The position numbers and the translations under genes were made by a program. This document shows, piece by piece, positions 1 to 64,000 of a stretch of 64,000 nucleotides of DNA (positions within the stretch are counted from its first letter, which is position 1; each line of letters starts with the position of its first letter). A model generated the notes under the pieces. That model did not search any database. It saw nothing but the letters and a program-made list of their open reading frames with translations, and was not told the origin of the DNA. The DNA lies in sequence record PP400784. One strand, written 5' to 3'. This DNA is from Escherichia phage FL38.

Positions 1-561
1 CTGGTGTATGCTGTTAAGGTTCCAGAAAACAGATTGAATTATGAAATGGACCGTAACCACAATGCGCCAAACATTCGAATTACCGGACGTGATTTTGATC
101 CGCTTGTGTTGAGCTTTAGAATGGACTCTAGCGCATCAAACTATAGAGCAATGCAGGATTGGGTTAACTCAGTAGAAGACCCCGTTACAGGGCTTCGTGC
201 GCTTCCTGTTGACGTTGAAGCAGATATTCAGGTCAACTTACATAACCGAATGGGAGTCCCTCACACGATCATGATGTTTAATGGTTGTGTTCCTGTTGGT
301 GTGAGTGCACCGGAATTAACCTATGAAAACAACAACGAAATTACAACATTCGATGTTACTTTTGCGTATAGGACTATGCAAACTGGTGCTGTAGGAGAGC
401 AAGCCGCGCGAGAATGGATTGAGGATAAGGCAATAAACGCAATAACAAACACTTTCGGCAATAATTTACTTGATAGTGGGTTATCTGCTGCTGGTAATGC
501 TTTATCTCGTCTAAATGGCGTTGGTGGGCGTGTGGTGAATACTGTCACTAACTGGTTCTGA
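1..561 (+). CDS. 54: Late structural protein, probably baseplate/tail-tube gp54-like, C-terminal part; gene starts upstream of window
   Basis: Open frame runs from window edge to stop at 559-561; position upstream of alt matches T4 order 48-54-alt. No direct motif recognised. Confidence 0.45.
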   Translation: MVYAVKVPENRLNYEMDRNHNAPNIRITGRDFDPLVLSFRMDSSASNYRAMQDWVNSVEDPVTGLRALPVDVEADIQVNLHNRMGVPHTIMMFNGCVPVGVSAPELTYENNNEITTFDVTFAYRTMQTGAVGEQAAREWIEDKAINAITNTFGNNLLDSGLSAAGNALSRLNGVGGRVVNTVTNWF

Positions 562-568
562 TAATCGA

Positions 569-599
569 AAGGCGGGGATAATCCCCGCCTTTTTATTTT
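569..599. terminator. Bidirectional rho-independent terminator between convergent genes
   Basis: GC hairpin GGCGGGG-ataat-CCCCGCC followed by T-run on plus strand; sits between gp54 stop and minus-strand lipoprotein stop. Confidence 0.7.
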
Positions 600-1078
600 G
601 CTAAATCATTGCAATATTTTAGTGCCTTAGTTTGAAATTCTGCGCTGTTAAGTTCTTCATAACGGTCATAATCACCGTTTAATGCTGCCTTTCTTGCTTC
701 TTGCTCTATCTGCATGTCAGACATGATAATACAGCGATCCCGCGCTTTCATCTTCTCAAGTTGTATAGACTCTTCTTTCTGCTTGCGCAATTCTTCTTGA
801 CGCTTCTTTTCTTCTTGTGCTTTCTCTTCCCGCGCTTCTTTGATTGCATCCTTGAACATCTGCGTTTGTGGTGCTAAGCCAACTTTAACGCGATCCACGT
901 CTCGACGTTCCATTTTAGAAATAAAGCATGATTCAATCTGATCATCACTTGCATATGCTGCTTTACATTCACGAAGCAAGAAAACCGGATCTGATTTAGC
1001 ATTCATCATAGCTTCCATGTTGGCACAACCAGTAAGCATGAATGCAGCCGCAAGACCAATCAGTTTAATCATTTTCAT
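593..1078 (-). CDS. Predicted lipoprotein with charged coiled-coil region
   Basis: N-terminal signal peptide with lipobox LTGC (MKMIKLIGLAAAFMLTGC); K/E-rich helical segment. Confidence 0.6.
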   Translation of the reverse strand: MKMIKLIGLAAAFMLTGCANMEAMMNAKSDPVFLLRECKAAYASDDQIESCFISKMERRDVDRVKVGLAPQTQMFKDAIKEAREEKAQEEKKRQEELRKQKEESIQLEKMKARDRCIIMSDMQIEQEARKAALNGDYDRYEELNSAEFQTKALKYCNDLAK

Positions 1079-1899
1079 TTAGTCACCTCACCGAAAATTG
1101 TAAATTGTCTACGATTCTCATCGCCGAAAGATTCTACTACGTCGTTTACCTTGACGCAAGTCCCGCGCGGTAAAATTACTTCACATTCGCAAGGATTCCA
1201 TGCAATGGACCCAACAACAAAACCTTTATGATCTTTTACGTCAATTACCCATGATACATTACAAGAATGTTGCATCTTTCCGGTCATTGATTCATATCGA
1301 TTCTCACAATAAAGGCTAGTGCTGTTTGATAGCCATCCTCCAAAGATGATCGGTGTCATGCTGGTAGATACAAAGTTTTTAAAGGTAAACTCCTTATCTT
1401 CAATGATACGCTCTATTGTCTGAATGTCAAGATGTTGACCGCGATAAAGAGTACCGTTTAACTTTTCGGTTTTATCCATGACACAATCCATCAAATCAAC
1501 AATCTCTGATATCTCATCGGTCATGTCTTCTTCCCCTAAGAGAGCACCATTTACCCATTCGTATTGCTCAGACACATAATCACAGATTGCATTATATTCT
1601 GCTGGTGTTATGTTGTTATGTTTGTAATGTTTGAATACATTATCTCCAAAGTCTTCGGAGTGTACTTCATACATCACATTAATGATTTTCTTGACAAATC
1701 CATAATCTTGTGTCTCACGCTCAAGGAAGCGGATAACCTTCACATAATCATCAAAGTTAATCTGATCGCTGATCATCTCAGTGATCATGTAGCCATTAAT
1801 CCCCTCAATGTCATATGTTTCGATGTAATTATCCATACGTTCCATCATTGATTCGCGTGATTCTTCCGAAAGACGAAAATCCTGTAATTTCTTGAACAT
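1075..1899 (-). CDS. Alt-like ADP-ribosyltransferase paralog
   Basis: R-S-E ART motifs (LYRGQ, FVSTSM, CECEVILPRG) closely parallel the C-terminal domain of the adjacent Alt ORF. Confidence 0.7.
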   Translation of the reverse strand: MFKKLQDFRLSEESRESMMERMDNYIETYDIEGINGYMITEMISDQINFDDYVKVIRFLERETQDYGFVKKIINVMYEVHSEDFGDNVFKHYKHNNITPAEYNAICDYVSEQYEWVNGALLGEEDMTDEISEIVDLMDCVMDKTEKLNGTLYRGQHLDIQTIERIIEDKEFTFKNFVSTSMTPIIFGGWLSNSTSLYCENRYESMTGKMQHSCNVSWVIDVKDHKGFVVGSIAWNPCECEVILPRGTCVKVNDVVESFGDENRRQFTIFGEVTK

Positions 1900-1924
1900 T
1901 TTAAACCTCCCATATAACAGAAAA

Positions 1925-1951
1925 CGGGGCTAGTATAAAACTAGTCCCCGT
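1925..1951 (-). terminator. Hairpin/terminator downstream of alt
   Basis: Stem GGGGCTAGT/ACTAGTCCCC with U-rich tract on minus strand. Confidence 0.5.
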
Positions 1952-1977
1952 TTGAGTCAACCATTATTTCTTAAAAA

Positions 1978-4029
1978 TTACATTTTAAATTTATCTGGCA
2001 TTGCGTCTACAGATACCAGATCAGCGATAAGCTGACGTAGAGTTGCCTTATCTGCTTTCTTACGTTCGGTTTTAGCTTCGCTAATGAAGCTGGAGAAAGA
2101 CAGGTCAGAAGCAGGTTTAACAACACCTTCACGGATGAATGCATCACCGTCCGCGATCATCTCGCCAGATTCTTGCAATGCTGCCAGTTCATTTTTGTTC
2201 ATAATATGTGCCTCAATGTAATAAGTTTCTTGTGAATCCGTCGATGCCGTAGCACGAGTTACCGTATCAAAGGATAACACAACACCGCGAGGAAGTAAAA
2301 TCTCGCATTCTTTGTAAGCAAATGCTTTGTTACCTACTGGCAAGACAGGGATGTTTTCCGCGCCAGCAATGGAGAAAGCAACATTAGCGCCACCTTCACC
2401 GCGAGAGCCAGCCATAGAATCAACACCAGCAACGGCACTAGCCACGTTTGCATTCCAGCCGCCAAAAATGTTAGGTGCAAGGGAAGTGCTCACATAGTTT
2501 TTAAAGTAAAACGCTTTTTGCTTACGTGCAGTTTCCCACATTTGCGACCGGAAGTCCATACCACGATACAGAATAGTACCCGGATCAAGTTTAACGCCAT
2601 AGTTGGAGAAGGCATTATCCAGTGCATCGCACATCTTGACCAATTCTTCTGGATCTGAGATGCCTTCAAACTCTTCCAGCTTACGGTCGGTTAGGAAGTT
2701 GTTCATATTGATGTATGCTGCATCGGCATATTCGCTCAACACAAAACCTTCCGCGCCTGGCAGATCAAGATCAATATCTGCCATCATTTCACCCATGTTG
2801 CTAGCAATTGCTTCAAACATACCGGAAGCAACATTACGTAGGGCATCGGTTTTGATCTGGGTGATATGACTACGCAGCATTTCAGCTTTTACATCTGCTG
2901 GCATAGACTGGTCTACTCGATCCATTGCCAGGGCGGTGATCTTGTTTTCGAATACTTCCTCGCTCATGATTTCTTTTAAGCGTTTGATTGATGCTGCGAT
3001 AACTTCCGCAGACAACGGATCATATTGATCCTGAACTTTTACCAGTTCGCTTACTGCGTATTTTGCATCGGCTTCGCTTTCAAAAATAGTACGCATGAAA
3101 CCATAGCGAGTGATAATATCACTTGTCCATTCATTCAGAGAACGGGCGGTTGAACGTTCTAAGGCTTGACGATCAATCAGAGTATTAAACTGTTTCTTAG
3201 GTTCGGCTTCGGTGATATCTTCTTCCGGTTTAAGATTAATTTTTTCTGGATGATTCACATAGTCGCTGTTATAGGTCGCTTGAGTTTTCAGCATTTCTTC
3301 TTTAGTCAAACGAGATTTAGCCGCTACGCGTTGTTCTGCTTCCGCGTTTCGTTCTTCTTCTGACACAAGACTGGCCGCATATGCCTCATCTTTAGTCAGA
3401 GATTCACCAGTAGCCTTAGATACCCAGCGATCACCTAAATCACTTTCTACTTTAGTGAACAAGGATTCATCAAGTTTAATCCCTTTAATCTTATCAATCG
3501 CCATCCCGCGACGCTTGACAACAACTAAAGCGATCTTTTTGCTGGTCATTACTTCCTGCTGGAATACTTCAAACTTCGGTGTACGACGCACCAAACGCTC
3601 TATAACGCGCTTAACCAGTTCGGTCTTACCTTTCATGCGGGATACGTTAAAACGGAACATAACAGCGTCTAATTGCGCTTTACGGGCTGTTTCCATAACC
3701 ACATCAAAAGCACTTGACATAACTGCAATCGGGTTATCGCCTAGACCATTTTTAAGCTGTACAATACGACCGCTTTTGTTCATTTCGCACAGTACAACAT
3801 GTGCGGTCTTGTCACCCATACGAATGATTTTAGGTGTTTTGTTGGTGAAGTTACAAAGACGGACAATCACATCTTTATCGCGTGTCTGTACTGCAAAAAG
3901 CTGTTTAGGATTCTGCTTAGGCTTTAAGCACTGTACCGGAGCAATACTGCCAAAGTTTTCTTCCTCTTCCGTCAACAGCCATTTCTCGAAAGATTCAATC
4001 ATTAGATCGTCGATTTCTAAGTTAAACAT
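1978..4029 (-). CDS. alt: Alt, packaged ADP-ribosyltransferase acting on host RNA polymerase
   Basis: 683 aa (T4 Alt 682 aa); ART motifs YRGMDF / YVSTSL / ECEILLPRG; position between gp54 and DNA ligase region. Confidence 0.85.
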   Translation of the reverse strand: MFNLEIDDLMIESFEKWLLTEEEENFGSIAPVQCLKPKQNPKQLFAVQTRDKDVIVRLCNFTNKTPKIIRMGDKTAHVVLCEMNKSGRIVQLKNGLGDNPIAVMSSAFDVVMETARKAQLDAVMFRFNVSRMKGKTELVKRVIERLVRRTPKFEVFQQEVMTSKKIALVVVKRRGMAIDKIKGIKLDESLFTKVESDLGDRWVSKATGESLTKDEAYAASLVSEEERNAEAEQRVAAKSRLTKEEMLKTQATYNSDYVNHPEKINLKPEEDITEAEPKKQFNTLIDRQALERSTARSLNEWTSDIITRYGFMRTIFESEADAKYAVSELVKVQDQYDPLSAEVIAASIKRLKEIMSEEVFENKITALAMDRVDQSMPADVKAEMLRSHITQIKTDALRNVASGMFEAIASNMGEMMADIDLDLPGAEGFVLSEYADAAYINMNNFLTDRKLEEFEGISDPEELVKMCDALDNAFSNYGVKLDPGTILYRGMDFRSQMWETARKQKAFYFKNYVSTSLAPNIFGGWNANVASAVAGVDSMAGSRGEGGANVAFSIAGAENIPVLPVGNKAFAYKECEILLPRGVVLSFDTVTRATASTDSQETYYIEAHIMNKNELAALQESGEMIADGDAFIREGVVKPASDLSFSSFISEAKTERKKADKATLRQLIADLVSVDAMPDKFKM

Positions 4030-4062
4030 TTTATATCCTCTAGTTGATAACCTATAAACCTA

Positions 4063-4070
4063 TATTTATG
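4063..4070 (-). promoter_or_regulatory. Possible T4-type late promoter for alt (CATAAATA, 7/8 match to TATAAATA)
   Basis: Minus-strand CATAAATA about 35 nt upstream of alt ATG, just downstream of a terminator hairpin. Confidence 0.3.
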
Positions 4071-4073
4071 AAA

Positions 4074-4097
4074 ACGGGGCTTAACGCCCCCTTTTTA
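4074..4097. terminator. Hairpin terminator upstream of alt
   Basis: GGGGC-ttaac-GCCCC stem-loop flanked by T/A-rich tracts on both strands. Confidence 0.55.
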
Positions 4098-4310
4098 TTA
4101 TAATGCACCATCGAGCAATTGCTCTAAGGTGTATCCTGAATAGTCTTTTTCAATCAGGATATATTTTCCTACTCGTTTAATACAACCGCGCATTTCAACG
4201 TATTCTGCGTAGTTGATGGTACGAGTTGTTCCATCTTCCAGTAATGCAGTACCGATTTCGTTAATGCGGTCATAAGTTACGTCGGTAATGATGATTTCGA
4301 TGTTAGCCAT
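4098..4310 (-). CDS. Hypothetical early protein (70 aa)
   Basis: ORF with SD AGGAG and upstream promoter cassette. Confidence 0.6.
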   Translation of the reverse strand: MANIEIIITDVTYDRINEIGTALLEDGTTRTINYAEYVEMRGCIKRVGKYILIEKDYSGYTLEQLLDGAL

Positions 4311-4346
4311 TTGATACTCCTTAGTAGTTCGTTTCGGTATGGGTGT

Positions 4347-4375
4347 ATTATGCTATACACCCTCTGTTATGTCAA
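4347..4375 (-). promoter_or_regulatory. Early sigma70-type promoter cassette (PeSL-like)
   Basis: Minus strand TTGACA-17 bp-CATAAT, A-tract upstream, conserved leader CCATACCGAAACGA then SD. Confidence 0.7.
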
Positions 4376-4381
4376 CAACTT

Positions 4382-4561
4382 TTAGAACATTTTTGAAATT
4401 AATTTTGCTTTGATTTCGCAGAGAACACCTAAAGATTTCTCGTCACCCGCTTTTGCTGCTTCTGATTGCATTTTTGAAATTGCTTCAATGTCAGTGCAAT
4501 TATAAGCCGCTTGAACTTTAGCGATTGCGATGATTGCCGATTCGATGGTTAAGTGTTTCAT
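4382..4561 (-). CDS. Hypothetical small protein (59 aa), not in ORF track
   Basis: ATG with SD AGGAGAA, flanked by promoter cassettes on both sides; translation MKHLTIESAIIAIAKVQAAYNCTD... Confidence 0.5.
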   Translation of the reverse strand: MKHLTIESAIIAIAKVQAAYNCTDIEAISKMQSEAAKAGDEKSLGVLCEIKAKLISKMF

Positions 4562-4593
4562 GTTTGATTCTCCTTTCGTTTCGGTATGTGTGC

Positions 4594-4622
4594 ATTATAG
4601 GGGATCACTGATCCCCTGTCAA
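4594..4622 (-). promoter_or_regulatory. Early promoter cassette with palindromic spacer
   Basis: TTGACA-GGGGATCAGTGATCCCC-TATAAT on minus strand; spacer is a perfect 17-bp palindrome. Confidence 0.7.
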
Positions 4623-4633
4623 CAACTTTTTAG

Positions 4634-5149
4634 TTATTTTTTTAATTGCTCATCTTGCAATAGGGCAATCACATGCTGGCGATGTTCTTCCGATTGAGGA
4701 ACACCGAAAAAGTTTGTTTTGTAGAAATACTCTAATCGGTCTTCTCGTGTGCTCTCTTCCATCATGATCGCGGGTAGTCCGAGATTTCGGAAACGTCGCT
4801 TTTCTGCTGGCGTAAAATCACTGTAATACAACATAGAATCATCATTACCAGCAATGCTAAACTCATCTTTCATGAAGGAGAATATTGCGTTTAAACGCTG
4901 TTTACCGTCCACGATTTCGATCTCATAGCGAGAGCCATCATCAATCTTAGCCATTGCGATAGCACCAACAGGAAAATCATTAATCATGTTTTCGATAAAC
5001 ATACGTTTGTTTTCGGTGTCCCATACCAAAGGACGCTGATAATCTGGGTTCATGTTGATAAAGCCATCTTCTAACCACGCCTCATAAACAGAGATGACAA
5101 AGTTTTTAGTATTGGTATAGTAACGGCGTTTAGGCGTTAAACGGTTCAT
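4634..5149 (-). CDS. DUF262 / ParB-like nuclease-domain protein (171 aa)
   Basis: Motifs DYQRPLVWD and IVDGKQRLNAI typical of DUF262 (GmrSD N-terminal, ParB/Srx fold); start trimmed to ATG with SD AGGAGA abutting upstream stop. Confidence 0.55.
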   Translation of the reverse strand: MNRLTPKRRYYTNTKNFVISVYEAWLEDGFINMNPDYQRPLVWDTENKRMFIENMINDFPVGAIAMAKIDDGSRYEIEIVDGKQRLNAIFSFMKDEFSIAGNDDSMLYYSDFTPAEKRRFRNLGLPAIMMEESTREDRLEYFYKTNFFGVPQSEEHRQHVIALLQDEQLKK

Positions 5150-5150
5150 G

Positions 5151-5480
5151 TTATAGTCTCCTGAATGGATCATCACGTAAATCAATATCTTTTAAGAACT
5201 CATCCCATGAATGGCGGATATTGTTCTCAATTCTCCAGATAAGCGCAGGGATTGAACGTTCTCCCATCTGGAAGTAAGGATCATATGATCCATATGCCCA
5301 ATATGCTACGACAATTCCACAATCAGCGCAATAATATTCTATTTCACTTGCTGGCGACCAAAGTCCATCAATATGATCAGTGATCTTGCTTTCGATGTTA
5401 TGGCTATGGCAATCAGGGCAACGGATGCAATGACCTTGTTTATCGTAATTTGACGTTAGAGAATACTTAAACAATCTCAT
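5151..5480 (-). CDS. Zinc-ribbon protein (109 aa)
   Basis: Cys clusters C-IRC-PDC and YCADCG; TAATG stop/start overlap with upstream gene. Confidence 0.5.
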   Translation of the reverse strand: MRLFKYSLTSNYDKQGHCIRCPDCHSHNIESKITDHIDGLWSPASEIEYYCADCGIVVAYWAYGSYDPYFQMGERSIPALIWRIENNIRHSWDEFLKDIDLRDDPFRRL

Positions 5481-6196
5481 TATAGATCCTTATTGGCTTC
5501 AAATACTGCCTTTGCGAATCCTCGCGGCGTAAGTGACCTGATAGTCTTTGTTTTCGTTCCTTTCCCGCCTAGCTTAGAATGCTGTTTACTGTACCCTTTA
5601 TTAATCTGCAAAGGTTTCTTTTCTGGCATTATAAAGCCTTGTCCGGTCCATAAGCAAGTCTTTTTCGGGTACATATCACGGGCGGCAATATACTCAGGAA
5701 ACGTAGGATGTTTGTCATCTTCCGGCAAATAACCGCCATATTCCCACGGATGGAACATGTAATCAGGCTTACGCCACATACTAGAGATAACGCTTACAGG
5801 ATTCTCTATCATGTAGGGAACTCCTAGCCATTCACCCAAATAAGCGGTTATTTTAGCTGCCCGTACATCATGAACTTGAATCAATGGTCCTTGTTCTCGT
5901 TTCTTTCGTTCAAAGTGCGCAGCGCCACTAACAGCTAAATTGGTGCACGGTGGGAATGCAAAGATAATATCCGGTTTCCCCCATTCAAGGTCCATTGCTC
6001 TTTCCAGCCAGTTCAAATCAATCCAGGTGTTTACATAGGTAATGTTTGGATGTTCAAATCTGGTATTATACTTTTTGTATGTACCGTGGTCGGCGTCATC
6101 CGCATTAAAGCAGACTACATTATGACCTGCTTTAGCCCATTCTAGCCCCATTATCCCCGATCCGTCAAAGTTGCAGAATATTAATTTTTGTTTCAT
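5480..6196 (-). CDS. SAM-dependent methyltransferase-like protein with C5-cytosine MTase-type motifs (238 aa)
   Basis: FCNFDGSG (motif I-like), FAFPPCTNLAVSGA (PC catalytic motif IV-like), VPYMIENP (ENV motif VI-like); no obvious target-recognition domain. Confidence 0.4.
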   Translation of the reverse strand: MKQKLIFCNFDGSGIMGLEWAKAGHNVVCFNADDADHGTYKKYNTRFEHPNITYVNTWIDLNWLERAMDLEWGKPDIIFAFPPCTNLAVSGAAHFERKKREQGPLIQVHDVRAAKITAYLGEWLGVPYMIENPVSVISSMWRKPDYMFHPWEYGGYLPEDDKHPTFPEYIAARDMYPKKTCLWTGQGFIMPEKKPLQINKGYSKQHSKLGGKGTKTKTIRSLTPRGFAKAVFEANKDL

Positions 6197-6438
6197 ATAC
6201 GACCCTTTAACCCAGTACAGATTTTAGTCGGTTCTTTACCGTGCCACATTAAGTAAAGTCCGTTAATGCGACCTTGTTTTGTGTGTGATTCTTTTCTGAT
6301 CTTCTTATAGTGTCGTGCTTCCTCAACCGATTGTTTAGAATACCAATCATAAAGGAATAGGCACAAAGGCCAACCATTAGCGGCCTTAATGCAGTTATTA
6401 AGAAATTCCTTATTGCGTTTAATTAATTTTCTTTTCAC
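6193..6438 (-). CDS. Hypothetical protein (81 aa), apparent GTG start
   Basis: ORF overlaps neighbours by 4 nt at both ends (GTGA / ATGA), suggesting translational coupling. Confidence 0.4.
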   Translation of the reverse strand: MKRKLIKRNKEFLNNCIKAANGWPLCLFLYDWYSKQSVEEARHYKKIRKESHTKQGRINGLYLMWHGKEPTKICTGLKGRI

Positions 6439-6686
6439 GCTGCCCCCATTGGTTTGATAGTAACAGAATCTAAAAGACCTTTGTTAGCCAGTTCGCGGCA
6501 AGTTTTCAGATCCGCAACTTCCCAGCCAGCCGCAATCAGGTTATCAATGAGGCTGTTAGCAACTTCTTCGCTCATGAAAGAGCACTGTTTGCCTATGGTG
6601 TAGCGTACACGCTGTAATTTCAGTTTACGGAAGCCTTTAACGTTCAGGTCTTTAGCGATTTTCTTTGCGGTTTCGATGTTAGCCAT
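6435..6686 (-). CDS. Hypothetical protein (83 aa), first gene of coupled cassette
   Basis: ATG with SD AGGAGAATCA directly downstream of promoter cassette. Confidence 0.6.
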   Translation of the reverse strand: MANIETAKKIAKDLNVKGFRKLKLQRVRYTIGKQCSFMSEEVANSLIDNLIAAGWEVADLKTCRELANKGLLDSVTIKPMGAA

Positions 6687-6726
6687 TGTTTGATTCTCCT
6701 AAGTGGTATCTCGTCTTGATGGTTGT

Positions 6727-6756
6727 ATTGTAGGGGATCTCCCGATCCCCTGTCAA
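6727..6756 (-). promoter_or_regulatory. Early promoter cassette
   Basis: TTGACA-18 bp (GGGGATCGGGAGATCCCC)-TACAAT on minus strand. Confidence 0.65.
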
Positions 6757-6770
6757 CACTTTTTATAAAA

Positions 6771-6938
6771 TTATTTGTTAATTTCTGGTGCGTTGCTAGG
6801 ATAGTAACCTTCTTTAACACCCAGGTATTTCGCAACCATCCCTACAATCTTCTGTGCTACTACAATGTCAAATTTCAGATAATCTTCGCCGTGGGTTTCA
6901 ATGATATATGCTTCACATGCTGCTTTAGTCTCGAACAT
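6771..6938 (-). CDS. Small protein (55 aa), copy A of duplicated gene
   Basis: MFETKAACEAYIIETHGEDYLKFDIVVAQKIVGMVAKYLGVKEGYYPSNAPEINK; near-identical second copy at 10581..10748. Confidence 0.65.
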   Translation of the reverse strand: MFETKAACEAYIIETHGEDYLKFDIVVAQKIVGMVAKYLGVKEGYYPSNAPEINK

Positions 6939-6971
6939 TTTGATTCTCCTATTTCGTTTCGTTATGTGTGT

Positions 6972-7000
6972 ATTATAGGGGATCTCCCGATCCCCGTCAA
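6972..7000 (-). promoter_or_regulatory. Early promoter cassette
   Basis: TTGACG-17 bp-TATAAT with GGGGATC...GATCCCC arms in spacer. Confidence 0.7.
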
Positions 7001-7013
7001 CAACTTTTTAAAA

Positions 7014-7487
7014 TTAGTTGCACCAAATTCGAATGATTTCGTCTCGTTCAAATTTTTGCCAGATTACTCGGTCGCCCGCTGCCATAATACTGACAAATCC
7101 AGTTATATTTCCGGTGTACTTGCTTTTAGTTTCTGCATCATATTCAAAGAATGGAGCTTTAAGATCGCTAAACTCATCTTTTCCCACAAACTTCATAACA
7201 TGACGGTGTGCGTAATATTCGCTTCTTAGTGTTGTTGTGATAGTTCCGTCATCATTTGATTTCAGATGCAATTCGGCATCTTCATAAAGACTTGCATCTC
7301 GTTGTTTACTTTCGATACCATCATTATATGTTGATTTGGTTGCACTCCAACATTGATATGTCTTATCTACATTTTCGATCTTTTCCTGTGTCATGTCAAA
7401 AAGCGGCGCAACCTTTTTCTTAGCCGCGTGCGCAACGTTGGTCATAGACAGTGCCGCAACAACCACAATCGCAATAATTTTCTTCAT
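7014..7487 (-). CDS. Predicted secreted/periplasmic protein (157 aa)
   Basis: N-terminal signal peptide MKKIIAIVVVAALSMTNVAHA with AHA-A cleavage site. Confidence 0.6.
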   Translation of the reverse strand: MKKIIAIVVVAALSMTNVAHAAKKKVAPLFDMTQEKIENVDKTYQCWSATKSTYNDGIESKQRDASLYEDAELHLKSNDDGTITTTLRSEYYAHRHVMKFVGKDEFSDLKAPFFEYDAETKSKYTGNITGFVSIMAAGDRVIWQKFERDEIIRIWCN

Positions 7488-7548
7488 AATATCATCTCCT
7501 TTGGTTTATATGGCGGGAGTATCTTAGCAATACTCCCTTAATACTATA

Positions 7549-7830
7549 TTATTCGTGATTAGTTTCGATGTTGTGCATTTTGCACCAGTTCAGCCAATCG
7601 CCCAGATCTTGATAGTTGATGCTTTTATCTGCTGCCATCGTTTTTGTCTTGATACCCATATGTGCGTTATGAGTAAGCATTTTTACAGTGAACTCAATTT
7701 TATCGCCTTTAGCTTTAACATCAACCAGTTTGGTCCACTGGCTACCAGCGCCGCGAATGTTCATGCCAACGATGTTTCCGATGTATGCTTCTTTGTTTTT
7801 CAGGATTTCGGTTGCTTTGATGAATTTCAT
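7549..7830 (-). CDS. Hypothetical protein (93 aa)
   Basis: ORF with SD and upstream promoter cassette. Confidence 0.55.
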   Translation of the reverse strand: MKFIKATEILKNKEAYIGNIVGMNIRGAGSQWTKLVDVKAKGDKIEFTVKMLTHNAHMGIKTKTMAADKSINYQDLGDWLNWCKMHNIETNHE

Positions 7831-7863
7831 TTTTGATTCTCCAGTTCGTTTCGGTATGGGTGT

Positions 7864-7892
7864 ATTATGCTATGTTCTTACTTTGGTGTCAA
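7864..7892 (-). promoter_or_regulatory. Early promoter cassette
   Basis: TTGACA-17 bp-CATAAT on minus strand with conserved leader. Confidence 0.7.
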
Positions 7893-7902
7893 CAACTTTT
7901 TT

Positions 7903-8172
7903 TTAGATATTTTCAGAAATAAATTTTAAAACTTGACGTAAATGTTTCTCATCTTTGATGGTCGCCGGAAGTTCTTCTTTTACTTCCTGTGCAAGATAGA
8001 TATTTCCGTTCCAAGTGAAAGATCCGTCTTCGTTTACGCGATAGCTGAACATCCACTCGCAATCATTTTCGATTTCATATACACACAGAAGGGTGTAATC
8101 GTTAAAGCTATTGATTTCAATGTCGAAGCCGTGACGTTTTGCAAAGTTGGTAGTGGTTTTAGTCAGTGCCAT
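7903..8172 (-). CDS. Hypothetical protein (89 aa)
   Basis: ORF with SD AGGAGAATCA and promoter cassette. Confidence 0.55.
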   Translation of the reverse strand: MALTKTTTNFAKRHGFDIEINSFNDYTLLCVYEIENDCEWMFSYRVNEDGSFTWNGNIYLAQEVKEELPATIKDEKHLRQVLKFISENI

Positions 8173-8212
8173 TGTTTGATTCTCCTAAGTGGTATCTCGT
8201 TTCGATGGGTGT

Positions 8213-8241
8213 ATTATGCTATAGGCGTGGTCTGGTGTCAA
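8213..8241 (-). promoter_or_regulatory. Early promoter cassette
   Basis: TTGACA-17 bp-CATAAT on minus strand. Confidence 0.7.
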
Positions 8242-8261
8242 TTCTTTTTTTAATTTTATGC

Positions 8262-8292
8262 AATAAAAAAAGCCGACGCTAAGGTCGGCTAA
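8262..8292 (-). terminator. Rho-independent terminator
   Basis: GCCGAC-gctaag-GTCGGC hairpin followed by U7 on minus strand, downstream of 8298..8606. Confidence 0.7.
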
Positions 8293-8297
8293 TAAAA

Positions 8298-8606
8298 TCA
8301 TTTAGACAAATAATCATTCAGTGCAATCCGGTCGGCGTATGCTGGTGTTACGTCAATCACAATCACTTTAACGCGTGCTTTCTTGCGACCTGGGTTTTCA
8401 CGTAACCAGTGCTCATGACCGTGAACATTTTTATACTGCGATGCTTCTTCGAAGGTACGGATCGGACCTGGGTAATCAGCGTAAAGGATCTCTAGATCTT
8501 CGGTGATGTAAAAATATACATCATAATTACTGTTCTCTAGTTTAAGCAGAGACTTTCGGAACATTGGGAGATTTTCGCGGGTAAATTCAAAGATATTATC
8601 TTTCAT
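8298..8606 (-). CDS. H-x-H-W family small protein, member 1 (102 aa)
   Basis: Shares Y-I-x-D ... H-x-H-W ... V-x-V-x-V pattern (VHGHEHW) with five paralogs nearby. Confidence 0.55.
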   Translation of the reverse strand: MKDNIFEFTRENLPMFRKSLLKLENSNYDVYFYITEDLEILYADYPGPIRTFEEASQYKNVHGHEHWLRENPGRKKARVKVIVIDVTPAYADRIALNDYLSK

Positions 8607-8656
8607 AGTATTATCCTCAATAGTTGGATGAAAAGGGGCGTTAACGCCCCCATATA

Positions 8657-8944
8657 TTAAAACAGTCCTTCCTGTACACCGTAGTAGAGTTCGTCGCTGA
8701 TAATTTCATTAATGCGACGGTGTGCATATTCCTGATTTGCGAAGTTGTCAGCAAGTTCTACTTTAGTTTCGCCGTCATGTGTCCATTTAGTGATAACTTT
8801 ACCATCTGCAAATTTGAAGTTGAACTCTTTAGCTACTGCATCGCGTACCAGACGTGCAAACTTATTGTTGCGGATTGCATTGTCGGTTTCGTGTGCAGCG
8901 TGAGCAAATTTGTTAACTTTCAGAGTGATAGTGATGTATGCCAT
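8657..8944 (-). CDS. Hypothetical protein (95 aa), paralog of 11984..12295
   Basis: Shared segment R..VR.A.AKEFN.K with 11984..12295 product. Confidence 0.55.
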   Translation of the reverse strand: MAYITITLKVNKFAHAAHETDNAIRNNKFARLVRDAVAKEFNFKFADGKVITKWTHDGETKVELADNFANQEYAHRRINEIISDELYYGVQEGLF

Positions 8945-8990
8945 AATTTGATTCTCCTAGTTAGAAAGTGTATCTCGTTTCGATGGGGAT

Positions 8991-9019
8991 ATTATGCTAT
9001 ATCCCCGATCCGGTGTCAA
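8991..9019 (-). promoter_or_regulatory. Early promoter cassette
   Basis: TTGACA-17 bp-CATAAT on minus strand. Confidence 0.7.
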
Positions 9020-9025
9020 CACTTT

Positions 9026-9304
9026 TTATAAAATAATTTTTTGATATTTTTCTATGATGTTCGTGTAAGTCACCTCAACCGCTAGCACCGTTGCTTCGAA
9101 TCCACCGTTTAGCCAATGGCTATGATCATGATCGTGAAAGAAACCAAGACCAGTACGAAGACCTTCTTTATATTCGGCGCGTACATTTAGATCATCATCG
9201 ATAAACAGATAAAACCATGAATTTTTACTAGGATTGATGATACAACCTTTCAGATTAGGGAGAATATCACGACTAAGAATAAACTTATCACCTACTTTGA
9301 ACAT
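9026..9304 (-). CDS. H-x-H-W family small protein, member 2 (92 aa)
   Basis: FHDHDHSHW motif; start trimmed to ATG (MFKVGDKF) preceded by SD GTGAGGA. Confidence 0.55.
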   Translation of the reverse strand: MFKVGDKFILSRDILPNLKGCIINPSKNSWFYLFIDDDLNVRAEYKEGLRTGLGFFHDHDHSHWLNGGFEATVLAVEVTYTNIIEKYQKIIL

Positions 9305-9308
9305 AATA

Positions 9309-9629
9309 TTAGTCCTCACTTATAAGGTCAAACCAATTGTTTTTCGCATAATGCTTAATGCGTGCTTGATCTGCTTCCGCTGGTGATAGATTCCATGCAA
9401 CCACTACAACTTCTGACGCATCGTCATCCGTTTCTGATACCCAGTGATTGTGATTCATACAGTTATTTGCTATCGAGTGAGCAAATGATTTCATCACTGG
9501 AGACGTATAATCATAGTAACGGATTTTCAGATTTTCATCAACATACAAATAGATCGTATAAGGTTTATATTCAGTAACCAGTAACAGACAGTTACGCAAT
9601 TCTGGGAAAATCTTTTTAGTTAATTTCAT
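9309..9629 (-). CDS. H-x-H-W family small protein, member 3 (106 aa)
   Basis: MNHNHW motif and family pattern. Confidence 0.55.
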   Translation of the reverse strand: MKLTKKIFPELRNCLLLVTEYKPYTIYLYVDENLKIRYYDYTSPVMKSFAHSIANNCMNHNHWVSETDDDASEVVVVAWNLSPAEADQARIKHYAKNNWFDLISED

Positions 9630-9843
9630 ATTCTAGTTCTCCGTAATACACGGTAATCCATTTTTCTTCATATTTTGTATCTTTCCAGCACACAATACCG
9701 TTTACTGTGCAATCTTTGGAATTGACGAATGATTCATATTGTTCCGCATCTTCCATCATTTCATGAGCGGTCTTTTCATCGAATATATCGCAGATCGCTT
9801 TATATGCTCGATAATCTTTAAATTTGCTCATAATTAACACCAC
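9616..9843 (-). CDS. Hypothetical protein (75 aa), tandem paralog of 9834..10043
   Basis: Both begin MSKFKDY(R/K)AY and share W(K/E)(D/E)T.Y motif. Confidence 0.5.
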   Translation of the reverse strand: MVLIMSKFKDYRAYKAICDIFDEKTAHEMMEDAEQYESFVNSKDCTVNGIVCWKDTKYEEKWITVYYGELEYEIN

Positions 9844-10043
9844 TCAAGAGTTTTTGAAAACACATCTATCCATTGTTGAGTATATGCGGTTTCTTTCCAT
9901 GATACAATACCAGTCGAATAATGGTTTTTGTTTCCAGAAAAGGACGGGCATTTTGATGCATCTTCCATCATCTTTTCGGCGAACTCTGGTGCGTATACTC
10001 GCAAAATCTGTTGATATGCTTTATAATCTTTAAACTTACTCAT
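9834..10043 (-). CDS. Hypothetical protein (69 aa), tandem paralog of 9616..9843
   Basis: N-terminal MSKFKDYKAY shared with neighbour. Confidence 0.5.
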   Translation of the reverse strand: MSKFKDYKAYQQILRVYAPEFAEKMMEDASKCPSFSGNKNHYSTGIVSWKETAYTQQWIDVFSKTLEWC

Positions 10044-10324
10044 AACAACACCACCGATACATCGTAATCATTCGCGGCCTTATCGGCTTCTTCAACCGAC
10101 ATAATACCTTCTGCGACAATTGGCATAGGGTGATCGTGATTCCACCAATGGTCATGTATATCAATTTCAGTTTTGCCGGAAAATGAATCATGTTTGACGT
10201 TTTTCACTTTATACCCGATGTGACCGTCGTGGTCAATAAAGATATAGTTTCCGAAAATCGGTGTCTGTAAAATCATACCGAAAAATTTTTCTTTGTTGTT
10301 CGGGTCGAGTGTAATCATTTTCAT
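10040..10324 (-). CDS. H-x-H-W family small protein, member 4 (94 aa)
   Basis: IFIDHDG ... IHDHWWNHDH motif. Confidence 0.55.
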   Translation of the reverse strand: MKMITLDPNNKEKFFGMILQTPIFGNYIFIDHDGHIGYKVKNVKHDSFSGKTEIDIHDHWWNHDHPMPIVAEGIMSVEEADKAANDYDVSVVLL

Positions 10325-10336
10325 AATATATTCCTC

Positions 10337-10516
10337 TTAGAAAGGGATGGTCATTTCTTGAGCTTGTACATTCTCATTAGGATTAAACTTAATCCAACCG
10401 ATATTGTCTACCAGCATATGCACATTTTTATCATATCCTACGTGAGTAGTCAACACTAAATGTGCTTTACCTTCAACGATGATTTCCATGTACTTCTGAA
10501 CTTCGATAGCTTTCAT
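10337..10516 (-). CDS. Hypothetical small protein (59 aa), not in ORF track
   Basis: ATG with SD GGAGAATCA directly downstream of promoter cassette; MKAIEVQKYMEIIVEGKAHLVL... Confidence 0.45.
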   Translation of the reverse strand: MKAIEVQKYMEIIVEGKAHLVLTTHVGYDKNVHMLVDNIGWIKFNPNENVQAQEMTIPF

Positions 10517-10548
10517 TTTGATTCTCCGTTTGTTGTCTTGATGGGAGT

Positions 10549-10577
10549 ATCTTACTACTCCCTTTAATCATTGTCAA
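10549..10577 (-). promoter_or_regulatory. Early promoter cassette
   Basis: TTGACA-17 bp-TAAGAT within GGGAGTAGTAAGATACTCCC inverted repeat. Confidence 0.6.
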
Positions 10578-10580
10578 CTA

Positions 10581-10748
10581 TTATTTGTTAATTTCCGGTG
10601 CGTTGCTTGGATAGTAACCTTCTTTAACACCCAGATATTTTGCAACCATTCCGGTGATCTTCTGTGCTACTACGATATCGAATTTCAGGTAGTCTTCACC
10701 GTGGTTTGCTACAATGTATGCTTCGCATTCTGCTTTAGTCTGGAACAT
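10581..10748 (-). CDS. Small protein (55 aa), copy B of duplicated gene
   Basis: MFQTKAECEAYIVANHGEDYLKFDIVVAQKITGMVAKYLGVKEGYYPSNAPEINK; ORF-track start 10814 is an extension through the promoter. Confidence 0.65.
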   Translation of the reverse strand: MFQTKAECEAYIVANHGEDYLKFDIVVAQKITGMVAKYLGVKEGYYPSNAPEINK

Positions 10749-10782
10749 TTTTGATTCTCCTATATCTCGTTGGTATGTGTGT

Positions 10783-10811
10783 AGTATAGGGGATCTCCCG
10801 ATCCCCGTCAA
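10783..10811 (-). promoter_or_regulatory. Early promoter cassette
   Basis: TTGACG-17 bp-TATACT; near-copy of cassette at 6972..7000. Confidence 0.6.
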
Positions 10812-10819
10812 CAACTTTT

Positions 10820-11128
10820 TTATTCTTCATCTTCATTTTTATCTTTATATGCGTACTTCATAAATTTGTCTGCTACTTTGTCCGCGTTTTCAGGTTCTAC
10901 GTCTGACGCTAGGACAACAGCTAGTTCGGTTTTGTCGTTTCCATCATACCAATGATTATGAGTGTCGTTTTCTTCGATATAAAACGAATCATTTGGAGTT
11001 GTGCGACAATATACGTCTAAATTCCCATCGATATAAAAGATCCAATCCGAATACAAAATGATTGCTTTAGCCAGATTTTTATTGTCTCTTACAAAAGGTT
11101 CCGCGACAAATAGCTTAGTTTGTTCCAT
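10820..11128 (-). CDS. H-x-H-W family small protein, member 5 (about 102 aa)
   Basis: WIFYIDGNLDVY ... THNHW motif; start trimmed to MEQTKLF with SD GAGGAAA. Confidence 0.5.
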   Translation of the reverse strand: MEQTKLFVAEPFVRDNKNLAKAIILYSDWIFYIDGNLDVYCRTTPNDSFYIEENDTHNHWYDGNDKTELAVVLASDVEPENADKVADKFMKYAYKDKNEDEE

Positions 11129-11144
11129 AATATTTTCCTCAAAA

Positions 11145-11336
11145 TTATACAGCTTCGTAAACTTCCCAATGTCCAACACCAGCACGCTTAACGAAAAGGT
11201 TTTCTTTGATGTTATTCATAAACGTCTGGATAGATTTAATGCGGTTTGAAGGTTTCCATTCTTCGTTGGCATTGCGTCGATACATCATAACATTACCAGT
11301 TCGCTTATATTCAGCAACCATTTTAAGACCACACAT
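11145..11336 (-). CDS. Hypothetical protein (63 aa)
   Basis: ORF with SD GAGGA upstream of ATG. Confidence 0.45.
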   Translation of the reverse strand: MCGLKMVAEYKRTGNVMMYRRNANEEWKPSNRIKSIQTFMNNIKENLFVKRAGVGHWEVYEAV

Positions 11337-11393
11337 AATATTATCCTCAATTTGTGGGAGAGTATTACCCCTCCCAATGATTGTTATGTTATA

Positions 11394-11714
11394 TCACACA
11401 AAATGGCGTGTCAATGCTTCTTTTGCGGTTCCGCTAAGACTTTCGATCTCGCCTGGCATAACATCAACCGCCAGAACTTCTACAACATCCTCGGACCCTA
11501 ACCAGTGAGTATGGCCTTTGTAGAACTTGATAACCAGACTACCTTCCTCATCCCATTTAACGCTATCGCTAGCCCACCACACATCACCGTCGATAAAGTT
11601 GATGTAAAGCACACTACGCCACATTGAATTAATTACTTTCAATACTGCGCCTTTCATCTCTTCCACGGTATGGTCTTCCATTTTGAAGACCTCACCTACC
11701 TGAACTTTTGCCAT
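11394..11714 (-). CDS. H-x-H-W family small protein, member 6 (106 aa)
   Basis: LYINFIDGDVWW ... KGHTHW ... VVEVLAVDV pattern. Confidence 0.55.
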   Translation of the reverse strand: MAKVQVGEVFKMEDHTVEEMKGAVLKVINSMWRSVLYINFIDGDVWWASDSVKWDEEGSLVIKFYKGHTHWLGSEDVVEVLAVDVMPGEIESLSGTAKEALTRHFV

Positions 11715-11731
11715 TTAGTCACCTCTCTTTA

Positions 11732-11911
11732 TTACATAACAATCACGCCAGCCGTTGAAAGTTGATGTTTCAACTGAGCATTTTCTGCTACCGTCAAATC
11801 AATGATTTCTTGTGACGCTGCAATCATATATCCATTGGTGATATTGTTTTGCATCAGTTCAATGGTTTCTTCGTTGTAGCGGATTTTAGCGATGATTTCG
11901 TTGAAGTTCAT
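11732..11911 (-). CDS. Hypothetical small protein (about 59 aa), not in ORF track
   Basis: ATG with SD AGGAGAATCA downstream of promoter cassette; boundaries approximate. Confidence 0.35.
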   Translation of the reverse strand: MNFNEIIAKIRYNEETIELMQNNITNGYMIAASQEIIDLTVAENAQLKHQLSTAGVIVM

Positions 11912-11945
11912 AATTGATTCTCCTAGTTCGTTTCGGTATGTGTGT

Positions 11946-11975
11946 ATTATAGGGGAGTTTAACCTCCCTTGTCAA
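11946..11975 (-). promoter_or_regulatory. Early promoter cassette
   Basis: TTGACA-18 bp-TATAAT on minus strand. Confidence 0.65.
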
Positions 11976-11983
11976 CAACTTTT

Positions 11984-12295
11984 TTAAAGTTTTTCCATGA
12001 TAACGGTCATAATTACATCTTCTGCGCGAGCGGTCAGATTATCAGCGTCAGCATGTGGGCGGTTGGTTGTTACAGAGATAACACCGTTGCGCACTGGTTT
12101 GATATTGATATCAAGATGATCCGCGAAACGTTCGCCAGTTACAGAATGAATTTTGGTGTTAAATTCTTTTGCCAGTGCCTTGCGAACTTCACGAATCAGG
12201 GTAGCGTTTTTCAGTTGGTTCTCCGCGCTCATGGTCTTCTGGGTGTTCATGGTTCCGTCGAAGTCAATCATTGGCAGCGTTACGATGTATTTCAT
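11984..12295 (-). CDS. Hypothetical protein (103 aa), paralog of 8657..8944
   Basis: Shared REVRKALAKEFNTK segment; SD and promoter cassette upstream. Confidence 0.55.
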   Translation of the reverse strand: MKYIVTLPMIDFDGTMNTQKTMSAENQLKNATLIREVRKALAKEFNTKIHSVTGERFADHLDINIKPVRNGVISVTTNRPHADADNLTARAEDVIMTVIMEKL

Positions 12296-12340
12296 TTTTG
12301 ATTCTCCGTTTAAGAAAGTGTGTTTCGTTTTGATGTGTGT

Positions 12341-12369
12341 AGTATAGGGGATACGTGATCCCCTGTCAA
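12341..12369 (-). promoter_or_regulatory. Early promoter cassette
   Basis: TTGACA-GGGGATCACGTATCCCC-TATACT on minus strand. Confidence 0.65.
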
Positions 12370-12382
12370 CAACTTTTTTGAA

Positions 12383-12859
12383 TTATTTTTCTTGATGCTC
12401 GCGCTCGTACTTTTCGAAATAAAATTCTACTGGCTGGTCATGAATTGACAGCAAGCCAAAGCGTTTAGCCGCTCGCAATCCCATATTGCGCTGAATGTAC
12501 TTCTGGAAGTTCTCGCGTATACACTTACGCCAGTATTCTAAGCCCATACAGCTTTTATAAAGGTTGCATTGCACACACGCCGGATTCATGTTATCAAGTA
12601 TATCATGTTCCGGTTTATGCATTCCTACAACCTTATACTTCCACGATCCATCATCATTACGGGCAATTCGTCCATTTTCATCATAGACTACCTTTGATCG
12701 TCGCAATACTGGTTTGATATGGTCTGCGTGCCAGCGATCCCCTAGTTCCTCGCCACAATAGGCACAACGTCCACCGTATTTCATTTTCAGGATCTGGCGT
12801 TGCTCTTTCTTTGACAATTTTTTAGGTTTAGGGGCTTTCGCCCCTTCATTATCACACAT
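12383..12859 (-). CDS. HNH endonuclease (158 aa)
   Basis: CAYCGEEL ... WHADHIKP ... NPACVQCN: HNH/zinc-finger signature; overlaps ligase stop by 8 nt. Confidence 0.7.
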   Translation of the reverse strand: MCDNEGAKAPKPKKLSKKEQRQILKMKYGGRCAYCGEELGDRWHADHIKPVLRRSKVVYDENGRIARNDDGSWKYKVVGMHKPEHDILDNMNPACVQCNLYKSCMGLEYWRKCIRENFQKYIQRNMGLRAAKRFGLLSIHDQPVEFYFEKYEREHQEK

Positions 12860-14354
12860 CGAATACCTCTTTTACTGTATTTGCAGTGGTCTTGTCGTAG
12901 CGAATACGTTTGATGATTGGGAGAAATAAAGAGAACTCCGGTTCATCTTCTTTACGTGATTTGCTGCGGATATACCCGTTGCATGTCATCTCAATAACTT
13001 TTCCAATCAGGTTATGACGGTCAGCCCATAACATTTCTCGGTCGAGTTCATTTCGACGATCGAACGGAATTACACGTTCAGTACCATCATCACCTTTTTC
13101 GGTTGTAGTGTCGGTTAATCCCGATCCGGTGTTAGTCATCATTCGTCCGCACGCACTACGGACAGTAAAACCGCCTACCTTATTGGGGTCTTTACTATGC
13201 GGATATACATCAACAATTTCCGCGTCGAAGTCAATCACTTCTTTAAATTTAACCTGATCTTTACTACGGCGATCTTCAAATACACCATGTAAATTTTTAA
13301 GGATAATACCTTCTAAGCCCATGTTGACATAACGATGATATACTTCGCGAGCTTCATCGATATTGTTAACTACAGTGTTTTCGATGATCTGAACACGAGG
13401 ATCGTTAAGTTCTTCAACAATCTGTTTTAGTTCTTCGAATCGATCTTTATATTGCTTCGTTGCTTTCTCGTTTCCGTAATACACATCACGGTCGATAACA
13501 TCCCAGACAGTGTAAACAATACATTGGGCTTCTTCTTTTGGAATAGTTCCTTTAAGTGATTTGTTGAGGATACCATTTCCGGTCTGACGATCTGCAACAA
13601 CGGATTCTTTCACTGCTTCCGCTACTGGCGTTAATGGCATTTCCTCTTCTTCAAATATCCATGACAGAGTACCATCATAAACGCTTTCAACGAAGTTCTG
13701 CGCTGGTGTTTGCGAAAGGGTAGGCATATATACCAATTCGCCATCTAGAACAATTCCACGGCCTCGTAGACGCTCTAAAACCGCAAACAAATCATCAAGC
13801 CCTTGATAGGTATTACCTGAGCGGGTATAGATTGCTAATGTTTCCCCGTCAATATCAGCCATACCACGAGCGCCATCGCTTTTAAGTTGTGCATACGCCG
13901 GATACTTGATATTAGCAATAGTCTTATCAGAACATGACGATGCAAGGTGGCACGGCTGCTGGGGGATCAGTTTCTTCCATACCTTGTTTGCAGTGGTAGC
14001 GGAACAACCACATTCCAGGTCACGATTCAGGACCATCATTGCAACTTTAGCATCATCCTCTGACAAGCAAGTCAGAGTATCGGTAACTAGCTGTAATGCT
14101 GCATTACCAGTTACTTGACGAGTGGCAAGTTTATTTTTAAAGACCTGTAATGCACCGGATAAAGACAATACAGACGAATAACGCGATGGTTTATCGTATT
14201 TCTTTACGCCAAACGTAACCTGTTTGCAATATGCCAGATAAAAGCATTCTTTCAGCGTTTCATTGCTCGCGGATTCTTTCAGAATCTTTTCTTTCAGCGA
14301 TGTTTTGTCTGTTGCTGCAAGCTGATTAATGATATTAAGAATTGACATTTTCAC
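12852..14354 (-). CDS. 30: ATP-dependent DNA ligase
   Basis: 500 aa; adenylation motif YAQLKSDGARG (KxDG), EGIILKN, GIANKSLKGTI closely parallel T4 gp30. Confidence 0.92.
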   Translation of the reverse strand: MKMSILNIINQLAATDKTSLKEKILKESASNETLKECFYLAYCKQVTFGVKKYDKPSRYSSVLSLSGALQVFKNKLATRQVTGNAALQLVTDTLTCLSEDDAKVAMMVLNRDLECGCSATTANKVWKKLIPQQPCHLASSCSDKTIANIKYPAYAQLKSDGARGMADIDGETLAIYTRSGNTYQGLDDLFAVLERLRGRGIVLDGELVYMPTLSQTPAQNFVESVYDGTLSWIFEEEEMPLTPVAEAVKESVVADRQTGNGILNKSLKGTIPKEEAQCIVYTVWDVIDRDVYYGNEKATKQYKDRFEELKQIVEELNDPRVQIIENTVVNNIDEAREVYHRYVNMGLEGIILKNLHGVFEDRRSKDQVKFKEVIDFDAEIVDVYPHSKDPNKVGGFTVRSACGRMMTNTGSGLTDTTTEKGDDGTERVIPFDRRNELDREMLWADRHNLIGKVIEMTCNGYIRSKSRKEDEPEFSLFLPIIKRIRYDKTTANTVKEVFDV

Positions 14355-14814
14355 CTCGTTTTGTTAAACGTTCACGAATATCATTGAGGATACTACAAAA
14401 TTCCGATTCAGTCAATATAGTCTTTAACGGATCAGTTCCACCTATGCTATGACGTAATTTCTTATTTCCGGTAGAGAGTAATGCTTTACAAAATTCTGGG
14501 TTATTCCGTGCCATCGTAACAAATGCCAGATGTACCAGTCTGTAATAATGCTCACTCATTCGATGAATCGGGCGACCCTGAAAATATAACATGTGATTCT
14601 CAATCTTTTCAGTTCTTCCGGTTCTTTTTGCTTTGCCACCGTGCATCAAAAAGATTTCTCTTTGTCTCTGAGGGTTCTTAAATCTTAGCCCCTGTAAAAA
14701 TCCTTCTGTGCTGTTAATATCGCAACCAAATAGACGGAATGGTCTTTTATTGAAATTACTCAATTCACCCGATGGATAAGGTCCACCCGCATAGATATCA
14801 ATTTCAGAAGTCAT
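14335..14814 (-). CDS. NADAR-like (YbiA/DUF1768) protein, putative ADP-ribose-processing enzyme
   Basis: IDIYAGGPY..GELSNF, EGFLQGLRF, AKRTGR, ALLSTGNKKLRHSIGGTDP resemble NADAR conserved blocks. Confidence 0.55.
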   Translation of the reverse strand: MTSEIDIYAGGPYPSGELSNFNKRPFRLFGCDINSTEGFLQGLRFKNPQRQREIFLMHGGKAKRTGRTEKIENHMLYFQGRPIHRMSEHYYRLVHLAFVTMARNNPEFCKALLSTGNKKLRHSIGGTDPLKTILTESEFCSILNDIRERLTKRGENVNS

Positions 14815-15019
14815 TGAAACTAATCTCGCTAATCAGAGAGAACGGATCATAATCGTCATTAGGAATATCGATAGTAATCGAATGAGGGTTTACCCATACA
14901 CCAAACTGGTCTTCTTCGGTGAATACTTCGGTATGGATTTCGTGGATGTTTACATTCATAGTTTTCATAATAAAATTTCCTTAATAATCAATAACTTACA
15001 AAATCATATAGCCAAAATA

Positions 15020-15042
15020 TAGGCGGGATTATTTCCCGCCGT
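15020..15042 (-). terminator. Rho-independent terminator downstream of gene 31
   Basis: GGCGGGA-ttatt-TCCCGCC hairpin followed by U-rich tract on minus strand. Confidence 0.65.
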
Positions 15043-15051
15043 TTAAAATCA

Positions 15052-15375
15052 TTAACCGTAAACTACCACAATATTCTGTTTGTGCGTTACAGTCCATTTC
15101 AGGTCGATCTCTTCTTCCTTCTTAACGCCGTTAATAACGTCTGGATGAGGAACTTTATTCATCTTGCCATGTGGCAGTAAAACAGTTTTACCCAGCAATT
15201 CTTTATCTACCGTTTCACCGATATCAATAATCTTACCTACCAGCGGAATCTCGCCCATAGTGCGCTTTTGCTCAATAATGATCCCCATAGAGCTTTTTAC
15301 TTCTGTCCCTGCGCTTTCTGCTTTAGCTTCAATAATCACATAGTCACCAAGTGCTTTAGGAGTTTTAACGGTCAT
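15052..15375 (-). CDS. 31: Co-chaperonin gp31 (GroES analogue)
   Basis: 107 aa; GDYVII, mobile-loop-like region, LPHGK, VPHP parallel T4 gp31; T4 position. Confidence 0.75.
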   Translation of the reverse strand: MTVKTPKALGDYVIIEAKAESAGTEVKSSMGIIIEQKRTMGEIPLVGKIIDIGETVDKELLGKTVLLPHGKMNKVPHPDVINGVKKEEEIDLKWTVTHKQNIVVVYG

Positions 15376-15416
15376 AATTTTATTACCTCTTCAAATCAAT
15401 ACAGTTTAATGATGAA

Positions 15417-15737
15417 TTATTTATAAATTTCGACGATCTGCGCTGGAGTCAGCCCGTCTACATTAATCAGACTATCAAGCCCAAAACTACGGAAACCTTC
15501 AACTGCAATTTCATATACTGGCAAAGATGTTTCTGATTCTTTACGCGGTTTTTCAACATTAGGAACTAACCACTTTTCGTATGTTTCGAAAGGCATCAGT
15601 GCCGGATCTCGCGTGGCGATCATCTCACGGACAGTACCATCTTTCTTAGTAAACTGCAAAGAGTGAGTACCGACCGAAAACATTTTCTTTAGTGCTTCAC
15701 GAAGTGCGATATTATCAACTTGTTCAGTCATTATCAA
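15417..15737 (-). CDS. Hypothetical protein (106 aa)
   Basis: ORF between gene 31 and cd (T4 31.x position). Confidence 0.5.
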   Translation of the reverse strand: MIMTEQVDNIALREALKKMFSVGTHSLQFTKKDGTVREMIATRDPALMPFETYEKWLVPNVEKPRKESETSLPVYEIAVEGFRSFGLDSLINVDGLTPAQIVEIYK

Positions 15738-16230
15738 TACCCTTCAAATCAGTCAATAATGCTTTTGGAATACGCGTGATTGTAATATCTGCATTATTCA
15801 GAATATCAGCCCAATCACGCCCACCATTTCGATCATATGTGTCGCAATAGTATAGATGTTTAATACCACTGTTTGCAATTGCTTTAGCGCAATCTGGACA
15901 CGGTGAAGCAGTACACCACATACTAGCGCCTTCAATCGATACACCGCTACGGGCAGCAAACAAAATAGCATTTAATTCAGCATGGATCTCGTTTTTCTGT
16001 GACCATGCACTATGCTCTGGTCGTTTTTCTGGGATCATTTTGCCGTCATCATCCAGCCAACCGTTTTTATGTGCATGACAGCTACAATTTACTTGCCCTG
16101 CTGGAGTTCCGTTAAATCCAGTAGAAATGATTCGCCCGTCTTTTTCGATCAGTGCGCCTACCTTCCACGAAACGCATTTAGAGTTCTTTGCGATTAGATA
16201 GGCGATCTGCATGTAAGTTTGTGACAACAT
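15724..16230 (-). CDS. cd: dCMP deaminase
   Basis: Zinc-binding cytidine/dCMP deaminase motifs HAELNAI and PCPDCAKAI; N-terminus parallels T4 Cd. Confidence 0.9.
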   Translation of the reverse strand: MLSQTYMQIAYLIAKNSKCVSWKVGALIEKDGRIISTGFNGTPAGQVNCSCHAHKNGWLDDDGKMIPEKRPEHSAWSQKNEIHAELNAILFAARSGVSIEGASMWCTASPCPDCAKAIANSGIKHLYYCDTYDRNGGRDWADILNNADITITRIPKALLTDLKGIDND

Positions 16231-16251
16231 AATATAATCCTCACATAGTAA

Positions 16252-16455
16252 TTAACCGTATACGCGAAAGTATTCTACTGATCCGTCGCTATACTGTTTT
16301 ACATTGAATGTATTCACACCATGATTATTTCTCATGATGACATATACACTGCGACGTTCATCGCTAAACGGCATAACTGGCGCTGGTTCAATATCAACAC
16401 TAAAACCACGTTTAGCAAGTGCTTCGCCTAATTGCTTGAGTTTATCGGTAAACAT
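16252..16455 (-). CDS. Hypothetical protein (67 aa)
   Basis: ORF between cd and pseT. Confidence 0.45.
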   Translation of the reverse strand: MFTDKLKQLGEALAKRGFSVDIEPAPVMPFSDERRSVYVIMRNNHGVNTFNVKQYSDGSVEYFRVYG

Positions 16456-17333
16456 TAAAAGTCTCCGTAGTTAACCTGAAAACATTCTACACCAATTGAG
16501 CGGTACATGTCAACCACTTGATCACGGTCATCTACCGCCAACACAACATGATAACGCGGTGCAATTTCAGAGAAGAAGATCTCTTTCTTCACTTCATGAT
16601 CAGGACGACGATCATTAGTTTCACGTTGAAAGTGATCACTAGGTTCAATACCCTGTTCACGCAGCCATTGCAGAGTATCTTCTTCGCAAACATCCTCACG
16701 CCCTGAGCATGTAATGATACGATAACCATTATCACGATACAGTTTAAGCATTTCGATCACTTGCGGACGCGGTTTATCTTCTTTGACCTTTGTCCAGTCA
16801 AACGGATGACGACCGCCCTTATCCGCTAATGTTCCATCAATATCAAAGATCACTGCCTTCGGCAGCATGGTATTCGGTTTGTATACTTCTTGACCCATAT
16901 ATTCCTGCATCAGATAAAATTGGTTGCGCAAATTAGAAAGTGGAATTGCTTTCTCTCCGCGATAGAAATTACGTTTCTTTAGTGTCTCAAATGATTCATT
17001 GAACACTTGTTCAGTATACACCGCGTTAAATTCTTTTGCAAGTTCTTTGTAGAATACACGATGTTTTTCTTTCAGGTTGGTATCGGAGATAATGATACTC
17101 AATCCGCGTGATAGAGTCTCACGAGCAATCATTCTCTGAATAGACTCTACCAGCTTTTCTTTTTCCTTAGTATACTTGTATTTCAAATGTGAGTCAACAC
17201 CAAACAACATAAGACGAAGATCATCACGATTCACATTACGATAATTACTAAACCGTTTACATGTTTCCATCGCCCATGTAGTTTTACCGGACCCAGAACA
17301 ACCAACGGTTAAAATCACTTCACATTTCGGCAT
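16455..17333 (-). CDS. pseT: Polynucleotide 5'-kinase/3'-phosphatase
   Basis: P-loop GCSGSGKTTWA and HAD phosphatase motif VIFDIDGTL; start trimmed to MPKCEVILTVG aligning with T4 Pnk N-terminus. Confidence 0.9.
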   Translation of the reverse strand: MPKCEVILTVGCSGSGKTTWAMETCKRFSNYRNVNRDDLRLMLFGVDSHLKYKYTKEKEKLVESIQRMIARETLSRGLSIIISDTNLKEKHRVFYKELAKEFNAVYTEQVFNESFETLKKRNFYRGEKAIPLSNLRNQFYLMQEYMGQEVYKPNTMLPKAVIFDIDGTLADKGGRHPFDWTKVKEDKPRPQVIEMLKLYRDNGYRIITCSGREDVCEEDTLQWLREQGIEPSDHFQRETNDRRPDHEVKKEIFFSEIAPRYHVVLAVDDRDQVVDMYRSIGVECFQVNYGDF

Positions 17334-17785
17334 TATTTCTCCTTCGGTTTGCACCGTTCCTCATTAAGTTCTTTTCGATAATAACACATGATCAACTTAC
17401 TTTCAAGTGTATATCTCTTAATATCCGCAAGCCAGACTCTGAATTTTTGGGAGTCCTCCCACGACATAGAAACTCTAGGTTTACCGTCTATTGTATCCAC
17501 TTTCAGGTCAATGTCAACTTTTTCTATTGGTGCTGGTAGTGGAGGATGTAATTTCGGTTCCTGTGAATAATGGTCCATTGTACACGAAGAAAGCGCAAAT
17601 ACAATAGGCAAAGCGAAGACATGGATTATGGAGGTCTGAAAATTCTTATGTGCTTTCTTAAACATCCAGTGTATCACGAAAATTGAAAACACCATCAGGA
17701 TAATAATGCTTGCACCTATCCACAGATAATCAACCAGATTAAAATTGCTTATCTGCTCTTGTGTAGGCAATATTTCTATGCTCAT
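17333..17785 (-). CDS. Predicted membrane protein (150 aa)
   Basis: Hydrophobic segments WIGASIIILMVFSIFVIHWMF and IIHVFALPIVFAL. Confidence 0.5.
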   Translation of the reverse strand: MSIEILPTQEQISNFNLVDYLWIGASIIILMVFSIFVIHWMFKKAHKNFQTSIIHVFALPIVFALSSCTMDHYSQEPKLHPPLPAPIEKVDIDLKVDTIDGKPRVSMSWEDSQKFRVWLADIKRYTLESKLIMCYYRKELNEERCKPKEK

Positions 17786-18108
17786 TTAGTAGCCTCCTTT
17801 AATTCTTCGGTAAACTCCTTAAATGAGTCATTAAGCTGTTTCTCTACCAACTTGGGTTTTTGTGCTACTACATAGCCTCGTGTAGCGTCTTTCATTGCTT
17901 TGTTTTGTTCTTCCGCAAACTTAGTTCTTATTCCATACATCTCCTTTTGTAGTGAGTCTACGACCTTCATCTTTTCATCGGTCTTTTTCTTATACTCTGT
18001 AAATTCCTGATTCAGTCGATCTACCTCCTTTTTATTTTCCCACCACATATTGCCACCTACCCCCAGCAACACAGATATGATAACAATGTATATCAGCTTT
18101 GACATATT
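17782..18108 (-). CDS. Predicted single-pass membrane protein with coiled coil (about 108 aa)
   Basis: TM segment LIYIVIISVLLGVGG; ORF-track start trimmed because the terminator hairpin lies in the extension. Confidence 0.5.
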   Translation of the reverse strand, partial: NMSKLIYIVIISVLLGVGGNMWWENKKEVDRLNQEFTEYKKKTDEKMKVVDSLQKEMYGIRTKFAEEQNKAMKDATRGYVVAQKPKLVEKQLNDSFKEFTEELKEATK

Positions 18109-18123
18109 ACCCCCAACGACAAA

Positions 18124-18145
18124 AGGCGGGGAACTAGCCCCGCTT
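18124..18145 (-). terminator. Rho-independent terminator after rnlA
   Basis: GCGGGG-aactag-CCCCGC hairpin with U-tract on minus strand. Confidence 0.65.
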
Positions 18146-18149
18146 ATTA

Positions 18150-19319
18150 TTACCAATCAATCTTATCAGCCGGAATAAGTTTCTTATAATTCCGTAGATA
18201 GTAAGTTTTCATTGAATCCAGAATACGGTCATAATCAAGACCATCAAATGCAATCATCAGACACATGAAAATATATGCTTGTGCATCACCATGTTTACGT
18301 GATTCGATAGTCGCATTGGATGCATATGTCTTTCTGTCTTCTCCTGCGTGTGCGTTATAAAATTCTGTTGCTGTCGTGAAGGCATTGCGAAGAATAGACC
18401 TGAATGCTTCCTCGAATAGCTCGATTCGTTCCAGTGCTTCCGGTTCGCCTTCATATGCAGCACGCAAATCATCGGTTTCGCTTTCTACGACATAGTAGAT
18501 CAGGTTATTAGGAAACATCGATGTGTTTTTAATGTTATGCACACCAATATACCATTCACTCTTCACTTTGAACATTTGACCGTCTTTAGTGCGTGCAACA
18601 ATTCCTTCGATACCTTCTGCGGTCCGAACTTCATCAAGAATATTGCTAAAACGCGCTGAATCAACCTGTAACGCATTTACCAGATGAGGACGTAGGATTG
18701 CGTCAGCAAATAGCATTTGATGCGGTACGTACTCTCCTGTGACGTTATGGCGTACATTCAGAAGTGTTAGCGACGGTTCAGAATATTCTACAACAATTCG
18801 GTTGCTGGGCGCTGTATATTCAAAGTTGAAAGTATAATCAGACCCAATATCAGCAATCTTAGCGCGTAGATCCGCATACTTCTCTGAATACAGAAGACCG
18901 TTTGCTCTCTCTGCCTGGCTTGAGTACAAGGCCGCTTTAGACTTCAACTGAACATAGCCGTTATCAATGTATGTGCTTACTAGACTACCGTCCATTTTGT
19001 CCATGACCATTTCCACATCTTCCGGCTTAAAGCGAGCGCGATCATTCTCACCCAAATTAAAAAACTTCTCCATAGGACGAGATGCGATGCGGACCGGACG
19101 ACCTTTATCGTCAATTTCAAACATGATCCCGCGACACTCTAACGCATCTGGTTTATTCCACATTTCCGGTTTGCTCAAGTACAGATAGCTAAAAATGCGC
19201 ATACGGGTTTGCATCGCCGTAATTTCATCTTTGTAATAGAACGTATCAGATCCGTCACATAGTGCCATCAGATTTTTGAACAATGCTAAAACTTTTTTGT
19301 TGTTTTCTTTTGTTAACAT
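18150..19319 (-). CDS. rnlA: RNA ligase 1
   Basis: RIFSYLYLS, PDALECRGIMFE, PVRIASRPMEKFFNL, ligase motif I KMDGSLV parallel T4 Rnl1; true start may be the ATG at about 19268, which removes the overlap with denA. Confidence 0.9.
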   Translation of the reverse strand: MLTKENNKKVLALFKNLMALCDGSDTFYYKDEITAMQTRMRIFSYLYLSKPEMWNKPDALECRGIMFEIDDKGRPVRIASRPMEKFFNLGENDRARFKPEDVEMVMDKMDGSLVSTYIDNGYVQLKSKAALYSSQAERANGLLYSEKYADLRAKIADIGSDYTFNFEYTAPSNRIVVEYSEPSLTLLNVRHNVTGEYVPHQMLFADAILRPHLVNALQVDSARFSNILDEVRTAEGIEGIVARTKDGQMFKVKSEWYIGVHNIKNTSMFPNNLIYYVVESETDDLRAAYEGEPEALERIELFEEAFRSILRNAFTTATEFYNAHAGEDRKTYASNATIESRKHGDAQAYIFMCLMIAFDGLDYDRILDSMKTYYLRNYKKLIPADKIDW

Positions 19320-19716
19320 AATTTGTGTTCCATTCTGGTTTAAATTTGGTGATCAAAACAGGTTCTTCGATATCGGCAGTGCTTATAATATCCTTACCCG
19401 TTGGATTCTCAATATATAACTCAAAGCACTGACGGTAATAGAATGTTACTGTCTTACCTTCCTCTAGCGCCTTATGAATATTCTTACTCTTGCGAGTATC
19501 CGCTGTTGGTGTTTGTCTGTTAATGCTAGTCCGGTAATAATTGATCCGCTTTCTGAGATTGACAGTCTGTCCAATATATACCAGTTCATCATCAACAACA
19601 ATAGCGTAAAGAACATTTAAACGGTTCTTCTGAGGCGGTAGAATCACATCACCATCTTTACACTCTAAACATGAATATTTAACGAATCCATAGTTTTCTA
19701 TTAGCTCATTAATCAT
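19255..19716 (-). CDS. denA: Endonuclease II (GIY-YIG family)
   Basis: NVLYAIVVDDELVYIGQTVNLRKRINYYRTSINR parallels T4 DenA GIY-YIG core. Confidence 0.85.
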   Translation of the reverse strand: MINELIENYGFVKYSCLECKDGDVILPPQKNRLNVLYAIVVDDELVYIGQTVNLRKRINYYRTSINRQTPTADTRKSKNIHKALEEGKTVTFYYRQCFELYIENPTGKDIISTADIEEPVLITKFKPEWNTNYVNKRKQQKSFSIVQKSDGTM

Positions 19717-19739
19717 TATCCTTTCCTCACGTCACAACA

Positions 19740-19762
19740 AAGGCGGGATTTCTCCCGCCCAC
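19740..19762 (-). terminator. Rho-independent terminator
   Basis: GGCGGGA-tttc-TCCCGCC hairpin downstream of 19767..20165. Confidence 0.6.
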
Positions 19763-19766
19763 CTTA

Positions 19767-20165
19767 TTAACTTTCCAGAATATCGCGAGCTTCGTTACGC
19801 TCCTTGATGATTTTCAGGACAAATTCCAGTTTTTCTTTGTTCAGCGTTCCATTTTCCATTGCTTCTTTGACGGTAAACACTCCGCCACCTTGCCCGTATA
19901 CAGTGACAGTGATTTCACCTAACATCGTGGTGTGAAAACCGCCAATTTTCGGTGATTCGAAAGAAACAATTACCTCGCGAACAGTATTACCGTCGTTGAT
20001 TTCTGAGAGGGTAATGTCGTTTTTGTAGGCGGTTGCTTTAACCATACGGATCAGCATAGTCTGATCTGGGGAGATGGTCATTTTGTCCATTGCATGTTGC
20101 AATGCAGCGTAACCGAAAACTTTAACGAAGTCCAGAACGTCTTTGCGAGTTTGAAATTTAATCAT
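19767..20165 (-). CDS. Hypothetical protein (132 aa)
   Basis: ORF with SD AGGAGTATCA and promoter cassette upstream. Confidence 0.55.
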   Translation of the reverse strand: MIKFQTRKDVLDFVKVFGYAALQHAMDKMTISPDQTMLIRMVKATAYKNDITLSEINDGNTVREVIVSFESPKIGGFHTTMLGEITVTVYGQGGGVFTVKEAMENGTLNKEKLEFVLKIIKERNEARDILES

Positions 20166-20198
20166 CTTGATACTCCTTAGTTGTTTTGGTATGGGAGT

Positions 20199-20228
20199 AT
20201 CTTACTACTCCCGTGATATGCTGTCAAC
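20199..20228 (-). promoter_or_regulatory. Early promoter cassette
   Basis: TTGACA-18 bp-TAAGAT within GGGAGTAGTAAGATACTCCC inverted repeat. Confidence 0.6.
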
Positions 20229-20235
20229 TGCTTTT

Positions 20236-20385
20236 TTATGCAACCGCAAACATCAACATTTGAACATTCTTGGCTGTCTGGCTTTCAAAGTTCTGACATT
20301 CTTTGATAATGTCCTCTACTTTCTCGCCGGAGATCTCCGCGTAAGTTTCGATTGCCATTTTCAGTACCGCGTCAAAGTTGTTCAT
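20236..20385 (-). CDS. Hypothetical small protein (49 aa), not in ORF track
   Basis: MNNFDAVLKMAIETYAEISGEKVEDIIKECQNFESQ...; SD AAGGAGAATCA; promoter cassettes both sides. Confidence 0.45.
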   Translation of the reverse strand: MNNFDAVLKMAIETYAEISGEKVEDIIKECQNFESQTAKNVQMLMFAVA

Positions 20386-20423
20386 TTGATTCTCCTTAAA
20401 GTTTATTTCGTTTCGATGGGGGT

Positions 20424-20452
20424 ATATTAATACCCCCGTTATTCAGTGTCAA
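20424..20452 (-). promoter_or_regulatory. Early promoter cassette
   Basis: TTGACA-17 bp-TAATAT inside GGGGGTATTAATATACCCCC palindrome. Confidence 0.65.
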
Positions 20453-20671
20453 CTACTTTTTAATGACAATTTCGAATTTTGCTACCTTGCGTCCTCGTTT
20501 ATTGAAAGCAACCCACGGACGGTTTTCAATATAGAACAATTCTTCGCCAATAATGAATACTGGCTGATTGTAAAGGCGACCCATCAGGTCACGCTGGCGA
20601 ATGGTAGTAGATTCGTATACTTCGCCTACTACAAAGTGTTTGCTGATAGAGTCGGTGCAAGTAAATTTCAT
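20453..20671 (-). CDS. Hypothetical protein (72 aa)
   Basis: ORF with SD AGGAGAATCA after promoter cassette. Confidence 0.55.
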   Translation of the reverse strand: MKFTCTDSISKHFVVGEVYESTTIRQRDLMGRLYNQPVFIIGEELFYIENRPWVAFNKRGRKVAKFEIVIKK

Positions 20672-20704
20672 TTTGATTCTCCTTTGTTTCGTTTCGATGG
20701 GAGT

Positions 20705-20733
20705 ATCTTACTACCCCCGTTATTCAGTGTCAA
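20705..20733 (-). promoter_or_regulatory. Early promoter cassette
   Basis: TTGACA-17 bp-TAAGAT. Confidence 0.6.
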
Positions 20734-20740
20734 CTACTTT

Positions 20741-20959
20741 TTACTTGTTGTATTCATTCCACCATTGGGTGAGCTTATCAATTATTTTTGTGTTTCTATC
20801 CAACTTATCCCACCGTTTTCTAGGGTTTATCAACCGGAATAGGTAAGGTGTACTTGTTAAGTGAACTCGGTCAATGTAGTGATTGATGTACTGCTTTTCG
20901 ATTCTAAGTTTCATCTTTTTACGATGAAAATATGCAATGACTTGTTCTTCTGTTTCCAT
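20741..20959 (-). CDS. Hypothetical protein (72 aa)
   Basis: ORF with SD GGAGGAACAT after promoter cassette. Confidence 0.55.
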   Translation of the reverse strand: METEEQVIAYFHRKKMKLRIEKQYINHYIDRVHLTSTPYLFRLINPRKRWDKLDRNTKIIDKLTQWWNEYNK

Positions 20960-20983
20960 ATGTTCCTCCGTTTCGATGGGTGC

Positions 20984-21012
20984 ATTATGTTATACCCCGA
21001 TCCGATTGTCAA
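20984..21012 (-). promoter_or_regulatory. Early promoter cassette
   Basis: TTGACA-17 bp-CATAAT. Confidence 0.65.
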
Positions 21013-21059
21013 CACCCAATAACAAAAAAGTCGCCACTATGGGCGACTTTGAACAAACA

Positions 21060-21536
21060 TTAATCATGACCGTGATTTGCAATATCCGCTCGCGTCTTAT
21101 CTTTGTGATTTCCTACGTCAAAGACACGATAACCATTTTCACGCAAAACTTTAATCACTTCTGGGTTATCCTCAAAGACTCCGACAACTTCATCTTTATC
21201 AAAGGATTTAATTACCTCTAATTTTATGTGATAGTCTTTACGGGAATCGGTACGGCCTCTCATAAAGATTTTATCAAAACACACCCCGTTAGAAATTAAC
21301 CAATCAATTGTTTCCATGTAAGCATGTGAACTTCGTCCGGTGAGGATGTAAATCAAATGCCCGTTGTCGGAAAGAGCATTAATAACACGAATTACATCGT
21401 AAATGGGGGAATCACCCCCACATGCCTTGTTATATTCGATCCATGACTCGACTTTATCAAGATTTTCAGTTGGCATCTTTGCTAGTCGATGCGTTGGATC
21501 TGTGATCGTAAAATCTAAATCGACAAAATATATCAT
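21060..21536 (-). CDS. HAD-superfamily phosphatase, probable nucleotidase (158 aa)
   Basis: HAD motif I FVDLDFTIT (DxDxT), motif II ILTGR, motif IV FEDNPE. Confidence 0.6.
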   Translation of the reverse strand: MIYFVDLDFTITDPTHRLAKMPTENLDKVESWIEYNKACGGDSPIYDVIRVINALSDNGHLIYILTGRSSHAYMETIDWLISNGVCFDKIFMRGRTDSRKDYHIKLEVIKSFDKDEVVGVFEDNPEVIKVLRENGYRVFDVGNHKDKTRADIANHGHD

Positions 21537-22693
21537 AGATATTTCCCGAATCGGTTGTAGTCATCGTCTGTTAAATCGGTATTAACCTGAGATACCAGAT
21601 ACATAATCTCTACTTCTTGCGCCGCGTTTTGAACTTCGTCAGAGTTCAACCATTTACGCATCCACGGTAACGGATGACGACGAACACTAAACGGGCTTTT
21701 CAGTCCGGCAGCGCGCATACGGGAATCTGCCAGGTATTCTACATAGGTTTTCAGAATTTCCGGTGACAGGTTAGGAATTGCCCCCATTGCGAATAGGTGG
21801 TCTACCCATTCTTTTTCTTGCTCGACAACATCCAGAAAGATTTTCGTTGCTTCGCCTTCAAGTTCTTCCGCAATCTGTTTCCACTCATCACCATCAACCC
21901 CCGTTTGCCATTGACGAATAATGTATTGTGTTCCTTTTAAGTGAAGTTGTTCATCACGCGCAATAAATTTCATGATCTTCGCGTTACCTTCCAGTAAACC
22001 ACGTTCGGCAAAGCTGAAAGTACATGCAAAGGACACATAAAAACGGATTGCTTCCAGTGCATTTACGCAGTGTGCACACAGATAAATCGAAGCCATCAGA
22101 TCTCGTTTTGTATCTTCAAAAAATCTTCTTGCATCATCTAATGCTGTCTGGTCGTCTCGTTCTTCCCAATAGCGGAGATCTTCTTTTGCATTCTCATACT
22201 TACGAATCCAATAAAGAACATCATCATAATATTTCCCGATAGATTCCGCTCGCTTCATGATAGCAGGGTTATCGATGATCTGGTCGAACTCACTAGCCGG
22301 ATCAATGAAACAGTTACGCATAATGTGTGTATAGCTTCGGCTATGAATCGTTTCGCTGAATGTCCATGTTTGCAACCATGTATCGAGAGTTGGATCAGAT
22401 ACAATTGGACCAAATGCTGCGGACGGTGCGCGACCTTGAATAGAATCAAGTAATGTCTGATACTTCAAGTTTTCAGTAAAGAAACGCTTTTCAACGTCAC
22501 CCATATTAAGATATTGAATGCGGTCGGTTGCAAGTGAAATTTCTTCTGGACGCCAGAAAAATGACAATTGCTTTTCGATCAGTTCTTCAAATACTTGATG
22601 ACGCTGAATATCATAGCGAGCGATACCCAACCCACTACCCAGAAACATTGGTTCGTTCATAATATCAACATGTTCGCGGTTAAATACGCTCAT
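21533..22693 (-). CDS. nrdB: Ribonucleotide reductase small subunit (class Ia, beta)
   Basis: 386 aa, uninterrupted; ferritin-like R2 features (FFWRPEEI ... ) and T4 position next to nrdA. Confidence 0.9.
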   Translation of the reverse strand: MSVFNREHVDIMNEPMFLGSGLGIARYDIQRHQVFEELIEKQLSFFWRPEEISLATDRIQYLNMGDVEKRFFTENLKYQTLLDSIQGRAPSAAFGPIVSDPTLDTWLQTWTFSETIHSRSYTHIMRNCFIDPASEFDQIIDNPAIMKRAESIGKYYDDVLYWIRKYENAKEDLRYWEERDDQTALDDARRFFEDTKRDLMASIYLCAHCVNALEAIRFYVSFACTFSFAERGLLEGNAKIMKFIARDEQLHLKGTQYIIRQWQTGVDGDEWKQIAEELEGEATKIFLDVVEQEKEWVDHLFAMGAIPNLSPEILKTYVEYLADSRMRAAGLKSPFSVRRHPLPWMRKWLNSDEVQNAAQEVEIMYLVSQVNTDLTDDDYNRFGKYL

Positions 22694-22708
22694 TAATTCA
22701 CCTCACTA

Positions 22709-22876
22709 TCACTTTTTAACACAAAAGAACTTAGTATTTCTGTTTATTTCGTTATCCTGTTGCAATTCCTGCACGGCTTCAAAACAGCTTTGATGTGATG
22801 AAAACTCCACGCTGGTAACAGTTCCTTTATTATATGAGCCTACGCTAACGGAAAGCAATAACCATAATGTAGCCAT
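22709..22876 (-). CDS. Small protein (55 aa), tandem paralog 1, hydrophobic N-terminus
   Basis: MATLWLLLSVSVGSYNKGTVTSVEFSSHQSCFEAVQELQQDNEINRNTKFFCVKK; SD AAGGTG; not in ORF track. Confidence 0.55.
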   Translation of the reverse strand: MATLWLLLSVSVGSYNKGTVTSVEFSSHQSCFEAVQELQQDNEINRNTKFFCVKK

Positions 22877-23049
22877 TAGTTCACCTTTTGTTTTTCAACG
22901 CAATATAGATTCATAAAGCGTTTATTGTCTTCGCGGATAATCTCGCGAGCTTTAACGCAATCCTGCTTTGTTGCAAATTCAATGCTTGACATATTTCCGT
23001 AATTATACATTGAATTGCTGATTGCAATCAATAACCATACAGTAGCCAT
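22876..23049 (-). CDS. Small protein (57 aa), tandem paralog 2
   Basis: MATVWLLIAISNSMYNYGNMSSIEFATKQDCVKAREIIREDNKRFMNLYCVEKQKVN; TAATG overlap with paralog 1; SD GAGGTTG. Confidence 0.55.
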   Translation of the reverse strand: MATVWLLIAISNSMYNYGNMSSIEFATKQDCVKAREIIREDNKRFMNLYCVEKQKVN

Positions 23050-23217
23050 TATCCGACAACCTCAAAACATTTATCATCAGGAAGAATCGCCCATTCTACA
23101 CCATATTCATCCTCGACGTAGTAGCAAGTCCCATCATGTCGAGCATCATATTCATCACCAACAACAAAGCTATCAGCTAGTTCAAAAATCTACAGCAACA
23201 CATTTTAATTTGGTCAT
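23049..23217 (-). pseudogene. Small ORF interrupted by a frameshift in an A5/T5 homopolymer (about 56 aa if one T removed)
   Basis: ATG with SD GTGAGGA after promoter gives MTKLKCVAVDF then stop; the +1 frame continues 45 codons and ends in a TAATG overlap with the next gene. Confidence 0.4.
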
Positions 23218-23248
23218 AATAAAATCCTCACTTGTTTTTGATGGTTGT

Positions 23249-23277
23249 ATTATAGCGGGGATTTCTCCCCGCGTCAA
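23249..23277 (-). promoter_or_regulatory. Early promoter cassette
   Basis: TTGACG-17 bp (CGGGGAGAAATCCCCGC)-TATAAT. Confidence 0.65.
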
Positions 23278-23285
23278 CACTTATT

Positions 23286-25529
23286 TTACAGCTTGCAAGA
23301 TGAGCACTCGCTAGCGTCTTCCGTACCATCTGCACCGTCGCGAACGTTCGCATAATACAGGGTTTTCAGACCGTAATATTGAGCAAACAGCATATCATCT
23401 AACACATCAGCAATATCGACTTTACCAGTCTTATAAGTGCTTGGATCGTATGATGTATTGGAACTAATCGCCTGATCCACAAACTTCTGCATGATCGCTG
23501 CCAGTGTCAGATAAGGCTTGTTACCTTTCTTGATCAGTGTCCAAAGCAGGTCAATAACATCAGCATTATTCTCTACGTTCGGAATAACCTGATTAAATTG
23601 CCCTTCTTTCGATCCTTTAACCGATACAATCCCGCGAGGCGGTTCAATACCATTTGTGCTGTTAGACACCTGAGAAGATGACTCACAAGGCATCAGCGCC
23701 GAAAGCGTACTGTTACGAATGCCATATTTTTTCAGGTCTTCGCGCAGTTCTTCCCAATCCATCTCATACACCGGATCAACCAGTTCATCTACTGTCTTTT
23801 TGTACCAGTCGATAGGCAGTTCACCGCGACCATAACGTGTTTCATGCATCAGTTCGCAAGCACCCTTCTCTTTAGCCAGTTGCACACTAGCCTTAATCAG
23901 AGCATATTGCAAGCGTTCAAACGTTTTATGCGTAAACTCGTTAGCATCTTCATATGTGAAGAAATTATCTGCTAGATATGATGCAAAGTTAGTAACACCA
24001 ACACCCAGAGAGCGACGTTTTTTGGCTGTCAGTGCTTGTTCTACAGGATAATCCTGATAATCTAACAGGTTGTCAAGTGCACGCACCATAACCATAGCAA
24101 TGCGTTCTACTTCTTCCATATTTTCGATATCGAAATTACCTAAAACATATGCTGCCAAAGTACATAGGCTAATTTCTGAATCATCACGACCCATCGGTTT
24201 TGTTGGCAGAGCAATTTCACAACACAGGTTAGATTGTTTAATCGGTGCTACATTACGAATAAACGCCCCGTGATTGTTCATGTTGTCTGTGAACGTTGGG
24301 TAGATTCGACCAGTGTTAAAACGTTCAATTGCCACCGCTAAAAACAGGTCTTCGGCTTTAACACGAGTTTTACGAACACTCGGATCTTTTTCCAGTTTTT
24401 CGTAAAGTTGGCGGAAACCTTCCTCGTCTCGGAAGTACAGATCCCACAACAAGCCACCCGCAACATCTGGACTAAACAGAGTAATGTAATCCCGTTTAAG
24501 GAATCGCTCTACCATCAGGTTATTAATCTGTACGCCGTAGTCAAGATGGCGAATGCGGTTATCTTCCACGCCCTTATTGTTCTTTAACACAATCAGACTT
24601 TCAAACTCTAAATGCCACATTGGGTAATAGAGTGTCGCTGCCCCGCCACGAATACCGCCTTGTGAGCATGACTTAACGGCAGTCTGAAAATGTTTCCAGA
24701 ATGGGATAACTCCAGTATGACGAACTTCACCATGCCCGATCTTAGATCCTTCCGCGCGAATCATGCCAGCGTTGATACCGATACCAGCACGCTTGCTAAT
24801 ATACTTGATGATTGCATTTGCGGTTTCATTAATACCCTGCAATGAGTCATCACTTTCAATCACCACACACGAACTAAATTGGCGTGTTGGGGTACGCACA
24901 CCTGCCATAATCGGAGTAGGCAGAGAGATTTGCTTATTCGCAACCGCATTATAAAAATCAATCACATGTTCAAGTCGATTTTCTGTCTCTTCTTGATGCA
25001 AGCACATACCGATCAGCATATACGCAAATTGCGGTGTTTCGATGATTTTCTTAGTGCTGCGATCTTGAACAAGATATTTCTCTTTTAACTGCATCGCACC
25101 AGCATAGGTCATTTTAAAATCAAGTTTATGGTCGATGAATTTCTCCAGATATTCCACTTCTTCACGGGAATACTTTTGCAGAATTTCGCGATCATATTTT
25201 CCGGTTGCAATATTACGCTCAATATGGCTGTAAAAATCAATTGGTTGGAATTGACCGTATACTGATTTGCGAAGCGCGAACATTGCAAGGTTACTTGCTA
25301 CATATTGATAATCGGGTGTTTCTACAGTAATGTTATCTGCTGCGACCTTAATCAATACTTTCTGGATATCGTTGGTAGACATACCTTCTGTCAGAAGTGG
25401 TTCAACCATATCAAACAATTCATATGGATCAACGTTATGACCTTCGGCTGCCGCTTCCAGAATTTTCATTACTTTTTCTTTTTCAAAAGGAACAGTCAGA
25501 CCGGAAGACTTAACAACATTTTTAATCAT
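23286..25529 (-). CDS. nrdA: Ribonucleotide reductase large subunit (class Ia, alpha)
   Basis: 747 aa; C-terminal redox tail ECSSCKL; size and position as in T4. Confidence 0.9.
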   Translation of the reverse strand: MIKNVVKSSGLTVPFEKEKVMKILEAAAEGHNVDPYELFDMVEPLLTEGMSTNDIQKVLIKVAADNITVETPDYQYVASNLAMFALRKSVYGQFQPIDFYSHIERNIATGKYDREILQKYSREEVEYLEKFIDHKLDFKMTYAGAMQLKEKYLVQDRSTKKIIETPQFAYMLIGMCLHQEETENRLEHVIDFYNAVANKQISLPTPIMAGVRTPTRQFSSCVVIESDDSLQGINETANAIIKYISKRAGIGINAGMIRAEGSKIGHGEVRHTGVIPFWKHFQTAVKSCSQGGIRGGAATLYYPMWHLEFESLIVLKNNKGVEDNRIRHLDYGVQINNLMVERFLKRDYITLFSPDVAGGLLWDLYFRDEEGFRQLYEKLEKDPSVRKTRVKAEDLFLAVAIERFNTGRIYPTFTDNMNNHGAFIRNVAPIKQSNLCCEIALPTKPMGRDDSEISLCTLAAYVLGNFDIENMEEVERIAMVMVRALDNLLDYQDYPVEQALTAKKRRSLGVGVTNFASYLADNFFTYEDANEFTHKTFERLQYALIKASVQLAKEKGACELMHETRYGRGELPIDWYKKTVDELVDPVYEMDWEELREDLKKYGIRNSTLSALMPCESSSQVSNSTNGIEPPRGIVSVKGSKEGQFNQVIPNVENNADVIDLLWTLIKKGNKPYLTLAAIMQKFVDQAISSNTSYDPSTYKTGKVDIADVLDDMLFAQYYGLKTLYYANVRDGADGTEDASECSSCKL

Positions 25530-25597
25530 ATTACCTCACTTCATATTTTAGCAGGAACAAGTTTATCCTCCATATTGGGGGCTTTCGCCCCCTTTGT

Positions 25598-26830
25598 TTA
25601 TACTGCCATTTGAGCGGTGATTGCTGGATGGCTTTGATAGTTGTGAATTTTAAAGTCTTTCGGAGTCTTTGTCAATACCTCATCTAAAGATTTAAATTCC
25701 GGCAACTCAATCGTTGGTTTATCAAACGGAACACGGCTTAACTGTTCCATAACTTGATCAAAATGGTTTTTGTAAATGTGAGTATCTCCACCAGAGAAAA
25801 TCAGTTCTCCTACCTCAAGATCACACATTTTCGCTATGATGTGAGTTAACAGCGCATAGCTGGCGACGTTAAAGGGCAAGCCTAAAAAGCTGTCTACGCT
25901 TCTCTGAAACCACATACAAGACAGTTTACCTTCATTGACGTAGAATTGCACGAAAGGATGACATACACCCAATACAGCATTATGTGTTCCTTGTACGTTC
26001 CATGAGTCAATAATGATCCGGCGATCCGTTGGATTGTTTTTAATTTGTTCAATCACGTTTTGTAACTGGTCTTCCCAAATCTTCGGGCGATAGACATATT
26101 CTTCATCGTCTTTAGTGCTCGATGTGTCTACGTCCATACTAGCAAAGATCGTGGTATCTGGTGCTAAAATATCCCCACCCAGATAATCACTATCAAGCAG
26201 ATAACCGAAATAACCATCATCTACCCATTCCTGGAATCCCCACAAGCAATATGCATCATTAACAAAATTAGATTGAGTCTTCCAGTGGTCTGCTACTAAG
26301 AATAGATTATACTCAGAATCAAACTCTTCATAACGCATACCACGCCAGATAGCACATAAACGGTCTTCTGTTTCATTGGTTGGCGTAAAGTCTTCTACCC
26401 ACGGGTGCTTAAATGTATGTGCATATTTGCTCTTAACGCGCTTAATTTTGATTTCACCGTGTGGATGGATCGGTTTGCGTCGCCATGCCATACCATACAT
26501 ATTGCCGACATTATAACCATTGAATCGCAAAGGATTCTTTTCTTTCATATCAAGGCAGTTGCCGCGCCAAATGTCGAAGGCTTCTTCGTCAAACTTACCG
26601 CGTGTAATTTCCTGTAAGCGACGGCGGTCAAGTGATCCCTCCATAAACCATAGCAACTCGCCAATTACAGAGGCTGTAGCCATCTTTTTAGTGGTCAGTA
26701 ATGGGAAACCCTTGCTTAAATCAATTCGCATCTCTGCGCCGAATTTAGATAGCGTACCTACCCCCGTGCGGTCTTCACGAGGCCAACCATTATCAAGAAC
26801 ATCACGCAACAGTTTCAAATATTCTTTCAT
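25598..26830 (-). CDS. td: Thymidylate synthase with about 125-aa internal insertion
   Basis: Conserved TS blocks DRTGVGT, RRIIIDSWN, CHPFVQFYV, FQRSVDSFLGLPFNVASYALL, SGGDTHIYKNH, C-terminal QMAV; 410 aa vs about 286 in T4. Confidence 0.85.
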   Translation of the reverse strand: MKEYLKLLRDVLDNGWPREDRTGVGTLSKFGAEMRIDLSKGFPLLTTKKMATASVIGELLWFMEGSLDRRRLQEITRGKFDEEAFDIWRGNCLDMKEKNPLRFNGYNVGNMYGMAWRRKPIHPHGEIKIKRVKSKYAHTFKHPWVEDFTPTNETEDRLCAIWRGMRYEEFDSEYNLFLVADHWKTQSNFVNDAYCLWGFQEWVDDGYFGYLLDSDYLGGDILAPDTTIFASMDVDTSSTKDDEEYVYRPKIWEDQLQNVIEQIKNNPTDRRIIIDSWNVQGTHNAVLGVCHPFVQFYVNEGKLSCMWFQRSVDSFLGLPFNVASYALLTHIIAKMCDLEVGELIFSGGDTHIYKNHFDQVMEQLSRVPFDKPTIELPEFKSLDEVLTKTPKDFKIHNYQSHPAITAQMAV

Positions 26831-27071
26831 CCCACATCACCTTTTTCTTGTTGATTGCTTTCTTACGCAGTTTTGCTACTGTCTCGTCAATATCGATAAA
26901 GACAACGCCACGGTCGAATATAGTAGCAGGTCTTGAGATATCGCTATTTTCTTGCACAGGAAGCCATGATGCGCTCGCTTCATCATAGAGATATTGTAAA
27001 CCGTAATAATCTACGGCTACTGCGTAGTTTTCACTGGTAGCCGTCCATAATTGAATAATACCGACTTTCAT
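26802..27071 (-). CDS. Hypothetical protein (about 89 aa)
   Basis: ORF overlapping td start; start trimmed to MKVGIIQLW. Confidence 0.4.
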   Translation of the reverse strand: MKVGIIQLWTATSENYAVAVDYYGLQYLYDEASASWLPVQENSDISRPATIFDRGVVFIDIDETVAKLRKKAINKKKVMWDERIFETVA

Positions 27072-27164
27072 TATTGTTCCCGTCCGCAATGTAAGCACCG
27101 ACTACCAGCAAACATCAAAGATTCACCACAATGTTTGCACTCATAATCTGTCAGAATTTTCATG

Positions 27165-27734
27165 TTACGCCTTCTTACGTTCTAAAATTTGTTCGCTGAT
27201 CAGGTAATCATCAAGGAAGTAATTATGTTCTTCTTTTGTTGCAAAGTCAAAATATAATTCCTGAATCATTTCCTTAGAGATACCAACATCATATTCGAAC
27301 GGATCATTAATTCCTGCTCGTTGAACATATGTTAACACAATACGATCCGCAAAGTCAACCGCTTTTTCAATCAGGGAAGGTCCACCGATAACACTTACCA
27401 AACCTTGCGTTTTCTCCAGGACTTTTAACAGATCCTTTAATTCAATTCCAGTATACACATTAGGCTGGTCGCCGTTTTTGGCTTTCGGTGTCGGCTTGCT
27501 GGCATCGGTACTAATAACCACATTAAGACGACCTTCCAGTGCTTTAGGCAGACTTTCAAAGGTATTACGTCCCATTACAACCGCCGCAAGTTCAACATCT
27601 CCCATAGTGCGCATTTTAAAGTTTTCCATGTCCTTTTTGATTGGACGACCCCACGGTAAACCGCCTTTAAAACCAAAAGCCCAATTTTCATCTGACATTT
27701 TAGTGTCACCAATCGCAAATACACATTGAATCAT
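27165..27734 (-). CDS. frd: Dihydrofolate reductase
   Basis: 189 aa; DHFR motifs GGLPWG, VVMGRNTFESLP; T4 position after td. Confidence 0.85.
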   Translation of the reverse strand: MIQCVFAIGDTKMSDENWAFGFKGGLPWGRPIKKDMENFKMRTMGDVELAAVVMGRNTFESLPKALEGRLNVVISTDASKPTPKAKNGDQPNVYTGIELKDLLKVLEKTQGLVSVIGGPSLIEKAVDFADRIVLTYVQRAGINDPFEYDVGISKEMIQELYFDFATKEEHNYFLDDYLISEQILERKKA

Positions 27735-27749
27735 AATATAAATCTCCCA

Positions 27750-28079
27750 TCAAATCAGTTTGAAATAGTTTTCGTTTACATTTTCTTCTGTGATTGCTGT
27801 CTTAAATTCAGTCCCATCATCAGGCGAAACATAATAGTGTTCGGAATAATCACGCCACTTTTTCAGTAAGCTGACACCAATATTAACACCATTTTCCCAG
27901 AAACGGAAGACAATTTTATCGGCAGTGTAACGATAATCACTTTGAATCAAGCTACTGTCACCGCGTCGTGTTTCGTAAATTGTAATACAATCGCGATTGG
28001 CTACTTTTAGGCATGTTTCAATAGTCCCACATGCGATAATTTCGAACGAATCGTTAACTTCTTTTTCTACGGTCCACAT
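27750..28079 (-). CDS. Hypothetical protein (about 109 aa)
   Basis: Start trimmed to MWTVEKEV with SD GAGAGGA; ORF-track start lies in the promoter -10. Confidence 0.5.
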   Translation of the reverse strand: MWTVEKEVNDSFEIIACGTIETCLKVANRDCITIYETRRGDSSLIQSDYRYTADKIVFRFWENGVNIGVSLLKKWRDYSEHYYVSPDDGTEFKTAITEENVNENYFKLI

Positions 28080-28112
28080 AATATAATCCTCTCTTTGTTT
28101 CGATGTATGTGT

Positions 28113-28140
28113 ATTATACACTACTGCGTTACACTGTCAA
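28113..28140 (-). promoter_or_regulatory. Early promoter cassette
   Basis: TTGACA-16 bp-TATAAT overlapping the 3' end of upstream gene. Confidence 0.6.
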
Positions 28141-29511
28141 CTCTTTTTCAAAAGATTTTACGATATACATGATAGTGCTCAATTCTGACGGCGCTACTGT
28201 CTCTGTGTAGCCATCCGGCATATCTTCTTTTGAGATATAGGAAGTTTTACCTTTCATCGCTTCCTTGATCGTGTTCTCTAATTCTAAGATCTTTTGACCG
28301 TCTTGTAAAGTCAATTCATAAAAGATCTCGTGGTCGAACTTAGAAACACGAGATTGGTTTTTCATTCGTTCTTGTGTTGTTAAATTGGTTATTCCAAACT
28401 TAACTGCCGTTAACGATTTATGTTTGTTTAGTTTCTGTACATAAAATGTTCCCGGTTTTATAGGTTGATAGCCCATTTTAGAACATTTTCTGCATCTTGT
28501 CCCAGATTGTACAAATTTACTATATGTTGGTGTATACTCATGACCCATTTCACATGTAATTTTTAATCTTGTTTCGACCCCAGAATAGCTACCTCCACAA
28601 AATCCGTGAAATTTATTATTACCCAACACGGAAATTATATTTTTTATTGCATCGTCTTCGTTCCTGCGACCACTACATACTCCACATCTATATCCACCAT
28701 GAAAAAAATCACTAAACGCAATATTGTACTCATGTCCATTATTACACGTCATATTAAGTCTCGTCCTTATATTTTCGTATTTTCCACCAACAAATCCATT
28801 GAAAATATGGTCTCCTTTGACCGAATTAATTCTATCTAACGCGGTAGTTTCTGTTAAACGCTTTGTCCCGCAGCATTCCGGGCATCTAGTTCCTTGAATA
28901 AAATGACCATACGTTGGTTGATATATGTGTCCATTATTACACTCTATTATTAACTTTGTTTTATGTGCACCAATGTAAGCACCACCAACAAATCCATGAA
29001 ATTTTTCATCGACCAGTGCGTTGATGATATTTTGTATAGCTTCATCATTCGATTTTTTGTGTTTATTATTGCAAATTGGACATGTATTGACACCACCAAT
29101 TATGCTGGAATAACATCTATGGTATTCGTGACCGTGTTCTTTACATTTTAATATAATTTTAGATGTCGATACATTTTTAAACTCTTCTGTCGTGAAACCC
29201 ATAAACTCGCTATCTGTTAATGAAGATTTTATATCATCAATAACTTGTTCGGTTGATTTCTTTGCATTGGGTGCGCATAAACCACATTTGGTTTTTCTTC
29301 CAACTAGTGTTTTAATAGTTTTTGTGTGTGTTGTGTGTCCTTTATCGCACATTATACATACCCTTGTATCACATCCTTTCCAATCATCAACAAACCCGAG
29401 AAATTTGTAATTTATAGAGTGACAATATTCGCGTACTGTATTCTCGTGAATTGTCGGTTGTTTTTGTCTCTTACCAACGCAAATGTCCTTAGCAAAGTAT
29501 GTTTTCAACAT
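28129..29511 (-). CDS. Multi-zinc-ribbon repeat protein with C-terminal GIY-YIG-like (T5orf172-type) domain
   Basis: Five repeats of about 65 aa (GF.GG.Y ... C..GHEY ... C..C); C-terminus GTFYVQKL ... KFGIT ... DGYTETV; start trimmed to MLKTYF with SD GGAGGA. Confidence 0.55.
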   Translation of the reverse strand: MLKTYFAKDICVGKRQKQPTIHENTVREYCHSINYKFLGFVDDWKGCDTRVCIMCDKGHTTHTKTIKTLVGRKTKCGLCAPNAKKSTEQVIDDIKSSLTDSEFMGFTTEEFKNVSTSKIILKCKEHGHEYHRCYSSIIGGVNTCPICNNKHKKSNDEAIQNIINALVDEKFHGFVGGAYIGAHKTKLIIECNNGHIYQPTYGHFIQGTRCPECCGTKRLTETTALDRINSVKGDHIFNGFVGGKYENIRTRLNMTCNNGHEYNIAFSDFFHGGYRCGVCSGRRNEDDAIKNIISVLGNNKFHGFCGGSYSGVETRLKITCEMGHEYTPTYSKFVQSGTRCRKCSKMGYQPIKPGTFYVQKLNKHKSLTAVKFGITNLTTQERMKNQSRVSKFDHEIFYELTLQDGQKILELENTIKEAMKGKTSYISKEDMPDGYTETVAPSELSTIMYIVKSFEKELTV

Positions 29512-29539
29512 TTTTATCCTCCGTTGTTTCGATGTGTGC

Positions 29540-29567
29540 ATTATACATTACCACATAAGCATGTCAA
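29540..29567 (-). promoter_or_regulatory. Early promoter cassette
   Basis: TTGACA-16 bp-TATAAT followed by conserved leader ACACATCGAAACAA. Confidence 0.65.
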
Positions 29568-29592
29568 CACCTTTTTTCATAAAATTTTAGAC

Positions 29593-29620
29593 AATAAAAA
29601 AGCCTCCCCGAAGGGAGGCT
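29593..29620 (-). terminator. Rho-independent terminator after gene 32
   Basis: GCCTCCC-cgaa-GGGAGGC hairpin followed by U6 on minus strand. Confidence 0.75.
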
Positions 29621-29630
29621 GTAAAATTCA

Positions 29631-30599
29631 TTACATCGCTAACAGAGAGTCCAGGTCATCCAGATCAGAAGCTGAGGAAGTACCGCCACCCAGATCCAGA
29701 GATGCCATCAGGTCATCAGCGGAAGAATCTAACGCCGTGCTAGCTGCGTTAATACCAACTACAGTGCTAGCTGTGGTAGTACCAGCGTCGAATGCATTCA
29801 TCTGTGCGTCAAAATCATCAAGCTGGCTGTTAATCGCTGCCGCAGCACTGGAAGCCGCAGCACCAGCTACCATAGAAACGCCCATAGTTTTCTTAAATTT
29901 GGTTTCCAGTTCATCGAACGGTTTAAACTGACTAGGCGCTACAATCTCACTCAGATCAACCATGTTTTCCATCAGATATTTCTGATATGCTTCGTCTTCA
30001 ATTTTCGGAAGCTGTGATTGCTGCATGAAACGAGAATCATCATAGTTCTGGTGTTTATCAACCTTCTTAGCTTTCAGGAGGAAGTTAGCACCGGAGAACA
30101 CACAAGTTACATCTACCGGAACTTCGCCCATGTCGGTATTCACGTTCACCATTGCAACGATCTTATCATAAATTTTCTGACCGAAGCGGAATTTGAATAC
30201 CTTACCTTCATTTTCTGGTGCTTGAGGATCTTTCAGTACCAGAATATTTGCGTAGTAAGACGCTTTACGCTTAATCAGTTGCCATTCGGTTTTATCGGTA
30301 TTGTATAGGTCTTTTTCGTTAATATATTTGCACACAGGGCAAGAATCAAAATCACCGTGGGTGCTTGAGCAGTTTTCCCAATACCATTTACCATTAACTT
30401 TGAAGGAATGGTTTACCAGTTTCACAATCGGCAGACCGTCTTCTGTCTTAGACGGCAGGAAGCGAATCAGGGCTTCACCGTTACCTGCTGCATCAGTCTT
30501 AATCTTCCACTCTTTCGGATCTTCTTTGGAGAAACCGTTGCCACCTTTCAGTGCGGCCAGTTGAGCTTGCAGTTTGGAAGAATCTTGGCGTTTAAACAT
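29631..30599 (-). CDS. 32: Single-stranded DNA-binding protein gp32
   Basis: [27 protein letters not shown], zinc-site [12 protein letters not shown], acidic C-terminal tail parallel T4 gp32; start set at ATG matching T4 N-terminus. Confidence 0.93.
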
Positions 30600-30635
30600 A
30601 TTCACTATTCCTTCTTTTGATTAATTTACTAGACT

Positions 30636-30663
30636 ATTATACAGATTTAAATTTACTTGTCAA
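30636..30663 (-). promoter_or_regulatory. Promoter for gene 32 with A/U-rich leader
   Basis: TTGACA-16 bp-TATAAT on minus strand overlapping gp59 stop; unstructured A/U-rich 5' UTR. Confidence 0.55.
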
Positions 30664-31340
30664 CTATTTGTTTCGGCTTTTAATTGAGATATTTCTTTAC
30701 ACTCTTTAACTACTTTAACAAATAATGCTCTTGCTTTTGCGGCGTCAATAACAAGTAGTTTCTTGTACGCCTTCATTTTAACACTATAAGTTTGCCAAAT
30801 CAAGTCTTTGGCTACCTTGTCGTGTTCGTCGATTATATTTAGAAAGCTATCTAACAACATAAACGACTCAAACGATATAATCCGATTTTGCAGTAGTTTA
30901 AATATACCGCTAGTTTCGGTTGCGGGATTGTATGTAATTAGCTCTTTAAGAGTAACCCCGCGTTTCTCGGAGAAGTATACCAGACTTTTAATGTCATCGT
31001 CAAATCGTGTTGCTGCATCGGTTATCTTTCCTATGTATTCCATATAAAAGCCGTATGCGTCAACATCAGTGATTTCACCTACCCATGCATCGGTATTAGC
31101 TACCAGATTGCTTAGGAATAGGAAGTATAATTCTCTTAGATTGTACTTTTCCGCTAATTTTGCGAAATAATACTTATCTCTGCGTTTATTGAATGCGGCA
31201 TCAGATAACCGCATCCTCCAATTGTATTTTACGCAATCATAACGCCCGTTCATGTGAGCTTTCATCATGCAATATAACATATACACAGATTTAGCATTAA
31301 TTCGCATATCTGGATCTGGAGGAAGACGGTTTCTGATCAT
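30660..31340 (-). CDS. 59: Helicase loader gp59
   Basis: 226 aa; GKSVYMLY, HMNGRYD..KYNW, LVANTDAW, NIIDEHD parallel T4 gp59. Confidence 0.9.
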   Translation of the reverse strand: MIRNRLPPDPDMRINAKSVYMLYCMMKAHMNGRYDCVKYNWRMRLSDAAFNKRRDKYYFAKLAEKYNLRELYFLFLSNLVANTDAWVGEITDVDAYGFYMEYIGKITDAATRFDDDIKSLVYFSEKRGVTLKELITYNPATETSGIFKLLQNRIISFESFMLLDSFLNIIDEHDKVAKDLIWQTYSVKMKAYKKLLVIDAAKARALFVKVVKECKEISQLKAETNS

Positions 31341-31349
31341 ACATACCCC

Positions 31350-31619
31350 TTAAATATCGAGAGTGTTGGTCGGTTCGTCGATCACTCCCTTCCTGAGCGT
31401 TCTATTTACTATACATTCTTGTGTGATCTTGTCAATAATGGACACCGGAATATACTTCTGATAGTGACCATATTCTATAGAGTTTTCCTCTACAAACTGA
31501 GTTGTCGCTTCAAGATAAGTCAATCCCTCTTCAACAACCAGTTTTTCGATTGCAAGACCGTTTGCTGTTTTATTCGCGGCTTTTACCGCATGTTCATTAA
31601 GCATTGAACACCCGATCAT
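31350..31619 (-). CDS. 33: Late transcription co-activator gp33
   Basis: EKLVVEEGLTYLEATTQFVEENSI parallels T4 gp33 core; true start uncertain. Confidence 0.75.
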   Translation of the reverse strand: MIGCSMLNEHAVKAANKTANGLAIEKLVVEEGLTYLEATTQFVEENSIEYGHYQKYIPVSIIDKITQECIVNRTLRKGVIDEPTNTLDI

Positions 31620-31872
31620 AGAGTTCTACCGCTTCATCGCGTTCTGCTTCGAAGGTTTCGCGCTGTTGCTGGTGATACAGTTTAAACAGAATGCCCCACA
31701 TTTTACCATCTACGCCTAATTCTTCTTTAGCACGCTGTTTGATCTCTTTGATCTTATCGCCATATGCTTCTTGAATGGTTTTCTGATCGCTGGCTTCTTT
31801 AATCAGTTGTGCCAGGGTATTTCCGTGCACTGCTTCGTCAAATACTACTTTTTCTTTTTTCTGTTCAGTCAT
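31597..31872 (-). CDS. dsbA: dsDNA-binding protein DsbA
   Basis: 91 aa; N-terminal MTEQKK and FEAERDEAVELYD pattern and T4 position. Confidence 0.65.
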   Translation of the reverse strand: MTEQKKEKVVFDEAVHGNTLAQLIKEASDQKTIQEAYGDKIKEIKQRAKEELGVDGKMWGILFKLYHQQQRETFEAERDEAVELYDRVFNA

Positions 31873-31876
31873 AATA

Positions 31877-32476
31877 TTAACCCTCTTTAGTCATTAATTG
31901 AAAACCACGTTCAGATTTTGAGATTTCGCTAGGACGTAAATCGTCACCAACATATTCTAGCATCATTTCTCGGATAATGTCAAGTGCTTTTTCATCACCT
32001 GATTTTAACTCGAACTCAAGTTCATAATGAGCAGTGTCGCCCAATCCTTCTCCTACTTTGCCATAATAGAAAGTGTCTTTGCACATTTCCACTATACCGC
32101 AACCCATATCTAGAGTCAATGACTTGCGATATGTCATTACTTGCATTATTGTAGTGATATAGTCGGAGTTTACCCCTAGACTATCAATAAAATGGACGAA
32201 CTCATCCCAATTTGAAAATGTCATTTCCTCGCGGTTGAATAGTCCAGATTCATTATCACCCATTTTGACCATGATCTCTGATTTTCTACAGTCAAGTCGT
32301 GCATAAATTCCTTTTTGACGTAGCGCATGATCTTCGGTATCATAATAAAATTCGTGTTTTAATATGTTATCTCGATCGACGATATTATAACCGTCATACA
32401 TTGCCACCCACAAATCACAGATGGTTTCGACGCCAATTTGTGAGTGTGCATAGTATTTTAACTCAAGTTCTTTCAT
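31877..32476 (-). CDS. CYTH-domain protein (triphosphate tunnel metalloenzyme family)
   Basis: N-terminal ELELKYY (ExExK), EFYYDTEDHALRQKGIYARL, YRKSLTLDMGCGIVEM, C-terminal HYELEFELK: CYTH signature blocks. Confidence 0.6.
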   Translation of the reverse strand: MKELELKYYAHSQIGVETICDLWVAMYDGYNIVDRDNILKHEFYYDTEDHALRQKGIYARLDCRKSEIMVKMGDNESGLFNREEMTFSNWDEFVHFIDSLGVNSDYITTIMQVMTYRKSLTLDMGCGIVEMCKDTFYYGKVGEGLGDTAHYELEFELKSGDEKALDIIREMMLEYVGDDLRPSEISKSERGFQLMTKEG

Positions 32477-32486
32477 GTGTCAACCC

Positions 32487-33434
32487 TTAGAACTCACCAA
32501 TTTTCTGCAACATTTTAACTAACGCATTTGTTACAAAATAGTTATAAATTTTACCGCGTGGTGCTGGTTTAGATTTCTCCCATGCTAACAAAATTTCATA
32601 TTCGATGTTATCAGGAATAAATTCAAAATCAATAAGTTCGCGGTTTTCGTCAAAGCGTCGTGCTTCTTCCTCTGTCATCAAAGACTTTGGATCTTCGGCA
32701 TCGAAAATTTGCTCTAACCATTTGGTTGCAATTGGTTTAGCTCGTTCTCCTTCCAGTCGTGAGATAATGAAATCACTACGGCACTTGATAGAAGCTACAC
32801 CGTCTTTTGCGTCACCCTTAACACATTTTACCATAAGGTCTTTGTAAGGGCTACCATATTTGCATTTCTTCCACGCTTTCTGTACTGGCGACCACTGTTT
32901 CACGTTTTTGTATTTGTGCAACTGTGTGTAGTCACCATCGCCTGAGTTGATCAGCACCTGGCGACCTTCGACAGAAAACTTTTTAGTTAACACAGCGATT
33001 ATATCATCCGCTTCAACTTTGTCAACCTTAATAACGTGATAAGGCATGTTCTCTTTAAACTCTTCGGTGATCTTATTGATCGCAGCAAAGATCATCTCCC
33101 AATCACGCGGATCTGCGTCTCGTTTTTCCTTACGGTTGCGTTTATAGTAAGGGGCGATATCACGTCGCCAGTAACCTTTACTTGAATCAAAGGCAAGTAC
33201 CGTAATTGGGTATTGCTCTTTGAATTTTGTCATATTATAACGCATGGTGTCAAGAATAAGATGACGAATCATGCCTTCATTAATAGGATCTTCCGGTTTA
33301 AAGGTATGCGAGATAGTAGCAATCATAAGCTGCGACATATCAATCAAATGCACACCTTCCGGCAGTTTATCTTCTGGATCATCGAAGAAATCATTAAGTG
33401 TAGCGGTAGTTTTTGTAAACGGGTTATACGTCAT
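32487..33434 (-). CDS. rnh: RNase H / FEN-family 5'-3' exonuclease
   Basis: 315 aa; N-terminal LIDMSQLMIATI block parallels T4 RNase H; position before gene 34. Confidence 0.8.
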   Translation of the reverse strand: MTYNPFTKTTATLNDFFDDPEDKLPEGVHLIDMSQLMIATISHTFKPEDPINEGMIRHLILDTMRYNMTKFKEQYPITVLAFDSSKGYWRRDIAPYYKRNRKEKRDADPRDWEMIFAAINKITEEFKENMPYHVIKVDKVEADDIIAVLTKKFSVEGRQVLINSGDGDYTQLHKYKNVKQWSPVQKAWKKCKYGSPYKDLMVKCVKGDAKDGVASIKCRSDFIISRLEGERAKPIATKWLEQIFDAEDPKSLMTEEEARRFDENRELIDFEFIPDNIEYEILLAWEKSKPAPRGKIYNYFVTNALVKMLQKIGEF

Positions 33435-33436
33435 AA

Positions 33437-33622
33437 TTAAGTTCTCTCCACTCTCACAACAACATATTCGCCAAACGAGTTAGATACTTCACGATCATAC
33501 CCGTACTTCTCCATAACTCGCAGAATTGCATTGTTTAATTCAGCACGGAAATAATTATAATCCTTATCAGGGATTCTGTCAACTACCCATTTTGCACCTT
33601 CTGACAAATCAACTTTAACCAT
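33437..33622 (-). CDS. Hypothetical protein (61 aa)
   Basis: ORF between rnh and gene 34 late promoter. Confidence 0.4.
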   Translation of the reverse strand: MVKVDLSEGAKWVVDRIPDKDYNYFRAELNNAILRVMEKYGYDREVSNSFGEYVVVRVERT

Positions 33623-33660
33623 AATATATCATCCTCTTTTGTTTCTATCAAGCCTCATTT

Positions 33661-33668
33661 TATAAATA
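33661..33668 (+). promoter_or_regulatory. T4-type late promoter (TATAAATA) for gene 34
   Basis: Exact TATAAATA about 30 nt upstream of gp34 ATG, followed by SD AAGGAG. Confidence 0.8.
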
Positions 33669-33696
33669 TGAACATACTATAAAAGGAGACCCAATA

Positions 33697-36600
33697 ATGG
33701 CAGATTTTTCTCAACATTTCAAGGCCACATTTGGCTTTGACGCTGGTAATGAAAAGGTCGTCAATGTAGCATTGGCTGATAAGAATGTCAACACCGATGC
33801 GATCAACGTTGAATTTTTCAATTACCATAATGGTATTACTCAGTATGACACAACTCGCGGTTATGATCAATACGGAACTACAATCTATCAAAACCGTCCG
33901 TATTATGCAAAAGAAGATATCACAAAACCAGCAGGTGATTTTGACCCGACTAAATGGCAAGCACTGCGCACGGACCCACGTTGGGATTATATTGCAGCAA
34001 CTTCCGGTGATACTCCTTTACAGTCTGGTGATTATATCGCAGCAGATGGTCAATTTGCAAACTTGACTTTCTCTATGCCAACTAAGCCAGCAGAGGGAGA
34101 CACTATAACAGTAAAAGATATCGGTGGCAAGTGTGGTGTTAACGAATTATCGTTCTTGAGTACAGGACATGAGTTTTACCATAACGGTAATGTGTATAAC
34201 CGAAAATGGTATTGCACTACCCCGTATGCAATGAACTATTTCATCTTTGTTCGTAATCGTTGGCATGTTTATCAGACAGGAACAGAGCCACGCGGTGTGT
34301 ACGCACAGCCAGCGATTGATGCTATTCAAATGCAGAATGGTGATCAGGTATTTCGTCGTAGTTCGTTGGGTAATATTACCTTAGTGCTTCCTAAGTTTGC
34401 CAACAATGGCGACATGATCCAGACTACAGACCTTGACGGATTAACCGCAACCAACCACGTTACGGTTAAAGTTCATGAGCACGCAGAAGAACAATCAATT
34501 GGCACGTCCGGTCTAAAAGAGATTATCGGTAAGCGTAGCGGTCATGGTGTATTCATCTTTGACAAGACGGAAAACTTATGGCGTTTGTGGGATGGTGATC
34601 AGTCTGTTCGTCTTAAACCGATCATCGATGACACTCGCTTGCAACCTAATAGCTATGTTGCTGTATTTGGTGATCGTGATGTTACTCTGACGCTGCCGAC
34701 CAATATCGAGCCGGGTGATCGTATTCAAGTTTCTATGCAGTATATGAACGGAAACCAGAATTGCCGTATTATCACCGCCACAGAGGATACAAAAATCCTT
34801 ATGCAGAAAAACATGGTTCAGTTTCCTAAGCGTAGCGAGTACCCATTCAATGGGACCGATACATGGACGGGAGTATCTGAATTGTCTTTCAACGCTGCAA
34901 ATGATTATGTACCTTATCTGGAGTTCTCTTATTCAGAAGGTGATGATGGTAAGAAATACTGGTTGGTGGCACATCCTCACCCGATTGTAGAACGAGTAGA
35001 TCCGACTCGTAAAGATCGTGTTGGTGTAATTGCACTGGCTACCCAAACTGAAACGAATAAAAACCATGAAGAGAATCCTAGCGACGAAGTTGCAGTAACA
35101 CCAAAAATGCTGGCTAATAAAACCGCCAACGAAACTCGACGCGGTATTGCTCGCATTGCGACTCAAGCGGAAACGCATCAAGATACTGGTTCCAACTTCC
35201 TGGATGATGTTATCGTTACGCCTAAAAAGTTAAATGACTGTGTTGCTACCGAAGCCCGTCGTGGTGTGATGGAAATTGCAACCCAGCACGAAACCAATGA
35301 AGGTTTAGACGATACCCGCGCTATTACTCCTAAGAAATTAGAAGAACGTCGCGCTTCCGAAGATCTCGCTGGTATTGCTGAAATTGTTCAGGCTGGCGGC
35401 AGTGCTGCCGCTCGACGTGGCGAAGCTGGTACAGGGATCTATAACATCAATGACCATGCTAAAATTGTTACGCCAAAAAACATCAACGAAGTCAAGGCGA
35501 CCGAAACTTCCCGTGGTGTTGGCTATCTGGCAACTGACGCGGAAGTGCAAGGGGCTACAGAATCAACCCCGCAAGATGCTTTACTCATCACGACTCGCAC
35601 GCTAACGAAACGTACTGCTACCGAATCGCGCACTGGTATCGCTGAAATTGCAACTCAGGAAGAAACAAACTTAGGTCAAAGTGATAACCATATCATCACG
35701 CCTAAAAAGTTGCATACTCGCCGCGCAACGGAAACTTTACACGGTTTAGCAGAAATTGCAACTCAGCCGGAGTTTGACGCAGGTCGTGACGATTCTCGCA
35801 TTTCTACCCCATTGAAGATTAAAACCTTCTTTGAGAATGCACAGCGTTTGAAAGTAGATCCGACTCAGGGGCTTAACCTTACTGGTGATTTGTGGCAAGG
35901 TATCATGATCAGCGGTCTGGATGCAACCGAAGACACAAAAGGTGTCGCTAAAGTTGCTACTACTCAGCTTACTGACGCTGGTCAAGATGATACTACAATC
36001 ATCACGCCTAAAAAGCTGCAAGGCAAAAAGGCCACCGAAGGTAAAGAAGGCATTATCCGAGTTGGTACTCAAGCCGAAACCGTGGCTGGTATTATGGACA
36101 ATGTAGCAATTTCTCCGAAGAACTTCAAATATGTTGTTCAGACAGAGGATACATGGAAAGCAACCGAAGCGCGTCGTGGCTTCTTGAAAGTTGCTACTCA
36201 GGAAAACTGTTTTGTTGGTGATAATCTGCAAGGTTCTACTCAAGAACTAGGAAACTACCAGCATGACGGAATTGCTGTTACTCCGAAAGGATTAAACTAC
36301 GCACTTGCTAATTTCTTACCTAAGATGGCAACCGCTCAGAATAGTTTGAAATTGGGTAACGTAGAGGCCGCTAAATGGGCGCGTAGAGACATTGACCAGA
36401 CCATAGAGAGCAATTACACGTTTAATAAAAAAGTTAACGTGAAGGGCGATTTAGAGTGCTTAAAATCAGGTTCCTTTGAAACTCTGTCTGTGACTAAGAA
36501 CTCGACCGATGTTCCGAGTAATGGTCATCTGGTGTTGGGTGAGCGTGGAGTTGACGGTCACACCGGAATTACTCTGCATGGCACAACCGCATCGGAAGGC

Positions 36601-37437
36601 ATGAAAAACTCTTGGTCTATTATCGTTGGTGGTACTGGAACAGCGCAAGTTGTTGATAGTGATGCTATCGCTTTCGGTAAAATCAATGATGGTGGAGTCG
36701 TTGAGCATTACGCCTTTGCTATGAAACACAATGGCGACGCGACAGCATATCGAGACTTTATTGCAGGTCGTAACCTGTATGCGAAACAAGGCGGTTTATA
36801 CATTGTTGACCAGTCTAATCCGGCAATGACTCGTTCCCCAGATGGTATGCTGAATATCGGTCACGGTGGAAGTGTTAACATCAAGGCAGGGCATCAAACG
36901 TTAACTACAGAGATCGCCGGACAGAAGTATCAGATCGTACATGCAGGAAACGCTGACGAAGTTCTTAACCGTCAGTTTGTTAAGAATGCTGGCGATACAA
37001 TGGTCGGTAAGCTGACTATGGATAATGCGCCTATTGTTTCTGTTAAGCATGAAGCTAGCGCGGCAACCGCTCCGGCAATCGGTAACATCGGTTTCTGGAA
37101 TATGCGAGTTACTACCCAGAACATCAAAGAAACTTATCCAGAGAAGAAAAACGGTACTCTGATGCAATGGGGTACTGACGCGGACGGGCTTACCCAGCTT
37201 TGGTCCCCTGATGGTACTCATAAACATTATATCCGTTCCGGTACTGGTGGTCAATGGACCGCATGGGGTGAAATTTACACCAAACAGAACAAGCCTACCG
37301 CTCAGGAAATTGGGGCAGTGGTTGCCGAAGGTGGTTTGATGAACTCTATGACGGTTCGTGATTGGATCAAAGTTGGTAATGTTAAAATCATCGCCAATAA
37401 TCTGACTCGTACCGTAGACTTTATCTGGGAAGACTAA
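33697..37437 (+). CDS. 34: Long tail fibre proximal subunit gp34
   Basis: 1246 aa; TETRRGIARIATQ, ISTPLKIKT, RISTPLK and repeat architecture parallel T4 gp34. Confidence 0.93.
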   Translation: MADFSQHFKATFGFDAGNEKVVNVALADKNVNTDAINVEFFNYHNGITQYDTTRGYDQYGTTIYQNRPYYAKEDITKPAGDFDPTKWQALRTDPRWDYIAATSGDTPLQSGDYIAADGQFANLTFSMPTKPAEGDTITVKDIGGKCGVNELSFLSTGHEFYHNGNVYNRKWYCTTPYAMNYFIFVRNRWHVYQTGTEPRGVYAQPAIDAIQMQNGDQVFRRSSLGNITLVLPKFANNGDMIQTTDLDGLTATNHVTVKVHEHAEEQSIGTSGLKEIIGKRSGHGVFIFDKTENLWRLWDGDQSVRLKPIIDDTRLQPNSYVAVFGDRDVTLTLPTNIEPGDRIQVSMQYMNGNQNCRIITATEDTKILMQKNMVQFPKRSEYPFNGTDTWTGVSELSFNAANDYVPYLEFSYSEGDDGKKYWLVAHPHPIVERVDPTRKDRVGVIALATQTETNKNHEENPSDEVAVTPKMLANKTANETRRGIARIATQAETHQDTGSNFLDDVIVTPKKLNDCVATEARRGVMEIATQHETNEGLDDTRAITPKKLEERRASEDLAGIAEIVQAGGSAAARRGEAGTGIYNINDHAKIVTPKNINEVKATETSRGVGYLATDAEVQGATESTPQDALLITTRTLTKRTATESRTGIAEIATQEETNLGQSDNHIITPKKLHTRRATETLHGLAEIATQPEFDAGRDDSRISTPLKIKTFFENAQRLKVDPTQGLNLTGDLWQGIMISGLDATEDTKGVAKVATTQLTDAGQDDTTIITPKKLQGKKATEGKEGIIRVGTQAETVAGIMDNVAISPKNFKYVVQTEDTWKATEARRGFLKVATQENCFVGDNLQGSTQELGNYQHDGIAVTPKGLNYALANFLPKMATAQNSLKLGNVEAAKWARRDIDQTIESNYTFNKKVNVKGDLECLKSGSFETLSVTKNSTDVPSNGHLVLGERGVDGHTGITLHGTTASEGMKNSWSIIVGGTGTAQVVDSDAIAFGKINDGGVVEHYAFAMKHNGDATAYRDFIAGRNLYAKQGGLYIVDQSNPAMTRSPDGMLNIGHGGSVNIKAGHQTLTTEIAGQKYQIVHAGNADEVLNRQFVKNAGDTMVGKLTMDNAPIVSVKHEASAATAPAIGNIGFWNMRVTTQNIKETYPEKKNGTLMQWGTDADGLTQLWSPDGTHKHYIRSGTGGQWTAWGEIYTKQNKPTAQEIGAVVAEGGLMNSMTVRDWIKVGNVKIIANNLTRTVDFIWED

Positions 37438-37442
37438 TTAAA

Positions 37443-37458
37443 GGGGGCGAAAGCCCCC
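37443..37458 (+). other. GNRA-loop GC hairpin between genes 34 and 35
   Basis: GGGGGC-GAAA-GCCCCC; the C-tract could alternatively pair with the GGGG Shine-Dalgarno of gene 35. Confidence 0.5.
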
Positions 37459-37470
37459 TATGGGGTTATT

Positions 37471-38610
37471 ATGACACAAGATATAGAATTACGCAATACT
37501 GGAATTAGGTTTGCGCATTTCGACGAAGACTCTGCGACATTTACCAGCATTTCAGAAAATAACTCTGTGATGTATAAGCTGGAAGTGCGCGGATCTAATG
37601 CGGATTCTACCAAACCAGCAAGGATTAGATTTAATGGAGTGGAGATCGTTGGCACTGGCTATGAAAATGGCCTAAATTTTAAAGTTCTTACTCCAACTGG
37701 ACAACTACACGAAGAAAAGGTATTCTATGGTCGCGGTGCTGTTTTGGCAATGCGTGATTATCTTTCTTTGCTGAAAGGTGACTATATCATTGCGATGGCA
37801 ACGCATGGAGAATTGTTTGCAGATCCGATCAGTGATGGTGTATTCTCTAAGCTGGGATCTGTATCATTCCCGAATCACATTTTGCTACAGCAAATGCCTC
37901 GTGTATCCTATGCAGCAATTTATTCTACTAAAATGGGTAAAATTGTGTGCGAAGGGATGCAAGCAACTCACGGGGAAGGACAAGATTCATCTATACAAAT
38001 TGAGAAAGTCTATGATACTATAGATGATCTTGCTATAACAGGAACACCACAACGATTTTTAGATTATCCGGTTGAGTATGTTAGCGAAGATTCCGAACAT
38101 TTCGAGCTAATACAATGGCCTCGTGATGAGACCAGCGCCCCACTTGAGGATTTTAACATAAAGGCAGGTGACAAACTATCAATATCCTTTGAATTGTTCC
38201 GTGATAGTGCCGCAGCCGCAGCCAACGTAACAGCGCGTTTCTATCACAACTACTTCACCGATGGACAATATCAAACTGGTGTTCGATACAATGCCAGCAA
38301 AAAAGACCAATGGGAAAAGTTTGAAGCCGTCTATACCGTACCGGAAGGAGTTGATAGTGTAGTAACTGGTTGTATCAGATATCCAACCAACTCCAATGAA
38401 GGTATTGTTAAAATTAGAAACATACTAATAACGCCGATCAGTGGAGTCGTCAAAACTACTGGTCCTACTTCATTTGGTGTTAATGGTGTTAGAACAACTC
38501 ATATTCAGGATAACGGTGATTTTACTAACCCTGTAATGAGTCTTCTTAAACTACCCAGAGATAATAAACACATCACATCCAACAACTTTAAAGAGTTCGA
38601 TGTTGATTAA
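37471..38610 (+). CDS. 35: Long tail fibre hinge connector gp35
   Basis: 379 aa (T4 372 aa); position between 34 and 36. Confidence 0.8.
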   Translation: MTQDIELRNTGIRFAHFDEDSATFTSISENNSVMYKLEVRGSNADSTKPARIRFNGVEIVGTGYENGLNFKVLTPTGQLHEEKVFYGRGAVLAMRDYLSLLKGDYIIAMATHGELFADPISDGVFSKLGSVSFPNHILLQQMPRVSYAAIYSTKMGKIVCEGMQATHGEGQDSSIQIEKVYDTIDDLAITGTPQRFLDYPVEYVSEDSEHFELIQWPRDETSAPLEDFNIKAGDKLSISFELFRDSAAAAANVTARFYHNYFTDGQYQTGVRYNASKKDQWEKFEAVYTVPEGVDSVVTGCIRYPTNSNEGIVKIRNILITPISGVVKTTGPTSFGVNGVRTTHIQDNGDFTNPVMSLLKLPRDNKHITSNNFKEFDVD

Positions 38611-38622
38611 CATTTTTTAACA

Positions 38623-38652
38623 AGCCGATCCATGTGGTCGGCTTTATTTTTA
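38623..38652 (+). terminator. Rho-independent terminator after gene 35
   Basis: AGCCGATCC-atg-GGTCGGCT hairpin followed by TTATTTTTAT. Confidence 0.7.
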
Positions 38653-38773
38653 TACAGTTGGTTAAAATGTAACCAAAACGAAGAAAGATCTTTAGAATAA
38701 TAGAAAATTTGTTTCGGTTAAAAATTAGTCAGTGCCTACGGCACGTCGCGAAGCGATATTTTTGTTAACATTC

Positions 38774-38781
38774 TATAAATA
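38774..38781 (+). promoter_or_regulatory. T4-type late promoter (TATAAATA) for gene 36
   Basis: Exact TATAAATA about 35 nt upstream of gp36 ATG. Confidence 0.8.
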
Positions 38782-38815
38782 CTCGGAACTATAACTAATT
38801 TTTTGAGGTTACTTT

Positions 38816-40306
38816 ATGGCAGATTTGAAATATGGATCTACTGTAGGTGGATCTCCCATTTGGACGCAAGGAAACTTGACGATCCAGCCAGCGGGGGATC
38901 AGCTTTTCTACAAAGGTCATAAAATCTATACCGCTTTTGATAGACCTTCGGCTACCGATTTTGATGCTGTTAGTGCATCCGAAGGTGGCACATTTCAAAA
39001 GCAAGTTCATTTCGAGGAAGGTTTAAGCGTAGGTAGCGCATCGGCTGGAGAAACCAAAAAGAATGGTATCTTTAAAGGTCAGAGCGACGCTGCTAATTTT
39101 GACGGCGTAAGCTGGGGTTTGCATTCATGGAAGTCAATCGGCTTTGTTAATGCCCGTGATGGCGTTATTATGGCGTATATTGACACCACAACGGGCGAAT
39201 TTAAGTCTAAAGGGACTATCGAAGGGACAACCATTAAAGACACAGGTCAACGCGTCTATAGCCCTGTTAATAAACCAACGAATAATGATTTAGATTTGGT
39301 GTCTCGTCGCGGTGATACCCTCACAGGAACATATAATTTAAACACTGTCACTGTTAAACTATCGGTTGATTCGAAATTAATTGCAAGGGAACGTGATTTA
39401 ATTAATTTTGATGCGACTAAGATCTATTATGGTAACGTTCTTGACACGTTGGTCTTCCGAAGTAAAGATGAGCCTACCATTTTTGTTAATGACAGAGAAG
39501 GTCGTTTTTATCACACCAACAATAAACCAACTAAAGCCGATGTTGGACTAGGCAATGTCACCAATGATGCACAGGTTAAACGTGCTGGTGATATTATGGA
39601 AGGTAACTTGCAAGCGCCTAGAATGTTGGCGACAAACGATCCTGCTGGTCCTAATGAATTGGTTCGTTTGAGCTACTTTGAGAGAAAATCAATGGTAGCA
39701 AATCCAACCATCATTGGAAACGTTGATTGGAACACTCTTATTAATCGCGGTATCTATCGTGTGGAAAATGCTGGATCAGGTACTAATAAACCGTCTGATA
39801 GCTATTATAACGGCGTTTTGATGGTATATCGCCCAGAAGATGCTGTTGGTACTCGTCGAATTGTTCAGGTGTATTATCCTGAATCTATTGACCATCCGAT
39901 GTGCTGGCGTTCGTGTTCTAATGAATCATGGACTGCATGGAACTATGTAGATCACCGTAAATTGGCTGATATTCTCTATGTTAACGTCACTGGCGATACC
40001 ATGACAGGACCGTTAACTGTTCCGGCTGCAAACGGTGTTAGAACAGCTAAAACTAACTATAACGGGGATAACTGTTATGCGGCGTTAAGCGGTGCTGATG
40101 GTACTGCTATGATTCACCGCATTAGTGATATTAAAGGGACCGAAAAGCTGGGGATCACCCACGACTCAAAGGTCGTGTTTTTCCGTTCTCGAAACAATAC
40201 TCAAACCGTGGACCGCTATCAGCTTTATCATGAAGGTAATAAACCTACTCCGGCTGATGTTGGAGCGGTTCCACTTAATGCGGTGATTGATTTTGGTACT
40301 TTCTAA
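38816..40306 (+). CDS. 36: Long tail fibre distal connector gp36 (extended, 496 aa)
   Basis: N-terminus MADLKYGSTVGGSPIWTQGN parallels T4 gp36 MADLKVGSTTGGSVIWHQGN. Confidence 0.8.
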   Translation: MADLKYGSTVGGSPIWTQGNLTIQPAGDQLFYKGHKIYTAFDRPSATDFDAVSASEGGTFQKQVHFEEGLSVGSASAGETKKNGIFKGQSDAANFDGVSWGLHSWKSIGFVNARDGVIMAYIDTTTGEFKSKGTIEGTTIKDTGQRVYSPVNKPTNNDLDLVSRRGDTLTGTYNLNTVTVKLSVDSKLIARERDLINFDATKIYYGNVLDTLVFRSKDEPTIFVNDREGRFYHTNNKPTKADVGLGNVTNDAQVKRAGDIMEGNLQAPRMLATNDPAGPNELVRLSYFERKSMVANPTIIGNVDWNTLINRGIYRVENAGSGTNKPSDSYYNGVLMVYRPEDAVGTRRIVQVYYPESIDHPMCWRSCSNESWTAWNYVDHRKLADILYVNVTGDTMTGPLTVPAANGVRTAKTNYNGDNCYAALSGADGTAMIHRISDIKGTEKLGITHDSKVVFFRSRNNTQTVDRYQLYHEGNKPTPADVGAVPLNAVIDFGTF

Positions 40307-40310
40307 TTTT

Positions 40311-40336
40311 AGCGGGGATTATCTCCCCGCTTTTCT
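40311..40336 (+). terminator. Hairpin/terminator after gene 36
   Basis: GCGGGGA-ttatc-TCCCCGC followed by TTTTCT. Confidence 0.6.
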
Positions 40337-40376
40337 AAATAATATTATTCTAATAACCGTTTAAGGATTTTATAAA

Positions 40377-43166
40377 ATGGCAGATTTAAGCAGAATCCAA
40401 TTTAAACGCACTAGCACTAAAGGTCGTAAACCTGATGCTAGTACGATGAATCCGGGGGAATTGGCAATCAACCTTGCGGATCAATATCTTCTTACTAAAA
40501 ATGATTCCGGTGCTATTATCAATTTAAGTTGTCCTCCTGTTTATGACCGCGATGTTACAATGGCGGGTAAGGTTAAAGGTAATAATTATATCTTAAGTAA
40601 AACCGCTAACTATCTGGAAGATCAGACCGCACGAGATCTTAATTACTTTGGTGCTTTCCGAACTAATGGACAAGATGGTCTTTTAGATCTAACTCTTAAT
40701 GTTCCTCATTCTGCTGGCATTAATCATGGTCGAGGATTTACTTTCCGTTATGCGACTGGCGGATCTCGTGTTGAAACCTATGGGTATAATGCACAGGGAC
40801 AAAAAGCATTTAGCTATAAAATGTATCACGAAGGTGATAAACCAACTCCAGGAGAATTGAACGTCTATAGCAAACAAGAAATTGACCGGATGTTTGTTAA
40901 GAACGTTAAAATGGTTGTTCCTTCTGGTGGTACAAACCGTGGTTATTTTAAAATTGCATCCGCAATGATCCCGCAGAGTGGTCGGATGGCGTTTCTGCGA
41001 ATCTATGGTGGTAATGGATATAATGTAAACTCATATGACCAAGTTGATTTTCTTGAAATTGTTATTCGTAGTGGTAATAATAACCCTAAAGGCGTTAGTA
41101 TTGCTGCATATCGTCGAAATTCTTTGAACGTCCATGAAGTATTTGCAATTAATACTTCCGGTGATAGCTATGACATTTATGTTAACTATGGTCGTTACAC
41201 TGATAACGTTATTGTAGAGTTTGGAAAAACTGTTGACGTCGCATTGACTGTTCATGATGTTCCTGAATTTTCGGCGACTAAACCAGAAACCGGAACTAAA
41301 TTTGATGCTCGTGTTATTACGATGTTCAACACCGAAAACAAAGCCGGAACATTGATGTTTGATAATAACAATCAGTTAACCTATGATATTGTTAGCCTTA
41401 GCAATGGTCCTGATGATGTTAGAAATTATCTGCGTAAATTCCGAAGTAAAGCGGGTGAAATGATTTGGCATGAAACCGTTCAGGGTGCTGTATATCGTCT
41501 TGCTACTGGAACTACTGATTCTACGGAAGTTCTTAGAGTTGATTCTAACAGTGCTCTCCCGGGTAGCTATAAAGGATATGTAATTACTGGTAAAATGGAA
41601 TTGCACGGTAGCGGTAGTGCGATGAATTTACACCGCCAGACTGGTCAAGCTGCATATATGGCGTGGTGGGATCGTCGTGATGGTAAAAACCAACGTAGTG
41701 GTTATATCGGCCATGCGGATGGTACTACTGATGGTTTTGTGTGGCGTAATGATGTTGGTGCGAACTCATTTGATTTGGAAAGTAGTGGACAAGTAAATTT
41801 GACTACAGGAAAAACAAAAATTGTATATACCAACGGACAATATTATTCCGCTAACTCTGATGCATTCCGTATGATTTACGGCAATTATGGCGCATTCTGG
41901 CGTAATGACGGCACTAAAGTTTATCTTCTTTCTACTGCCGAAAATGATCGTTTTGGTGGATGGAACGGCAACCGACCATTCATTTACGATTTGACTTCCG
42001 GTAACGTTCAATTAGGCGGTGACGGTAACGAAGCTGCATTAACGTTAGAACGTGCAAGCAAAGCCGCTCGTTTTACGGGTGATGTTTATGTAGAAAAAGG
42101 TTTCCTTCATTTCTCTAGTGGACGATTAGGATCTCGTGATTTCTTTAAAATCAACCATTGGGGTGATAGCAATAACGGTCGTGATAACATTTTGCAGTTT
42201 GAAGACAATAGCGGTGCACACTTCACAACTGAACGTAAAATGGCAACCGGTGAAATTACTGCGCGATTTAAAGGATTTGTGCGTGTAGAATCTGGCGAAA
42301 TTACATTCCATGCTAACCGTGGTTCTTCTTCGCAATTTAGTCTCAATACATGGGGTAATGAATCACGAAAACAAGTTTTTGAATGTAAGGATGCAACAAG
42401 TTATCATTGGTATACCGAACGTACTGCGGGTGGAACTGGTCCGGTTAAGTTCTCTGTTGCAGGTTCTTTCTATAGCGGAAGCGATGCTAACGTAGGCGGT
42501 AGTCTGAATTTTGGTAATGCTATTCAACGCGGCGCTAGCGTCATTACTATAGATTCTGGTTCTGCGGGTGCTGGTTCTTTTGCATCTCAACATGATGATA
42601 ACGTCAAAGCACCTATTTTCCAACGTTTAGACCGTGGTGATGCGTCTACATATGTTCCTTTGATCAAGCAACGTTATGTTCAAGGTGCAGTAACATTCTC
42701 GTTGGGTATGCTTCTTAATGAAGGTTCATGGCGAGTTCATGTTAAAGGTTCTGGTGTTGAATCTAATACTACCTTCTATAAAAACGGCGATTTCCAAGCT
42801 GGACGCAATGGTAACTTTAACGACGTTTACATTCGCTCTGATGCTCGCCTTAAAATCAACAAGGAAGAGTATAAGGAGAATGCCACTGATAAAGTTAATC
42901 GCTTGACGGTATACACCTATGACAAGGTTAAATCTTTAACCGACCGTACTGTCATTGCTCATGAAGTTGGTATTATTGCTCAGGATCTTGAAAAAGAATT
43001 ACCGGAAGCAGTAACAACTTCTAACATCGGCGATCCCGATAAGCCAGAAGAGATCTTAACAATTTCTAACTCTGCTGTCAACGCTCTTTTAATTAAGGCG
43101 TTTCAGGAAATGAGCGAAGAATTGAATGCCGTTAAAGCTGAACTAGCGGAACTTAAAAAGAATTAA
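40377..43166 (+). CDS. 37: Long tail fibre distal subunit gp37 with C-terminal intramolecular chaperone-like domain
   Basis: N-terminus MADLSRIQFKRTSTKGRKPDAS, AGAGSFASQ, YVPLIKQRYVQGA parallel T4 gp37; C-terminus SDARLKINKEEY ... AHEVGIIAQDLEKELPEAV resembles S74-type autocleaving chaperone. Confidence 0.88.
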   Translation: MADLSRIQFKRTSTKGRKPDASTMNPGELAINLADQYLLTKNDSGAIINLSCPPVYDRDVTMAGKVKGNNYILSKTANYLEDQTARDLNYFGAFRTNGQDGLLDLTLNVPHSAGINHGRGFTFRYATGGSRVETYGYNAQGQKAFSYKMYHEGDKPTPGELNVYSKQEIDRMFVKNVKMVVPSGGTNRGYFKIASAMIPQSGRMAFLRIYGGNGYNVNSYDQVDFLEIVIRSGNNNPKGVSIAAYRRNSLNVHEVFAINTSGDSYDIYVNYGRYTDNVIVEFGKTVDVALTVHDVPEFSATKPETGTKFDARVITMFNTENKAGTLMFDNNNQLTYDIVSLSNGPDDVRNYLRKFRSKAGEMIWHETVQGAVYRLATGTTDSTEVLRVDSNSALPGSYKGYVITGKMELHGSGSAMNLHRQTGQAAYMAWWDRRDGKNQRSGYIGHADGTTDGFVWRNDVGANSFDLESSGQVNLTTGKTKIVYTNGQYYSANSDAFRMIYGNYGAFWRNDGTKVYLLSTAENDRFGGWNGNRPFIYDLTSGNVQLGGDGNEAALTLERASKAARFTGDVYVEKGFLHFSSGRLGSRDFFKINHWGDSNNGRDNILQFEDNSGAHFTTERKMATGEITARFKGFVRVESGEITFHANRGSSSQFSLNTWGNESRKQVFECKDATSYHWYTERTAGGTGPVKFSVAGSFYSGSDANVGGSLNFGNAIQRGASVITIDSGSAGAGSFASQHDDNVKAPIFQRLDRGDASTYVPLIKQRYVQGAVTFSLGMLLNEGSWRVHVKGSGVESNTTFYKNGDFQAGRNGNFNDVYIRSDARLKINKEEYKENATDKVNRLTVYTYDKVKSLTDRTVIAHEVGIIAQDLEKELPEAVTTSNIGDPDKPEEILTISNSAVNALLIKAFQEMSEELNAVKAELAELKKN

Positions 43167-43206
43167 GGAAACTCCCAGGGAAGGGAACTACTAAGGAGAA
43201 ACGGCT

Positions 43207-43446
43207 ATGGTCTATAATATCGTCATTGGTGCTTTGTCTAATTTCGGAATGAAATTATTGTCAAAGTTAATTAGTGAAAAGATGCTCACTAAAATTTTCT
43301 TCTATTGCGCTCGTCGTCTTGCGGATTATACCAATACGCCAATTGATGATCGTTTTGTGGAAGAACTTTATAAGGAGTTTAATAAAGATCAGTCAGAAGA
43401 TAGTAACGAGCAAGATAAACCTAGTGATAGTCAACTACCTAAATAA
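43207..43446 (+). CDS. Small protein with N-terminal hydrophobic segment and acidic tail (79 aa)
   Basis: Occupies the gene-38 position but is not gp38-like; SD AAGGAG. Confidence 0.5.
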   Translation: MVYNIVIGALSNFGMKLLSKLISEKMLTKIFFYCARRLADYTNTPIDDRFVEELYKEFNKDQSEDSNEQDKPSDSQLPK

Positions 43447-43479
43447 GAGTACACTGTCATAGTTATCTTAGGGCATTAT

Positions 43480-44136
43480 ATGCAAGTTTCTGAAAAAGGG
43501 AAAGACTTTGCTATCTCAAATGTCCTGCGCGCTATTTTCACAACTAAAAGCACGGAGTTGCTCGTACTTCGTGTTTTTGCTGCCGTCGTGTTGTCCATAT
43601 TAGCATTTGTCGTTTATAGTAAAAACGAGTTATTTGCGCTTTATAAAGAGACTCGTTATGAGACTTATGCTCACATTCTCCAGGTAGAGAAAGACCGCAA
43701 TTTTGATAATGCAGCACAGGAGCAGTTACAGATAGTTCATGTGTCGGCTGATGCCGATTTTTCTGCTGTTTTTAGTTTTCGTCCGAAAAACCTAAACTAT
43801 TTTGTTGATTTGGTGGCATATGAAGGAAAGCTACCGCATACAATCGATGAAAAAAATTTAGGTGGATTCCCTATCAATAAAACGAGTGAAGAATATCGTA
43901 GGCATCTTTTAGGTAAATCCTATTTTACCGATAAAGATTTCCAGTATATTCCATCAAGAGAAAAGAAATTAGAGAATATCGATATAGGTTTCATGTATTC
44001 TTGTCCTATATTCAATCTCGATAATGTCTATTCTGGTAGTATCGCCATTTCATGGAAGAATAAACCGGATATTGACATTGAGAATTTAGATACTCTTTGC
44101 AATCAATCTGCCAGAATCCTCGGAAGGATTAGATAA
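43480..44136 (+). CDS. t: Holin T
   Basis: 218 aa; QLQIVHVSADADFSAVFSFRPKNLNYFVDLVAYEGKLP and YSCPIFNLDNVYSG closely parallel T4 holin. Confidence 0.93.
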   Translation: MQVSEKGKDFAISNVLRAIFTTKSTELLVLRVFAAVVLSILAFVVYSKNELFALYKETRYETYAHILQVEKDRNFDNAAQEQLQIVHVSADADFSAVFSFRPKNLNYFVDLVAYEGKLPHTIDEKNLGGFPINKTSEEYRRHLLGKSYFTDKDFQYIPSREKKLENIDIGFMYSCPIFNLDNVYSGSIAISWKNKPDIDIENLDTLCNQSARILGRIR

Positions 44137-44140
44137 CTTA

Positions 44141-44172
44141 AAGGGGAAGCCTTTCGGCCTCCCCTTCTTTTT
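44141..44172. terminator. Bidirectional terminator between t and convergent minus-strand genes
   Basis: GGGGAAGCC-tttc-GGCCTCCCC hairpin followed by TTCTTTTTATT. Confidence 0.7.
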
Positions 44173-44419
44173 ATTGGCGCATAGACGCGCCTGAATCGCA
44201 TTTTGACGCTGTATGATGAAAACAGGTAGCGTACCAGTCATCGGCTTGTTTGTCTTCGTCAGAAAACGCGTAATTGCGTTGTATGCCGTTTTCTACTTTG
44301 ACCAGTGCAATAGCTGTTTCTGGAAGATCAATCAATCGGACAAAATCGCCATCTTCCCATTCTACACGAGCAATATCATAACCCATCTCAAAATAAACAA
44401 TCACTTGCTCTAATCTCAT
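44171..44419 (-). CDS. Hypothetical protein (82 aa)
   Basis: ORF in the region where T4 carries asiA/arn/motA; no similarity recognised. Confidence 0.45.
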   Translation of the reverse strand: MRLEQVIVYFEMGYDIARVEWEDGDFVRLIDLPETAIALVKVENGIQRNYAFSDEDKQADDWYATCFHHTASKCDSGASMRQ

Positions 44420-44763
44420 TCTGGAAACTTCCCGTAAACATTCTCTGCCAACTTACGTGCATCGCTAATAATATCTTTCATGTGATGGTCGTATTGCTTT
44501 GCCATAATAAGAATACAATCAATGAAGAATGAATAACGTCTAGAATTTACTAAAAAGTTTTTACCTAGTGAATCAAACGGATCTGGATCATCAAGTTCGA
44601 TAGATTCTCTAACTTTAGACAATTCTTTCATTACAAGGTTTACATCGTTTATAATATCTTTTGATTTATATGCGCCTTTCTTTAACAATATGGCGGTCAA
44701 TTCTGACGCAGTTTCTTGAAATTCTTTCTGATAAGCTGAGTTTACATCATCGATATTAAACAT
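44416..44763 (-). CDS. Hypothetical protein (115 aa), tandem paralog
   Basis: N-terminus MFNIDDVNSAYQKEF resembles neighbour MFNFDQYESWKATEL. Confidence 0.5.
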   Translation of the reverse strand: MFNIDDVNSAYQKEFQETASELTAILLKKGAYKSKDIINDVNLVMKELSKVRESIELDDPDPFDSLGKNFLVNSRRYSFFIDCILIMAKQYDHHMKDIISDARKLAENVYGKFPE

Positions 44764-44772
44764 AATCGCCTC

Positions 44773-45105
44773 TCAAATATTGCCGTAAATGTTTTCAGTC
44801 ATGGTTCTTGCTTCTTCCAGCATTTTGGTCATGCTCATGGTGTAGTTGTTATCTCGTACAGACTTAATAACGACAAGCAAGGAATCTAGGAAAACTTTAT
44901 ATACTCTCCATTTTACGCTATTGTTGAATAGTTTTATATCTTCTACTTTATCGATCAGATAACCTAAAACAGATAGCGCCTCGTTCACTTCTTCCGTTAC
45001 TTTACTGCCACTAAACCAGATGGGGTAAAGCTGGATTGACAGCGACCGTGCTGCCTCTTTCAGTTCGGTCGCCTTCCATGATTCATATTGATCAAAGTTA
45101 AACAT
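44773..45105 (-). CDS. Hypothetical protein (110 aa), tandem paralog
   Basis: Paralogous to 44416..44763. Confidence 0.5.
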   Translation of the reverse strand: MFNFDQYESWKATELKEAARSLSIQLYPIWFSGSKVTEEVNEALSVLGYLIDKVEDIKLFNNSVKWRVYKVFLDSLLVVIKSVRDNNYTMSMTKMLEEARTMTENIYGNI

Positions 45106-45117
45106 TATAGAATACCA

Positions 45118-45450
45118 TTACAGATGAAAACCTGTTACGATCACCGCATCGATCATACCGCTAGGAATAAACGGTTCGCCCTCTTTTATTTCAACTTTGA
45201 ATTGATGCCATTTCGCTAATACTTCTTCCGGTACACCCAGCGATTTGGCGTCTGCTTTAGTTTCATCCATAATCCAACTAGGCTGCATGAGAGCATAGTT
45301 TACATAGTCCATTTCTGGGGTCATGTCATCAATGTTAATATATTTGCAGTTGACGCGTTTCAGAATTTCAAATTCTTTATTGTCAACCTGTACCATGTAT
45401 AATTCAGTAGTTTCTGGAATCAGTTCCCACACAACCAGTACATTTTTCAT
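45118..45450 (-). CDS. Hypothetical protein (110 aa)
   Basis: ORF in early small-gene block. Confidence 0.45.
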   Translation of the reverse strand: MKNVLVVWELIPETTELYMVQVDNKEFEILKRVNCKYINIDDMTPEMDYVNYALMQPSWIMDETKADAKSLGVPEEVLAKWHQFKVEIKEGEPFIPSGMIDAVIVTGFHL

Positions 45451-45458
45451 AGTTCACC

Positions 45459-45827
45459 TCACTTAACAAAGATTTTCTTTAATGCTTTCAGGATCGTTGC
45501 TTCCGGTGCTTCTTCCGGTGGAGGAAGCAATTCTACCACTTCCTCTTCCAACTCGATATAGTCTACCAGATATTCTACATAGAATGCAAGTGCTTCCATG
45601 AAATTAGATGCTACATCCGATTCACCACAAGCGCCTACATGCATTGTATAAACATCACTGCGATCAAGTTTGTGGATGCTTCCCAGATAGTTTCGGTTAT
45701 ACCAGACTTCCCACACTTTCAGCTTTCCGGTTTTGGTTGCTGTTTTATAATCGGTTTCGTAATGATGCAATTGACGTTGCAGATCATTGATAATAACACA
45801 TTTTTCGTAATTGTTTTGAATTTCCAT
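45459..45827 (-). CDS. Hypothetical protein (122 aa)
   Basis: ORF in early small-gene block. Confidence 0.45.
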   Translation of the reverse strand: MEIQNNYEKCVIINDLQRQLHHYETDYKTATKTGKLKVWEVWYNRNYLGSIHKLDRSDVYTMHVGACGESDVASNFMEALAFYVEYLVDYIELEEEVVELLPPPEEAPEATILKALKKIFVK

Positions 45828-45837
45828 GATGTAATCC

Positions 45838-46029
45838 TCACTTATCGTTAAGAAGTTCTAAAACTTTCTGTCGTACTTTGTCAATATTAGTTGATTCAAA
45901 AACTGTACGGTATCCCCAGCTTTGACCGTATGAGCGCGAGCAATCCCCATATCCCCATTGTTCAACCTGATAGTATTCAAGGAATGGGTGCTGCCGAACT
46001 ATGATACCATCGCGATTAAAAATTACCAT
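45838..46029 (-). CDS. Hypothetical protein (63 aa)
   Basis: ORF in early small-gene block. Confidence 0.4.
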   Translation of the reverse strand: MVIFNRDGIIVRQHPFLEYYQVEQWGYGDCSRSYGQSWGYRTVFESTNIDKVRQKVLELLNDK

Positions 46030-46052
46030 AATATAATCCTCACGTCAAAAAC

Positions 46053-46340
46053 TTATTTTCGGTTGTGGTCACGATATGTTTTAAAATATCCCTCGTACCA
46101 CGGTAAAATATCTGGATTTTTACCACTATACAGACATTTAACCATCATGTCAATAAGGCCATCTGGTGTTTGATAGTTTCCAGCTTTTATAAGCTCTTTG
46201 ATTAAAATCTCTCTGTATATGTCTTTCGGATCTTCGTAATCAACTTGTATTGTGGTTGTGGTCTCATTCAATTTGGTTTCTGGAGTATCTCGCATTGCAT
46301 CCCACCAATCTTTTGTGACCTTCATGTTATTGAATTGCAT
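46053..46340 (-). CDS. Hypothetical protein (95 aa)
   Basis: ORF in early small-gene block. Confidence 0.45.
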   Translation of the reverse strand: MQFNNMKVTKDWWDAMRDTPETKLNETTTTIQVDYEDPKDIYREILIKELIKAGNYQTPDGLIDMMVKCLYSGKNPDILPWYEGYFKTYRDHNRK

Positions 46341-46351
46341 AATTTAACCTC

Positions 46352-47110
46352 TTACTTGCAAACGTATTGATCTACATCAATTGCGCCACCGAATGTAGGG
46401 TGACGTTTTTCAAATCGAATAGTTCCGTCGTTTGGTTCGAAAACGGAGTATTCATATAGATCTTTCTTGCCAACATTCTTATAAAACCCGCCTTTAGTCA
46501 TAACGGTTTCTTGTACGTTTGCTTTGTGTACGTTGTATTCGTCAATGTATACAAAATCAACCATCTTCCCATTTTTAATGGTTACTTTAAGATCTCCTGG
46601 CTGGTTTCCATATTTTGCATACAGTGGAGCTTCTTTAATTTTGGTGGAAATTCCATCTTTAATACTCCACTCATAACGAACGGTGCATTGATAGGTAAAA
46701 GTTTCGACCTTCGGTTCTTCCACCATTTTTTCTTCCTGTTTCGGTTGTTCTTCTTCAACCTTCGCAGAAGTCTCTGAATCGCTTTCTGACGCGGTTTCTT
46801 CTTTAGGTAATACATTCATCAAGTTTTGGATTTGAGCGTTGTATACAGCCTCCAGTGGCTGAATCTGCCCGATATTGATCATTGTATCACGAACAGTTTT
46901 ATTCCAGTTGAGTTGCTCTTGTTTAAGAGACGGATCAATCTTAACAGCCTTAACATATACTTCATGAAGTTTCGAATCCAGTGCGGAGATTGACTCATTA
47001 GCACAAATAAACTTCTCTGATTTGGTAGTGGCTTTAGCGCAATCAAAGGACGCAGCATTAGCACCGAAAGCAGTAGCGGAAAGAACGATAGCAGCGATAA
47101 TGTTTTTCAT
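46352..47110 (-). CDS. Secreted protein with LprI-like (DUF1311-type) N-terminal domain (252 aa)
   Basis: Signal peptide MKNIIAAIVLSATAFGANA; then C...E.IC...L..LD..L..Y pattern; acidic linker; C-terminal beta-rich domain. Confidence 0.5.
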   Translation of the reverse strand: MKNIIAAIVLSATAFGANAASFDCAKATTKSEKFICANESISALDSKLHEVYVKAVKIDPSLKQEQLNWNKTVRDTMINIGQIQPLEAVYNAQIQNLMNVLPKEETASESDSETSAKVEEEQPKQEEKMVEEPKVETFTYQCTVRYEWSIKDGISTKIKEAPLYAKYGNQPGDLKVTIKNGKMVDFVYIDEYNVHKANVQETVMTKGGFYKNVGKKDLYEYSVFEPNDGTIRFEKRHPTFGGAIDVDQYVCK

Positions 47111-47144
47111 AATATATTCCTCAATGTTTTGTCTTGATGGGAGT

Positions 47145-47173
47145 ATCTTACTACTCCCTTAATCCGGTGTCAA
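47145..47173 (-). promoter_or_regulatory. Early promoter cassette
   Basis: TTGACA-17 bp-TAAGAT. Confidence 0.6.
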
Positions 47174-47179
47174 CTATTT

Positions 47180-47335
47180 TTAAATTTCTTCTACAGTAAA
47201 GTCTTCAATGTTATTGTGCTCGGAGAACGTTGCCAGACCAGCATTCCATGCATCATCCTCAGAGAAGAATACACCGTAACGTTCATATCCTTTAGCGCCT
47301 TCAAATTTAACCATTAATTTGTGAGTATGTTTCAT
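47180..47335 (-). CDS. Hypothetical small protein (about 51 aa)
   Basis: Start trimmed to MKHTHKLMVKF with SD AGGAGAATCA; ORF-track start lies in the promoter -35. Confidence 0.45.
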   Translation of the reverse strand: MKHTHKLMVKFEGAKGYERYGVFFSEDDAWNAGLATFSEHNNIEDFTVEEI

Positions 47336-47366
47336 TTTGATTCTCCTTCGTTGTCTTGATGAGTTC

Positions 47367-47395
47367 ATTGTAGGGGATCGGCGATCCCCTGTCAA
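47367..47395 (-). promoter_or_regulatory. Early promoter cassette with palindromic spacer
   Basis: TTGACA-GGGGATCGCCGATCCCC-TACAAT. Confidence 0.65.
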
Positions 47396-47405
47396 CAACT
47401 ATTTT

Positions 47406-47618
47406 TTAATTTTTACCCGCTCGTGCATTAATACGCATTTTCTGAATAGCCATGATCTGGCTTACTGCTTCTTCTTTACGTTCTTGCGTGATAACGTGAC
47501 CAGATTCCGCAAACTCTCCCGCAACTTCTTCTACGATCTCGCGAACTTGAGAACGTCCAAAGATGCGGTTTCCTTCGTAGCTCATAAACTCGGTTACTAC
47601 TTGCTCGATAGATTTCAT
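47406..47618 (-). CDS. Hypothetical protein (70 aa)
   Basis: ORF with SD AGGAGAATCA after promoter cassette. Confidence 0.5.
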   Translation of the reverse strand: MKSIEQVVTEFMSYEGNRIFGRSQVREIVEEVAGEFAESGHVITQERKEEAVSQIMAIQKMRINARAGKN

Positions 47619-47648
47619 GTGATTCTCCTTTCGTTTCGGTGTGGGAGT

Positions 47649-47677
47649 ATGTTAATACTCCCATTTCTTTACGTCAA
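47649..47677 (-). promoter_or_regulatory. Early promoter cassette
   Basis: TTGACG-17 bp-TAACAT within GGGAGTATTAACATACTCCC inverted repeat. Confidence 0.55.
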
Positions 47678-47684
47678 CCAGTTT

Positions 47685-47927
47685 TTAGAAATTTTTCGCT
47701 TCTTCTTCGGTCATCATCACCGCGCATTCGTGCATAACTTTGAAAACCGGATCAATCATATCGAATGCTTCGCGGGACAGTTTACGAGAAGCGATTTTGA
47801 TTGCTTCTACGTCTTCTACTACAGGAACAAAAACAGTTTTCAGTTCATCGAGAACGGCAGCTTCTTTTTCATTCAGGAAGATACCAGCGTCATACAGTGC
47901 AACTTCGATAACATTAACTTTAACCAT
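47685..47927 (-). CDS. Hypothetical protein (80 aa)
   Basis: ORF with SD GGAGGAAT after promoter cassette. Confidence 0.5.
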   Translation of the reverse strand: MVKVNVIEVALYDAGIFLNEKEAAVLDELKTVFVPVVEDVEAIKIASRKLSREAFDMIDPVFKVMHECAVMMTEEEAKNF

Positions 47928-47960
47928 TTTAATTCCTCCAGTTCGTTTAGGTATGGGAGT

Positions 47961-47989
47961 ATAATACTACCGATGACCTTTGGCGTCAA
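47961..47989 (-). promoter_or_regulatory. Early promoter cassette
   Basis: TTGACG-17 bp-TATTAT; overlaps the 3' end of upstream ORF 47967..48191. Confidence 0.55.
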
Positions 47990-48191
47990 CTGCTTTTTTA
48001 TTATTTTCGTGAAAATTTTTCGTCGCCTCATGTGCTTTTCGCTGGGCTTCTTGTTGTGCTTGCTGGCGTGCTGCCTCTTGTGAAGCCATAACGGAAGCAT
48101 TTGCAGCAGTTACAGCCGCTACCATCGCTGCGGTATTAGCATTTACAGTACATGCACTAGCCAGCAAAGCAATTGCAATCATTTTCTTCAT
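47967..48191 (-). CDS. Small secreted protein (74 aa)
   Basis: Signal peptide MKKMIAIALLASACTVNA; Q/A-rich helical region; C-terminus encoded across downstream promoter. Confidence 0.5.
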   Translation of the reverse strand: MKKMIAIALLASACTVNANTAAMVAAVTAANASVMASQEAARQQAQQEAQRKAHEATKNFHENNKKAVDAKGHR

Positions 48192-48358
48192 AGTTTCCCC
48201 TTTAGGTTATCTTCGACCTTCACCCATTCCGCGTATTCTTGCGCGGCTACTTTCGGATTTAGTCCGTCTTCGTACATTGCTTCAAGTAATGCTTCGTCGG
48301 TGGGCTTATACCCTAGATAAGCCTCCACCTGATTTTTCCAAATTTTATACCAGTTCAT
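48188..48358 (-). CDS. Hypothetical small protein (about 56 aa)
   Basis: Start trimmed to MNWYKIW, 4 nt after upstream stop. Confidence 0.4.
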   Translation of the reverse strand: MNWYKIWKNQVEAYLGYKPTDEALLEAMYEDGLNPKVAAQEYAEWVKVEDNLKGKL

Positions 48359-48362
48359 ATTA

Positions 48363-48635
48363 TCACCAGTCAAGAGCGCGTGTCTCTGCGTCTTCCCATG
48401 CTTGATCCATAACAGCCTTGAAAACATATTCTAAAGTATCATCTTTAGAGAATCCGAAGACCTTAGACGGAATATCTTCAATTGCTACTCCCGCGACTTC
48501 TGCATTACGCGCTTGGCAATAATGCAACTCTAAGTTATCGAGATAGCGACCGCCTAATTTCTCCATATCATCCCAGCATTTCCAGTAACCTACTTTATTT
48601 GCAATCGCTAACACCTTGCTGTTTTCGTTGTTCAT
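48363..48635 (-). CDS. Hypothetical protein (about 90 aa)
   Basis: Start trimmed to MNNENSKVL with SD AAGGAGAATCA; ORF-track start lies in the promoter -35. Confidence 0.5.
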   Translation of the reverse strand: MNNENSKVLAIANKVGYWKCWDDMEKLGGRYLDNLELHYCQARNAEVAGVAIEDIPSKVFGFSKDDTLEYVFKAVMDQAWEDAETRALDW

Positions 48636-48666
48636 CTTTGATTCTCCTTTTGTTTGGTATGTGTGT

Positions 48667-48695
48667 ATTATGCAATGATGGATTTGTGAAGTCAA
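48667..48695 (-). promoter_or_regulatory. Early promoter cassette
   Basis: TTGACT-17 bp-CATAAT. Confidence 0.6.
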
Positions 48696-48707
48696 CAACT
48701 TTTTAAA

Positions 48708-48737
48708 ATAAAAAAGCCGACCACACGGATCGGCTTA
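48708..48737 (-). terminator. Rho-independent terminator
   Basis: GCCGA-ccacacgga-TCGGC hairpin followed by U6AU4 on minus strand. Confidence 0.7.
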
Positions 48738-48745
48738 ATAATCAG

Positions 48746-49141
48746 TTACTTACTAAATTTCTTTTTGGCTTCGTCTACCGCATGAGATGCCAGTACCGCA
48801 GCCGCATGTGCACTTTTATCTGTGTTGCAGAGAACGCCCAGATAAACATCACGCCAAAGTTTAATCATCTCGTAGATCATATCAATATCATTTTCTTGTT
48901 TGTTGGCGATGCTATTCGTCGTTATCTGGTAAGATAACGGCTTGATCTGTACTGGTTCCGCCATCGGGCTAATCGGTTTCGGATCAGTCATAATAGGTGC
49001 TGTTGTGGGTGGTGTTTTCCATACGTCATTATTCCACGGTTTAATCGTTGTATCGTAAAGTTTATAAGGATTTTTGTCTGGATTAACCATCCAGGCATGA
49101 TGAGTACCCAAACCATTTGAAGTGATGCGTCGTTCAGTCAT
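48746..49141 (-). CDS. Hypothetical protein (131 aa)
   Basis: ORF upstream of terminator; no similarity recognised. Confidence 0.45.
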   Translation of the reverse strand: MTERRITSNGLGTHHAWMVNPDKNPYKLYDTTIKPWNNDVWKTPPTTAPIMTDPKPISPMAEPVQIKPLSYQITTNSIANKQENDIDMIYEMIKLWRDVYLGVLCNTDKSAHAAAVLASHAVDEAKKKFSK

Positions 49142-49343
49142 ACTTTCCCTCCAAAAATTCTTTCATCAAATAGTCTATCGTTGCTCTGTGTTCTGGTGTG
49201 TTTGTTATCTCTGCTAACTTATTCAGAGATTCAATAGTGATCCGGTTGGATTCTTCCAGTGTTTCAACGACAATTGGAACAATCTTTTTATTGTTGTACA
49301 CAAATGCAATATAACCGCCTTCTGGATATTCTTTCATAATCAA
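49134..49343 (-). CDS. Hypothetical protein (69 aa)
   Basis: ORF immediately downstream of gene 52, overlapping both neighbours by a few nt. Confidence 0.45.
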   Translation of the reverse strand: MIMKEYPEGGYIAFVYNNKKIVPIVVETLEESNRITIESLNKLAEITNTPEHRATIDYLMKEFLEGKYD

Positions 49344-50701
49344 CCCTTCTTAAGTTCTTTAAGATCTTTCTTATATTCCTTCATTGCGGTCGTCTTTGTC
49401 CAATACTCATATTCACTATGATGTTTATCGGCATCTTTGACCAGTCGATCATACTCTTCTTGAGTAACGCTATACAATGGCATAGAAACTAGCTTATCGG
49501 CGTATGGACGCAGTTTTTCATGTCCATTGATGGATTGCATTACCTCGGCCTTTTTCTTGCCCTGTAGCTCGATTTCGCCCTTAATTACGCGGTCGATAAA
49601 TTCAGCTTTAGCCATTGCATAATTGTATGCTTCCAGTGTTTCCGCTTGCATCAATTCAATGCGTTTATCGACATACCCTAATCGGATTTCGACGAATCGA
49701 CGGATCAGATCGCTCGCTTTCTCGAATACTTCTACTAAACCACGTTCATTAACCACTACGATATTCTGGGCTACTAACTGTGTTAGTTTAAAATCCTTCA
49801 TGATTTGCTCATGTCGAGCGGATTCATCTTCGCTTTTGAAATAATCGCGTTTCAGTGTTACTTCAAATCTGAATCCATCCTTAGAGCAACGGTCATTATA
49901 TGAGACAATCAGATCTTTTTCTTCCAGTGCATCCAGTACCGCTACATATTCTTCACGGTCGAACTTATAAGGAACTTCTGATATTGTCAGTTTAGTCTTG
50001 CCGTTTAGTTCATATGTACCCTCAAGAATCACACCATCGCGATCATCTCGCGGGATAACTTTACCCGTGAATTTCGGGAATTGAACATTAGGTTCTTTAT
50101 CCAGTTTTCCGGCAAGTGCTAGCTCTGTGCATTCAATGAGGCTTTCCAGTGAATGCGGTAAAATGTCAGTTTTATACCCTGAAGCAATACCACTAATACC
50201 ATTAGCCAATACCATTGGCACAACTGGCAAGTAGAACGCTGGCGGGATGTGTTCCAGATCTTCGTGCTTAGGTGCGCAATTCATATCTTTATAGATTTTA
50301 AAGAAGTTTTCATGCACACGAGCAAAGATATAACGTGCCGCTCCTGCTTTCTGGACTAAACGCGATCCGAAGTTACCTTGACCGTCAAGCAGTGGAGTAT
50401 TATTGCTCCATGTATTCGCCATGAGTGATCCGGCTTCTACGGCATTAGTTTCGCCGTGGTGATACCCCAACTCAGCGACACCAGATCCAATATCTGCCAT
50501 CTTACGGAATTTCTTACGGTCGCCTTTACTCTTTTGCAAAGCACATTCCATAACAAAGCGTTGCACTGGTTTAAGCCCATCCACTAATTGAGGAATCCCG
50601 CGTTCCTCGGCAGAATAGATCGCATATTCCTTAGCTTCATTATGTACAATGCTTTCAAGGCTGCGGTAAGTAACTGATTTATTCATCTTCACCTCATACA
50701 C
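49340..50701 (-). CDS. 52: DNA topoisomerase II medium subunit gp52
   Basis: 453 aa; LKPVQRFVM, LGYHHGE, LMANTWSNNTPLLDGQGNFGSR, HIPPAFYLP parallel T4 gp52. Confidence 0.93.
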   Translation of the reverse strand: MYEVKMNKSVTYRSLESIVHNEAKEYAIYSAEERGIPQLVDGLKPVQRFVMECALQKSKGDRKKFRKMADIGSGVAELGYHHGETNAVEAGSLMANTWSNNTPLLDGQGNFGSRLVQKAGAARYIFARVHENFFKIYKDMNCAPKHEDLEHIPPAFYLPVVPMVLANGISGIASGYKTDILPHSLESLIECTELALAGKLDKEPNVQFPKFTGKVIPRDDRDGVILEGTYELNGKTKLTISEVPYKFDREEYVAVLDALEEKDLIVSYNDRCSKDGFRFEVTLKRDYFKSEDESARHEQIMKDFKLTQLVAQNIVVVNERGLVEVFEKASDLIRRFVEIRLGYVDKRIELMQAETLEAYNYAMAKAEFIDRVIKGEIELQGKKKAEVMQSINGHEKLRPYADKLVSMPLYSVTQEEYDRLVKDADKHHSEYEYWTKTTAMKEYKKDLKELKKG

Positions 50702-51056
50702 GCTTACAAATCACATTCTTTACTTTATCAGATTTATCAGCCCAATCCAATAGCCATTTTAACGGAAGGATTGACACAATAAACGGGGCAGCAATCAAAG
50801 CAAACATGATACACCTGATAATCAGGAAAACGCAAGTGACAAAACTAGCGATAGTGATCCCGACAAAACAAAATACCATAGAAAACAGAGTAATGATATA
50901 TAAAGGCCAGAATACCCACTCCCGCATCTTAACGCCTTTGTATTCTCTGAATTGCTTAAAATCTACAAACAACTCTCGGATAGACGCGTACAGGACCGAA
51001 AAATCATCTTTCATTGCTCTGAATGAGCAATCTTCTATTTTAGAATGACCTAGCAT
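50694..51056 (-). CDS. Predicted multi-pass membrane protein (120 aa)
   Basis: Hydrophobic stretches WVFWPLYIITLFSMVFCFVGITIASFVTCVFLII and ALIAAPFIVSILPL. Confidence 0.5.
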   Translation of the reverse strand: MLGHSKIEDCSFRAMKDDFSVLYASIRELFVDFKQFREYKGVKMREWVFWPLYIITLFSMVFCFVGITIASFVTCVFLIIRCIMFALIAAPFIVSILPLKWLLDWADKSDKVKNVICKRV

Positions 51057-51058
51057 TA

Positions 51059-51352
51059 TTAACCGCCTTTAACCATTGATACAGGAATTGTTTTCTGATT
51101 TGTGTATAAGTGGCCTACTTCAATTTTTTCTTGAATCACCACGACGTTACAATATCCACTGTCTTTAAGTTTTCTGATAATGACTCGCTTTTGTTCGTCG
51201 GTGATAGGATTGACTGTTCTCACCAATTCACCGCAAATAATAGCACCATCTTTACAATTACCAGTAACTTTCATGCTACGACCGTGAACAACAACCACGT
51301 CACCGTAAATCACATTTTCGTCGTCGTATTTGGTAATAACCGTGACCGTCAT
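51059..51352 (-). CDS. Hypothetical protein (97 aa)
   Basis: ORF between rIIB and gene 52. Confidence 0.45.
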   Translation of the reverse strand: MTVTVITKYDDENVIYGDVVVVHGRSMKVTGNCKDGAIICGELVRTVNPITDEQKRVIIRKLKDSGYCNVVVIQEKIEVGHLYTNQKTIPVSMVKGG

Positions 51353-51397
51353 AATGTATTCCCTCTAAGAAAGGCCGCGCAAAGCGGCCTATGTTGA

Positions 51398-51724
51398 TTA
51401 TTGTTCTACAGTATAACCGTTGTTTTCAAGCCATGCAATAACAATCTTTTCGCCAATTTCATCGAGCATTTCATCAGCGCCATATTCTTTAATGAAAGTC
51501 GATGGATCATTATTGCTTACTACGTGCTGGATCACAACATGTTCAGGAATTGCGTCTAGTAGTTCGCTATGATCATACTCATTAACGATATCTTCAACAC
51601 TAACATTATTAACCAAATCAACATCATCCATAGTCACAGTAACGCGACCGGACGGACGCAATGAATATTGGCTACTTTCAACTTCAACATGTGCACTTTC
51701 GCAAGTAACTTTCATATCAACCAT
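51398..51724 (-). CDS. Highly acidic small protein (108 aa)
   Basis: D/E-rich throughout (EVESSQYS ... DDVDLVNN ... EDIVNEYDHSELLD ... DEMLDEIGE). Confidence 0.5.
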   Translation of the reverse strand: MVDMKVTCESAHVEVESSQYSLRPSGRVTVTMDDVDLVNNVSVEDIVNEYDHSELLDAIPEHVVIQHVVSNNDPSTFIKEYGADEMLDEIGEKIVIAWLENNGYTVEQ

Positions 51725-51738
51725 AATTAATTCCTCTG

Positions 51739-52740
51739 TTAGTAATGGCTAAAACCTTCGGTTACATCTTCAACCACATAGTAACGATGACAGCGCATTT
51801 TGGCATTCGCATAATCTTTCGGGATACTTACAACGTGACGCGGATCAACTTTACATTTAATGATTCGGCCTCGTCCACCGCCATAGTGCGGAATATAGTG
51901 TTTAGCTGCAACGTGGAGGCCATTAGAGCAAGTGCGATCATCATCTGGGTCCACGTCTTTACGCTTCATTTTAACCGTGCGACCTGGGCTATTATCAAAC
52001 GTATGCGTAAAGAAATCTTTATAATCAACATCAACACGTTTCCATGCATAGAAACAACCATCTTCCACGATCTCAATGTCGTTGTGCTCTAAGAAGTCAA
52101 ATAGACGATCTACGGCCTTACGGCTAGGGTTTTTCTTGCACTTCTCAAAGAAGTTCAGATAGTGCGTATATGGCTTATTCTCTTTAATCGACTCCACAAC
52201 TCGACGAGTCAGATTATTATCAAGAACAATATTATGATAATACACAATACCATTTTCGATACGGAAAGCGCCGTGATAATATACTTCAACCGCTTTCTTA
52301 ATGTCAATCAGCGTAATAGCTTTGATGAAATCATTATGTTTAATCGCTTCCAGTGCTTCATTAAAGTTAACATGCGATGGATCAGCAGTATAAACAATGT
52401 CACCACATGTAATAGTAATAAACTTAGTTGAGGCTATTGCTACGATTTTTGAGGAAGTAGTCACGGGCTTTTTTGCGCGTTCACCGCCTTTTCCTTTACT
52501 GGTTTTACGGCGTGCTTTACGTTTTTCTAGTGCCTTGCGACCTTCCGCTACTGCGTCTTTCTGAATCAGTAATACACGGGAGGCAGTACGACGAGATACC
52601 CCAAATGCTGACGCAAGTGCTTCGCGGGTAGTAAACTTACCTTCGCCCCACTGTTTAGCCAGTTTGATTTGTTTCGCAGAATCCAGGCATTGAACGTTAC
52701 GGTCAGAGCCGGTGATTTTTGCTTTAGTCATAGTATTCAT
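51739..52740 (-). CDS. rIIB: rIIB protein
   Basis: 333 aa; N-terminal HTH-like REALASAFGVSRRTASRVL; conserved C-terminal region; T4 position next to rIIA. Confidence 0.7.
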   Translation of the reverse strand: MNTMTKAKITGSDRNVQCLDSAKQIKLAKQWGEGKFTTREALASAFGVSRRTASRVLLIQKDAVAEGRKALEKRKARRKTSKGKGGERAKKPVTTSSKIVAIASTKFITITCGDIVYTADPSHVNFNEALEAIKHNDFIKAITLIDIKKAVEVYYHGAFRIENGIVYYHNIVLDNNLTRRVVESIKENKPYTHYLNFFEKCKKNPSRKAVDRLFDFLEHNDIEIVEDGCFYAWKRVDVDYKDFFTHTFDNSPGRTVKMKRKDVDPDDDRTCSNGLHVAAKHYIPHYGGGRGRIIKCKVDPRHVVSIPKDYANAKMRCHRYYVVEDVTEGFSHY

Positions 52741-52793
52741 TCCTCTATTAGTTGGGCGACTCTCGCCGCCCGATTCACATCATTATACCAGAA

Positions 52794-52925
52794 TTATTTT
52801 GCTTCTACAACCTTGCGGATTGTGCGGTCTGATACATTATAGATTCGTGCCAGTTCGCCTTTAGTCAAGCCGCGAGCGTATTGTTTACGGATTGTTTCTT
52901 TCTGGATAGCGGTCAGTTTAGTCAT
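52794..52925 (-). CDS. Small HTH protein (43 aa) resembling the rIIB N-terminal domain
   Basis: MTKLTAIQKETIRKQYARGLTKGELARIYNVSDRTIRKVVEAK; SD GAGGTGA; not in ORF track. Confidence 0.4.
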   Translation of the reverse strand: MTKLTAIQKETIRKQYARGLTKGELARIYNVSDRTIRKVVEAK

Positions 52926-52936
52926 AATATCACCTC

Positions 52937-55045
52937 TTAAAATTTAACATTCTTAACCAGTTTCATAAAGTCTTGTGCGCGTTTGTCATTATGCAGAATA
53001 CGATACCAGTTATCTACAATATCATACAGTAACGGGCTATTCTCTTTAAACTTCGCACAAACTGCTTTAATTCGTTCGTTTGCTACCGTGAATTTTTCAT
53101 CACAAATCTTTTTAGTTTCTTCGTCCATAATCCAACGAGTACGAAGGAGTAACTTGGAAACCTCTTTATTATAATGACGACCGTACAGTCTGTCAATAAA
53201 TTCTGGAACACAGCGTTCTAGTTCATCGTCATGAAACAACATAGTGATCACACCCAGATATTCGCCATACCCCAGATGATTGGTCTTAACCTTCTTAGCC
53301 AGACCAGCCAGCTTACCGCGAACAAATTCTAGCGCACATTCCAATTGTTCGTCAACGAGATATTTTTGTGTCTCGTTTCGAGTAATAATATACTTTGTTA
53401 CCCCGAAGTAGTCAAGCGCCGTGTGTAATGTATTTTCACTATGGATCGATTTACGACTACGGCTTTCGAATGAATCACCTACGCGGAACATGTGCAAGCC
53501 TGATAACTCGCGAATCTCTGCCGCTTTCATGTGATGGCTGGTTTTATTCCAACTGTCACCAATCTTTTCCATGATATACACGTTAGGCAGCTTAGGAGTC
53601 GCTTCACGTTGTGTACGCTCGGTCTTCTCCGGTTTAACTGCTTTAGCACGCAGATCATCGGCCTCAGAAACTTTAATCACGGTCATTTCAGAATCATCAT
53701 AATACTGTTTGATGTACTCGAAAGTTTCCATATGTTTTTCGTTGCGCTGACGGAACACCAATACCTTTTTATTGATTCCGTATTCCTGGACCATGCCGTT
53801 AAGAGTCAGTGCACGCAGTTTCGGTTTATCGGTATCATCAATAAGACACGTAATATCTTCTTTATGCATCCATACAAAATGCGTAATGTTGTATTGACTG
53901 CTAACGAAAGCAGGGCGCAATTTACTGATTGTGTTACGAGTACGATATAGAGTATACACCTGACCTTCTACGTCATTTGGCGAATCTTTACCCGCATTCA
54001 CAAACTTATTATAGATTGCTACCGGATCATCCCACTGCCCGATCTTACCCATCTTGCTAATAATATTGCGTTGAGTCGATGAATACTCGCTCATAAATTG
54101 CGCAAGTTTACGCTCTGTTTTAATGTTGGCGATCTTCTCTTTAACCTTTTCCAACATCATTTCATTGATTTCTGCAATACGTTTTTCGATGTTCGCTTTA
54201 GTCTCAATTGACAAGTGAACTTCTTCACGCGATGGCATCAGGTCCAGATCACCCAACTCAAAATTAATGTAAATGGTCTGGTGCTGGCGGTTTACAGCTT
54301 CTAACCATGTTCCGCGAACATATTCATACGGGATCGGATACTGGATCTTACCCATGATTGCATATACTACATAGGAATCGTTATCACGCCCATTACAAAC
54401 ATAATAATTATCAAAGCTAGGGAAATAATTAATTTCGATTGCATTGATATTAGGTTTGTGTTCCCCAAAATGACGCAGTACAAATTGCGCTTCTCGATGC
54501 CATGTCTGAATGTCTTTTTCTTTCACTGGAATAGTGATTTTCAGACCATTGTCTTCATAGGTCGGTTCGTCGAAAATCTGCACCATTTTCGGCATAGAGT
54601 TTTGCACAAATGCCGTAAAGCCATAAGCGCGACCATTGTAATAGTTTACGATTGTAAAGGTGTCAGTGTAGCTATAAGCAGATTTCGCACCTAAACCAAA
54701 AGACCCGATATAGTCATTAGTCTGGTCTTTTGTTGATTCAAAGTAAACCGTAAACAGTTGTTCTAATTCTTTCTTAGACGGAATACCAGTACCATAATCA
54801 CGCACAGAAAAATACGGTTCGATTGCAGTCGGTAAATGAATATCAAACGGACGATCTAAGGTTCCGGCTTCTTTGTGAGTGTCGGTAGCATTGCACGAAT
54901 ACTCACGGACGCAAGCACGCTCACAATATTGATAAGTGTTCTTAGAAAGCACCATAAAAGCCTTGCTACTTGCTTTCAGTGAAAAATCAACCGCACCGCT
55001 CAGGTCACTGCCAAATACTTCTTCATTATCAATATGCATTTTCAT
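52937..55045 (-). CDS. rIIA: rIIA protein (GHKL-type ATPase domain)
   Basis: 702 aa (T4 725 aa); GHKL boxes RDYGTGIP and GSFGLGAKSA; T4 position. Confidence 0.8.
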   Translation of the reverse strand: MKMHIDNEEVFGSDLSGAVDFSLKASSKAFMVLSKNTYQYCERACVREYSCNATDTHKEAGTLDRPFDIHLPTAIEPYFSVRDYGTGIPSKKELEQLFTVYFESTKDQTNDYIGSFGLGAKSAYSYTDTFTIVNYYNGRAYGFTAFVQNSMPKMVQIFDEPTYEDNGLKITIPVKEKDIQTWHREAQFVLRHFGEHKPNINAIEINYFPSFDNYYVCNGRDNDSYVVYAIMGKIQYPIPYEYVRGTWLEAVNRQHQTIYINFELGDLDLMPSREEVHLSIETKANIEKRIAEINEMMLEKVKEKIANIKTERKLAQFMSEYSSTQRNIISKMGKIGQWDDPVAIYNKFVNAGKDSPNDVEGQVYTLYRTRNTISKLRPAFVSSQYNITHFVWMHKEDITCLIDDTDKPKLRALTLNGMVQEYGINKKVLVFRQRNEKHMETFEYIKQYYDDSEMTVIKVSEADDLRAKAVKPEKTERTQREATPKLPNVYIMEKIGDSWNKTSHHMKAAEIRELSGLHMFRVGDSFESRSRKSIHSENTLHTALDYFGVTKYIITRNETQKYLVDEQLECALEFVRGKLAGLAKKVKTNHLGYGEYLGVITMLFHDDELERCVPEFIDRLYGRHYNKEVSKLLLRTRWIMDEETKKICDEKFTVANERIKAVCAKFKENSPLLYDIVDNWYRILHNDKRAQDFMKLVKNVKF

Positions 55046-55059
55046 AATATAATCCTCAC

Positions 55060-55317
55060 TTAATTAAAATCTTCTTTGTCCATCTCTGCGTAGATTACAT
55101 CCCACGCCCATAAATCAATAAACGCATTATATGTCACGGTGCAATCGTTGTCAATCACTTCTTTCGCATATTTCTTGATGTTTTCGTAGGAAACTTGCGG
55201 GTCAATTTTGTGTTTACGAAGGTGCGCATATTCATATCTCAGACATTTCATAAACAGGTCCATCGATTTCTTTTCTCGATGACACTTGGCGATCATAAAA
55301 TCAAAACTTCGACTCAT
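55060..55317 (-). CDS. Hypothetical protein (85 aa)
   Basis: ORF between rIIA and gene 39. Confidence 0.45.
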   Translation of the reverse strand: MSRSFDFMIAKCHREKKSMDLFMKCLRYEYAHLRKHKIDPQVSYENIKKYAKEVIDNDCTVTYNAFIDLWAWDVIYAEMDKEDFN

Positions 55318-55328
55318 TTTTCTACTCC

Positions 55329-55523
55329 TTATACATTTTCAATTACCCATTGCAGATGGGCTTCTGCGTCAACCAGTTCAGCGCGGCTTTTCTCTAAGCA
55401 CTTGCTGTATTCTTTACGTTCCCACTCGGCAATTTCGTTTTTCAGGACTTCTTCATAGTAAGCAATTACGCCTTTCAGGTCTGAAACTTTACGGCTTGCC
55501 AATTCGATGTAATGGTTACGCAT
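55329..55523 (-). CDS. Hypothetical protein (64 aa)
   Basis: Helical/charged small ORF. Confidence 0.4.
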   Translation of the reverse strand: MRNHYIELASRKVSDLKGVIAYYEEVLKNEIAEWERKEYSKCLEKSRAELVDAEAHLQWVIENV

Positions 55524-55710
55524 TTTGATTCTCCTTTGTTACTAGATAACGAATTTGGTCTTGCATTGCGATCAGTTCCCAGCGTGCTACTTTCATCATG
55601 GAAACTGACTCTTTGAACATAATATTAGCTTTTTCCTTCTCCCCTGTCAAGTAGATTTCTGCAATTTTTTCACAAAATTTTTGAGTTTCTTCATTCTTAA
55701 ACGGTTTCAT
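55516..55710 (-). CDS. Hypothetical protein (about 64 aa)
   Basis: Start trimmed to MKPFKNEETQKF; ORF-track start is a TTG in the leader. Confidence 0.4.
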   Translation of the reverse strand: MKPFKNEETQKFCEKIAEIYLTGEKEKANIMFKESVSMMKVARWELIAMQDQIRYLVTKENQNA

Positions 55711-55740
55711 ATAAGTCAACCTTTTGTTTTCGATGGGGAC

Positions 55741-55769
55741 ATTATGATATATCCCCGATCCAGTGTCAA
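55741..55769 (-). promoter_or_regulatory. Early promoter cassette
   Basis: TTGACA-17 bp-CATAAT followed by leader GTCCCCATCGAAAAC. Confidence 0.65.
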
Positions 55770-55776
55770 CAGATTT

Positions 55777-56079
55777 TTAATCTTTTTTCAATGCATCCAT
55801 TACTCGCTCTGCGATCAGTTCTCGTAAGCACTGATAACCATGATATTTGATGGCAATGTCACGCAGATCATTAACCAGTTCCCGTACTTCATGGTCTTTC
55901 AGATCGTCTCTGTATTTCGATTTAACCGTGTCTTTAGGTGGATTGTGGATAACCTGAAAACCTTGTTCTGCAATCACTGCGGCTTCTCGCTGGCGTTCAT
56001 GTTGTACTGTATTTTTGATCAGGTCTACTTCCATGAACTTTGTCATGCTCATCATCATGTTATTCTTTTTGCTCATTAT
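55777..56079 (-). CDS. Hypothetical protein (about 100 aa)
   Basis: Start trimmed to MSKKNNMMMS downstream of promoter at 56111..56138. Confidence 0.45.
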   Translation of the reverse strand: MMSKKNNMMMSMTKFMEVDLIKNTVQHERQREAAVIAEQGFQVIHNPPKDTVKSKYRDDLKDHEVRELVNDLRDIAIKYHGYQCLRELIAERVMDALKKD

Positions 56080-56110
56080 TAAATCCTCATAAACGAAAAG
56101 GGAGACTCCC

Positions 56111-56138
56111 ATTATAGAGAATCTCCCTTGTATGTCAA
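56111..56138 (-). promoter_or_regulatory. Early promoter immediately downstream of gene 39
   Basis: TTGACA-16 bp-TATAAT followed by GGGAGTCTCCC hairpin. Confidence 0.6.
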
Positions 56139-56141
56139 GTG

Positions 56142-57965
56142 TTATGATTGCATCCAAATTTTGCGGCGGTCTGAATCTTCGCTATAGAGCAAATCGAATA
56201 GCTCTTTATAGTTTTCCGGTAACGTGATGATTTCCATTACAGGATCGTTGATCACGCGATGATAATCTGATTCTGTAAGAGATGCTAACCCTTTGATATA
56301 TCGAATGCTATAACCTTTGATATTATCTCGGTCGTTCTCGAAATCTTCTAGGTCATAATACCATCGAACATCATCACCTTTCTTTGGTTCCGCAATGATA
56401 ATAGGTGTTTTGATAAACCGGATTCGTCCATCTTCGAACAATTCAGGCCAACGTGCAAAGAAAGAGATCAGACTAGGTTTAATAGACCCGATCCCGTCAG
56501 TATCAGCGTCTGTCATAATCGCAATATTTTTGTATTGCATAACTTCCAATGCATCAACACCAAATTGCAAACCAGTGATCGCCATGATGTTAAAAATTTC
56601 GGCGTTCTTAACGATCTTTGCCTCCGGTTGTTCCCACGTTGTAAGAGTTTTGCCTCGCAACGGGAAACCTCCATGTAAATCTGGATCACGTACAGAGACC
56701 AGATAGTTGATCGCGGAATCACCTTCCGTCAAAAACAGGGTAGTTTCTGCGTCAGTTCCAATAAGGTTAGCTTTAACGTGTTTTGCTACCTTAGCCCGTT
56801 TCGCTGCTTTGGCTGCCTTAGTCGCTGCCGCTTTATCTGCTGCCTCTTTGCGTGCCAGGACTACAGCAATAATAGGCATGATAATGTTTTCTTTCTTCGC
56901 AATGACTTTAGCCAGCTTTTTAAAATCAAGATCAATATGACGCTTGATATCACCAGTTGGATTAGTCAATCGTTCTTTTGTCTGTGAATCAAAACGAAGG
57001 TTAGGCAATTCACGAACAATAAGAATACAGGTCAATCCAGACTTAACCGCAGCTTTAGTAACATCAACCTTATGTTCTTTCTTGATTCGTTTTACAATCT
57101 CTTCACAAAGATCATCTGTCACGTAGTCTACGTGTGTTCCCCCGTTTTTGGTAAACAGACCATTAGCAAAGGATACTGATTTAAAACCTTCTCCCTCGAC
57201 CGCAGGAACTAGGGCAAGTGAAAAGTTTTTATCTTCAATGACAAACGGATCATCATTGTATAGTTTAGCATAATCCTTGAACTTACTAACAATACGTTTA
57301 CCATTAAACTTAAACGTGATCTTAGGAAAGATTACGCTCAATGATTGCAGACGATCATGAACAATATCTAAAACAGAGTTGTCCATCATATAACCTTCGA
57401 AGTGGTCGAAGTCTGGACAAAATGTAACCTTCGTTCCCTTCAATTTTGATGGTTTTGATGACCATGTGATATTTTCAGCCCCGTTTGTGCATTGAACGGT
57501 CATTTCTGTTTCACCATCACAGGTCACACCAGTAAACCAATCGCTAAAGAAATTTGACAACGACGACCCCACACCGTTCATCCCTTGCGTTAATCGATTG
57601 GTATCATCAAAGTTAGACCCTGCTTTTGTTCGTGTCCATGCGGCTACAGGTTGCGGAATCTGCGTACCCTCTGGGGTAGTAACCATATGTTGAGGAATAC
57701 CGCGACCATTGTCTGTTACCGTAACAATATTGTTTTGGATATCGACGCTAATCACATTGGCAAATTCAAAGTTAGTGCGGATCGCCTCGTCTACAGAGTT
57801 GTCGATGATCTCATCAATGATTTTAACCAGTCCAGGAACATATGAAATTTTTGTCCACTTACCGAACAGGAAACGTTGATGTTCTTCGTAAGTTGTTGAT
57901 CCTATATACATTCCTGCACGCTTAAGGACATGTTCACGATCAGATAAAATGCGAAACTCACTCAT
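56142..57965 (-). CDS. 39: DNA topoisomerase II large subunit (GyrB-like ATPase plus TOPRIM), single uninterrupted gene
   Basis: 607 aa; GHKL/ATPase N-terminus, TOPRIM TLFLTEGDSA, and C-terminal region equivalent to T4 gp60 in one frame. Confidence 0.92.
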   Translation of the reverse strand: MSEFRILSDREHVLKRAGMYIGSTTYEEHQRFLFGKWTKISYVPGLVKIIDEIIDNSVDEAIRTNFEFANVISVDIQNNIVTVTDNGRGIPQHMVTTPEGTQIPQPVAAWTRTKAGSNFDDTNRLTQGMNGVGSSLSNFFSDWFTGVTCDGETEMTVQCTNGAENITWSSKPSKLKGTKVTFCPDFDHFEGYMMDNSVLDIVHDRLQSLSVIFPKITFKFNGKRIVSKFKDYAKLYNDDPFVIEDKNFSLALVPAVEGEGFKSVSFANGLFTKNGGTHVDYVTDDLCEEIVKRIKKEHKVDVTKAAVKSGLTCILIVRELPNLRFDSQTKERLTNPTGDIKRHIDLDFKKLAKVIAKKENIIMPIIAVVLARKEAADKAAATKAAKAAKRAKVAKHVKANLIGTDAETTLFLTEGDSAINYLVSVRDPDLHGGFPLRGKTLTTWEQPEAKIVKNAEIFNIMAITGLQFGVDALEVMQYKNIAIMTDADTDGIGSIKPSLISFFARWPELFEDGRIRFIKTPIIIAEPKKGDDVRWYYDLEDFENDRDNIKGYSIRYIKGLASLTESDYHRVINDPVMEIITLPENYKELFDLLYSEDSDRRKIWMQS

Positions 57966-58064
57966 TATTAAACCTCTTCATAACATAACCATAACTTACT
58001 GCAACCGCCACAAAGACGGCTGCAACAATCATATTAAAAATTGAGTGATTGTCAAGTATATGAC

Positions 58065-58238
58065 TCATGACACGCGCACATTTTTATCATAGTACCCGCC
58101 ATTAATCCCGCGCGGGGCAGTTAATCCCTGTTTGCATTCTTTACCACATTCAGGGCATTCTGCCTTTTCACGTTCGGAAATTTTGCGGATTTTCTGAAAT
58201 TGACCGTGTTCTTCACAAGAATAATCATATAATGGCAT
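58065..58238 (-). CDS. Zinc-ribbon protein (FmdB-like CxxC ... CxxC), about 57 aa
   Basis: MPLYDYSCEEHGQF ... CPECG; start trimmed to MPLYDY. Confidence 0.45.
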   Translation of the reverse strand: MPLYDYSCEEHGQFQKIRKISEREKAECPECGKECKQGLTAPRGINGGYYDKNVRVS

Positions 58239-58239
58239 A

Positions 58240-58908
58240 TTATCCCCTTTGTTTCTTAACTGAATTTGGATCTGGATTTTCTGGTAGGTCTTCCAGACCC
58301 ATAGCATAACGTTGTGCATAGATTAGCATAAGAATATCGCGAGCGCAATCATGAATTGCATCATGTGCGATAAAACCATCTAGCGTACCCATTGGTAACG
58401 GACACTCACACATCCCGCGATGCATCAATGTACGCTCAATGGCGGTGCGAACATCTCGGATATTCCAGAATCGCACAGGTTCAAGGCTGAACGTCTCTCG
58501 TGTATTGTGTGCACGTCGAATCATATCAACTAGTAATGGAATATCAAACGCATTACCGCGTGACCACATTACGGATTTAACCGGATCTACCCCTACGGAT
58601 TCACAGAATGCGTTAAAACGCGCTAAACCTTCTTTAGTTGATACTTCCGTACCATTTGTGATTAATTGCTTTCTCATGCCTTCTGAGGCGGTATTCTTCC
58701 ACCATTCAACCACACCATGATCAAACACCCTTACACCTTTCTGGGAAGGAATATCAAATTTTACCAGAAAGGAATTGTCAACCAGTTCTTTAAATGTAGG
58801 TGGATTGTGCGGATCTTCTTTAAATCCGATTGCCGCCATATTGATAACCGCCCCATCAGGCGGATAACCTAAACTTTCAAAGTCAATCATTAAATCCACT
58901 GGAAGCAT
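58240..58908 (-). CDS. dexA: Exonuclease A (DEDD-family 3'-5' exonuclease)
   Basis: Exo motif I MLPVDLMIDFESLG; size about 222 aa as T4 DexA; start trimmed to MLPVDLM. Confidence 0.75.
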   Translation of the reverse strand: MLPVDLMIDFESLGYPPDGAVINMAAIGFKEDPHNPPTFKELVDNSFLVKFDIPSQKGVRVFDHGVVEWWKNTASEGMRKQLITNGTEVSTKEGLARFNAFCESVGVDPVKSVMWSRGNAFDIPLLVDMIRRAHNTRETFSLEPVRFWNIRDVRTAIERTLMHRGMCECPLPMGTLDGFIAHDAIHDCARDILMLIYAQRYAMGLEDLPENPDPNSVKKQRG

Positions 58909-58909
58909 G

Positions 58910-59152
58910 TTAAATATCCTCCGCGATGTGCCGGAACAACTCCAGATCGTTTTTATCCAGAATGAAACCGCTACAATCAATAATCCCGTTACCGTAATTA
59001 TCGGTTAACAGTCGTTCCGTTGCCATGTATGCGCGTACTTTGTTGTTAAAATTCATTACATGTTGTGCATAGTCACAATGAATCTTTTGACGGTTCCACG
59101 CGACAATTGATTGTAGATGTATTACATTAGCCACATTATTAATAACAACCAT
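58910..59152 (-). CDS. Hypothetical protein (80 aa)
   Basis: Start trimmed to ATG (MVVINNVANV) 1 nt after upstream stop; ORF-track start is GTG. Confidence 0.45.
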   Translation of the reverse strand: MVVINNVANVIHLQSIVAWNRQKIHCDYAQHVMNFNNKVRAYMATERLLTDNYGNGIIDCSGFILDKNDLELFRHIAEDI

Positions 59153-59153
59153 A

Positions 59154-59330
59154 TCAAAACCCTCGCTTAGTGGAATGTTCTGGCATTTTATTGATACATT
59201 CAGCTTGGTAGTCACGAGATTTTTTTGACGAATTAAGAGCTACAGCCAAAAAATCCTGTAACTGTTCGTTTGTCATTTTTGGCTTACACCGCGTATCTAA
59301 ACCCTTCGTTCTTCTAGCTTCATTAGCCAT
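59154..59330 (-). CDS. Small protein (58 aa), tandem paralog
   Basis: Ends YQAECINKMPEHSTKRGF, matching C-terminus of 59332..59499 product; not in ORF track. Confidence 0.45.
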   Translation of the reverse strand: MANEARRTKGLDTRCKPKMTNEQLQDFLAVALNSSKKSRDYQAECINKMPEHSTKRGF

Positions 59331-59331
59331 A

Positions 59332-59499
59332 TCAAAAACCTCGCTTAGTGAAATGCTCGATCATTTTATTGATACATGCAGCTTCACTATCGCCGGACAC
59401 GTTCCAGCCGTATAGACCCCATCTAAAGCACATGGTAACAGTTCCATTGTGACGGCTTACCGTCACATCATTAAATTCTGGGATACTTCGCATAATCAT
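59332..59499 (-). CDS. Small protein (55 aa), tandem paralog
   Basis: Ends EAACINKMIEHFTKRGF; SD GAGGAA; directly downstream of dda. Confidence 0.45.
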   Translation of the reverse strand: MIMRSIPEFNDVTVSRHNGTVTMCFRWGLYGWNVSGDSEAACINKMIEHFTKRGF

Positions 59500-59509
59500 A
59501 ATAATTTCC

Positions 59510-60901
59510 TCAAATATAGTCTACTCGATACCTCGCACGGGTAACACCCACATATAATAACTGCATTGCCAATTCAAAGTCAACATTGTCTGTACACATG
59601 CAAGGAGTATACAGGAACACGCGGTCTACGCTGATCCCTTGTGACTTATGAATGGTGCAAGCTGGTAATGCTTTTACATTCAAGAACATACGCTTCATCG
59701 TCCAGAAGGAATCCCAATCTGGTTTAAATTTTGGATTCTCTTTCTTCATTTCGCGATATTGTCCGGCGACCGTATTCAGATAGATAGAGAAAATGTTCTT
59801 CTGACGTTGTTCTGTCAGAATGTTGATTTCTACTAAATCTGGTTTATCTGTAGTGATTCCGACTGCATCTAAACCGACTTTCTGATTTAGGATTTCTTTG
59901 TCTTCGTCATCATCGACGCTTTCCACTTTCAGAGTATATCCTAAAACTGGTTGCGGATCTACCCCCGTGCAACGTAATGTAAATTCACGCGGGATGACCT
60001 CTTTAACTCGGATCATCTCACCATTGTTAAAAATAACATTGGGAATCTTCTTCCCGCGTTCATCTCGCAGATATTCGATCAATGGTTCCTGAGTAACCAG
60101 AATTTCATCTACAATCACTGGTTCATCGGTGTTATAAACGCGCTTACGTACAATTTCATTGAGTTTTTCGACGCTCTTGTTAGTGTAGGCCAGAATACGG
60201 TTTTCTAGAAGGTCTTCCGGCGTTTTAACGGTTTCGAAATAATGCTTCATAAACTCCGGCAGAGTTGAGCTATGGAATACACCCTCGTTACCGCACTGCT
60301 TTTCGAATACCCATTTACCATTACGGACAGCGGTCGCCACATCAATTATTGGAGCATTAGATCGTTTAATCTCTGTAAGTTCTACATTCTGAAACCTTTC
60401 ATCGGTGAAGAAAGGAGAGATCGACGTTGCACCGCTCGGATCAACTGGTCGTAACTGGTTCAGATCACCCACGGCAATAATAACAATTCGACCGTTGATA
60501 CTCTTCATGAGAATATCAAATAGTTTCTTATCGACCATACTCGCTTCATCAACAATGATGATCTGAACATCATCTAGCTTAGGAGTATCTTTTTGCTCAA
60601 ATACTTGAGTATCTTCATAGTTGGTCGGGTTTAGTCGCAGTAGTGCATGTAAAGTAAATGCTTGACGACCTACCGCTTTACTCAAAACTTTTTTAGCCTG
60701 GTGGGTAGGCGTTGCCAAAACCACACCAGTTACCCCACGACGGACCATTTCCTGAACAATGAATTTCATCATTGCGGTTTTACCAGTACCCGCCGCACCA
60801 CGGACAGTTGTATGCTTCTTTTGTTCAATACGTTTCATTAGAACATCAAAAGCATGTTTTTGCCCGTCTGTTAACATATCGAAAGTTAATACTCTGCTCA
60901 T
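59510..60901 (-). CDS. dda: Dda DNA helicase (SF1B)
   Basis: 463 aa; Walker A GAAGTGKT, LATPTHQAKK, IIVDEASM, HKSQGISVDRVF, YVGVTRAR parallel T4 Dda. Confidence 0.93.
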   Translation of the reverse strand: MSRVLTFDMLTDGQKHAFDVLMKRIEQKKHTTVRGAAGTGKTAMMKFIVQEMVRRGVTGVVLATPTHQAKKVLSKAVGRQAFTLHALLRLNPTNYEDTQVFEQKDTPKLDDVQIIIVDEASMVDKKLFDILMKSINGRIVIIAVGDLNQLRPVDPSGATSISPFFTDERFQNVELTEIKRSNAPIIDVATAVRNGKWVFEKQCGNEGVFHSSTLPEFMKHYFETVKTPEDLLENRILAYTNKSVEKLNEIVRKRVYNTDEPVIVDEILVTQEPLIEYLRDERGKKIPNVIFNNGEMIRVKEVIPREFTLRCTGVDPQPVLGYTLKVESVDDDEDKEILNQKVGLDAVGITTDKPDLVEINILTEQRQKNIFSIYLNTVAGQYREMKKENPKFKPDWDSFWTMKRMFLNVKALPACTIHKSQGISVDRVFLYTPCMCTDNVDFELAMQLLYVGVTRARYRVDYI

Positions 60902-61215
60902 TATCCTAAAATCCTCACCTTGCGAACACAGATAGTATTGAGTTCTCGCCGTACCCGTTCTTTTTCATATTCAGGAATTTTATATTCGATACCATCCCGA
61001 ACAATTTCAGAAGACCGGATTATGCCAAATTTTCGTTTAGGTACAACCTTGTATTTCGGTTCACCCGCCAATAGACTCTCACAATAATCTATCTGATCAC
61101 ACATTGACGCTAACGCAGCATCATGTGTTTCGCAAGTTAGGACGCGACCCTTCGCGTCCACTGAGTATTGAAAGAATCCGTCTTTATCACGATAACATAC
61201 AGCAAATACATGCAT
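60901..61215 (-). CDS. Hypothetical protein (104 aa)
   Basis: ORF with ATGA overlap to dda start. Confidence 0.45.
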   Translation of the reverse strand: MHVFAVCYRDKDGFFQYSVDAKGRVLTCETHDAALASMCDQIDYCESLLAGEPKYKVVPKRKFGIIRSSEIVRDGIEYKIPEYEKERVRRELNTICVRKVRILG

Positions 61216-61970
61216 TATAAACCTACCTTCGCTTTCATCAATTCAATCCACGACGCATCAATCGGAAGCCCGTATTTCACGCGTTCTTTTTGTGCTGGCG
61301 TTAAGTTCTCATACTTAGAAAGAGATTCAATCAAAACGCTGGTATATTTTAGCACGATTTCGGTATTGTTTGCAATAGCCTTAAGTTTTTCTTCTTTCTT
61401 GTTGATTTCGCTAAGTGCTTGCTTGAGATCTGCAATTTTCTGATAACGTTCTTCCATACGGAAGAGAGTATTTTTAATCGCTCGCTCGGCTGCCTCTGCT
61501 TTCTCCGGTTCGTTGTGCTTTTTATGGCGCTCGATTGCTAATTTCTTTTCTTCGATTGCCATTTCCTGATTTTTGATGCGATTCTCGTTAAGTTCGATCC
61601 ACTCGATGTACTTCGCACGTAGGGCAATTTCATCATCAGAAAGTTTACCGTTAGTTCCTAGTTCCTGGATCTCTTTAAGAGATTCGATAGTGTGATTGCC
61701 ACGGAAAGAATTGTATTTCAGTTTAACCGGAATTACATTGCCATCAACATATCCCAGATTGCAATCAATGCGCTCTAAGGAGAGTCCGTCATCACCTTCA
61801 CCGAAAGCCTCACCTGAATAGGCACAATGAGTCTGACGGTAAATGTTACGAACAGTGACTAAGCTCATAGAGAAGTCTTTGTTGCGACGTGAAGCACCAG
61901 CCATGATAGAGTTCAGCCGGAAAACAACCAGCGCCAATTCTTCGTTAGATTTAAAAGCAAACAGTTTCAT
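61215..61970 (-). CDS. Hypothetical protein with possible degenerate HNH-like N-terminus and coiled-coil C-terminus (251 aa)
   Basis: CAYSGEAF ... RIDCNLGYVDGNVIPV then K/E-rich heptad-like region. Confidence 0.4.
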   Translation of the reverse strand: MKLFAFKSNEELALVVFRLNSIMAGASRRNKDFSMSLVTVRNIYRQTHCAYSGEAFGEGDDGLSLERIDCNLGYVDGNVIPVKLKYNSFRGNHTIESLKEIQELGTNGKLSDDEIALRAKYIEWIELNENRIKNQEMAIEEKKLAIERHKKHNEPEKAEAAERAIKNTLFRMEERYQKIADLKQALSEINKKEEKLKAIANNTEIVLKYTSVLIESLSKYENLTPAQKERVKYGLPIDASWIELMKAKVGL

Positions 61971-61999
61971 AATTGATTCTCCTTAGTTGGTATGTGTGT

Positions 62000-62028
62000 A
62001 TTATTGTCTATCTGGTTTGTGCTGTCAA
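62000..62028 (-). promoter_or_regulatory. Early promoter cassette
   Basis: TTGACA-17 bp-AATAAT. Confidence 0.5.
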
Positions 62029-62031
62029 CAC

Positions 62032-62535
62032 TTAAATTAAAGAAAATTTGTAAATCTCTATCCGATCGCCATTACACGCGTAAACTTCCTCGATCTCATC
62101 AAGGATCATGGTCGTCCCTGTCTTGTATATGCACTCGCGCTCATCTGCCAACATAGCATACAAAGACAGTCGAGTAGTCGGATTGTCATACTCTTTAGAC
62201 ACCACTCGGTCAATAGCATGTTCGTAATAATTCATGCAAGGCTTGGTAGGTTTTATTGCAATAATCTTTCCTGTTGCATAAACATCGGTCGCAAAGTCCT
62301 CTGCTGTTGATTGCAGTGGCGTAAAGCTCATAGGACGCTCTACAACGAAAGAATCGCCTACAATTAAGGTATCCAGCTTACGACCTTCTCTTTTGCTCAC
62401 ACCGCGATACAAGGCTTCATGATGCACTAACCGCTCAGTCTTTTCGATCAATCCATTAAGGATCGACATATCGATATTTTCTTTAGAGTTCATCACTTCA
62501 TCAATGATGTTAAGTTCTTCTGGTGTAAATTGCAT
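62032..62535 (-). CDS. Possible Mod-like ADP-ribosyltransferase (167 aa)
   Basis: Candidate R-S-E triad: EALYRGV, MSFTP, ADERECI; T4 position of modA/modB. Confidence 0.35.
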   Translation of the reverse strand: MQFTPEELNIIDEVMNSKENIDMSILNGLIEKTERLVHHEALYRGVSKREGRKLDTLIVGDSFVVERPMSFTPLQSTAEDFATDVYATGKIIAIKPTKPCMNYYEHAIDRVVSKEYDNPTTRLSLYAMLADERECIYKTGTTMILDEIEEVYACNGDRIEIYKFSLI

Positions 62536-62568
62536 AATAAAAAAGCCTCCAATCTTTCGACGGGAGGC

Positions 62569-62597
62569 ATAATAAAACCATTATAGAGTAGTGTCAA
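62569..62597 (-). promoter_or_regulatory. Early promoter cassette with leader hairpin
   Basis: TTGACA-17 bp-TATTAT followed by GCCTCC...GGAGGC hairpin and U-run before ATG. Confidence 0.55.
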
Positions 62598-62604
62598 CTA
62601 ATTT

Positions 62605-63129
62605 TTAGTAGCCGCGTTCTTGACGGGCGAAGTTTTCAGCATTTTTCAGATAGTACAGAATAAAGAGTTCTTGAGCGTCAATACCCAGCGGGATCATCTT
62701 TGACAGAATGAAGTGGATCGCGTCCACAAATTCAAATTTCACTTCAAGCTGATCTTCCGGTGACAGTTCAGAGAATTTACGCGCTCGCGCTTCTCCGTGG
62801 TTCTTTTTCCACATTTTCCAGATTGCACTTGCATCTTTACCATTGGACATTCCACCCAGCGATGTGTAAAGCTCTCGTGTTTCGTCTGCGATAGCGTCAT
62901 CCATCCGTTGCATCCAATCCAGCATTTCACCGCAAGTCTCTAGCTTAGTTGGATTTGGGACCCAATCAAATTTTTCGGATAATGCAACCTGCAAACCAGT
63001 TTGCATTTCGAGCATCACCTGAAACGGATCTTTACCTTCTGCAATAGCGTGATGATATGCGGCGATAGCCGCGTTAATATCTTTTTCGTTAACCAGACCA
63101 GCACAAGAATTAAATTCTGACATATTCAC
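62605..63129 (-). CDS. 56: dCTPase/dUTPase gp56 (MazG-like all-alpha NTP pyrophosphatase)
   Basis: 174 aa; DPFQVMLEMQ, SPEDQLEVKFEFVDAIHFIL, LYYLKNAENFARQERGY parallel T4 gp56. Confidence 0.8.
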   Translation of the reverse strand: MNMSEFNSCAGLVNEKDINAAIAAYHHAIAEGKDPFQVMLEMQTGLQVALSEKFDWVPNPTKLETCGEMLDWMQRMDDAIADETRELYTSLGGMSNGKDASAIWKMWKKNHGEARARKFSELSPEDQLEVKFEFVDAIHFILSKMIPLGIDAQELFILYYLKNAENFARQERGY

Positions 63130-63137
63130 CTCATTAA

Positions 63138-64000
63138 TTAAAATTTACAATATTTCATAAACCGCATTTTAGCCATCAGACCTTGTACGGTGTTCTCTTT
63201 GATGTATTCCATGATCTGGTCGCGTGTAGCGCCCTCGTCCTGAATCATGGCGTTAACGTCTTTAGAATGCCACGGGCAACGATCCCACAATACAATCTTT
63301 TCCCCTGCATTGATAAACTTTTCCAGTCGGTGCATTGTATCGGCAGACCGTGGTTCCGCATCAAGTACAAACACTCGCTGGTCTGGGAAAGGGATTTCAT
63401 CTAATCCCAAAGTACCGCCAGTAATTGCACACCCGTTATCAATAAACAATGAATCGATCGGACCTTCTAAGAAATACACTGGTTTACTCGGATCGGCGCG
63501 TTCAAGACCATAGACCTTACTCGCTAACTCGTGAGTTTTAATCGTCATATATTTGGTCTTTCCGTAATCCTTTCTCAATGCTCGCCCCTGAATGGATTCT
63601 ATCTTGTTCTCGCGGTTAAAGATAGGAATCACTAAACGCGGTTCAGGTTGTGGATTCTTGAAAGTATCAGCCTTAATGTGATTTGCTACCTTTTGCCATT
63701 CTCTCGTGAAATACAGAAGATCCCATTTATCGTGAGGAATACAGCGATCACTGACATACTTTATTATAGGATGATTAGCCGGAAGAGTATCTAATCTCTC
63801 GCAGAAAGGCAATGTTTGCACTTTCTTAATCTCCGGCTTTTCTACCTTTTTCAGTGGCTTGAACGTGGTGTTCTTGTGGTCGCCTTGTTCCTTCCGTCGT
63901 TCCATAAGCCATTCCCTGAATAGGTCCGGCTTATACTGTTTGAGAAATTCACCTAACGGCTGATTGTAGTTACAGTTGAAACAGCCGCAACGCAAACTAT
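63138..64000 (-). CDS. 61: DNA primase gp61, C-terminal about 285 aa; gene start lies beyond window end
   Basis: CFNCNYN zinc-site remnant, DHPIIKYV, EPRLVIPI, TOPRIM YFLEGPIDSLFIDNG and VLDAEPR parallel T4 gp61. Confidence 0.9.
   Translation of the reverse strand, partial: SLRCGCFNCNYNQPLGEFLKQYKPDLFREWLMERRKEQGDHKNTTFKPLKKVEKPEIKKVQTLPFCERLDTLPANHPIIKYVSDRCIPHDKWDLLYFTREWQKVANHIKADTFKNPQPEPRLVIPIFNRENKIESIQGRALRKDYGKTKYMTIKTHELASKVYGLERADPSKPVYFLEGPIDSLFIDNGCAITGGTLGLDEIPFPDQRVFVLDAEPRSADTMHRLEKFINAGEKIVLWDRCPWHSKDVNAMIQDEGATRDQIMEYIKENTVQGLMAKMRFMKYCKF

What the first reader, a model, noticed from the sequence alone, without database searches (positions are those of the whole stretch)
26098..26482. 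Thymidylate synthase carries an in-frame insertion of about 125 aa
The td ORF is 410 aa, against about 264-286 aa for typical bacterial and T4 enzymes, yet all conserved TS blocks are present and collinear. The extra segment (roughly residues 117-245) sits between the YGxxWR block and the DRRxIxSWN block. It has no intein boundary residues, and a 375-nt open frame is unlikely to be an untranslated intron. It may be an inserted domain. T4 td carries a group I intron, whereas this gene is uninterrupted at the DNA level.
Basis: seen in the sequence. Interest (0 to 1): 0.5.

Follow-up and report, generated by a model that had tools for sequence, protein, structure and literature searches.

The report
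Endonuclease relic inside phage thymidylate synthase
The extra ~135 amino acids in this RB49-type phage's thymidylate synthase are real, translated and predicted to fold, and they are the shrunken remnant of a homing-endonuclease-like module found in frame, with no sign of splicing, in the same surface loop of this enzyme in many unrelated phages.

Summary
The window is a Krischvirus (RB49-type) phage. Its td ORF (25598-26830, minus strand) encodes 410 aa. One block of ~135 aa (residues 119-253, window 26072-26476) is inserted between YGMAWRR and DQLQ; all thymidylate synthase (TS) catalytic residues are intact.

It is neither an intein nor an intron. There are no Hint or Rfam hits, it is under codon-level purifying selection, and AlphaFold2 predicts a confident fold.

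The new result is its origin. The insert is homologous to ~200-290-aa inserts at exactly the same site in TS genes of Klebsiella and E. coli jumbo phages, Vibrio and Bacillus phages, and probably Enterococcus and Tenacibaculum phages, and in at least 50 metagenomic protein clusters. Those long inserts match whole free-standing phage "HNH/homing endonuclease" genes (PHROG 2081, E=1.7e-33). They show presence/absence polymorphism between syntenic phages, and insert and host-gene identities disagree.

The RB49 version has lost the N-terminal beta domain, the C-terminal NUMOD-like part and the helix of the putative beta-beta-alpha finger. It is acidic (net -11). It is fixed in all 58 matching Krischvirus-type records with dN/dS of 0.12-0.33.

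Best reading: a nuclease-dead, retained relic of an unspliced in-frame mobile module. I found no published description.

The parts
25598..26830 (-). td (thyA-type thymidylate synthase) CDS, 410 aa plus stop
   Evidence: ORF list; PF00303 E=1e-84; PDB ThyA matches E~1e-68; annotated td in RB49, JSE and Phi1
26477..26830 (-). TS N-terminal core, residues 1-118, ending in YGMAWRR
   Evidence: Aligns to E. coli ThyA 1-82 and onward; 67/118 positions invariant among six short-form lineages
26072..26476 (-). In-frame insert, residues 119-253 (135 aa): degenerate homing-endonuclease-like module
   Evidence: Translation. tblastn to KP13-7 thyA insert E=1e-11 and Vibrio D69 E=5e-6. phmmer to TS-embedded homologues 2e-9 to 3e-4. 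Reciprocal hit from the long insert E~5e-12. dN/dS 0.12-0.33.
26441..26479 (-). Stalk strand 1 (residues 118-130, RKPIHPHGEIKIK)
   Evidence: AF2 DSSP strand 118-130; the motif P-x-PHG...R is shared with long-insert TS
26219..26374 (-). Helical core of the relic (residues 153-204): long helix EDRLCAIWRGMRYEEF plus W..SNFVNDAYCLWGFQEWVD
   Evidence: AF2 helices 153-169, 181-184, 186-193, 199-204. Corresponds to the Y..W..M..RCY / W..F.NF..D / GFQE.VD motifs of long inserts and free-standing genes. Most insert invariants lie here.
26138..26203 (-). Remnant of the two strands of the putative beta-beta-alpha finger (residues 210-231: YLLDSDYLGGDILAPDTTIFAS)
   Evidence: AF2 strands 210-213 and 228-231. 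Aligns to LDKDYYGSNxYSPxTCxF of long forms. The following helix with the conserved N (SSLNKxLN) is absent.
26099..26137 (-). Acidic linker (residues 232-244, MDVDTSSTKDDEE) at the place where long forms carry the finger helix and the C-terminal beta-beta-alpha / NUMOD-like subdomain
   Evidence: Alignment gap, columns ~476-545 of A1; coil in AF2; 4-aa length polymorphism among Krischvirus, 393 vs 405 nt
26069..26098 (-). Stalk strand 2 (residues 245-254, YVYRPKIWED) leading into TS helix DQLQNVIEQIK
   Evidence: AF2 strand 245-254; V/Y-x-RP-x-I-x-DQL conserved in nearly all insert-bearing TS
25598..26071 (-). TS C-terminal core, residues 254-410, with DRRIII, catalytic C290, and the stop codon
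   Evidence: Aligns to E. coli ThyA 110-264, 165 bits; invariant catalytic residues

Best explanation
The 135-aa segment is a translated, unspliced, folded relic of a mobile homing-endonuclease-like module. That module inserted in frame into the surface loop between the YGxxWR motif and the DQL helix of ThyA.

In its full form (~200-290 aa) the module equals an entire free-standing phage 'HNH/homing endonuclease'-type protein. It has an N-terminal SH3/Tudor-like beta domain, a helical W/F-rich core, a putative beta-beta-alpha finger (LDKDY...TCxF...N) and a C-terminal NUMOD-like part. Two strands form a stalk that carries it on the TS core.

Inferred: the module spread between td alleles by site-specific cleavage and repair (homing). 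It needed no intron or intein because this loop tolerates an extra domain.

In the RB49/Krischvirus lineage the module lost the beta domain, the finger helix and the C-terminal part, and it became strongly acidic. It is therefore almost certainly no longer a nuclease or a DNA binder.

The relic is kept under purifying selection. It must fold without harming TS. Inferred further: precise loss is rare, loss could restore a cleavable target site, and some secondary role cannot be excluded.

Shown here: insertion, boundaries, homology, truncations, selection, fixation, and presence/absence in other lineages.
Inferred: past homing, loss of nuclease activity, and the reason for retention.
For: (1) Single insertion with an intact TS core.

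(2) Homology of the RB49 insert to inserts at the same site in other TS:
- KP13-7 thyA E=1e-11 and Vibrio D69 E=5e-6.
- Eleven real TS-embedded hits in 1.84 billion representatives.
- A reciprocal hit from the long insert back to Krischvirus td, E 5e-12 to 4e-11.

(3) Long inserts match phage HNH-endonuclease-annotated families: PHROG 2081 E=1.7e-33, 953 E=1.5e-25, 374 E=1.8e-20. They also match about 1000 phage records, mostly free-standing genes in classic HEG positions: between the terminase subunits in fPS-9, after DNA polymerase in ICP1, and after RNR beta in SPG24. BFVD structure hits include proteins named homing endonuclease.

(5) Mobility signatures:
- Syntenic contigs L020 and L022 share 84-87% identical td flanks and differ by a clean 828-nt indel. 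The insert has lower GC, 37.7 vs 41-43%.
- Insert and core identities disagree: 64 vs 46% for P0016/P0017, and 28 vs 70% for P0011/P0021.
- The same site is occupied in three or more TS backbones sharing only 27-50% identity.

(6) RB49 truncations map to profile positions 17-73 and 191-228 of the long form. The LDKD motif is not conserved among the short forms. Net charge is -11, pI 4.76, against pI 8.5-9.5 for most long forms.

(7) AF2 of the whole RB49 Td gives pLDDT 94.4 and pTM 0.92, with the insert as a beta-ribbon plus helical head.

(8) Purifying selection: insert omega is 0.12-0.33. For example dN 0.081 and dS 0.645 against P0002. The insert is present in all 58 matching phage records and in T4-like relatives down to 55-63% overall TS identity, with conserved frd-td-nrdA synteny.
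Against: - No member of this endonuclease-like family has a demonstrated nuclease activity that I could find.
- Pfam and NCBIfam HNH models do not match the long inserts or three free-standing homologues.
- The canonical catalytic His is absent.
- Most insert-bearing TS share a distinctive small-domain sequence (N..D...P.RFNG.N.GNMY). Part of the distribution could therefore reflect one old insertion plus transfer of whole td genes, rather than repeated homing.
- Omega of about 0.12-0.3 together with long persistence fits an exapted function as well as a merely tolerated relic.
- There are no transcript or protein data, so 'unspliced' rests on sequence and structure prediction.
Confidence: 0.7

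Rival explanations
1. Exapted accessory domain. Whatever its origin, the RB49 insert now serves TS or the phage, for example as a docking surface in the T4-type dNTP-synthesising complex, as a regulator of TS, or as an acidic decoy or anti-defence surface. It is retained for that function.
For: - Purifying selection on the insert: omega 0.12-0.33, and similar to the core in the window-P0002 comparison (0.125 vs 0.098).
- Fixed in all 58 matching records and kept at similar length in lineages whose TS is only 55-63% identical overall.
- Confident compact fold.
- Marked shift to an acidic surface, net -11.
- 27 invariant positions.
Against: - The invariant positions are mostly buried-type W/F/L/Y residues and stalk residues, as expected for fold maintenance alone.
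- The insert evolves several-fold to tens-fold faster than the core in most close comparisons.
- There are length polymorphisms and independent partial deletions in sister lineages such as P0006, P0010, P0013 and P0020.
- No partner or function is indicated by any search.
Confidence: 0.25
2. Intein (possibly a mini-intein) that is removed by protein splicing.
For: It is an in-frame insertion in a conserved nucleotide-metabolism enzyme. Its size (135 aa) is close to that of mini-inteins. Many long forms carry Cys or Ser just after the WR motif (WRxxP[C/S]xPHG).
Against: - No Hint/intein Pfam hit on the insert or on full proteins at E<=1-10.
- No His-Asn plus Cys/Ser/Thr at the C-terminal junction (...YRPKIWE|DQL).
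- RB49 has Ile at the Cys/Ser position.
- AF2 builds the flanks as a continuous two-stranded ribbon with TS.
Confidence: 0.01
3. Self-splicing intron (group I or II) that happens to be open in the td frame, as in T4 td.
For: T4 and some Bacillus phage td genes do carry group I introns (established knowledge; PMC4528723 for Bacillus phage Bobb).
Against: - No Rfam match at E<=1 in 25000-27800 on either strand.
- Amino-acid-level homology to protein domains.
- dN/dS well below 1 in the td frame.
- Confident protein fold.
- 405 nt is too short for a HEG-bearing intron, and base composition is unremarkable.
Confidence: 0.01
4. Still-active homing endonuclease embedded in TS: RB49 Td itself cleaves insert-less td alleles of co-infecting phages.
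For: - Both Asp of the LDxD motif are retained in RB49 and P0002 (LLDSDY).
- TS is a homodimer (established knowledge), which could pair two modules.
- Mosaic td in JSE and LF73P4, with the C-terminal core only 85% identical while the insert is 93-95%, suggests recombination around the insert.
Against: - The N-terminal beta domain, the helix carrying the conserved Asn and the NUMOD-like C-terminal part are all missing.
- The LDxD motif is lost in the sister short forms P0003-P0006.
- The insert is acidic, so DNA binding is unlikely.
- The insert is fixed in the clade, so no targets remain there.
Confidence: 0.03
5. Lineage-specific expansion of a naturally variable TS loop, analogous to the Lactobacillus casei small-domain insert or the eukaryotic inserts, with no mobile-element origin.
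For: This loop varies from 5 to 33 residues in insert-less phage TS such as P0029, P0097, P0028 and P0034.
Against: - Significant homology to free-standing endonuclease-like genes through the long forms.
- A graded series of lengths, 131-288 aa, with the same motifs.
- The L. casei insert lies before YGxQWR, not after it (from the 316-aa L. casei sequence, from memory; the alignment offsets are consistent with this).
Confidence: 0.02

Closest known systems
ShiLan domain: actively homing, apparently unspliced insertion in a mycobacteriophage DNA methylase (Arsenault, Gosselin and Gogarten 2025, PMC11855218)
   Same: Both are insertions inside a phage enzyme gene that read through in frame with no stop. 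Neither has detectable intein or intron features. Both are predicted to protrude from the host protein. Both show sporadic distribution among relatives (for the long TS inserts) and are associated with an HNH-type endonuclease.
   Different: In ShiLan the HNH is encoded in another reading frame and the in-frame product is a featureless hairpin. Here the endonuclease-like module is itself in frame and becomes a folded domain of the host enzyme. The host is an essential-pathway enzyme (ThyA) rather than a dispensable methylase. The RB49 copy is a truncated, fixed relic rather than an active element.
Inteins carrying homing endonucleases, and mini-inteins as their decayed forms
   Same: In-frame invasion of conserved sites in nucleotide-metabolism genes. 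The life cycle runs from invasion through endonuclease decay to a residual insert. Sizes are similar.
   Different: There is no Hint splicing domain and there are no junction residues. The insert is predicted to remain in the mature protein.
Free-standing phage 'HNH endonuclease'/homing-endonuclease-like genes of PHROG 2081/953/374, e.g. Yersinia phage fPS-9 g047, Vibrio phage ICP1 ORF59, Bacillus phage SPG24 gp030
   Same: Same domain order and motifs: the beta domain ...IRF..TG...IKD..PS..GVGYxG; then Y..W..M..RCY; W..F.NF..D; LDKD...YS..C.F...N.
   Different: Those are separate genes between conserved genes. Here the module is a domain within TS. The RB49 copy keeps only the helical core and two strands. 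Nuclease activity of this family is annotated, not demonstrated, and no Pfam HNH model matches.
T4 td group I intron with I-TevI (GIY-YIG)
   Same: A mobile element targeting the thymidylate synthase gene of a T4-like phage.
   Different: That is an RNA-spliced intron with a different endonuclease family and, from memory, a different site in td (downstream of the catalytic Cys). RB49 td has no Rfam intron match.
PacI and other beta-beta-alpha-Me (HNH) nucleases
Known length variants of ThyA: the L. casei 50-aa small-domain insert, eukaryotic inserts, T4 Td inserts
   Same: Surface insertions tolerated by the TS fold.
   Different: Those are much shorter, mostly at other positions, and have no relation to endonuclease genes.

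Membership tests
ThyA-type thymidylate synthase (PF00303) | Profile match above the curated cut-off over the whole fold | tested here: met
   284 bits vs cut-off 24.3, in two stretches covering profile positions to 266/266; PDB ThyA E~1e-68
ThyA-type thymidylate synthase (PF00303) | Catalytic Cys and the dUMP/folate-binding residues (E. coli R21, R126/R127, C146, R166, S167, D169, N177, H207, Y209) | tested here: met
   R21, R270/R271, C290, R310, S311, D313, N321, H351 and Y353 are invariant or nearly so in 31-38 sequence alignments
ThyA-type thymidylate synthase (PF00303) | Enzymatic activity (dUMP to dTMP) | not testable with these tools
   Inferred from intact residues, the AF2 core and frd-td-nrdA synteny
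Intein (Hint superfamily) | Hint/intein splicing domain detectable by profile or fold | tested here: not met
Intein (Hint superfamily) | Junction residues: N-terminal Cys/Ser, C-terminal His-Asn followed by Cys/Ser/Thr | tested here: not met
   The RB49 junctions are WRR|KPIHPHG and YRPKIWE|DQL. No HN[CST] occurs in the insert.
Group I/II self-splicing intron | Match to an intron covariance model | tested here: not met
   No Rfam match at E<=1 in 25000-27800, both strands
Group I/II self-splicing intron | Removal from mRNA | not testable with these tools
   Needs RT-PCR. Argued against by dN/dS well below 1 in the td frame.
HNH / beta-beta-alpha-Me homing endonucleases | Match to curated HNH profiles | tested here: not met
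   No Pfam or NCBIfam HNH hit for the RB49 insert, the long inserts or free-standing homologues. Only PHROG families annotated 'HNH endonuclease' match: long inserts at 1.7e-33, the RB49 insert at E=0.5.
HNH / beta-beta-alpha-Me homing endonucleases | Beta-beta-alpha metal finger with catalytic His and Asn/His metal ligands | tested here: inconclusive
HNH / beta-beta-alpha-Me homing endonucleases | Site-specific DNA cleavage and homing | not testable with these tools
   There are only indirect signatures: a clean indel between syntenic phages and insert/core identity discordance
Unspliced in-frame homing insertions (ShiLan-type) | Insertion read through in frame with the host gene, with no splicing signatures | tested here: met
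   definition from PMC11855218
Unspliced in-frame homing insertions (ShiLan-type) | Endonuclease encoded in an alternative frame of the insertion | tested here: not met
   Only 41-70-aa chance ORFs occur in other frames of 26072-26476. The endonuclease-like module is in the td frame.
Unspliced in-frame homing insertions (ShiLan-type) | Sporadic presence among close relatives | tested here: inconclusive
   Met for long forms (P0024 vs P0029). Not met in Krischvirus, where all 58 records carry it.

The most novel reading that the evidence does not exclude
Phage thymidylate synthase genes host a previously unrecognised class of mobile element. A complete homing-endonuclease-like protein invades a conserved coding sequence in frame and stays in the mature enzyme as an extra domain, with no intron or intein. 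The permissive loop after YGxxWR serves as a safe harbour, and the obligate TS homodimer may pair two nuclease modules. RB49 Td would then be the domesticated end-state of that cycle: a nuclease-dead, acidic domain retained under selection.
Probability: 0.4. Interest if true: 0.75.

Novelty: new variant of a known kind. Interest (0 to 1): 0.6.

Why it matters
Homing endonuclease genes are thought to invade conserved coding sequences only when hidden in self-splicing introns or inteins. Otherwise they sit between genes. Here a conserved enzyme carries an endonuclease-like module as a permanent in-frame domain, and this is seen across Straboviridae, jumbo phages, Herelleviridae and Vibrio phages. 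The series runs from full-length to heavily reduced copies.

If the long forms are active, splicing is not required for invading coding sequence when a permissive loop exists. The series would also give a natural record of endonuclease decay and possible domestication. The only comparable case I found is the 2025 ShiLan report.

Practical points:
- Several of these TS genes are mis-annotated as 'HNH endonuclease' or 'hypothetical protein'.
- The loop after YGxxWR is shown to tolerate 130-290-aa domains, which is useful for TS engineering.
- The 410-aa Td of a well-known model phage (RB49) gets an explanation.

Tried and rejected
- Word-indexed protein search with the 135-aa insert alone found nothing; the index needs shared 5-mers.
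- Pfam on the insert gave no family. NCBIfam on the long inserts gave none. Pfam on three free-standing homologues gave only a sub-threshold I-HmuI NUMOD-like hit.
- PDB sequence searches with the long insert and with its profile gave only chance hits.
- Foldseek against PDB gave nothing below E=0.4.
- The AFDB Foldseek library was unavailable.
- The two top hits of the exhaustive representative search (P0121, P0122) are repetitive junk translations, not homologues.
- Megablast of the Bacillus phage Kioshi td, looking for an insert-less near-identical allele, found only Kioshi itself.
- The promoter/terminator scan inside td was at background level, so there is no support for separate expression of the two TS halves.
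- An HMM of the insert found no second copy of the module in the 64-kb window. That HMM included the RB49 row, so its match to td is by construction.
- Literature searches found no description of the RB49 td insert. The jumbo-phage and Bastille-group TS papers do not mention it either.
- Intein, intron, active nuclease and simple loop expansion were considered and rejected, as set out under rival explanations.
Full report
**Source and gene.** The window matches Krischvirus RB49 at 99.7% over td, and 58 phage records (RB49, JSE, Phi1 and relatives) carry the same gene. The ORF at 25598..26830 on the minus strand encodes 410 aa. It sits in the T4-type order frd (27165..27734), td, nrdA (23286..25529).

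**Checking the observation.**
- Pfam PF00303 matches in two stretches, E=1e-84.
- Against solved structures, residues 1-82 align to E. coli ThyA 1-82 and residues 254-410 to ThyA 110-264. T4 Td (1tis, 286 aa) aligns the same way.
- In a 31-sequence alignment the extra residues form one block between YGMAWRR (112-118) and DQLQ (254-257).
- Insert-less phage enzymes have 5-33 residues in that loop.
- My boundaries are residues 119-253, window 26072-26476.
- All catalytic and ligand-binding residues are invariant.

**Not an intron and not an intein.**
- No Rfam family matches at E<=1 in 25000-27800 on either strand.
- No Hint or intein profile matches the insert or the related longer proteins.
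- The junctions (WRR|KPIHPHG and YRPKIWE|DQL) lack intein residues.
- In the td frame the insert has dN/dS of 0.12-0.33 against eight other Krischvirus-type alleles. Against P0002, for example, dN is 0.081 and dS 0.645.
- AlphaFold2 on a 38-sequence alignment gives pLDDT 94.4 and pTM 0.92 for the whole protein.
- In that model the insert is a long two-stranded ribbon (118-130 pairing with 245-254). The ribbon carries helices 153-169, 181-193 and 199-204 and two short strands (210-213, 228-231).

**What the insert is.**
- tblastn with the 135 aa finds the insert in every Krischvirus-type td. It also finds Klebsiella jumbo phage KP13-7 thyA (E=1e-11) and a Vibrio phage D69 gene annotated 'HNH endonuclease' (E=5e-6). 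The D69 gene is in fact a 477-aa TS.
- An exhaustive phmmer search of 1.84 billion representatives with the insert alone returns only TS-embedded homologues, 11 of them real.
- A search with the whole protein shows a graded series. Short forms are 401-418 aa, intermediates 448-476 aa and long forms 505-613 aa. All carry the extra sequence at the same site.
- More insert-bearing TS appear in a profile search (28 further clusters) and among cultured phages. These are Bacillus Kioshi and 015DV002, E. coli jumbo phages ph0011 and UE-S1, and probably Enterococcus 163/A2 and Tenacibaculum PTm1. The last two rest only on tblastn coverage extending into the insert region.

**Homology of the long inserts to free-standing genes.**
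- The long inserts (~200-290 aa) match PHROG 2081 (E=1.7e-33), 953 (1.5e-25) and 374 (1.8e-20). All three are annotated HNH endonuclease.
- They also hit about 1000 phage records, mostly free-standing genes of 170-320 aa.
- Three examples sit in typical homing-endonuclease positions: between the terminase subunits of Yersinia phage fPS-9, after the DNA polymerase of ICP1, and after RNR beta in Bacillus phage SPG24.
- These align end to end with the TS insert and share its motifs. The motifs are the beta domain ...IRF..TG...IKD..PS.GVGYxG, then Y..W..M..RCY, W..F.NF..D and LDKD...YS..C.F...N.
- The long TS insert therefore equals a complete free-standing protein of this family plus two linker strands.

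**Structure of the long insert.**
- Modelled alone it folds with pLDDT 90.3 and pTM 0.85.
- It has an N-terminal small beta domain, a helical core and a strand-loop-strand-helix at QLD / IFI / SSLNKTLN. It ends in a small C-terminal beta-beta-alpha unit.
- Foldseek against PDB finds nothing.
- BFVD returns another insert-bearing TS and dozens of free-standing viral proteins, some named homing endonuclease.
- No curated HNH profile matches, and I found no characterised member. 'Endonuclease' is therefore an annotation and an inference, not a demonstrated activity.

**Signs that the module is or was mobile.**
- Metagenomic contigs L020 (TS 552 aa) and L022 (TS 276 aa) are syntenic around DHFR-TS. 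Their td flanks are 84-87% identical. They differ by a clean 828-nt indel at this site, and the insert has lower GC.
- Insert and core identities disagree. P0016/P0017 share 46% in the core but 64% in the insert. P0011/P0021 share 70% in the core but 28% in the insert.
- The same loop is occupied in TS backbones as distant as 27% identity. Kioshi's backbone is 55% identical to an insert-less Acinetobacter phage TS.
- A caveat applies. Most insert-bearing TS share a distinctive small-domain sequence, so one old insertion plus transfer of whole td genes explains part of the pattern.

**State of the RB49 copy.**
- Relative to the long-form profile it lacks positions 17-73 (the beta domain) and 191-228 (the finger helix with the conserved Asn, and the C-terminal unit).
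- The RCY motif is gone.
- The LDKD motif is LDSD in RB49 and is lost in the sister short forms.
- Most long inserts are basic (pI 8.5-9.5), whereas the RB49 insert has net charge -11 and pI 4.76.
- It is thus very unlikely to cut or bind DNA.
- It is nevertheless conserved. It is fixed in 58 records and retained in T4-like relatives whose TS is 55-63% identical overall, with the same synteny.
- It has 27 invariant positions out of 135. These are concentrated in the stalk and the hydrophobic core, against 57% and 43% invariance in the two core halves.
- Omega is several-fold to tens-fold higher than in the core for most close pairs, but far below 1.

**Interpretation.**
- The best-supported reading is a nuclease-dead relic of an unspliced, in-frame homing-endonuclease-like module.
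- It is kept because it must fold harmlessly and is hard to delete precisely.
- A secondary function is possible but not indicated.
- I give this about 0.7.
- An exapted role is a non-exclusive alternative at about 0.25.
- Intein, intron, active nuclease and plain loop expansion are each at or below 0.03.

**Comparison with known systems.**
- The closest precedent I found is the ShiLan domain in a mycobacteriophage methylase (PMC11855218). It is an apparently unspliced homing insertion that reads through in frame.
- There, however, the HNH is encoded in a different frame and the in-frame product is a featureless hairpin.
- Here the endonuclease-like protein itself is the in-frame domain. The host is ThyA, and the RB49 copy is a fixed remnant.
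- Reviews of T4-type mobile elements and genomes list two HEGs for RB49 and do not mention td.
- No other searched paper describes the insert.
- I therefore rate it a new variant of a known kind, with interest 0.6. The RB49 feature itself is a relic, but it points to a widespread and apparently undescribed architecture that is directly testable.

Noticed in passing
window 28129-29541 (-): A 470-aa ORF upstream of frd has a CapR homology domain (E=1.6e-15), a DUF4379 treble-clef zinc finger and repeated Cys-pair motifs. It looks like a free-standing homing-endonuclease-type gene. Its counterpart is 340 or 405 aa in two close relatives and absent in more distant ones.
   Followed up: partly
L016 4689-7876 (metagenomic T4-like relative carrying short-insert TS P0005): nrdA is split into 476-aa and 324-aa ORFs by a 237-aa ORF with a faint I-HmuI NUMOD-like hit. 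This is a genes-in-pieces ribonucleotide reductase like the one reported for Aeromonas phage Aeh1.
   Followed up: no
L007 (JSE) and L013 (LF73P4) td versus window td: Mosaic td. The N-terminal core is 100% identical and the insert 93-95%, but the C-terminal core is only 85% identical with dS about 0.4-0.55. This suggests a recombination breakpoint near the 3' side of the insert. The JSE/Phi1-type alleles also have a 12-nt shorter insert.
   Followed up: partly
L002 2138-3571 (Vibrio phage D69); also Tenacibaculum phage PTm1 (NC_049340) and Enterobacteria phages Cognac/Whisky/Brandy: Insert-bearing thymidylate synthases are deposited as 'HNH endonuclease' or 'hypothetical protein'. The insert misleads automatic annotation.
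   Followed up: partly
window 25577-25592: A perfect G+C-rich hairpin (GGGGGC TTTC GCCCCC) lies in the 68-nt gap between the td stop and the nrdA start. A terminator is annotated at the equivalent place in phage Ec_Makalu_003.
   Followed up: no
window 26802-27098 (-): A small ORF (98 aa from GTG; annotated as an 89-aa hypothetical protein in RB49, JSE and Phi1) overlaps the td start by 29 nt. It has no Pfam match.
   Followed up: no
L015 7247-7561, L016 4373-4678; L010/L011 after td: A DUF4326 / 'NrdA.1' gene lies between td and nrdA in relatives and in some Krischvirus isolates, but it is absent in this window. The td-nrdA junction is therefore a variable spot.
   Followed up: no
P0121, P0122: The two top non-TS hits of the exhaustive search are 782- and 1083-aa proteins made of about 13 tandem repeats, apparently translated repetitive DNA. 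Their E~1e-14 comes from summed repeats and is spurious.
   Followed up: yes

Follow-up and report, generated by a model that had tools for sequence, protein, structure and literature searches.

What does the long open reading frame (ORF) beside gene 32 of Escherichia phage FL38 encode, and is it a mobile gene? The deposited labels read either "hypothetical protein" (FL38, the GenBank record of Phi1, and JEP8) or a bare "endonuclease" (RefSeq). The stretch of DNA analyzed here (64,000 nucleotides; referred to as the window) derives from a Krischvirus (RB49-like) genome, and the 460-aa product is 100% identical to an FL38 hypothetical protein. It matches PHROG 681, "endonuclease" (E=5.5e-116); an NCBIfam search gave 0 matches, a PDB sequence search with the whole protein found nothing, and tblastn detected no paralogue within the window. 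We infer that its product is probably a homing-type endonuclease, free-standing and from the T5orf172/MUG113 branch of GIY-YIG, i.e., a protein that would bind and cleave DNA and whose gene would home.

The reading frame and its neighbors

The nuclease ORF lies exactly where a preliminary description of the sequence placed it (28129 to 29511); on the minus strand it reads from ATG 29511 to a stop codon at 28131 to 28129 (460 aa plus stop) (Table 1). ATG 29511 was taken as the right start because GGAGG precedes it, whereas an alternative in-frame ATG at 29541 (470 aa) falls inside the promoter −10 box and has no ribosome-binding site. The reported proximity to gene 32 and frd was also correct: the gene is bounded on one side by gene 32 and on the other by a 109-aa ORF, for which there were 0 Pfam matches and which precedes frd. 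The G+C content of the gene is 0.33 to 0.36, compared to 0.39 to 0.44 in the flanks.

Table 1. Features of the gene 32-frd interval, with positions in the window
Feature	Position	Strand	Basis
frd	27165..27734		
109-aa ORF, homologue of RB49 ORF239, served by the downstream promoter; mosaic segment	27750..28079	-	
~75-bp direct repeat, downstream copy (promoter and leader)	28086..28160	-	
Downstream early promoter, for the next ORF, TTGACA-16 nt-TATAAT	28113..28140	-	12/12 consensus
Endonuclease ORF	28129..29511	-	ORF list, translation; PHROG 681
C-terminal GIY-YIG-superfamily (T5orf172/MUG113-like) domain, residues 346-460, 115 aa	28132..28476	-	
Zinc module R5, residues 281-345	28477..28671	-	
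Zinc module R4, residues 217-280	28672..28863	-	
Zinc module R3, residues 151-216; AF2-modelled module	28864..29061	-	
Zinc module R2, residues 83-150	29062..29265	-	
Zinc module R1, residues 17-82; most divergent, extra CxxC (CIMCDKGH...CGLC)	29266..29463	-	
~75-bp direct repeat, upstream copy (promoter and leader)	29516..29592	-	
Shine-Dalgarno GGAGG, 6 bases 5' of ATG 29511	29518..29522	-	direct sequence reading
Upstream early promoter of the nuclease gene, TTGACA-16 nt-TATAAT	29540..29567	-	12/12 consensus
G+C-rich hairpin and T-run just past the gene 32 stop: terminator, stem-loop part of PeSL type	29601..29620	-	terminator scan
Gene 32 (ssDNA-binding protein), conserved essential neighbor	29631..30605	-	

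The C-terminal domain

The strings cited in the preliminary description for a T5orf172/GIY-YIG-like C terminus (GTFYVQKL, KFGIT, and DGYTETV) are all present. The protein's own Pfam scores are below threshold: at full length it matches neither T5orf172 (PF10544) nor MUG113 (PF13455) at E≤1, and the isolated domain remains below the cut-off for MUG113 (E=0.049; 14.6 bits versus 22.3) and has no match to T5orf172. Taken by itself, the protein comes close to having no profile support in this region, a result that the preliminary description had named as counting against its own proposal.

Three kinds of evidence nevertheless uphold the assignment. First, homologues score where the protein does not. 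BLASTP with the domain finds P0042 (E=2e-24) and P0044 (E=9e-22), both of which pass the MUG113 cut-off (26 bits), as does homologue P0056 (27.5 bits), and P0049, a much weaker domain match (E=0.03), passes both T5orf172 (29.5 bits) and MUG113 (28.7 bits); among the 19 aligned homologues, 11 match MUG113 and 9 match T5orf172. Second, the residues expected of a GIY-YIG domain are present, namely, the strand-1 Tyr, x-[IF]-G, the helix-1 Arg, and a candidate catalytic Glu (E412/E437). Y357, K371-F-G-I374, R382, E412, and G434, T436, E437, and T438 (G-x-T-E-T) are invariant in the 19 homologues, and a set of 117 representatives of 50%-identity clusters likewise shows no variation at Y, K-x-G, R, E, and G-x-x-E-T, both Glu residues included. 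As its second motif the domain has K-F-G, a T5orf172-type variant in which the "YIG" tyrosine is replaced. Third, the AF2 model of the domain (pLDDT 95.9) has the three-stranded sheet, flanking helices, and beta-beta-alpha-beta-alpha core of the GIY-YIG fold, and a Foldseek search of viral models (BFVD) returned 105 matches, some of which carry the names homing endonuclease, GIY-YIG domain, and T5 Orf172 domain. A profile of the domain run against PDB sequences gave chance matches to designed repeat proteins only. Placement of the domain in the GIY-YIG superfamily, in its T5orf172/MUG113 branch, and its prediction as a nuclease are therefore supported.

The protein also matches PHROG 559, "HNH endonuclease" (E=3.3e-66), over residues 118 to 355, which comprise zinc modules only. 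HNH families were absent from the Pfam matches of the protein and of the 117 relatives, and the fold of the C-terminal domain is GIY-YIG; that the protein is an HNH endonuclease is hardly conceivable.

The family is large. At E≤1e-3, the nuclease-domain profile recovers no fewer than 2,055 clusters (50% identity), and direct homologues of the domain occur in Vibrio phages Helene 12B3 and 184E37 and in phage T5. At the same threshold, MUG113 recognizes 26 and T5orf172 12 of the 117 representatives; as current Pfam models thus recognize only about a quarter of them, Pfam-derived numbers of such genes in phages are too low.

The zinc-module array

The five tandem repeats proposed for the rest of the protein were confirmed, with module lengths of 64 to 68 aa. 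BLASTP of the protein against itself gave only the identity alignment and no internal repeat match, so repeat significance was measured with unit-by-unit local alignments against shuffles: pairwise scores among R2 to R5 were 11 to 38 SD over shuffles, and those for R1 were 3 to 10 SD. The Pfam CapR homology domain (PF21817) was found in five stretches (E=1.6e-15; 57.5 bits versus a cut-off of 24.2), and DUF4379 also passed (E=1e-8; 35.6 bits versus 24.5).

The motifs originally listed for the repeats hold to different degrees. A C-x-x-C pair is found in all five units, but GF-x-GG-x-Y is exact only in R3 to R5, R1 and R2 sharing just the GF that is present throughout; C-x-x-GHEY occurs in R4 and R5 and is replaced by the variants CNNGHIY in R3, CKEHGHEY in R2, and CDKGH in R1. 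Across 62 modules, C40, C59, and C62 never vary, and a His is usually found at position 44 or, alternatively, at 42, which provides, by sequence, four ligands in two pairs ∼15 to 26 residues apart. The first pair is C-x3-H and not CxxC, which occurs there additionally in R1 only. The AF2 model of R3 (pLDDT 89.7) is alpha-beta-beta-beta-alpha with a C...H...CxxC site, the CxxC starting a short helix. On these sequence matches, the repeats are CapR/DUF4379 zinc modules with a predicted zinc site. The preliminary description called the units zinc ribbons, but the modelled fold looks more treble-clef-like than like a classical two-knuckle ribbon.

Promoter repeats, the empty site, and alleles

The promoters that flank the gene are perfect, of the sigma-70 early type, and in direct repeat. 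The −35 box of the downstream promoter lies inside the final nuclease codons (GAG TTG ACA GTG TAA, i.e., E L T V stop); the annotation of GEC-3S likewise has a −35 signal inside the coding sequence and a promoter at the place equivalent to 29540 to 29567. The terminator consists of an 8-pair stem, AGCCTCCCTTCGGGGAGGCT, followed by TTTTTATTGT, and an annotated terminator occupies the equivalent position in GEC-3S and Makalu_003. The locus thus has the hallmarks of a PeSL (promoter-early stem-loop) cassette, with a sigma-70 promoter and stem-loop and repeats around a dispensable ORF, the stem-loop being present at the upstream copy only.

The polymorphism in presence or absence that the preliminary description proposed looking for does exist. 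As expected for a free-standing homing endonuclease gene, JSE has an intact empty site, in which 121 bp containing a single promoter separate gene 32 from the ORF239 homologue. An unrelated ORF occupies the locus in Makalu_003; the gene is dispensable on both counts. Alleles are carried at the locus by Phi1, RB49, Sf20, GEC-3S, JEP8, and L009, with two modules in Sf20, four in GEC-3S, five in Phi1 and the window and in RB49, and six in JEP8. Only 23 phage records contain the domain at ≥60% identity, compared to 65 records that match the flanks.

The single intergenic promoter of JSE aligns with both copies in the window (upstream, 93%; downstream, 78%), and a cross-match between the two repeat copies is seen in other genomes too. 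Compared to Phi1, the nuclease gene is 99% identical, but the adjoining segment with the 109-aa ORF is only 63 to 77% identical in nucleotides; the recombination junction lies at the 3' promoter, where identity drops sharply. The promoter repeats alone, without cleavage, could explain the gains and losses, and the gene might be passive cargo of a PeSL promoter cassette, moved by recombination at the repeated early promoters and the conserved 3' part with no involvement of the nuclease. Two 12/12 promoters in direct repeat around the gene, exactly one hybrid copy in JSE, the coincidence of the Phi1 junction with the 3' promoter, and the excised mini-circles formed by PeSL-flanked ORFs of RB49 and Phi1 (PMC2839356) speak for such passive transfer. 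It leaves unexplained the invariant catalytic-type residues in the 117 cluster representatives and the occurrence of the cargo's family beside essential genes in many phage lineages (PMC10448857), and it is compatible with homing rather than exclusive of it. As a full account of the gene, passive transfer is very unlikely.

Homology between alleles stops at the start codon and resumes where the nuclease domain begins: the domain is the best-conserved part (∼80% aa identity), and the arrays are unalignable. This pattern, together with the invariance of the Tyr, the Arg, both Glu residues, and G-x-T-E-T, argues against a nuclease-dead, CapR-like repressor acting on the phage's own promoters or on those of rival genomes. 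A regulatory role has precedents in CapR, a single-module relative that is a transcriptional repressor (PMC8096241), and in I-TevI, which binds its own promoter and so regulates itself (cited in PMC10448857), and the gene overlaps a promoter, but we consider this role highly improbable.

In comparison with an allele of 83% identity from the same locus, dN/dS is 0.15 (dS ∼0.7), and the protein is therefore under purifying selection; over the module array alone the value is 0.12. Strong purifying selection on the array, combined with a nuclease domain close to fixation at one locus, would be compatible with a domesticated function as well. The protein might be a site-specific nuclease turned against co-infecting phages (marker exclusion), satellites, or other mobile elements, with array swaps re-targeting it. 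This would accord with the almost fixed nuclease domain and flanks, between which the recognition array alone is exchanged, with the strong constraint on that array, with the early consensus promoter, and with the precedent of Odn, a T5orf172 nuclease that shields ICP1 from PLE (PMC8263062). The dispensability of the gene and the 0 matches to PADLOC defense models count against it. We also know of no satellite-like target in Krischvirus. All signatures of such a weapon are shared with a homing gene, and we regard the weapon as rather unlikely.

Relationship to known systems

T5orf172 genes with repeated CapR/DUF723/DUF4379 modules have been described as homing endonuclease genes at genetic-exchange boundaries (Barth, Dunham & Seed 2023, PMC10448857), and members include ICP1 gp165, gp174, and gp121 and genes of Vibrio phage Helene and T5-like phages (Netter et al. 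2021, PMC8096241; PMC10448857). Barth et al. state that homing by the related genes of ICP1 lacks experimental verification (PMC10448857). The FL38 protein shares with this family an N-terminal CapR-type array (up to six modules in Helene), a C-terminal T5orf172/MUG113-type domain, a location beside essential genes at exchange boundaries, and signs of module and domain swapping. It differs in that its nuclease branch is mostly below Pfam thresholds, and hence missed by a Pfam-based census, and in that the host lineage is the T4-like Krischvirus, while T4 itself has no T5orf172 genes (PMC10448857). The PLE CapR binds DNA specifically through its cysteines, as shown by EMSA and cysteine mutants (PMC8096241), but has CxxC as its first zinc knuckle (CxxC...CxC), whereas the FL38 modules have C-x3-H. 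Finally, in the FL38 locus it is the entire array that is exchanged, at a single fixed site between the promoter and a near-identical nuclease domain.

The sole relative with demonstrated cleavage in vitro and a catalytic Glu mutant is Odn (Gp88) of ICP1, a distant member of the family in which Glu-to-Ala mutation abolishes activity (PMC8263062). Compared by description, the two proteins share a T5orf172-type, GIY-YIG-like domain at the C terminus in which Arg and Glu are conserved. Unlike the FL38 protein, Odn has a RepA_N DNA-binding domain and no zinc modules, and it is an anti-satellite weapon, not a homing gene.

The Seg endonucleases and I-TevI are the classical GIY-YIG homing endonucleases, and T4 SegG adjoins gene 32. 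The FL38 protein has no detectable sequence similarity to Seg proteins or I-TevI; its nuclease domain is C-terminal rather than N-terminal and belongs to the T5orf172/MUG113 branch, and it has a zinc-module array in place of NUMOD/helix-turn-helix binding parts.

In RB49 and Phi1, PeSL promoter cassettes mediate the shuffling of genes (Arbiol et al. 2010, PMC2839356). As in these cassettes, the FL38 locus has a consensus sigma-70 promoter and a G+C-rich stem-loop 5' of a dispensable ORF, repeat copies flank the ORF, and a close relative without the ORF has a single copy. In contrast, the downstream copy in FL38 has no stem-loop, and its −35 box lies within coding sequence. Arbiol et al. neither discuss the nuclease ORF (ORF240) nor mention its locus between gene 32 and frd (PMC2839356).

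Proposed mechanism

For the homing-type endonuclease that we favor, we propose the following. (i) Early transcription of the gene would start at a consensus sigma-70 promoter of its own. (ii) Lined up like beads, the five CapR/DUF4379-type zinc modules would jointly recognize a long DNA site. (iii) The array would position the C-terminal GIY-YIG-like domain, which would cut by means of the conserved Tyr, Arg, and Glu. (iv) A related Krischvirus genome without the allele would, in a mixed infection, be cut by the enzyme in or near the gene 32/frd interval, and recombinational repair would copy the gene and neighboring markers into the cut genome. (v) The ∼75-bp promoter repeats may provide a second, nuclease-independent path by which the cassette is gained, lost, or exchanged through PeSL-type recombination. 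A computational search for a cleavage or recognition site identified none.

Implications

The architecture is already described by Barth et al. (2023), and the general picture for ICP1 and T5-like phages is unchanged. What the analysis provides is a settled annotation, in which "hypothetical protein" and "endonuclease" give way to a T5orf172-type, CapR-array, homing-type nuclease of predicted function, and the finding that T4-like Krischvirus phages carry this class. It also provides a natural allele series built around a single nuclease domain, in which the swap boundaries are defined and the locus is empty, is occupied by an unrelated ORF, or has two, four, five, or six modules.

This allele series is convenient material for studying how zinc-module arrays set target specificity, and it could separate homing from promoter-repeat recombination in the mosaicism of therapeutic coliphages. 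A bolder and quite unlikely idea is that CapR-type modules form a re-assortable recognition system, each recognizing a fixed short DNA segment, and that the Krischvirus gene 32 locus is a natural array-exchange site, where two to six modules are swapped between the promoter and the constant nuclease domain and re-target the enzyme. If a recognition rule per module exists, the arrays might serve as a programmable DNA-binding scaffold of a new kind, one that is already fused to a small nuclease.

The putative endonuclease gene and its surroundings

The gene lies between gene 32 and the 109-aa open reading frame (ORF). Its coordinates and 460-aa product, as given in the preliminary description, were borne out by comparison of the candidate start sites: a GGAGG stands at the usual spacing before ATG 29511, whereas ATG 29541, the start of a 470-aa version in the mechanical ORF list, shares bases with the −10 hexamer of a perfect promoter. 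The product is 100% identical to a deposited Escherichia phage FL38 "hypothetical protein". Matches to the 3.9-kb region were found in 65 phage records, virtually all of them from RB49-like T4-type coliphages (genus Krischvirus), with Phi1 closest (95% identity, 100% of the query covered). G+C content is 0.33 to 0.36 in the gene and 0.39 to 0.44 around it. To judge from sequence comparison, the protein is kept by selection and is not decaying; relative to an 83%-identical allele, dN/dS was 0.15 overall, 0.12 in the array (at a dS of ~0.7) and 0.35 in the nuclease domain.

Features of the endonuclease locus and related features discussed in the text (FL38 positions are those of the window)
Feature	Record	Position	Remarks
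199-aa ORF	FL38	31877..32476 (−)	After dsbA; CYTH/YgiF-like according to a note in the annotation of RB49 and to weak Pfam marking (CYTH) of a related contig
gene 32	FL38	29631..30605	Upstream neighbor
G+C-rich hairpin with T-run	FL38	29620-29601	After gene 32 stop
Upstream sigma-70 promoter	FL38	29567-29540	12/12 consensus match; follows hairpin
Endonuclease ORF	FL38	29511..28129 (−)	460 codons plus stop
Second sigma-70 promoter	FL38	28140-28113	12/12 consensus match
109-aa ORF (ORF239 homologue)	FL38	27750..28079	Downstream neighbor; starts at ATG 28079, not the listed GTG
109-aa ORF region	FL38	27750..28122	DNA 63-77% identical to Phi1 and RB49, 79-89% to JSE
frd	FL38	27165..27734	After 109-aa ORF; td next
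Small mosaic segment in frd	FL38	27385..27522	99% identical to RB49, 82-83% to Phi1 and JSE
td (thymidylate synthase) ORF	FL38	25598..26830 (−)	410 aa
Mosaic td insertion region	FL38	25738-26035	67-78% nucleotide identity to JSE
109-aa ORF, unrelated	Makalu_003	L005 1536-1865	Replaces the endonuclease gene
107-aa ORF	Metagenomic contig L009	3927-4250	Alongside the endonuclease gene
T5 homologue	AY587007.1	95859-96656 (L004 1039-1836)	265 aa, two modules; immediately upstream of pb2
Nuclease-domain copy in JSE	NC_012740.1	65904-66218	44% identical; annotated "endonuclease"; locus other than the empty gene 32 site

Zinc modules and nuclease domain

The five tandem repeats of about 65 aa noted earlier are well founded. 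Division of the N-terminal 345 residues at each recurrence of GF yields five units (R1 to R5) of 64 to 68 aa; local alignment scores are 11 to 38 SD over shuffled controls among R2 to R5 and weaker (3 to 10 SD) for R1 against the others. Five stretches match the Pfam CapR homology domain, which scores 57.5 bits where the cut-off is 24.2 (E = 1.6e-15), and DUF4379, a "probable treble clef zinc finger", matches the protein at E = 1e-8. The motif strings in the preliminary description are exact only in R3 to R5 (GHEY only in R4 and R5). An alignment of 62 diverse modules taken from homologues shows three invariant cysteines and, usually, a histidine four (sometimes two) residues past the first, so the predicted module site is C...H...CxxC. 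Module number ranges from 1 to 6 across 52 homologues.

The T5orf172/GIY-YIG-like assignment of the C-terminal domain holds through its relatives, although here the protein itself has no match to either family at Pfam threshold: T5orf172 matched neither the 460-aa protein nor the isolated domain, and MUG113 reached only E = 0.049 on the latter, under the cut-off. Two homologous proteins that align with the domain, P0042 (a "GIY-YIG nuclease family protein" according to NCBI; E = 2e-24) and P0044 (E = 9e-22), are both above the MUG113 cut-off, and two more (P0049 and P0056) exceed that for T5orf172 and/or MUG113; among the 19 aligned homologues, 11 match MUG113 and 9 match T5orf172. The aligned homologues share the invariant residues expected of such a domain: Tyr (strand 1), K-F-G-I (strand 2), Arg (start of helix 1), Glu (helix 2) and a G-x-T-E-T motif, a core likewise invariant across 117 sequences that each represent a cluster at 50% identity. 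Foldseek returned 105 viral models at E ≤ 1e-3, with names that include "Homing endonuclease", "GIY-YIG domain-containing protein" and [quoted passage not shown]. Homologue Pfam matches, invariant residues and Foldseek together place the domain in the T5orf172/MUG113 branch of the GIY-YIG superfamily. A regulator that has lost nuclease activity is unlikely, because the catalytic-type residues are invariant. PHROG 681 ("endonuclease"; E = 5.5e-116) spans both modules and nuclease domain; the match to PHROG 559 is limited to the modules, and its "HNH endonuclease" label is therefore misleading.

Polymorphism and exchange at the locus

The presence/absence polymorphism anticipated among related phages was found, content at the gene 32/ORF239-homologue site varying between genomes. 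The site is empty in JSE and holds another ORF in Makalu_003, while the remaining alleles carry two (Sf20), four (GEC-3S), five (the window, Phi1, the 83%-identical metagenomic allele and, with an unrelated-looking array, RB49) or six (JEP8) modules. The ORFs in Makalu_003 and L009 indicate that this intergenic site can host other small promoter-flanked ORFs.

DNA homology between alleles ends at the start codon (~29512) and picks up again at ~28447 to 28485, the first nuclease-domain codons; by this comparison, the recognition array appears to be the only part swapped. The nuclease domains share ~80% protein identity, and their last ~85 residues are nearly identical. In the homologues P0037 and P0039, the domain is ~50 to 58% identical overall, yet the final ~25 residues end in identical TETVAPSELSTIMYIVKSFEKELTA, which suggests either recombination breakpoints within the domain or that the overlapping downstream promoter constrains this end. 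Identity to Phi1 is 99% in the gene and only 63 to 77% in the next 300 bp downstream, a drop that puts the gene at a recombination junction. A sharp mosaic junction is located at the downstream promoter. Elsewhere, td matches Pfam Thymidylat_synt in two stretches (the one reported pairs residues 254 to 410 with profile positions 110 to 266); its in-frame insertion, roughly residues 120 to 253, matched no Pfam family, and td is annotated at about equal length in RB49, Phi1 and JSE.

The second promoter has its −35 box within the final ORF codons (GAG TTG ACA GTG TAA), as in the GEC-3S annotation. Together the two promoter-leader segments (~75 bp each) make up a direct repeat, of which JSE, without the gene, has one copy, a hybrid resembling the upstream copy of the window in its 5′ part and the downstream copy in its 3′ part. 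Such an arrangement is that of the promoter-early stem-loop (PeSL) cassettes of RB49 and Phi1, which Arbiol et al. demonstrated to recombine (PMC2839356); they do not mention the nuclease ORF. Passive carriage of the gene as PeSL cargo has a low probability.

Proposed mechanism and relation to known systems

The gene is most likely a free-standing homing-type endonuclease, a reading for which the experiments all come from relatives: the T5orf172 protein Odn cleaves DNA and a Glu mutant of it is inactive (PMC8263062), and CapR uses its cysteines to bind DNA (PMC8096241). The related ICP1 genes are putative homing genes (PMC10448857). The array would recognize a long DNA site, the GIY-YIG-like domain would cut nearby, and recombinational repair during mixed infection would spread the gene with adjacent markers; the promoter repeats may offer an additional, nuclease-independent path for excision, insertion and exchange. 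A role as a weapon for exclusion or against other elements has a small but appreciable chance of being correct.

Barth, Dunham and Seed had already reported in 2023 that T5orf172 genes with repeated CapR/DUF723/DUF4379 modules are laid out as "beads on a string", swap domains and occupy exchange boundaries (PMC10448857); the present gene belongs to this known type. Particular to it are its host lineage (Krischvirus), a nuclease-domain branch that Pfam largely fails to detect, a first knuckle of C-x3-H type, flanking promoter repeats with one −35 box in the codons next to the stop, and a clean allelic series at a single locus, all useful details rather than surprises.

A profile of the nuclease domain, nearly always C-terminal in its matches, retrieved at least 2,055 clusters (50% identity) with a threshold of E ≤ 1e-3 and 1,102 with one of E ≤ 1e-10. 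It is present in 227 phage records, including Krischvirus, T5-like phages, jumbo coliphages and phages of Vibrio, Aeromonas, Klebsiella and Salmonella, where frequent annotations are "endonuclease" and "putative homing endonuclease"; the T5 homologue was annotated "RB49ORF238c-like" in 2005. The 117 cluster representatives include 84 with CapR, 40 with DUF4379 and 25 with DUF723, but in the family-wide alignment only 26 match MUG113 and 12 match T5orf172 at E ≤ 1e-3. Pfam-based censuses of T5orf172 homing genes therefore undercount this branch of the nuclease domain.

Follow-up and report, generated by a model that had tools for sequence, protein, structure and literature searches.

In phage T4 the genes dsbA (149509-149778) and rnh (149787-150704) lie 8 bp apart with nothing between them, an adjacency that an earlier note on the present sequence had given correctly. 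In the stretch of DNA analysed here, 64,000 nucleotides from Escherichia phage FL38 (PP400784; hereafter the window), a third open reading frame separates the two, and the locus raises the question of what this additional gene is, how long it has held its place and what its product does. The window belongs to Krischvirus, the RB49/Phi1/JSE group of T4-like coliphages, at a nucleotide identity of 96-99% over 3 kb. The reading frame occupies 31877..32476 on the minus strand, stop codon included, exactly as the earlier note had it, and encodes a putative CYTH/triphosphate tunnel metalloenzyme of 199 amino acids from an ATG start; it corresponds to RB49p245 (RB49ORF244c). The product begins MKELELKYY, with the ExExK signature at residues 3-7 (E3, E5, K7) as previously described, and because an in-frame TGA, read from the sequence, lies two codons 5′ of the ATG, the protein cannot start earlier. 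The proposed neighbours were confirmed by Pfam. Upstream is rnh (32487..33434, minus strand), encoding an RNase H/5′-3′ exonuclease (PF09293 and PF02739), whose TAA stop (32489-32487) is followed by GGGTTGACAC and then by the CYTH ATG, a spacing of 10 nt. Downstream is dsbA (31597..31872, minus strand; PF11126, E = 5e-22), whose ATG falls 4 nt past the CYTH stop and whose Shine-Dalgarno sequence, GAGGG, lies within the last CYTH codons; the same-strand order continues with gp33, gp59 and gp32. The CYTH gene, rnh and dsbA follow one another closely on one strand and probably share a transcript.

The assignment to the CYTH superfamily, originally made from motifs, is borne out by profile searches and by structure prediction. 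The protein matches the Pfam CYTH profile PF01928 over residues 23-191 with 29.8 bits, above the gathering cut-off of 23.2 (E = 6.3e-7), and falls in PHROGs family 14893, which carries no assigned function. When a profile of 14 family members was compared with all PDB sequences, the sole match was E. coli YgiF, an inorganic triphosphatase (5a60; E = 0.0029, residues 3-195); a marginal single-sequence match to the TriTu immunity protein (E = 0.029) was gone with the family profile and was treated as chance. An AlphaFold model built from the family alignment (pLDDT 93.3, pTM 0.87) predicts eight long strands and a C-terminal helix, forming a β-barrel tunnel with a plug helix, and its best structural neighbour is again YgiF. 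Together, profiles and model indicate that the gene product is a stand-alone CYTH/triphosphate tunnel protein of the branch that contains the YgiF tunnel domain. The likeness to YgiF (PDB 5a60/5a61) lies in the N-terminal tunnel domain, with its metal ligands and the positions of catalytic Arg56 and Lys69. YgiF, however, has 433 amino acids and a CHAD domain, whereas the phage protein has no CHAD domain (Pfam finds CYTH only, and the chain ends past the plug helix), and its β3-β4 hairpin is two residues shorter.

HMMER, run exhaustively against 1.84 billion representative proteins, returned only six with E < 1e-10, the other ∼200 matches being ordinary stand-alone CYTH or CYTH-CHAD proteins, and structural matches in BFVD outside Krischvirus had TM scores of at most 0.56. 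Uncharacterised CYTH genes are scattered in other large phages, among them Aeh1 (Aeh1ORF004c), Aeromonas phages 65.2 and D3, Ralstonia phage RP12 and jumbo phages; attention was drawn to them by Nolan 2006 (PMC1524935) and by Iyer et al. 2021, the latter proposing that they cleanse the nucleotide pool. These belong to a different family; tblastn with three members of the present family found only the 58 Krischvirus records described below. A distant relative from Bacilli metagenome bins, P0049 (462 aa), has its CYTH domain fused to a P-loop (AAA/kinase-like) domain and in PADLOC faintly matches families that are candidates for defence (E about 0.004).

Distribution and synteny show that the gene is an old resident. 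Tblastn detected the family in 58 of 50,697 phage records, all Krischvirus and all matched at full length, and in every one the gene lies between rnh and dsbA; dsbA itself was found in 1,400 phage records. The synteny comparison proposed earlier thus places the gene in one genus among phage records and not throughout the T4-like phages. In Dhakavirus IME341, Karamvirus PG7, Jiaodavirus KpV477, Acinetobacter phage 133 and Aeromonas phage 25, rnh and dsbA are adjacent as in T4, and in Erwinia phage Cronus an unrelated 64-aa reading frame lies between them. Three metagenomic relatives (P0043, P0044 and P0045, at 48%, 37% and 31% identity) are each located immediately upstream of dsbA-33-59, and downstream of rnh too where the contig extends that far. 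A pattern scan of IMG/VR returned only three loci, all Krischvirus, and when the distant relatives P0044 and P0045 served as tblastn queries, the only isolates matched were Krischvirus phages. The G+C content of the gene (0.35-0.38, against 0.39-0.43 in its flanks) gives no sign of recent foreign origin, and cluster look-ups for its closest cellular relatives yielded hardly any names or taxa and pointed to no particular donor lineage. The conserved rnh-dsbA-33-59-32 block has therefore received the CYTH gene as an insertion specific to this lineage, and an old and stable one, since the gene is fixed in the 58 Krischvirus records and is found upstream of dsbA in relatives only 31-48% identical. 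The suggestion of an insertion into a conserved block holds relative to T4 and five other genera; the event was neither recent nor sporadic. A small reading frame encoding 61 amino acids (33437..33622, minus strand) lies between rnh and gene 34; it belongs to phrog_3594, of no known function, has no Pfam match, and is present in Krischvirus records. T4, in which gene 34 comes straight after rnh, lacks it.

Conservation in 58 phage genomes, a dN/dS of about 0.25-0.3 and a confidently predicted fold establish the CYTH reading frame as a real gene, and we reject its being a chance open reading frame on the same grounds.

What the product might do depends on its tunnel. In a MAFFT alignment of the phage protein with 146 distant CYTH proteins, the core positions E3, E5, K7, Y44, D46, R60, K71, R82, E84, R117, E130, D134, E152, E154, E156, S186, K187, R190 and G191 are all kept. 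The ExExK motif (codons 3-7, 32456..32470, minus strand) is invariant in the phage family, and its two glutamates and lysine are matched in 140-141 of the 146 distant proteins; by alignment, E3 and E5 stand where YgiF has E4 and E6, ligands of metal site 2. On strand β8, the invariant E-L-E-F-E (codons 152-156, 32009..32023, minus strand) aligns with ELELE of YgiF, so that E152, E154 and E156 face E158, E160 and E162, and by the YgiF roles E154 would serve metal 1 and E156 metal 2. The C-terminal plug helix carries S-K-x-E-R-G (codons 186-191, 31904..31921, minus strand), invariant in the family and aligned to SKAARG of YgiF; its S, K, R and G recur in 130, 145, 127 and 135 of the distant relatives, respectively. 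Martinez et al. (PMC4641920) have shown that in YgiF the catalytic metal is bound by E4, E6 and E162 and the substrate-metal complex by E160, that R56 is essential and that K69 helps. By alignment, the residues E4, E6, E162, E160, R56 and K69 are E3, E5, E156, E154, R60 and K71 of the phage protein.

The phage family also departs from the superfamily in ways that bear on its substrate. In R-L-D (codons 60-62, 32291..32299, minus strand), the MAFFT alignment places Arg60 at the catalytic first-arginine position and Asp62 where RxR has its second arginine. Column 60 is arginine in 145 of the 146 relatives and column 62 in 141; in the phage family column 62 is aspartate, or asparagine in P0045, the most distant phage relative. 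The paired arginines of the CYTH superfamily are thus incomplete here, while R60, K71, R82 and R117 are kept, and Asp62 is a departure within the superfamily and not an exclusion from it. Other family-specific changes face the tunnel: K40 replaces Leu, Y58 replaces Ala/Ser/Gly, F136 replaces Gly and Y138 replaces Ile/Val, with Y58 itself being V or I in the more distant phage relatives P0044 and P0045. Relative to YgiF, too, the second RxR arginine has become Asp62, and aliphatic or small residues have become Lys40, Tyr58, Phe136 and Tyr138. The register in this region deserves comment. The HMMER pairwise alignment with YgiF, ungapped here, sets Tyr58 opposite Arg56, a shift of two residues from MAFFT, which sets Arg60 at Arg56; with MAFFT the R60-K71 spacing is as in most relatives, the YgiF hairpin being two residues longer. 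On this basis we infer that Arg60 occupies the position of YgiF Arg56.

The reading that we consider likely, on the strength of the alignments and the model, is that the protein is a two-metal hydrolase that removes the terminal phosphate of a triphosphate substrate, as YgiF does, and not a cAMP-forming cyclase. A triphosphate-bearing substrate would thread into the eight-stranded β-barrel, closed by the C-terminal plug helix, where its phosphates would be held by Lys7, Arg60, Lys71, Arg82, Arg117 and Lys158. Glu154 would bind the substrate-metal complex at site 1, and Glu3, Glu5 and Glu156 a second Mg2+ or Mn2+, which would activate water to cleave the terminal phosphate. Of the activities that the earlier note had entertained, hydrolysis of a triphosphate is thus the chemistry that the conserved residues support, and production of a nucleotide signal is unlikely, as the corresponding signatures are absent. 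Several observations weigh against a hydrolase. The second RxR arginine, so widely kept elsewhere, is Asp or Asn here, and if the HMMER register is right the catalytic arginine itself has been replaced by Tyr, Val or Ile. A search of NCBIfam with the protein gave no match, leaving no model there that names it, and the literature gives no measured activity for any member of the phage family. A frameshift in one isolate, discussed below, is a further argument on that side.

For the substrate, inorganic triphosphate or a short polyphosphate is the default. An organic triphosphate such as a nucleotide appears about equally plausible because of the family-specific tunnel changes at Asp62, Lys40, Tyr58, Phe136 and Tyr138; aspartate in place of a canonical tunnel arginine suggests in particular that the substrate may differ from plain triphosphate. 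Mammalian thiamine triphosphatase offers a comparison, as it has W/YxRxR with a stacking aromatic residue. Krischvirus has Y58-x-R60-x-D62, in which an aromatic residue is present and the last arginine is missing, and the structural match of the phage protein to that enzyme is much weaker than the match to YgiF.

The gene differs strikingly from its surroundings in how it varies among close relatives. Between the window and phage Skers, amino-acid identity is 96.5% for rnh, 98.9% for dsbA, 100% for gp33 and 99.1% for gp59, and 57.3% for the CYTH protein. Sliding DNA identity confines the divergence, with sharp boundaries, to a hypervariable cassette spanning codons 13-151 (32024..32440, minus strand), which is 41.7% identical to Skers at the amino-acid level and whose DNA identity is 47-58% with Skers and 73-97% with RB49-type phages; DNA identity is 90-100% in the flanks, to which CYTH codons 1-12 and 152-199 belong. 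Synonymous divergence follows the same outline: dS in the cassette reaches saturation in the comparison with Skers and is 0.32-0.50 for RB49-type alleles, compared with 0.02-0.18 in the flanks, a 3-10-fold excess. Further alleles, P0042 (58% identity) and P0034 (67%), also occur on Krischvirus backbones. At least four allele classes reside on backbones 97-100% identical, and by sliding identity some phages are mosaic within the cassette.

The ratio of substitutions (dN/dS of 0.26-0.39 in the cassette and 0.25-0.34 over the whole gene) indicates that the CYTH gene is under purifying selection. A search for positive selection in 30-codon sliding windows gave a peak dN/dS of about 1.0-1.2 near codons 41-90, which is not convincing and which rests on 13-15 non-synonymous against 4 synonymous changes. 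Rapid adaptive evolution was rejected in favour of old alleles and recombination, dN/dS being nowhere clearly above 1. Among ten divergent family members, conservation in the cassette is 0.77 at tunnel-facing strand positions and 0.48-0.52 at outward-facing strand, helix and loop positions. The simplest reading is that homologous recombination through the conserved ends of the gene exchanges several old alleles, the interior of the enzyme being constrained and its surface free, or selected, to vary. The gene would then be an accessory of the Krischvirus lineage, kept as a set of old alleles exchanged through those ends.

For the link to signalling-based host defence that the earlier note raised, PADLOC and the literature gave no direct support; of our observations, only this unusual allelic diversity hints at an interaction with the host. 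It bears on a further possibility, that the gene acts in counter-defence. The hydrolase could destroy a triphosphate-bearing host immune messenger or precursor, for instance of the dITP/ITP type, or host defences could sense the protein and so drive the diversity of its alleles. The occurrence of at least four deeply diverged classes on near-identical backbones, with a variable surface around a conserved tunnel, fits such a role, as do the restriction of the gene to one lineage, its apparent dispensability, and the remodelling of the tunnel at Y58, F136, Y138 and D62, which suggests an organic triphosphate. There is also precedent for immune signalling by triphosphate nucleotides, in E. coli-type systems that phage dNMP kinases trigger (bioRxiv 10.1101/2024.12.20.629578). 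However, the protein has no homology to known anti-defence proteins, PADLOC gave no match for it or for its nearest relatives, dN/dS never clearly exceeds 1 even at its local maximum, and neutral recombination with diverged relatives would explain the allele pattern equally well. On balance we regard a counter-defence function as improbable. We judge the same of its fuller version, a factor for counter-defence or host takeover whose substrate is a specific organic triphosphate (a dITP/ITP messenger, an alarmone-like compound or thiamine triphosphate) and whose alleles are kept by host-factor selection on the surface: an outside chance worth stating.

A polynucleotide 5′-triphosphatase is likewise doubtful, and somewhat more so. 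Such an enzyme would remove the γ-phosphate from 5′-ppp RNA, for example from transcripts or from the primase-made Okazaki primers handled by the adjacent RNase H. The RNA 5′-triphosphatases Cet1 and those of mimivirus and poxviruses provide a viral precedent for tunnel enzymes, with two-metal chemistry in common.

A class IV (CyaB-type) adenylate cyclase that makes cAMP, the other activity named at the outset for the fold, is very unlikely. Membership of the CYTH superfamily speaks for it, as does the name 'adenylate cyclase' in three records among the matches listed. Vogt et al. (PMC8233210) described three signatures that separate class IV cyclases from hydrolases: an HFxxxxExExK sequence, in which HF precedes ExExK by four residues; a small residue where RxR has its first arginine; and ExA instead of ExE on β8. 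In the phage protein only M-K precedes E3, the in-frame TGA being two codons upstream, and the HF motif is absent. The first arginine has not been replaced, R60 being kept in the MAFFT alignment (the HMMER pairwise alignment with YgiF is shifted by 2 residues), and ExE on β8 is intact, with E154 and E156 both glutamate and invariant. Aeromonas CyaB and YpAC-IV of Yersinia pestis accordingly differ from the phage protein, which lacks HF, keeps the arginine that the cyclases replace and has ExE against their ExA. With none of the three published signatures present, a hydrolase is far likelier than a cyclase; we reject the class IV alternative, and the label 'adenylate cyclase' carried by several GenBank records is not supported by the sequence.

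Codon 59 of the CYTH gene has lost 1 nt in phage vB_EcoM_G2494 (L010 2501-3096), a change from TATGCTCGA to TAT-CTAGA that divides the gene into two annotated coding sequences. The deletion reflects either a knockout that arose naturally or an error of sequencing, so either the gene is not essential or the record is in error; if the frameshift is real, the gene is dispensable in at least one isolate. That the product is a non-catalytic binder or sponge, or that the gene is decaying and without function, could be argued from this frameshift in 1 of 58 records and from the loss of one canonical arginine, and is most improbable given metal ligands and catalytic Arg and Lys that are all invariant across alleles 31-57% identical overall, a dN/dS of about 0.3 and an uninterrupted full-length match in 57 of the 58 records.

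Parts of this picture were already available. Nolan 2006 (PMC1524935) had already tabulated a CYTH match for RB49ORF244c, the RB49 RefSeq record notes similarity to ygiF, and some records already read 'inorganic triphosphatase'; in the literature we found no functional study of the Krischvirus gene and no characterised phage CYTH enzyme. Our analysis excludes the cyclase reading and adds the RxD variant, the placement conserved across distant relatives and the allele cassette. The practical result is a correction of the annotation 'adenylate cyclase' in several GenBank records. If the enzyme clears inorganic triphosphate only, it would be a minor metabolic accessory of one coliphage genus. A nucleotide-like substrate, if that is what the changed tunnel residues reflect, would matter more, as triphosphate nucleotides have recently been shown to be bacterial immune signals, and this small, well-folding protein, present in many Krischvirus phages that are therapeutic candidates, would then offer an easy biochemical entry point. 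The sharply bounded cassette, set in a replication/transcription block that is 97-100% conserved, also offers a clean case from nature of alleles being exchanged within a gene in T4-like phages.

Other parts of the block vary on a smaller scale. The 3′ part of rnh contains a patch (32561..32679) with 68-82% DNA identity to Skers, RB49 and GEC-3S, the gene outside it being 95-100% identical, and a patch in gene 59 (31002..31060) has 85% identity in ECD7, RB49 and Cognac, the rest of that gene being 98-100% identical. In Skers, G2494 and Cognac, genes 59 and 32 are separated by a gene for an HNH homing endonuclease (L001 6802-7398, L010 4298-4894 and L016 4302-4898, respectively); this gene is absent from the window, where identity drops to 42% at the gp59/gp32 junction (30606..30659). 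Downstream of gene 32, a gene at 28129..29541 (minus strand) encodes a protein of 470 amino acids in which CapR-homology and treble-clef zinc-finger domains are repeated, termed 'endonuclease' in PHROGs, and its position holds other genes in other Krischvirus phages, such as a GIY-YIG nuclease in Skers.

Candidate promoters in the region come from consensus scans. The RB49 record annotates no promoter next to the CYTH gene, and the timing of CYTH expression is one that we infer. Between 29540 and 33582 we counted 27 σ70-like sites where shuffled sequences would give 13.4, and almost all of them lie on the coding strand. One candidate, TTGACA-17-TAAAAT (32455..32483, minus strand; 11 of 12 consensus positions), has its -35 hexamer in the rnh/CYTH spacer and its -10 hexamer in CYTH codons 6-8, so that a transcript from it would begin inside the CYTH reading frame. 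A second, TTGACA-18-TAGAAT (31954..31983, minus strand; 11/12 with TG), lies about 80 nt upstream of dsbA, within the conserved 3′ portion of CYTH, and falls in a stretch (32019-31961) that is 97-100% identical. Sites matching all 12 positions occur on the minus strand at 33582..33554, 33025..32998, 30663..30636 and 29567..29540; one is inside the small reading frame upstream of rnh and one inside rnh, and the site at 30663 corresponds to the early promoter that the RB49 record annotates before gene 32. On the opposite strand, a T4-type late promoter motif, TATAAATA (33661..33668, plus strand), is located 29 nt upstream of the gene 34 start (33697) and is one of only three copies in the window.
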